Source of the DNA: Methanomicrobiales archaeon
Lineage (GTDB): Archaea; Halobacteriota; Methanomicrobia; Methanomicrobiales; Methanospirillaceae
Reading direction: 5' to 3'
DNA: 13,352 bases
NCBI GenBank assembly: GCA_037137755.1
Contig: JBAXJR010000055.1
Span: 1 to 13,352, forward strand
The notes under the pieces were generated by a model that had not been told where the DNA came from, made no database searches, and saw nothing but the letters and a program-made list of their open reading frames with translations. The number at the start of each line of letters is the position of its first letter. Position 1 is the first letter of the stretch. The position numbers were made by a program, and so were the translations under genes. This document shows positions 1-13,352 of the stretch, one piece after another.

Positions 1-56
1 GTCAATGATTTTAGCTGAACAGAATTACGACCTCTCGGACATTTGTCGTCATTTTG

Positions 57-101
57 AAAAAAAAAAAGAACACCATCAAAGGAAAGATTTCCCCTTTTTT
101 T
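57..101. terminator. Probable bidirectional intrinsic terminator region at the 3' end of the che operon
   Basis: A11 at 57-67 (T11 on the minus strand, ~70 nt past the cheD stop) and T7 at 95-101 on the plus strand flank a small GGAA-AGAT-TTCC hairpin. Archaeal termination uses oligo-T tracts. Confidence 0.6.
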
Positions 102-139
102 ATCCTATAAACCACGATTTGTTCGCTGCCCGCGAAAAC

Positions 140-628
140 CTATAACTCACTTAATGTCCCGTCACCTTTTTTAATCACCAGCTTGCCATTTTCCTTTGGA
201 TAATAGAAGATAGTGCGACCGACACATCCCCCTATATCTTCCCCTTTGATTGGAATATTTTTTTCCTTCAGGAGTTTCCTTATCACTTCAACATTCCGCT
301 CGCCAATATTCAAATTCCCTGAAAAGGTCTTGAACATGGCGGAACCACCGGCAATCTTTGCAATCAGGTTAGCGGGGGTGCTGCCATTATTTATTAATTC
401 CTTCATCAGCACGTCTATTGCAGTATCGGCATATTTTCCCGGCCGGTCTGTTTTTCCCTGTGATGATGGCAGCATGATATGGACAAGAGACCCTGTACCC
501 ATTTTCCTGTCGTGAATAACAAGCCCTACGCATGAACCAAGCCCGATCGATGCCATCGGCATAGAGCCTACCTGGTACTCACCGATGCCGATTATGACCG
601 TATCGTTTCCCGGGGGCATTAGACTCAT
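140..628 (-). CDS. cheD: Chemoreceptor glutamine deamidase CheD
   Basis: Motifs IGIGEY, GLGSCVG (catalytic Cys), VHIMLP (catalytic His), KYAD, AKIAGG, NIGERN and EDIGGxxGRTI. Lies directly downstream of cheC. Confidence 0.97.
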
Positions 629-638
629 AGTATTTCCT

Positions 639-1256
639 TTATGCGGGGGGGTTAAGAAGTTCCTCTAGCCTTCGGATAATATCCTCAAGCATAGGGTGGT
701 TCGGAAACAGGAAGATACTGCTCTGGATGTTATGGGCATCACTTACCAGTGCTGTTTTGAACAGTACAATCTCGTCAATATCTTCAGATTCCTGGGATGC
801 AATGATACTTTCTATTGCAGCATGCGGCATATCAATTACCAGTTGTGGCGGAGATGGCAGCATGATAATATTCAGAAGTTCCGCGGTGCCGTCCAGGAAT
901 GCAGAGACCATGATATTCCCTACCTCTAATAGGGCACTCTTATCCATCTCGTCAAGTTCACGGTCCATATCTGTTAATCCGAGCATTGCATTTGTAAGGC
1001 GGATTACAGAACTTTTCGGGATATATAACAGGAGATAGCCCCCGGGTCTTACCTCCCCGTTAACCTGGAACAAGACGAGTGCTGCTATCTCGTCTCCCAC
1101 ATATTTGTATATTTCAGAAATATCAATTACTTTGATTTCCGGCACACTCATCGAAATGTTCGCCGAAAGCATTGTGGAAAGGGTTGTTGCTGCGTGTGCT
1201 GCCCCGATATTCCCCAGTTCCTGAAGTGCATCTGTCTGTACATGCGTCAGTTTCAT
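639..1256 (-). CDS. cheC: CheY-P phosphatase CheC
   Basis: Two CheC active-site motifs (D/S-x3-E-x2-N): [10 protein letters not shown] and [12 protein letters not shown] is 1 nt after the cheA stop, with SD-like AAGGAG in the end of cheA. Confidence 0.95.
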
Positions 1257-1257
1257 C

Positions 1258-3270
1258 TCAGCTCTCCTTCACAATTGCGTTTACATCAAGCACGGGCACC
1301 ACTTCTCCGTCACCGGGAATTGTAATACCACTTATTCCACGACACCCACCGACCATCGAACTCAGCGGTTTAATAACAACCTCCTGCTGACCTTCAATCA
1401 TATCTACAGCAATTGCACGTTTTTTGTTCTGGTGCTGTAGTACGACGAGGATCTCAGTCTGGTCAGACTTCCCGAACATATCGTCGAGCCTGTCAAGGGG
1501 TAATACTTCGTCCCTCATCATGATTGCTTCCTGTGTACCGATGTGATGGATCTTGCTTACAGATAGTCCGGCAACCTCCACAACATTGTTCACCGGTATC
1601 GCACAGCGGCGACCATTGATCCGGACCATGATCACATTCACGATTGCCATCGTGGGGGGCAGGACCAGTTCAAACCGTGACCCTTTCCCGGGTGATGACT
1701 CAACCTTGATAGTCCCTTTCAGGTTATCTATGGCAGTCCTGACAACATCAAGACCAACGCCTCTGCCACTTACATCGGTAATCTTTTCAGCGGTTGAGAA
1801 ACCTGGCAGGAACAGGAGGTCATATACTGCTTCATCGGCCATTTCGGAGGCCTGTAATTCAGTAATTAATCCGCGTTCAATTGCCTTCCTGGCTACTTTT
1901 TCACGGTTAATCCCGGCCCCATCGTCTTCAATGACAATAACGACATTGTCCCGGTCACGGCTTGCGATCAGGTTCAACTTCCCTTTACCAGGCTTCCCCG
2001 CTTTTATCCGGACTTCCGGCTTTTCAATCCCGTGATCCACCCCATTCCGTATCAGGTGAAGTAACGGGTCGTTAAGCCCGTCCATAATGCTGCGGTCAAG
2101 TTCTGTATCGCCACCTTCGATGGTGAACTCAACCTCTTTTTCCTCCTTGTGTGCAAGGTCACGGACCGTACGCGGAAACCGGTTGAAAATATGTGACAGG
2201 GGGATCATCCTGATGTTCATCATCAGGTTCTGAAGATCAGAAACGGAACGGCCTACCATGTTGAGGGTCTCGTCCAGCTCTTTTATCTGGAATTTCCGGG
2301 CGATCTGTGCCAGTCGGCCCCTGTTAATTACGAGGTCTTCAATCAGGTTCATCATCTGGTCAAGGCGGGTAATATCTACCCGGATATTTTTGACTTCCCG
2401 GTTTTTATCCACCCGGTCTTCCTTAACAGGTTTTGGCACACCCGGTGCATGAATCATTCCGGCGGTCTGGGTTCCTGACCCGGGTCGCGGCTTGACCTCT
2501 CCTTCGGGACCTGCGGCACCCTTGCCAGCCGCCATTTCAATATCAGGTCCGAACAGGACTTCCCTGACATCAGAAACTGAGGCAGCGGTTTTCAAGGCAT
2601 CTATTCCGGCATCGCTTCGGATAACCAGCCTGATTGTACCATCAAATTCGCCATCTTCAATAATTTCCCGGTCAGGTATGCACTGGATAATCGTTCCGAA
2701 TTGATCGAGGTTCAGGAGGAGGAGCATCCCCCTCAGGTTCCTGTTATCGCAGTCATCCCGGAGCCGTATCAGCATCTGGTACTGCCCTTCCTTCTCCTCC
2801 AGAAGATCAGTATTTCCTGTTAGTTCAGGGGCGGGTCCGGAATTTCCTGACTGCCGGGAGTCTCCACTCGTGCCACCTGTTGTGTGCTGGTCTGATTCCC
2901 AGTCAAGAAGTGACTGCATACGCTCTTCGAGGTGATCTATTGTCCCCGGCCCCCCTGACTCAATATCATCAAGCATCAGTTCAATATCATCCGATGCTGC
3001 AAGGAGGAGATCAACGAGGTCCTGGTGGACTTCCCGCTGACCACTTCTGATGAGCTGGAACACATCCTCCATTGCGTGACAGACCCGCTCCATGTGCTGG
3101 AACCCCATGGTTGCTGACATGCCCTTCAGAGAATGGGCGGAACGGAAAATTTCGGAAATAGCTGCTTCATCGGGCCCATTCTCAAGTACAAGGAGGTTCT
3201 TTACAATAGTTTCGTGATTTTCTCTCGATTCTGCGATATAGAGTGCCCGGTAGGCATCCATTTCAGACAT
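1258..3270 (-). CDS. cheA: Chemotaxis histidine kinase CheA (P1-P2-P3-P4-P5)
   Basis: Hpt IFRSAHSLKG, a P2-like domain, dimerisation IRVDITRLDQMMNL, ATPase boxes HLIRNGVDHG, EDDGAG, LPGFST and SGRGVGLDVV, and a C-terminal CheW-like domain. Start placed at ATG 3270 (MSEM), 1 nt after the cheB TAA with GGTGG upstream, rather than GTG 3279. Confidence 0.97.
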   Translation of the reverse strand: MSEMDAYRALYIAESRENHETIVKNLLVLENGPDEAAISEIFRSAHSLKGMSATMGFQHMERVCHAMEDVFQLIRSGQREVHQDLVDLLLAASDDIELMLDDIESGGPGTIDHLEERMQSLLDWESDQHTTGGTSGDSRQSGNSGPAPELTGNTDLLEEKEGQYQMLIRLRDDCDNRNLRGMLLLLNLDQFGTIIQCIPDREIIEDGEFDGTIRLVIRSDAGIDALKTAASVSDVREVLFGPDIEMAAGKGAAGPEGEVKPRPGSGTQTAGMIHAPGVPKPVKEDRVDKNREVKNIRVDITRLDQMMNLIEDLVINRGRLAQIARKFQIKELDETLNMVGRSVSDLQNLMMNIRMIPLSHIFNRFPRTVRDLAHKEEKEVEFTIEGGDTELDRSIMDGLNDPLLHLIRNGVDHGIEKPEVRIKAGKPGKGKLNLIASRDRDNVVIVIEDDGAGINREKVARKAIERGLITELQASEMADEAVYDLLFLPGFSTAEKITDVSGRGVGLDVVRTAIDNLKGTIKVESSPGKGSRFELVLPPTMAIVNVIMVRINGRRCAIPVNNVVEVAGLSVSKIHHIGTQEAIMMRDEVLPLDRLDDMFGKSDQTEILVVLQHQNKKRAIAVDMIEGQQEVVIKPLSSMVGGCRGISGITIPGDGEVVPVLDVNAIVKES

Positions 3271-3271
3271 A

Positions 3272-4300
3272 TTAACCACCCATGGCTTTGACTACCCGTG
3301 TTATCTCACCGGCCATCGAACGGAGCGGCAGTACTGAGTCAACGCAATTGAGTTTGAGAGCTGACCGGGCCATTCCATACACAAGACAATCAGATTCGCG
3401 GACGACCATGGTAGTCCCACCATGCTGTTTTACTGCAAGGGTGCCATCTCCCCCATCGCTCCCCATTCCTGATAGAATCGTGGAAACGGTAAGGGGACCA
3501 AAGGCAGCAGCTGCCGAGGAAAAAGTCTTGTTGACGGCAGGTCGAACACTGTGTTCGGGTGGGGCCCGCGAATGGATTATCCGCCCACCTTTTAACCCAG
3601 ACTGGGTTATCATGCTGGAAATTACGGTATGGTACCCGGCCATTGATACATAAACATGGCCACTGGACAGAATATCGCCATTTTCGGTCTCTTTTACAGG
3701 CATTGGGGAGAGCCGGTTGAGCCGTGCAGCAAGCGCTGCAGTAAATCCACCTTCAGGCATGTGCTGTGTGATCATGATAGCCGCGGGTAAACTCGTCGGG
3801 AATGATGAAAGAAGGACATCCAGCATAGGCGGGCCTCCGGCCGAGGAGCCAATCAGCACGATTTTATCTGCAACTTCAGCAGAGGGACCGGACTTTCTTG
3901 TTACATATGCTATAGTGACCAGGTTTTTAACCTTGGTAACAAGTTCCTGTGATATCCCCCGTATGCGCGCAAGGTCCTTCGGTTTCAGCATAAAATCATC
4001 TGCACCGTAGGCCATTGCCTTTTTTGTCATCAGGGCCCCCTGGGAGGTGAGCGAGCTGAGCATCAGTGTTTTTGGCTGGTGCTCCATTGTTGCTTTACGT
4101 TTGAGCACTTCGATACCATCCATCTTCGGCATCTCGATATCCAGCGTTATGACATCTGGTTTTAGCTCATCTATCTTCAACAGCCCGTCTTCACCATTGG
4201 TGGCTACCCCGACAACCTCGATTTCCGGGTCTTTTCGAAGCATGTCAGTGATGATTGTACGCATAAAAAGCGAATCATCAATCACAAGAACACGGATCAT
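3272..4300 (-). CDS. cheB: Chemotaxis response regulator protein-glutamate methylesterase CheB (REC + methylesterase)
   Basis: REC domain (VIDDS, TLDIEMP, LKP) and methylesterase triad motifs GSSAGG, QHMP and GMGSDG. True start is ATG 4300 (MIRVLVIDD), 2 nt after the cheY stop. The ORF-track extension to 4429 overlaps cheY. Confidence 0.96.
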   Translation of the reverse strand: MIRVLVIDDSLFMRTIITDMLRKDPEIEVVGVATNGEDGLLKIDELKPDVITLDIEMPKMDGIEVLKRKATMEHQPKTLMLSSLTSQGALMTKKAMAYGADDFMLKPKDLARIRGISQELVTKVKNLVTIAYVTRKSGPSAEVADKIVLIGSSAGGPPMLDVLLSSFPTSLPAAIMITQHMPEGGFTAALAARLNRLSPMPVKETENGDILSSGHVYVSMAGYHTVISSMITQSGLKGGRIIHSRAPPEHSVRPAVNKTFSSAAAAFGPLTVSTILSGMGSDGGDGTLAVKQHGGTTMVVRESDCLVYGMARSALKLNCVDSVLPLRSMAGEITRVVKAMGG

Positions 4301-4302
4301 CG

Positions 4303-4665
4303 TCACGATCCAAGCACGTTTTTTATCTCTTCGAGCACTTTTGGTGCCTGGAATGGTTTTACAACGTACCCTCTCGCACCACTCTTTATCGCCAGCTTCA
4401 CCATCTGCTCCTGTCCGACAGCCGTGCACATGATTACCCGTGCATTCGGATCCAGGGCCTTTATTGCCTTTAGTGCTTCGATCCCGTTCATTTTAGGCAT
4501 AACTACGTCCATTGTTACGAGATCAGGTTTCAACTCCTTGTACTTCTCGATGGCTTCGTCCCCGTCACCGGCTTCACCAACGATAGCATGCCCACCGGAA
4601 AACAGGATGTTTTTGAGAAGTGTTCTCATAAAAAGTGTATCATCAACGATCAGAATTCTCCCCAT
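4303..4665 (-). CDS. cheY: Chemotaxis response regulator CheY
   Basis: Stand-alone 120-aa receiver domain with IVDD, phospho-acceptor Asp in VTMDVVMP, Thr in CTAVG and Lys in VVKPF. Sits between cheF and cheB. Confidence 0.96.
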   Translation of the reverse strand: MGRILIVDDTLFMRTLLKNILFSGGHAIVGEAGDGDEAIEKYKELKPDLVTMDVVMPKMNGIEALKAIKALDPNARVIMCTAVGQEQMVKLAIKSGARGYVVKPFQAPKVLEEIKNVLGS

Positions 4666-4692
4666 GTGTAATCACATCAGCTCTTTGTCCGG

Positions 4693-4718
4693 CACTTATA
4701 TGTACTTAATGCTGAATC
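4693..4718 (-). promoter_or_regulatory. Putative internal promoter (TATA-like) upstream of cheY
   Basis: The 67-bp cheF-cheY gap contains minus-strand ATTAAGTACATATAAG, whose ATATAA element ends ~30 nt before the cheY ATG. Confidence 0.35.
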
Positions 4719-4732
4719 TGCAATGCAACGGG

Positions 4733-5542
4733 TTAAGGAGTAGGGGGTTTAACGGCATCCGAGATGAACCGGACTCCCTTGGGGGTGAGCTGGACTTCTC
4801 TCCTGGTAAACATCACTTCAACAACACCCAGTTTTAACAATTTATCGAATATCTGGTCAAGTTCAGTATGGGGGATATTCAGCATATTCTCAATAGCATG
4901 AGAGTCCATTCCGCTGTAGACAAGCATCCCAACCTGCGCAGCAAGAGGGTCAAGCTCATCACCTTTCATGTCCATTTCCTTGGTCGCGTCTTTCAAAAAA
5001 TTAAGAAGTACCTGCAGCGTCGAGAGCGGGCAAAGGACAAAACTGGTTACTACTTCCCCGTTTTCAAGATGATCGATTTTTATGACATCCACCTGTTTCT
5101 TCTGGAGGTCACGCTGTGTCATTTCAATGCCGGCAACTTCGGCAATCGGGACACATACCTGTTTGTTCTGGCTCACAAACCAGATCCCGGTTTTCAGCAC
5201 AGCTACGGCACCCTTCTCCCATTGTGCATCAGTGACCATCACCCCCCCCCTGACAGCAGGAGACATGAAATATGCACTCAGGCGATAGGCACTGCATGAC
5301 ATGATGATCATGCGTTTTAAGACCTGTAACGCCTTCGGGACGGTGGCAATGCGATAAATCCTTTCCGGGGTACCTTTTACCATGATGAGAAGGACACTTT
5401 TCTTCTCTTCCAGGTTAATAATCGATTTAAATGGAATATCAGTGTTGACGGGCTCCCTGATGGAAAGCTGATCCTGGGTTACCTCTATCTTGGAGACAAC
5501 CCATTTCCCATCTTTTTCTATTTTTATCGGAATTTCAGCCAT
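4733..5542 (-). CDS. cheF: Archaeal chemotaxis adaptor CheF (DUF439 family), links CheY-P to the archaellum motor
   Basis: Two beta-rich PH-like segments, MSPAVRGGV and a C-terminal helical/winged-helix part ending RREVQLTPKG. Lies between the arl and che genes, next to cheY. Confidence 0.88.
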   Translation of the reverse strand: MAEIPIKIEKDGKWVVSKIEVTQDQLSIREPVNTDIPFKSIINLEEKKSVLLIMVKGTPERIYRIATVPKALQVLKRMIIMSCSAYRLSAYFMSPAVRGGVMVTDAQWEKGAVAVLKTGIWFVSQNKQVCVPIAEVAGIEMTQRDLQKKQVDVIKIDHLENGEVVTSFVLCPLSTLQVLLNFLKDATKEMDMKGDELDPLAAQVGMLVYSGMDSHAIENMLNIPHTELDQIFDKLLKLGVVEVMFTRREVQLTPKGVRFISDAVKPPTP

Positions 5543-5574
5543 ATCAACACTTGTTCCGGATACTCACACGCCAC

Positions 5575-6846
5575 TTATTTCTTTACTTTCGTCATACTTA
5601 ATATCCCTTCCAGTTCTTTCTCAAGATCTGCGGCCGGGACTTTCACATCTTTTAAGTCCCGCAGAAGGGGTGCATTCGTATCCTTTTTCACACCAGAGGC
5701 ATCAGATTTAAGAGAAGCCATCAGGTCATCATCCATACCCTTTCCTGATGAAAATGCCATCATCGAGTCCGACATATCCTTAGGCTTTTCCGGGGTATCC
5801 ATCTTACTGGACGGAGCAGAGGCAAACGGGGACCCCCCCATCGGTGAAGCAGACGATGACGCAGGTTTCGGGGCTGAAGCAGGGGGGCTTTTATCTGGTG
5901 GAGGTGAGGTCCTTGACTCCGTATTGTCAGGGTTATCAGGGTCGCCGAGTTCCTGGTCAAGATCAATACTGTTTACATCAAGGTCCTCGAGGCCGCCCAT
6001 ATCCATTTCACCGGATAACGGATCCTTCTCCCCTTCATCGCCAGGGTCCAGGTCTCCCATATTCGCCGCAAGTATTGATGCAACTTCATCATTATCAGAA
6101 TCGTCATCAATAGTAATCCCTTCGTCAGTATCAAGGGAGATATCCAGGTTGGATATATCATCACCAAAAGCCCCTGACATATCAGCACCAAGATCAAGGT
6201 CATTTAGTGAAGAAAGGTCACCCATATCATCATCAGGCCCCACGGAGTCGAGCAATTCTGTGTTCATCTGCTCTTTTACAAGGGTTGAGAAGGGATCACT
6301 CACACTCTGTTTTCCGGATGGGATAATTTCAGGGTTTGCTTCCTTAAGAGACCGAATATCAGGTGCCCTTCCCTGGACAGACTGGTCAAGCATCTGGTCC
6401 AGTTTATTTTTATCCCGCTGTTTAGCGGTTGCGGGCTTCCTTGCCTTTCCAATATCACCTGCGATGACAGTGAACGCCTGCCCCATAGACGAAAAAGCGT
6501 CCCGGATTGTTGAGAATCTCCCCTGCGTCTTTTTGCCCGGTTTTTTATCCGTTGCGGTTTTTGTCCCGGATCCCGGTTTTTTCCCGCTTTTTTCTTTTGC
6601 GGGTTTTGTAGTTACCGGGGGTTTTTGTTCTTTAACTGATTTTTTCTCACCTTTTTTAGATGAAAATGAGATTTTAGGTACTTTTAATTTAGGGATTTTG
6701 ATTGATCCATTGATCAAAAGGACCAGTACCGCCAGTGCTATGACTACCAGTACCAAAAAAATTGCAGGTAAATCAAAAAGGACCAGAACTAACCCGGCAA
6801 TAAGTATGACGGTGAATAATAAAATCCGACGGACTGAATCCTTCAT
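5575..6846 (-). CDS. Uncharacterised membrane-anchored protein (2 N-terminal TM, Lys-rich linker, Asp-rich repeats, Pro/Ser linker, helical C-terminus)
   Basis: 423-aa ORF, co-oriented, starting 3 nt after the arlJ stop with SD-like GGGGGT. Hydrophobic segments at aa ~8-24 and ~28-45. Confidence 0.85.
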   Translation of the reverse strand: MKDSVRRILLFTVILIAGLVLVLFDLPAIFLVLVVIALAVLVLLINGSIKIPKLKVPKISFSSKKGEKKSVKEQKPPVTTKPAKEKSGKKPGSGTKTATDKKPGKKTQGRFSTIRDAFSSMGQAFTVIAGDIGKARKPATAKQRDKNKLDQMLDQSVQGRAPDIRSLKEANPEIIPSGKQSVSDPFSTLVKEQMNTELLDSVGPDDDMGDLSSLNDLDLGADMSGAFGDDISNLDISLDTDEGITIDDDSDNDEVASILAANMGDLDPGDEGEKDPLSGEMDMGGLEDLDVNSIDLDQELGDPDNPDNTESRTSPPPDKSPPASAPKPASSSASPMGGSPFASAPSSKMDTPEKPKDMSDSMMAFSSGKGMDDDLMASLKSDASGVKKDTNAPLLRDLKDVKVPAADLEKELEGILSMTKVKK

Positions 6847-6849
6847 GTA

Positions 6850-8472
6850 CTATACCCCCTGGAAGACAGGGATATTAAAGAACATCGCAACAATATACGG
6901 CGCCACAATATATACAATTCCCGTCATTATCGTTAAAATGCTTGCGAAGAAATAAAAGATATACCGCCCGCCACCCATCACAATTTTTCCGGCAAAAATA
7001 TTTGCAACGGTAATAATCGTGAGCATGATCATGATATAGAGGGTCATTTCTGCTTCAGGAAACGAAACAAACATATTGATACCGCTGACCATTGACCCCC
7101 CGACGCTCTGGGCTGCCTGGGTACCTTCACCCATGGCATTGAGGTTATTCATTACACCTGCAATTGCCTTGGACATCGTCAGCAGAATATGGAATAGGAA
7201 CAGGAAAATTGCGACCATCATGGTATGCATGGGGATAATGAGTACGACAAAACCCATGGAAACTGAGTTTCTCTTTTCCCGGAGGAGGACCTGTTCAAGC
7301 ATTGAAGAACCCGCAATCTCCCCAATCGTGTCCGGGGACCCTCCAAGCTCACACGAGTCCCTGAAAATATTAAGATACTTATAGATCAGGTTACTCCCGC
7401 TCTCCCCGATAAATTTCTCCCAGCTGGCATTCTCGTCAAGGCCAAGGTTTAGTTTGGAATATACGCCATTGATCAATGGTTCAAGCACGACAAGGGATTT
7501 CCGGTCAATTTCAGCCAGTGCATGGCCCATTGTTGTCCCTTTTCCACCCATTACGGCACCAATACTTCGTATGAAGGAAGTAAAATCAGCGTCCCGCTGG
7601 ATGATATTACTGTCGTCGAGGTACCCGATGATACCCAGGGGCAGGAGCATCAGCCCTATTAACAGCATAACAAGGCCATATACGTCCTTGATAAGCCCGA
7701 ATGCACTGATAGCGAAAAAAATTACCGTGACAATGACGACAATAGGAATAATTCTCCGTTCAAGCCGCCTGATAATCATCTGCTCTTTTGAACCGGTCGG
7801 AAGGTCATGGATCTTCTCATCTGACGGGACTGAAGTGTACATCGTCACGATGCCGAACAACGACGTTGTTATTACGATCATGTACGACAGCATCAGGGTA
7901 GACTGGACATTTTCAGGTGTGAAAAGAGCAACTGACACCATGATGATAATCCCGACAAGGGCACCTGAGAACAACATTGCAATGTACGCATCCCCCCATT
8001 TTTTGAGCATTTCGAGCCCCTGCTCGTAGTTATTCCGGTAGACACTCCTGACGGTTGCAAGCTCGCGGTTGAGAAAGTCCTCATCCGGTACACCGGATTC
8101 TATGGAGTTTGAATAGCGGTTCAGCATACTCGCCAGCAGTTTGTTTTTTGTCCGTTCTGCAACCGCGGTAAGGGCTTCAACGTAGCTGTAATTCCAGCGC
8201 TTTACAAAAAATTCAACTTTTGCAATATATTTAGCAGTCGCGTACTCTTTTCTGAGTGCGGTATAGGCAAAAATCTCTGGCCTGGTAGCGCGTGCCGTTG
8301 TAATCGAGCACATGTAGGTGGCCATGAACAGCATATCAGCTGCCATCCGCTTTGCTTCAAGGAGTGAGTCAAGTTTCTCCCTGATGCCCTTAATCATGCC
8401 CTTGAAGGGTATCTCGCGGCCTTCTTTAACCGGAAGCTCTGCAGGCCCGGCGGGCAGGCTTTTAACATCCAT
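6850..8472 (-). CDS. arlJ: Archaellum membrane platform protein ArlJ (FlaJ)
   Basis: 540 aa with two large soluble T2SS-F-like domains and multiple TM segments. Motifs WNYSYVEAL, SIESG and ELGGSP. Directly follows arlI. Confidence 0.95.
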   Translation of the reverse strand: MDVKSLPAGPAELPVKEGREIPFKGMIKGIREKLDSLLEAKRMAADMLFMATYMCSITTARATRPEIFAYTALRKEYATAKYIAKVEFFVKRWNYSYVEALTAVAERTKNKLLASMLNRYSNSIESGVPDEDFLNRELATVRSVYRNNYEQGLEMLKKWGDAYIAMLFSGALVGIIIMVSVALFTPENVQSTLMLSYMIVITTSLFGIVTMYTSVPSDEKIHDLPTGSKEQMIIRRLERRIIPIVVIVTVIFFAISAFGLIKDVYGLVMLLIGLMLLPLGIIGYLDDSNIIQRDADFTSFIRSIGAVMGGKGTTMGHALAEIDRKSLVVLEPLINGVYSKLNLGLDENASWEKFIGESGSNLIYKYLNIFRDSCELGGSPDTIGEIAGSSMLEQVLLREKRNSVSMGFVVLIIPMHTMMVAIFLFLFHILLTMSKAIAGVMNNLNAMGEGTQAAQSVGGSMVSGINMFVSFPEAEMTLYIMIMLTIITVANIFAGKIVMGGGRYIFYFFASILTIMTGIVYIVAPYIVAMFFNIPVFQGV

Positions 8473-8489
8473 GATTCGCGGTAAACCCT

Positions 8490-10370
8490 TTAATCTGGGA
8501 TATCAATAGTAAGGAGCCCCTGCTTCTTGATTTTGGTCATCATGTGGTACAGGTCATAGAAACCGGTATACCCGGCCTTATGTAATCGTTCAAGAATACG
8601 TGCCCTTTTTTCCACTTCCAGATACATACCGGCCTTTTTGTGATCAGGAATACCGAGCATGGTAGCAATCCTGTTTTCAAGGAGGAAACTGCTCCCCCTT
8701 CCATGGAAATCGTGGGCGTCAGTAATGGGGTTCCAGCTGAACATCTCGACAAAAGAGAACCCACCGGTTTCCGGGTTAAAACCCACCAGTTCATTTATTG
8801 AGAGGATCCTGCGGACCATGCTGCCATCCGGACGACGAACGGAACTCTGGATAACAACAAGGTTCAGGTTATCGACATAGGTCTTAGGGATAAGGATCGG
8901 ATCACCACAAAGACGCTGGATGAGTTTTTCAACGGAAGCCGCGTGGAATGTGGAAAGCACAGGGTGGCCGGTCTGCATCGCACCGAATGCGACAGCACCT
9001 TCAACACCACGGATCTCACCAACAAGGATCTGGTTCGGACGCTGACGGAGTGCGGCCCTTAACAGGTCAAACATCGTGACGTCTCCCCCTTCCCCTTCAC
9101 CCTTTCCTTTACCTTTTGATACTTCACGTGTCCAGTTCAGGTGAGGGATCTGGAGTTCGGGCGTATCCTCGATCGTGACAATCTTGTTCTCCGGTGGAAT
9201 GAAGGTAGTCATCGCATTGAGCGAGGTCGTCTTTCCACTTGCCGTTTCACCGCTCATGAAGAGAGACATACCATTCTCGATACAGATCCAGAGATACGCA
9301 GCACACATATAATCGCACGTCTTGAATTCAATCAGTTTCAGGATGCTGATCGGATCGTCCATCGCTTTACGGATCGTGAAGTTCGAGCCTTTCCGGCTGA
9401 TATCCGTGCTGTAGACAATGTTAATACGGGAACCGTCAGGCAGTGTCGCATCAACGATCGGGTTCCGGTAGGTGATAGGCCGTCTCGTCCGTTCTGCAAG
9501 CTTTATCACGTAGTTATCCAGCTCTTTTTCCTTATCCCAGCCAACCACTGATTTGAGACCTTTGAATATCTTGTGTTCAACAAATATCGGGCCGATACCG
9601 TCACAGGTGATATCTTCGATATACTTGTCACTGAGGAATGGCTTTAAAAGGCCGATATCAACTTTATCACGGACCATCATGTATTCGAGGGCTGAATACT
9701 CCTGGGGAGTCATAATAACCCTGCCGTCAGGGGTCCTTGCAACGTGTGCGAAGGCCTGTGCCCTCCCCGAACTGTCCTTCTTTGTAATGTCCTTATTGAG
9801 GAAGCCCTTCATTTTGCCCATGAATCCTGGATTTTCCGATTCTTTACTGGCCATAACCGGAATATTTTCCCCGGGCATTTTTATCTGGACGACCTGTTTG
9901 AGGAGATTTCGTAATACCGTGCTCCGTGCCTCATCGGTAACCGGGTCCTCTTCCAGTGCATCAAGGAGATCGATCAGTTTGTATTCAACTGCTGGAACAA
10001 GGTCTTTGACACTGTGCAGGAATGAGGGCTCGATCGGGATGTAATAGTTCCTGACATCATTGGGATCAAAAAAAATGTGGACAAAGGTATCGGCATCAGC
10101 AGGGTAGATGAGGTTAGGTTCCGTCATCGACTTTAGATCACGCTTTAATTCGGAGAAAAAAAGGGGAATACCATATTCATCAACCGGGAATATATGCAGG
10201 TATTCAAGGAGATGCGGGCTGTGCTGGACGTACTCTTTTGCATTCGTCGGTAACATCCGATAAAGGGCACAGGACTCGATATTATTCGCGCAATCGTTAT
10301 CTTCTGTGTTTACCGCACGTTTAAAGGGCAGGGAGAGACTTGTTGCGACTGAAATTTCTCCTTGACTCAT
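8490..10370 (-). CDS. arlI: Archaellum motor/assembly ATPase ArlI (FlaI), T2SS/T4P ATPase family
   Basis: Walker A GETASGKTT, Asp box TIEDTPEL, Walker B ILVGEIRG, His box QTGHPVLSTFHA and DATLPDGSRIN. Starts 1 nt after the arlH stop. Confidence 0.97.
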   Translation of the reverse strand: MSQGEISVATSLSLPFKRAVNTEDNDCANNIESCALYRMLPTNAKEYVQHSPHLLEYLHIFPVDEYGIPLFFSELKRDLKSMTEPNLIYPADADTFVHIFFDPNDVRNYYIPIEPSFLHSVKDLVPAVEYKLIDLLDALEEDPVTDEARSTVLRNLLKQVVQIKMPGENIPVMASKESENPGFMGKMKGFLNKDITKKDSSGRAQAFAHVARTPDGRVIMTPQEYSALEYMMVRDKVDIGLLKPFLSDKYIEDITCDGIGPIFVEHKIFKGLKSVVGWDKEKELDNYVIKLAERTRRPITYRNPIVDATLPDGSRINIVYSTDISRKGSNFTIRKAMDDPISILKLIEFKTCDYMCAAYLWICIENGMSLFMSGETASGKTTSLNAMTTFIPPENKIVTIEDTPELQIPHLNWTREVSKGKGKGEGEGGDVTMFDLLRAALRQRPNQILVGEIRGVEGAVAFGAMQTGHPVLSTFHAASVEKLIQRLCGDPILIPKTYVDNLNLVVIQSSVRRPDGSMVRRILSINELVGFNPETGGFSFVEMFSWNPITDAHDFHGRGSSFLLENRIATMLGIPDHKKAGMYLEVEKRARILERLHKAGYTGFYDLYHMMTKIKKQGLLTIDIPD

Positions 10371-10371
10371 A

Positions 10372-11109
10372 TCAGACCTTAGCCATCGAAATCGGGATTA
10401 TTTTCATGCCATAACCGGGATGAACTTCGAAACTGACCAGGTTGCCGGTCGTTTTCCGTGCCCCACGGACTTTCACTACTTCCATGACCATGACGTATTT
10501 ATCACCAATCAGGGATTTTTTCATGGAGAGATGTGCATCGCAGATGGAACGGATACGGATCAGGGTATCCTCCTGGAATGCATAGGTATGAAGAGTGATG
10601 AGAATTGTCTTTCCATGGTCAACAAGATTTTTACAGTTCGTCAAGAACGTGAGAACCGTTTCCTGGGTCGTATACTCGGTAAACATGGTAAGTGAATCAA
10701 TAATTATGACCTGGGCCTTACTGGTCCGGATATGGTCAATGATGTGTTCAAGGATCCCGTCCATTTCAGCTTTGGACCATTTGAACCCGACCATGTGCAG
10801 CGGGAAGAGCTTAACATAACCCCAGGCGAAATAGTCTGATACATCAAGGCTCATTGACTCCATCTGGGAGAGGAAACTTTTTGCAGTCATTTCGGTTGAG
10901 TACAGGTCAACACAGAGGCCCTGTTTCATTGCACCCCATATGATCTGCTCTGTCAGGACACTTTTACCGGTATCATTCTCACCTTCAATAAGCGTAAGAG
11001 AACCCAATGGAAGGCCATCAGCTATTTTTTTATCTATTTCATTACTTCCGGTTGAGAGGATCTTCCGATCTTCTCCACCGAGCATACCTGCGATGCCTTC
11101 AAATCCCAT
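10372..11109 (-). CDS. arlH: Archaellum KaiC/RecA-like ATP-binding protein ArlH (FlaH)
   Basis: STGSNEIDKKIADGLP, Walker A GENDTGKS, Walker B IIIDSLT and C-terminal FEVHPGYGMKIIPIS. Start placed at ATG 11109 (SD-like GTGGTGG upstream). GTG 11121 or ATG 11085 are alternatives. Confidence 0.95.
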   Translation of the reverse strand: MGFEGIAGMLGGEDRKILSTGSNEIDKKIADGLPLGSLTLIEGENDTGKSVLTEQIIWGAMKQGLCVDLYSTEMTAKSFLSQMESMSLDVSDYFAWGYVKLFPLHMVGFKWSKAEMDGILEHIIDHIRTSKAQVIIIDSLTMFTEYTTQETVLTFLTNCKNLVDHGKTILITLHTYAFQEDTLIRIRSICDAHLSMKKSLIGDKYVMVMEVVKVRGARKTTGNLVSFEVHPGYGMKIIPISMAKV

Positions 11110-11120
11110 TTGCCACCACA

Positions 11121-11170
11121 CTTATATTTTTCGTAATTGTATAATCGATTCAGCACTATTTAATTCTCTG
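11121..11170 (-). promoter_or_regulatory. Putative promoter region for the arlH-I-J block
   Basis: Minus-strand GAGAATTAAATAG (purine-rich BRE-like + TATA-like, ~11156-11168) and CGAAAAATATAAG (11121-11133) lie in the long arlF-arlH gap. Confidence 0.4.
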
Positions 11171-11366
11171 CCTTGTACAAATACATACCCGGATTTCAGA
11201 TAGGGTGGTGCATTCGCAATATTTCCGGATCACACCCTATGCTCAGCAGAACTGGCCCGTGGATAAATTGTTAGAAATTCATAGAGTCTTTGCAACATCT
11301 ATTGCCACGGTGTATCCGGACCGGGATAAAAAGGGCGATATTTTACATCTACGCATATAATTTTCC

Positions 11367-11834
11367 CTATGGGCCAGTAACCTTCGTGATAGCCGATACG
11401 CCATTTCCGGTTGTCACCTGTACTGTTACCGGGTAGTCAGAGCTATCATATATCACTGACATATTCAGTGTCTCGGTTGGGCGCCACTGTTTACTATCAG
11501 GAGAAATAATCCAGGTGTTTGCTACTGATCCCTTAGGAATCAGGACTGGAACTTTATTCTGCACTTTGAGAAAAACATTAAGAGTGGAAATATCGATCGG
11601 TTCACTTCCCGAATTTCTCATATCCAGGTGGATTACATTGGGTGTGCTGTTTTCCACGGAATTGGAATCAATCGCAATTGCAGTCCCAAGCATTTTCATG
11701 TGAACTGCCGTCATGTCAGCCTGTGCATTCATCGCAATTTGGGTCGTGGTTAGGACACCCCCGACGAGGACATAGGCGGTAACTATCAGGAGGATAATTC
11801 CTATAGCTGATCCGATGATCGATGCAAATGCCAT
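11367..11834 (-). CDS. arlF: Archaellum stator/S-layer anchor protein ArlF (FlaF)
   Basis: N-terminal TM (MAFASIIGSAIGIILLIVTAYVL), NSGSEPI, WRPTETL and VTTGNGVS, typical of the archaellin-like ArlF fold. ATG 11834 has a strong SD AAGGAGGA at 11846-11853. Confidence 0.85.
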   Translation of the reverse strand: MAFASIIGSAIGIILLIVTAYVLVGGVLTTTQIAMNAQADMTAVHMKMLGTAIAIDSNSVENSTPNVIHLDMRNSGSEPIDISTLNVFLKVQNKVPVLIPKGSVANTWIISPDSKQWRPTETLNMSVIYDSSDYPVTVQVTTGNGVSAITKVTGP

Positions 11835-11845
11835 CCGGTAATCAG

Positions 11846-11853
11846 TCCTCCTT
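11846..11853 (-). promoter_or_regulatory. Shine-Dalgarno site of arlF
   Basis: AAGGAGGA 11 nt upstream of ATG 11834. Confidence 0.75.
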
Positions 11854-11856
11854 AAT

Positions 11857-12321
11857 TCAATCAGTAACAAATTCTACTGATCTTTTTACTCCATTCGGTA
11901 AAACAATGGCAAAATATGCCATTCCACCGCCTGCCGGTATTTTGCTGCTCGAAAGGGGGGTCACATCAAGCGTCTCCCCGGGGTCCCACCATTGACCAAT
12001 CGCTGTCTTATTATAGTGACCCTGCAAGGAAGACCGATCAAAATCACCGACCCCACCGATGAAAACATCAGAATTATCCAGGTCATTTACCGATATCCGT
12101 GAGCTCCCGATGTTTTTCAGCCATATCTCAGCAGCAGGGGTTTTGGCAAAATAATTGACTATCTTAATATCGGTCCGTATCTGATCGTCTGTGGAATGTG
12201 CTACGGAACCAAAGGTCTCGGTCGTCCGCGAGATGATGGGAAAAACAGCATTAATCAGGACACCTGCGGCCACCACGGCAGCGATCAAAAAGAGGGCGGT
12301 GACGATTGTCTCACTCGACAT
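11857..12321 (-). CDS. arlG: Archaellum stator protein ArlG (FlaG)
   Basis: MSSETIVTALFLIAAVVAAG N-terminal TM, IRTDIKI, WLKNIGS, DVFIG, WDPGETL and LPNGV, all characteristic of ArlG. Confidence 0.9.
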   Translation of the reverse strand: MSSETIVTALFLIAAVVAAGVLINAVFPIISRTTETFGSVAHSTDDQIRTDIKIVNYFAKTPAAEIWLKNIGSSRISVNDLDNSDVFIGGVGDFDRSSLQGHYNKTAIGQWWDPGETLDVTPLSSSKIPAGGGMAYFAIVLPNGVKRSVEFVTD

Positions 12322-12324
12322 TCA

Positions 12325-13248
12325 TCAGATCCTGTCTTTGGAGCGAATGAAATCCGCATCCTGCTGTTCTTCCCGCGAATGGTCTTCCCGGGTAACTCCC
12401 TGGACCTTCACAGGACTACCCCGTTTTTCCATCAGGACCTCTATCATATCACGGTCCAGCGTAGCATCTGAGGGATTCAGGATATGGTTCAGCTCGTATA
12501 ACTCTGAAACGAATTCATCGGCGCTGATTTCGTGCATTTCACCGAGTGTTGTCGGCATCAGGCGGGTAATATCCCTGACGAGTTTTGCAGATTCATCTGT
12601 TATATAGCCCATCGCACGGTAGGATTCGAGCATCAGGTCAACACGGTCGTGCCCGTATTTCTTAACCGTTTTACTCGTCCATTCAAAGAGCCTGAACACT
12701 TTTTGCAGGCGGACTTTTCCCGCTGATTCGGACTCTTTATTGGAGGGCATTGCGGGACCAGGAACTCCTGCAAACTGTGCCCTGATAGCTGCCAGCATCA
12801 TCTCATCAGGATTACCGGAACCAAGAGGGATCCTTGTAATAGTCCCCGAATCCTGGTGGGGTAGAGTTATAGCGGGTGATCCGGACCCCTGCACACCTGT
12901 CACTTCCTGGCTCTCATGATGAACCTGGGCATCCAGATGGGCCTGTGCCTCGTCTCGGATCTCCTGCGAGGCTTTCAAGGCTCCGGCCGCCGACTCCACC
13001 GCCCCTGCGGCTCCCTTCAGAGCGTTGGTGAACTGGCCCGGGTCCTGGCCCCCGGATGCACCCCCCTGCATCCCTGCATTGAACGGGTTCTCCATATCGT
13101 TCATGCGTTCACGGATATCAATTAAAAGGCGCTTGATGGAGGTCTTTAAGAGTTCAACCTCGTCCTGTAATTTCAGCAGTTTCACTTCAGGGTCATCGGC
13201 AGATGCCGTCGAAATGATGTGGTCAACCTGTGCCTGATTTACTGCCAT
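12325..13248 (-). CDS. ArlC/D/E-like archaellum switch-complex protein (N-terminal coiled coil ending NPF, C-terminal ArlD/E-like domain)
   Basis: Coiled coil at aa 21-56 ending ENPF (ArlC-like). The aa ~180-258 segment LFEW...KYG...MLESYRAMGYITDE resembles the ArlD/E W..G..Y...G[WY]I pattern. First gene of the arl block. Confidence 0.65.
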   Translation of the reverse strand: MAVNQAQVDHIISTASADDPEVKLLKLQDEVELLKTSIKRLLIDIRERMNDMENPFNAGMQGGASGGQDPGQFTNALKGAAGAVESAAGALKASQEIRDEAQAHLDAQVHHESQEVTGVQGSGSPAITLPHQDSGTITRIPLGSGNPDEMMLAAIRAQFAGVPGPAMPSNKESESAGKVRLQKVFRLFEWTSKTVKKYGHDRVDLMLESYRAMGYITDESAKLVRDITRLMPTTLGEMHEISADEFVSELYELNHILNPSDATLDRDMIEVLMEKRGSPVKVQGVTREDHSREEQQDADFIRSKDRI

Positions 13249-13276
13249 ATCAATTAATAGTTTTCACTTCTCTTCG

Positions 13277-13290
13277 TTATTATACTTTTG
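13277..13290 (-). promoter_or_regulatory. BRE + TATA promoter of the arl operon
   Basis: Minus-strand CAAAAG-TATAATAA (TATA at 13277-13284) ends 28 nt upstream of ATG 13248, implying a very short leader. Confidence 0.6.
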
Positions 13291-13352
13291 CCATATGGAT
13301 GACAATGATGAATGACAATACGGAAAAACGGTCTGAAAATCGATTGACTAAG

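Follow-up and report, generated by a model that had tools for sequence, protein, structure and literature searches.

The open reading frame lying between arlJ and cheF, hereafter gene X, is a real, conserved and unnamed gene of the arl operon, and we consider it, with slightly less than even confidence, to be a dedicated accessory component of the archaellum and not of the chemotaxis system. X probably serves to hold a motor part at the membrane; our best guess, drawn by analogy, is a membrane tether resembling ArlX. In the review passages available to us, the euryarchaeal accessory set consists of ArlC/D/E, F, G, H, I and J, and both the attachment of the soluble ArlCDE, ArlH and ArlI proteins to the membrane and the composition of the polar cap are left open. 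X is an extra gene always present in the archaellated Methanomicrobiales sampled, and because it combines a membrane anchor with a conserved docking-type tip, it is a concrete and testable candidate for the missing link. Its importance is lowered by the fact that classical model organisms appear to be without X at this locus, and X is thus better viewed as an accessory part of one motor lineage than as a universal part.

Within the window, i.e., the whole 13,352-nt stretch of DNA analysed, X occupies positions 5575..6846 of the minus strand, starts with ATG, encodes 423 aa and ends with a stop codon at 5575-5577. It is directly preceded by arlJ (6850..8472, minus strand; NF004703, E 2.2e-209; PF00482), which encodes the membrane platform of the archaellum, and directly followed by cheF (4733..5542, minus strand; PF04283, E 1.2e-13). 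Since the stop codon of arlJ lies at 6850-6852 and X starts at 6846, the two genes are separated by 3 nt, while cheF starts 32 nt past the stop codon of X. An earlier note on this DNA had proposed the same reading frame, with no strand given, had placed it 3 nt after arlJ and directly before cheF, and had called for a check of the conservation of this arrangement; all of these points were borne out, the order arlJ-X-cheF being kept across Methanomicrobiales and the homologues being linked to arl loci. A Shine-Dalgarno-like GGGGG run within the end of arlJ (6855..6859, minus strand), 8-12 nt upstream of the start codon, may be the ribosome-binding site of X. Contigs from two RNA libraries of a single study are identical to positions 5872-6143 and 6027-6328 within the gene, a weak sign that X is transcribed, DNA carry-over being possible.

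The distribution of X follows that of the archaellum. We surveyed 401 genomes of the phylum, among which haloarchaea are not visibly represented. ArlJ E-values were bimodal across these genomes, and an orthologue was therefore defined as a match with E<=1e-72, a cut-off set after viewing the E-value distribution. A profile of the C-terminal region of X (A4), built partly from genomes that were then counted, matched 116 of the 142 genomes with an ArlJ orthologue and none of the 259 without. Within Methanomicrobiales, it hit 60/60 genomes with ArlJ and 0/8 without, and ten genomes of the order without X were also missing a true ArlJ. The archaellated genomes sampled from Archaeoglobaceae and of the Methanocella and Methanoliparum types likewise have X. 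The ArlJ-bearing genomes in which the module went undetected (26/142) belong to three families, f7 (9/17), f15 (15/15) and f29 (2/2). Moreover, in the rows of a published table available to us, the gene following flaJ differs in Methanococcus maripaludis S2, Haloferax volcanii, Halobacterium NRC-1 and Thermococcus kodakarensis, and archaella can therefore work without X, at least at that locus.

Gene position is equally constrained. A module-bearing reading frame follows arlJ in all 20 distant loci of the order, and the full order arlJ-X-cheF is found in 19 of them. Outside the order, 55 of 56 genomes have the module at most 1.3 kb downstream of arlJ and in the same orientation (coordinates read by eye); in the remaining one, G267, X is found between arlH and arlI. 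Linkage to cheF is looser. Across 15 loci outside the order, X sits in the arl cluster, whereas 10 of them are devoid of cheF and 5 have it at a distance of 2-5 kb. Five of the ten X-bearing genomes tested gave no CheF match, and G048 (100% complete) and G267 (99% complete) both carry X with no match to CheF or CheW. Because these two near-complete genomes gave no such match, X appears linked to the archaellum and not to chemotaxis.

X has 49 close homologues; at 50% identity the family comprises 143 representatives, most of them full length. No Pfam hit was obtained for X, and neither Pfam nor NCBIfam holds a model for its family; the NCBIfam model MXAN_5187_fam, scoring 20 bits against a cut-off of 200, was rejected as a compositional match. 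That X belongs to none of the core Arl/Che families, as had been noted from the sequence, is supported by Pfam, NCBIfam, hhalign and the ArlX family PF24151 alike. The C-terminal profile matches named proteins of Methanocella, Methanolinea, Methanoliparum and Methanococcoides, and named sources place the family in Methanomicrobiales, Archaeoglobi, Methanocella, Methanoliparum and Methanococcoides. As judged from sequence comparison, X and arCOG09476 are the same gene family: the profile hits Methanocella proteins that correspond in organism and length to entries of Supplementary Table S4 (P0220, 331 aa; P0235, 237 aa), and X itself shows the position after arlJ and the combination of TM segment and C-terminal module that characterize the family following that gene. 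In the rows of that table available to us (Makarova et al., 2016), arCOG09476 is labeled "FlaD/E family", follows FlaJ in Methanoregula, Methanosphaerula, Methanospirillum, Methanoculleus, Methanoplanus and Methanocella, precedes CheF in Methanomicrobiales, and has 1-2 TM segments in seven of nine rows, the TM column being blank in two. Relatives in Archaeoglobus and Methanosarcina fall under other arCOGs or none, including arCOG06517 ("Predicted Pilin family protein") and arCOG07632 ("Uncharacterized secreted protein"), and the wider family defined by the module is missing from the portion of the table available. Of 15 term matches in the main text of the same paper, the 12 listed make no mention of the family, and no paper describing the protein was found in the literature searched, which excludes subscription journals. 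Our results also correct existing annotation, in which this one family goes, depending on the genome, by "FlaD/E family", "predicted pilin", "secreted protein" or "hypothetical".

In five f15/f29 loci fetched, drawn from families with 17 ArlJ-bearing genomes, arlJ is followed by short, very acidic soluble proteins (114-174 aa) that carry an EEWWLQKG motif. Their ends look alike those of X by eye, but they gave no A4 hit with hmmsearch and an hhalign probability of 6%, and they were rejected as family members.

The protein architecture that the earlier note had outlined, i.e., two N-terminal TM helices, 20 Lys in aa 50-110, a possible amphipathic helix at aa ~110-133, 37 D/E and a single Lys in aa 201-310, a Pro/Ser linker and a compact helical end, was recovered throughout, and none of the outcomes that it had regarded as incompatible with its proposal, such as an extracellular tail or an unconserved C-terminus, was seen; only the word "repeat" in its title must be dropped. 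Hydropathy delineates a single uninterrupted hydrophobic block at about aa 3-54, which AlphaFold2 (AF2) resolves into helices 3-23 and 28-46 with pLDDT ~82. These helices likely form a TM hairpin (aa 3-46; 6709..6840, minus strand) in which TM1 and TM2 are joined by a D-L-P turn, with both termini predicted inside. K2, R6 and R7 stand ahead of TM1 and Lys-rich sequence follows TM2, a charge distribution that, under the positive-inside rule, would place both ends of X in the cytoplasm; only about three residues, those of the D-L-P turn, are predicted to lie outside the membrane, and the entire tail is predicted to be cytoplasmic. Relatives outside Methanomicrobiales have one TM segment followed by K/R. 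The number of TM segments in the family is thus 2 or 1, and the residues past the last one remain basic. G18 is almost invariant in the alignments. A weak match to the Pfam family LapA_dom in 10 of 52 members (best E 5.6e-4) is read as a generic likeness between TM hairpins.

Past the anchor, a Lys-rich juxtamembrane stretch predicted to be disordered (aa 47-112; 6511..6708, minus strand; pLDDT 46-62) contains 20 K, 1 R and 4 D/E in aa 50-110 by script count; its conservation is low (0.26), and its net positive charge is kept in the sampled relatives. It is followed by a pair of predicted helices (aa 113-157; 6376..6510, minus strand; AF2 pLDDT 66-82). The first, at 113-135, is amphipathic, with a hydrophobic moment of 0.45 against a shuffle mean of 0.19, a value reached by 0.6% of 2000 shuffles. 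The second, at 139-157, bears the conserved motif K-(I/L)-D-x-M-L-D-x-S-V, of which D150 is invariant in alignment A1 and to which KEIDxxLEEVV of the Archaeoglobi-type relatives is related.

The acidic, mostly disordered region that comes next (aa 158-310; 5917..6375, minus strand) holds 37 D/E, 1 K and no R in aa 201-310, again by script count. Tandem Repeats Finder yielded a single row, an 11-nt unit in 2.2 copies at 6571-6594, within the Lys-rich part, and none in the acidic part; the latter is characterized by recurring D-L-D-like motifs, not by repeats. Short conserved motifs punctuate it, namely DPFSxLV (184-190), LLD (197-199), DDEVASIL (252-259) and IDLD (294-297), with F186, D235, D247, V255, I258 and L259 invariant in A1, and AF2 places only short helices there, at 187-191, 197-200 and 253-261. 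The linker (aa 311-360; 5767..5916, minus strand) is rich in Pro, Ser and Ala (31 of 50 residues), with pLDDT below 50 and a conservation, 0.26, that is among the lowest in the protein, that of the acidic part being 0.34; charge is kept all the same. Altogether, predicted disorder and strong acidity extend over more than half of X, and the AF2 model of the whole protein has a pTM of 0.23.

The most conserved region of X (0.59) is its C-terminal helical module (aa 361-423; 5578..5766, minus strand), with the pattern FxxGxG-DDDLMASLKSD ... LLRDLKD-VKVPA-ADLEKELEGIL. AF2 predicts three helices, at 372-384, 392-399 and 405-418, and modelling the module alone gave a mean pLDDT of 71.8, exceeding 83 in the last helix. 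The family consensus, DDL..SL(K) ... LLRDLK ... (D/E)LExEL, was obtained from alignments A1, A2 and A4; R396 is invariant across 52 sequences, and a profile of the module recovers the family in other orders. No relative emerged from a PDB sequence search with profile A3, in which the best match (E 0.8, over 25 residues of a T6SS protein) was rejected as chance, nor from a Foldseek comparison of the C-terminal model with the PDB, which returned 0 matches. A search of the ESM Atlas with aa 355-423 gave a best feature score of 0.77, under the level of shuffled proteins, and a structural TM score below 0.5. Complex prediction of ArlCDE and ArlH with the X module as partner scored 0.00, which is evidence neither way. 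The C-terminal profile also weakly matches the juxtamembrane helix region, a hint of internal duplication on which we make no claim.

How could such a protein serve the motor? The anchor would hold X next to the ArlJ platform, with the amphipathic or basic part at the membrane or close to it; the acidic tail, being flexible, would act as a leash, and the C-terminal hairpin would dock on a cytoplasmic motor part, be it ArlH, ArlI, ArlCDE or a cytoplasmic domain of ArlJ. X would thereby play, in this type of euryarchaeal motor, the part taken in Crenarchaeota by the membrane-anchored ArlX, or in related secretion and pilus machines by tethers of the GspL/PilN type. In its fullest form, which we regard as possible and rather less than probable, this proposal makes X the missing membrane link and a non-homologous counterpart of ArlX, whose hairpin would clamp the ArlH/ArlI/ArlCDE sub-complex, or a structure beneath it, while the leash would hold the sub-complex to the ArlJ platform and so help to form the static frame that the motor turns against. 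If this is true, genes at present spread over three or more arCOGs, under labels that contradict one another, would come together in a single family, which would constitute an eighth conserved arl accessory gene for Methanomicrobiales, Archaeoglobi, Methanocellales, Methanoliparia and part of Methanosarcinaceae.

GspL and PilN-PilM, bitopic tethers of the related type II secretion and type IV pilus machines, are small membrane-anchored proteins encoded beside platform and ATPase genes; through them, cytoplasmic parts are connected to the membrane platform, the ArlJ homologue of these machines. Like X, they are membrane-anchored proteins encoded near the platform gene; no homology was detected, and they have folded cytoplasmic or periplasmic domains whereas in X an acidic, disordered leash leads to a helical tip of 60 residues. 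ArlX, for which X might be a functional stand-in according to the earlier note too, is the closer parallel; the passages available to us describe it as monotopic in the membrane, with a soluble part that binds ArlH and ArlI (Jarrell et al., 2021; PMC10117864). X shares with ArlX an N-terminal anchor, a cytoplasmic helical part, a place in the arl cluster and restriction to the archaellum, and by analogy most likely works like it. The two differ in that ArlX is a coiled-coil protein that forms rings while X is mostly disordered and acidic, and no sequence relation exists between them: PF24151 did not match X, the search of the whole genome with this family returned only a match with E 0.34 on a different contig, and Pfam scans gave no hit. 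In the control for this search, PF24151 scored above its cut-off in one genome, and Sulfolobus acidocaldarius was among the seven genomes that matched at all.

Several observations weigh against a tether. ArlX replaces ArlCDE, whereas X co-occurs with ArlCDE; the available review passages treat ArlCDE as the euryarchaeal replacement for ArlX, and since the lineages with X keep ArlCDE, a second scaffold is not obviously needed. Total length varies between orders from ~200 to 460 aa and tail length about three-fold, and no fixed reach is therefore required. Finally, X is split by a frameshift in the complete genome G017.

The same genomic evidence would fit a factor that acts on the motor without being built into it, and we judge this alternative unlikely, though it fares best among the rivals of the tether. 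The tip of X would bind ArlI, ArlH or ArlJ transiently, so that X gates the assembly or the rotation of the motor in the manner of a brake, a clutch or an assembly chaperone, and the charged, disordered tail would serve as an ionic sensor or as a substrate for modification. X is dispensable in many archaellated lineages, as indicated by the 26 sampled genomes mentioned above and by the published table rows, and a modulator therefore suits better than a core part; its placement between arlH and arlI in G267 and the richness of its linker in S, T and P point the same way. On the other hand, nothing in X points to a regulatory domain or to a modification site, and a gene found in all 60 archaellated members of the order, with a conserved membrane anchor, looks for that reason like a fixed part of the machine.

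The earlier note had suggested that X might be a motor-chemosensory scaffold, such as a part of the polar cap, or a polar landmark of the FimV/HubP kind. In such a role, X would bring chemotaxis arrays or CheF to the pole that bears the archaella. This idea now appears improbable. The near-constant arlJ-X-cheF order in Methanomicrobiales favors it, and according to the available part of a 2021 review it is not known what the polar cap consists of. Nevertheless, the order breaks down outside Methanomicrobiales, where X stays in the arl cluster and cheF is mostly absent, and the genomes G048 and G267 retain X with no detectable CheF or CheW. Since X occurs in none of the 259 ArlJ-less genomes, it behaves as a part of the archaellum and not as a general organizer of the pole. 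The likeness to FimV/HubP is one of layout only. As X does, these bacterial proteins combine a membrane anchor with a long acidic region in the cytoplasm and a short element conserved at the C-terminus. They also possess a LysM-type periplasmic peptidoglycan-binding domain and a conserved FimV C-terminal motif. Searches of X against Pfam and NCBIfam gave no LysM-type domain, TPR or FimV-type motif, and with only the D-L-P turn predicted outside, X is without a periplasmic peptidoglycan-binding domain; it is, moreover, strictly tied to the operon of one machine and not to the pole as such. T. kodakarensis and Halobacterium, for which polar caps have been described, have other genes after flaJ in the published table rows available. 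Archaeoglobi-type tails count only ~110 residues from the TM segment to the module, and by a rough estimate of chain length they would hardly span the distance from motor to cap, quoted as 35-44 nm in the review passages.

We give as little credence to X being an electrostatic or entropic spacer, whose acidic tails would hold motors, nucleoid or ribosomes apart and whose conserved ends would only self-associate. The predicted disorder and acidity of more than half of the protein, and the poor conservation of the acidic part and linker with charge maintained, would suit such a function, but conservation in X is highest in a specific helical module that contains an invariant Arg, suggesting that X has a defined partner, and the members of the Archaeoglobi type are short-tailed.

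Very improbable, lastly, is the view that X is a diverged member of the ArlD/E family, or a pilin-like or secreted protein, as the arCOG labels in the available rows of Supplementary Table S4 would have it (Makarova et al., 2016). Comparison of A2 and A3 by hhalign with a 29-sequence ArlCDE alignment from the same loci returned probabilities of 0.5% and 0.3%, respectively, and the "FlaD/E family" label could not be reproduced. Neither the FlaD/E family, which we take to be PF04659, nor the FlaC family figures among the 25 Pfam families listed, of 45, for the 52 members at E<=1, a test that is weak alone because the ArlCDE protein of the window also misses Pfam at E<=0.01. Type IV pilins and archaellin-like proteins, which bear a class III signal peptide, have a prepilin-peptidase site ahead of a lone hydrophobic helix at the N-terminus and an extracellular globular part. 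For the arCOG09476 rows available, the FLAFIND column gives no entry, and X displays two predicted TM helices, an R-R pair with no Gly/Ala cleavage motif before its hydrophobic stretch, and a charged, disordered tail of 370 residues past the Lys-rich stretch.

Gene X, an ATG-started ORF of 423 codons on the minus strand (5575-6846), very probably encodes a dedicated archaellum accessory protein. It belongs to a single long minus-strand cluster in the window, arlCDE-arlF-arlG-arlH-arlI-arlJ-X-cheF-cheY-cheB-cheA-cheC-cheD. The arlCDE ORF (12325-13248) is followed by arlF and arlG, then by arlH (10372-11121) and arlI (8490-10370), assigned with Pfam/NCBIfam to the KaiC-type ATPase family and T2SSE, respectively, and by arlJ (6850-8472; NF004703, E 2e-209). 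Downstream of X lie cheF (4733-5542; PF04283), then cheY, cheB, cheA and cheC, and finally cheD (140-628). The arlJ stop and the X start are 3 nt apart, a GGGGG run precedes the X start by 8-12 nt, and the 32-nt gap between the X stop and the cheF start contains no T-run. Metatranscriptome contigs from two runs (two samples of one study) match 5872-6143 and 6027-6328 with zero mismatches, a sign of X transcription that is only weak because of possible DNA carry-over.

The association of X with the archaellum extends far beyond the window. The X protein was matched in 36 of 41 relatives, covering all six families of Methanomicrobiales, and the arlJ-X-cheF arrangement pointed out in the earlier note recurs in distant loci of the order, where an ORF with the C-terminal module (aa 361-423) follows arlJ in 20/20 cases and cheF comes next in 19/20. 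A profile restricted to this module and to in-order sequences matched 101 genomes, families outside the order included, of a 401-genome phylum sample that apparently lacks haloarchaea. Of 15 out-of-order loci fetched, 14 carry an X-type ORF directly after arlJ. The exception, the Archaeoglobi-type locus L059 (genome G267), has the order arlH (7894-8592), X-type gene (about 8604-9260, plus strand), arlI (9430-11145) and arlJ (11205-12749), unlike the same-genus genome G170 (L065), in which the X-type gene follows arlJ. The order in G267 hints at a link of X with the arlH-I-J core as a whole rather than with arlJ only.

A search for ArlJ in the same 401 genomes returned bimodal E-values, and matches at E<=1e-72, an orthologue cut-off chosen after the data were seen, sit in arl clusters wherever examined. 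Matches at 1e-31 to 1e-38 are probably pilus-type paralogues, since five genomes with such a weak match had no close ArlH (best E 7e-21, <=31% identity, one genome matchless). A broader module profile, built from 30 sequences including out-of-order ones and therefore counted in a partly circular way on some of its own source genomes, found the module in 116 genomes, every one of which belongs to the 142 that carry an ArlJ orthologue, and in none of the remaining 259. Within the order, it occurs in 60/60 genomes with an ArlJ orthologue and 0/8 without ArlJ; ten in-order genomes without X also lack a true ArlJ. Among the other family groups, the module accompanies the ArlJ orthologue in 30/30 genomes of f8 (Archaeoglobi/Archaeoglobaceae), 13/13 of f14, 5/5 of f12, 8/17 of f7, 0/15 of f15 and 0/2 of f29. 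Coordinates compared by eye place the module downstream of arlJ, on the same strand and within 1.3 kb, in 55 of 56 out-of-order genomes, the exception being G267. Other sources of the module include Methanocella spp., Candidatus Methanoliparum thermophilum, Methanococcoides orientis and Methanolinea mesophila, all annotated as 'hypothetical protein'.

The family has left a trace in the published record. The rows used here from Supplementary Table S4 of Makarova et al. (2016) contain nine occurrences of it as arCOG09476, labeled 'FlaD/E family' (two each in Methanocella, Methanoculleus and Methanoregula, one each in Methanoplanus, Methanosphaerula and Methanospirillum), with 1-2 TM in seven, a blank TM column in two and a blank FLAFIND field in all. 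In these rows, the gene after FlaJ has no arCOG assigned in A. fulgidus, and is arCOG07632 ('uncharacterized secreted protein') in A. profundus, arCOG06517 ('predicted pilin family protein') and arCOG05240 in the two clusters of M. acetivorans, a convergent UbiA gene in M. maripaludis S2, CheF in H. volcanii and, with coordinates overlapping FlaJ, in H. mediterranei, an FlhG/MinD-type ATPase in Halobacterium NRC-1, and a DUF11 protein with a signal peptide in T. kodakarensis. These differing entries indicate that the X family was catalogued in fragments and under conflicting labels, and the usual model organisms appear to lack X at this locus. Among the matches listed (12 of 15), the main text of the 2016 paper does not mention the family, and our literature search found no paper on the protein: the family is catalogued, but not characterized. 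That 26 of the 142 sampled archaellated genomes and, it appears, the model organisms do without X fits the main rival reading, in which X is a transient regulator or assembly factor, which we consider unlikely.

The link of X with the archaellum is independent of chemotaxis. In the 15 out-of-order X loci, cheF is absent from ten, 4-5 kb downstream of X in four, and 2-8 kb away on the other strand in one. PF04283 detected CheF in five of ten X-bearing genomes, and among the five CheF-negative ones three also gave no CheW match (PF01584), namely the single-contig genomes G048 (100% complete) and G267 (99%), and G046 (86%). X does not need chemotaxis, and its retention in genomes with no CheF or CheW match identifies the archaellum core as the conserved partner; that cheF adjoins X in Methanomicrobiales is a feature of the order's arl-che supercluster. 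The proposal of the earlier note that X is a motor-chemosensory scaffold or a polar landmark is thus very improbable, as X tracks ArlJ (116/142 against 0/259) and occurs in genomes with no CheF or CheW match (G048, G267). The composition of the polar cap is given as unknown in the parts used here of the 2021 review by Jarrell and colleagues (PMC10117864).

The searches tied X to no characterized family. A word-indexed search yielded 49 proteins at E<=1e-3 (lowest identity 29%), the few named ones being entered as 'hypothetical protein' from Methanoregulaceae or Methanolinea; no precomputed Pfam domain is attached to any of the 49. Exhaustive phmmer against 1.84 billion cluster representatives found 143 relatives, 61 at E<=1e-10, mostly full length (350-450 aa). 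Neither X nor eight out-of-order relatives matched Pfam, FlaD/E and FlaC were absent from the matches listed for 52 members at E<=1 (25 families; 20 more exist), and NCBIfam returned nothing meaningful. Profile-profile comparison of two X alignments, one of them of the module alone, with all twelve neighboring families from the same loci gave probabilities <=2.3%. For ArlCDE, the probability against an alignment from the same loci was 0.5%, and the ArlX profile PF24151 did not match X. Searches of the PDB by sequence and by fold and of the ESM Atlas returned nothing.

The AlphaFold2 model of X (52-sequence alignment, mean pLDDT 58.8) contains helices 3-23 and 28-46, connected through a D-L-P turn and modeled with pLDDT about 82, a second pair at 113-135 and 139-157 (pLDDT 66-82), short helices 187-191, 197-200 and 253-261, and three terminal helices (372-384, 392-399 and 405-418), the rest being disordered. 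The amphipathicity of helix 113-135 (muH 0.45) exceeds chance expectation, being reached in 0.6% of 2000 shuffles. A separate model of the last 63 residues, made with 28 sequences, shows a long helix connected by a turn to the final one (mean pLDDT 71.8, final helix >83). Recounting reproduced every number of the earlier note: aa 50-110 contain 20 Lys, and aa 201-310 contain 37 Asp/Glu but a single Lys. The linker is rich in P/S/A (31/50 residues in aa 311-360). The note's term 'acidic-repeat' was loose, as Tandem Repeats Finder detected no repeat in the acidic part. Conservation in the 52-sequence alignment is highest over the final 58 residues, where the mean top-residue fraction is 0.59 (basic stretch and linker, 0.26) and R396 is invariant. 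It is also seen in the TM hairpin (G18), in K-(I/L)-D-x-M-L-D-x-S-V around D150, and in the short motifs D-P-F-x-x-L (F186) and D-D-E-V-A-x-I-L.

Positive charges flank the hairpin, with K2, R6 and R7 ahead of TM helix 1 and Lys-rich sequence after TM helix 2. By the positive-inside rule, basic flanks lie on the cytoplasmic side; together with the modeled helices, this predicts two N-terminal TM helices, as first noted, with both termini and the tail cytoplasmic. Relatives in other orders have one TM helix and a very short N-terminus, again with K/R directly after the helix, so the cytoplasmic tail is the retained feature, whereas TM number varies. The data show or directly predict that X is encoded in the archaellum operon, is anchored in the membrane and has a cytoplasmic tail, disordered over most of its length, and a helical tip that is conserved. 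With a likelihood that we put a little below even, it may function as a leash: tight gene coupling and constant cluster position would place its anchor beside the ArlJ platform, its basic and amphipathic part would hug the membrane and its tip would dock on a cytoplasmic part of the motor. Such a leash would be a functional analogue of GspL/PilN-type tethers or of ArlX, likened to the latter in function while PF24151 shows no sequence match. ArlCDE is thought to replace ArlX in Euryarchaeota (PMC10117864, in the parts used here).

Several loci depart from the common pattern. In the complete genome G017, from the same family as the window, X (L022, 7951-9260, minus strand) is split by a single frameshift: one frame encodes the first 160-odd residues, from the TM hairpin to KIDKLLD, and another the remainder from 'DPFLSLS'. 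The cause may be a sequencing error or genuine decay. In G027 (L020), the module resides on a 121-aa ORF only (8275-8640, plus strand), 2.8 kb after arlJ (3866-5443), compared with a 483-aa open frame in the same-genus genome G325, reflecting an insertion or a broken gene. Besides an intact arl cluster, G398 carries a second, decayed copy (contig C1, about 1943514-1946104, minus strand), in which an arlJ-like stretch with five TGA and one TAA adjoins an X-module stretch with one TGA. In five f15/f29 loci (L086-L088, L093 and L095), arlJ is followed by a soluble 114-174-aa protein with 29-40% D/E and a conserved 'EEWWLQKG', the end of which looks similar to the X module on visual comparison (DDLIYxLK ... 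EELGDVSxEELL), with no hmmsearch match to the module and a non-significant hhalign probability of 6%.

Within the window, the cheB ORF as listed (3272-4429, minus strand) has a GTG start and shares 127 nt with cheY; its homologues begin to align at about the internal 'MIRVLVIDDS', which puts the true start probably near 4300. The ArlCDE-type protein (12325-13248) has no Pfam match at E<=0.01 and aligns well with 27 homologues of other arl clusters; its N-terminal part is conserved and coiled-coil-like, and it has a C-terminal domain. This lineage seems to escape the FlaC and FlaD/E models of Pfam. Positions 12286-13095 (arlCDE) are the best covered of the window in both RNA libraries (contigs of 783-802 nt, depth 16-25, which cannot rank expression), and 14-15 differences from the window indicate that these contigs derive from a related strain. 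Finally, the window's own bin (G000) holds a second arlH-arlI-arlJ stretch (L096, 127-4386, plus strand) on the 4.4-kb contig C78, which ends right after an arlJ 91% identical to that of the window; this stretch could represent a co-binned strain variant or a second cluster.
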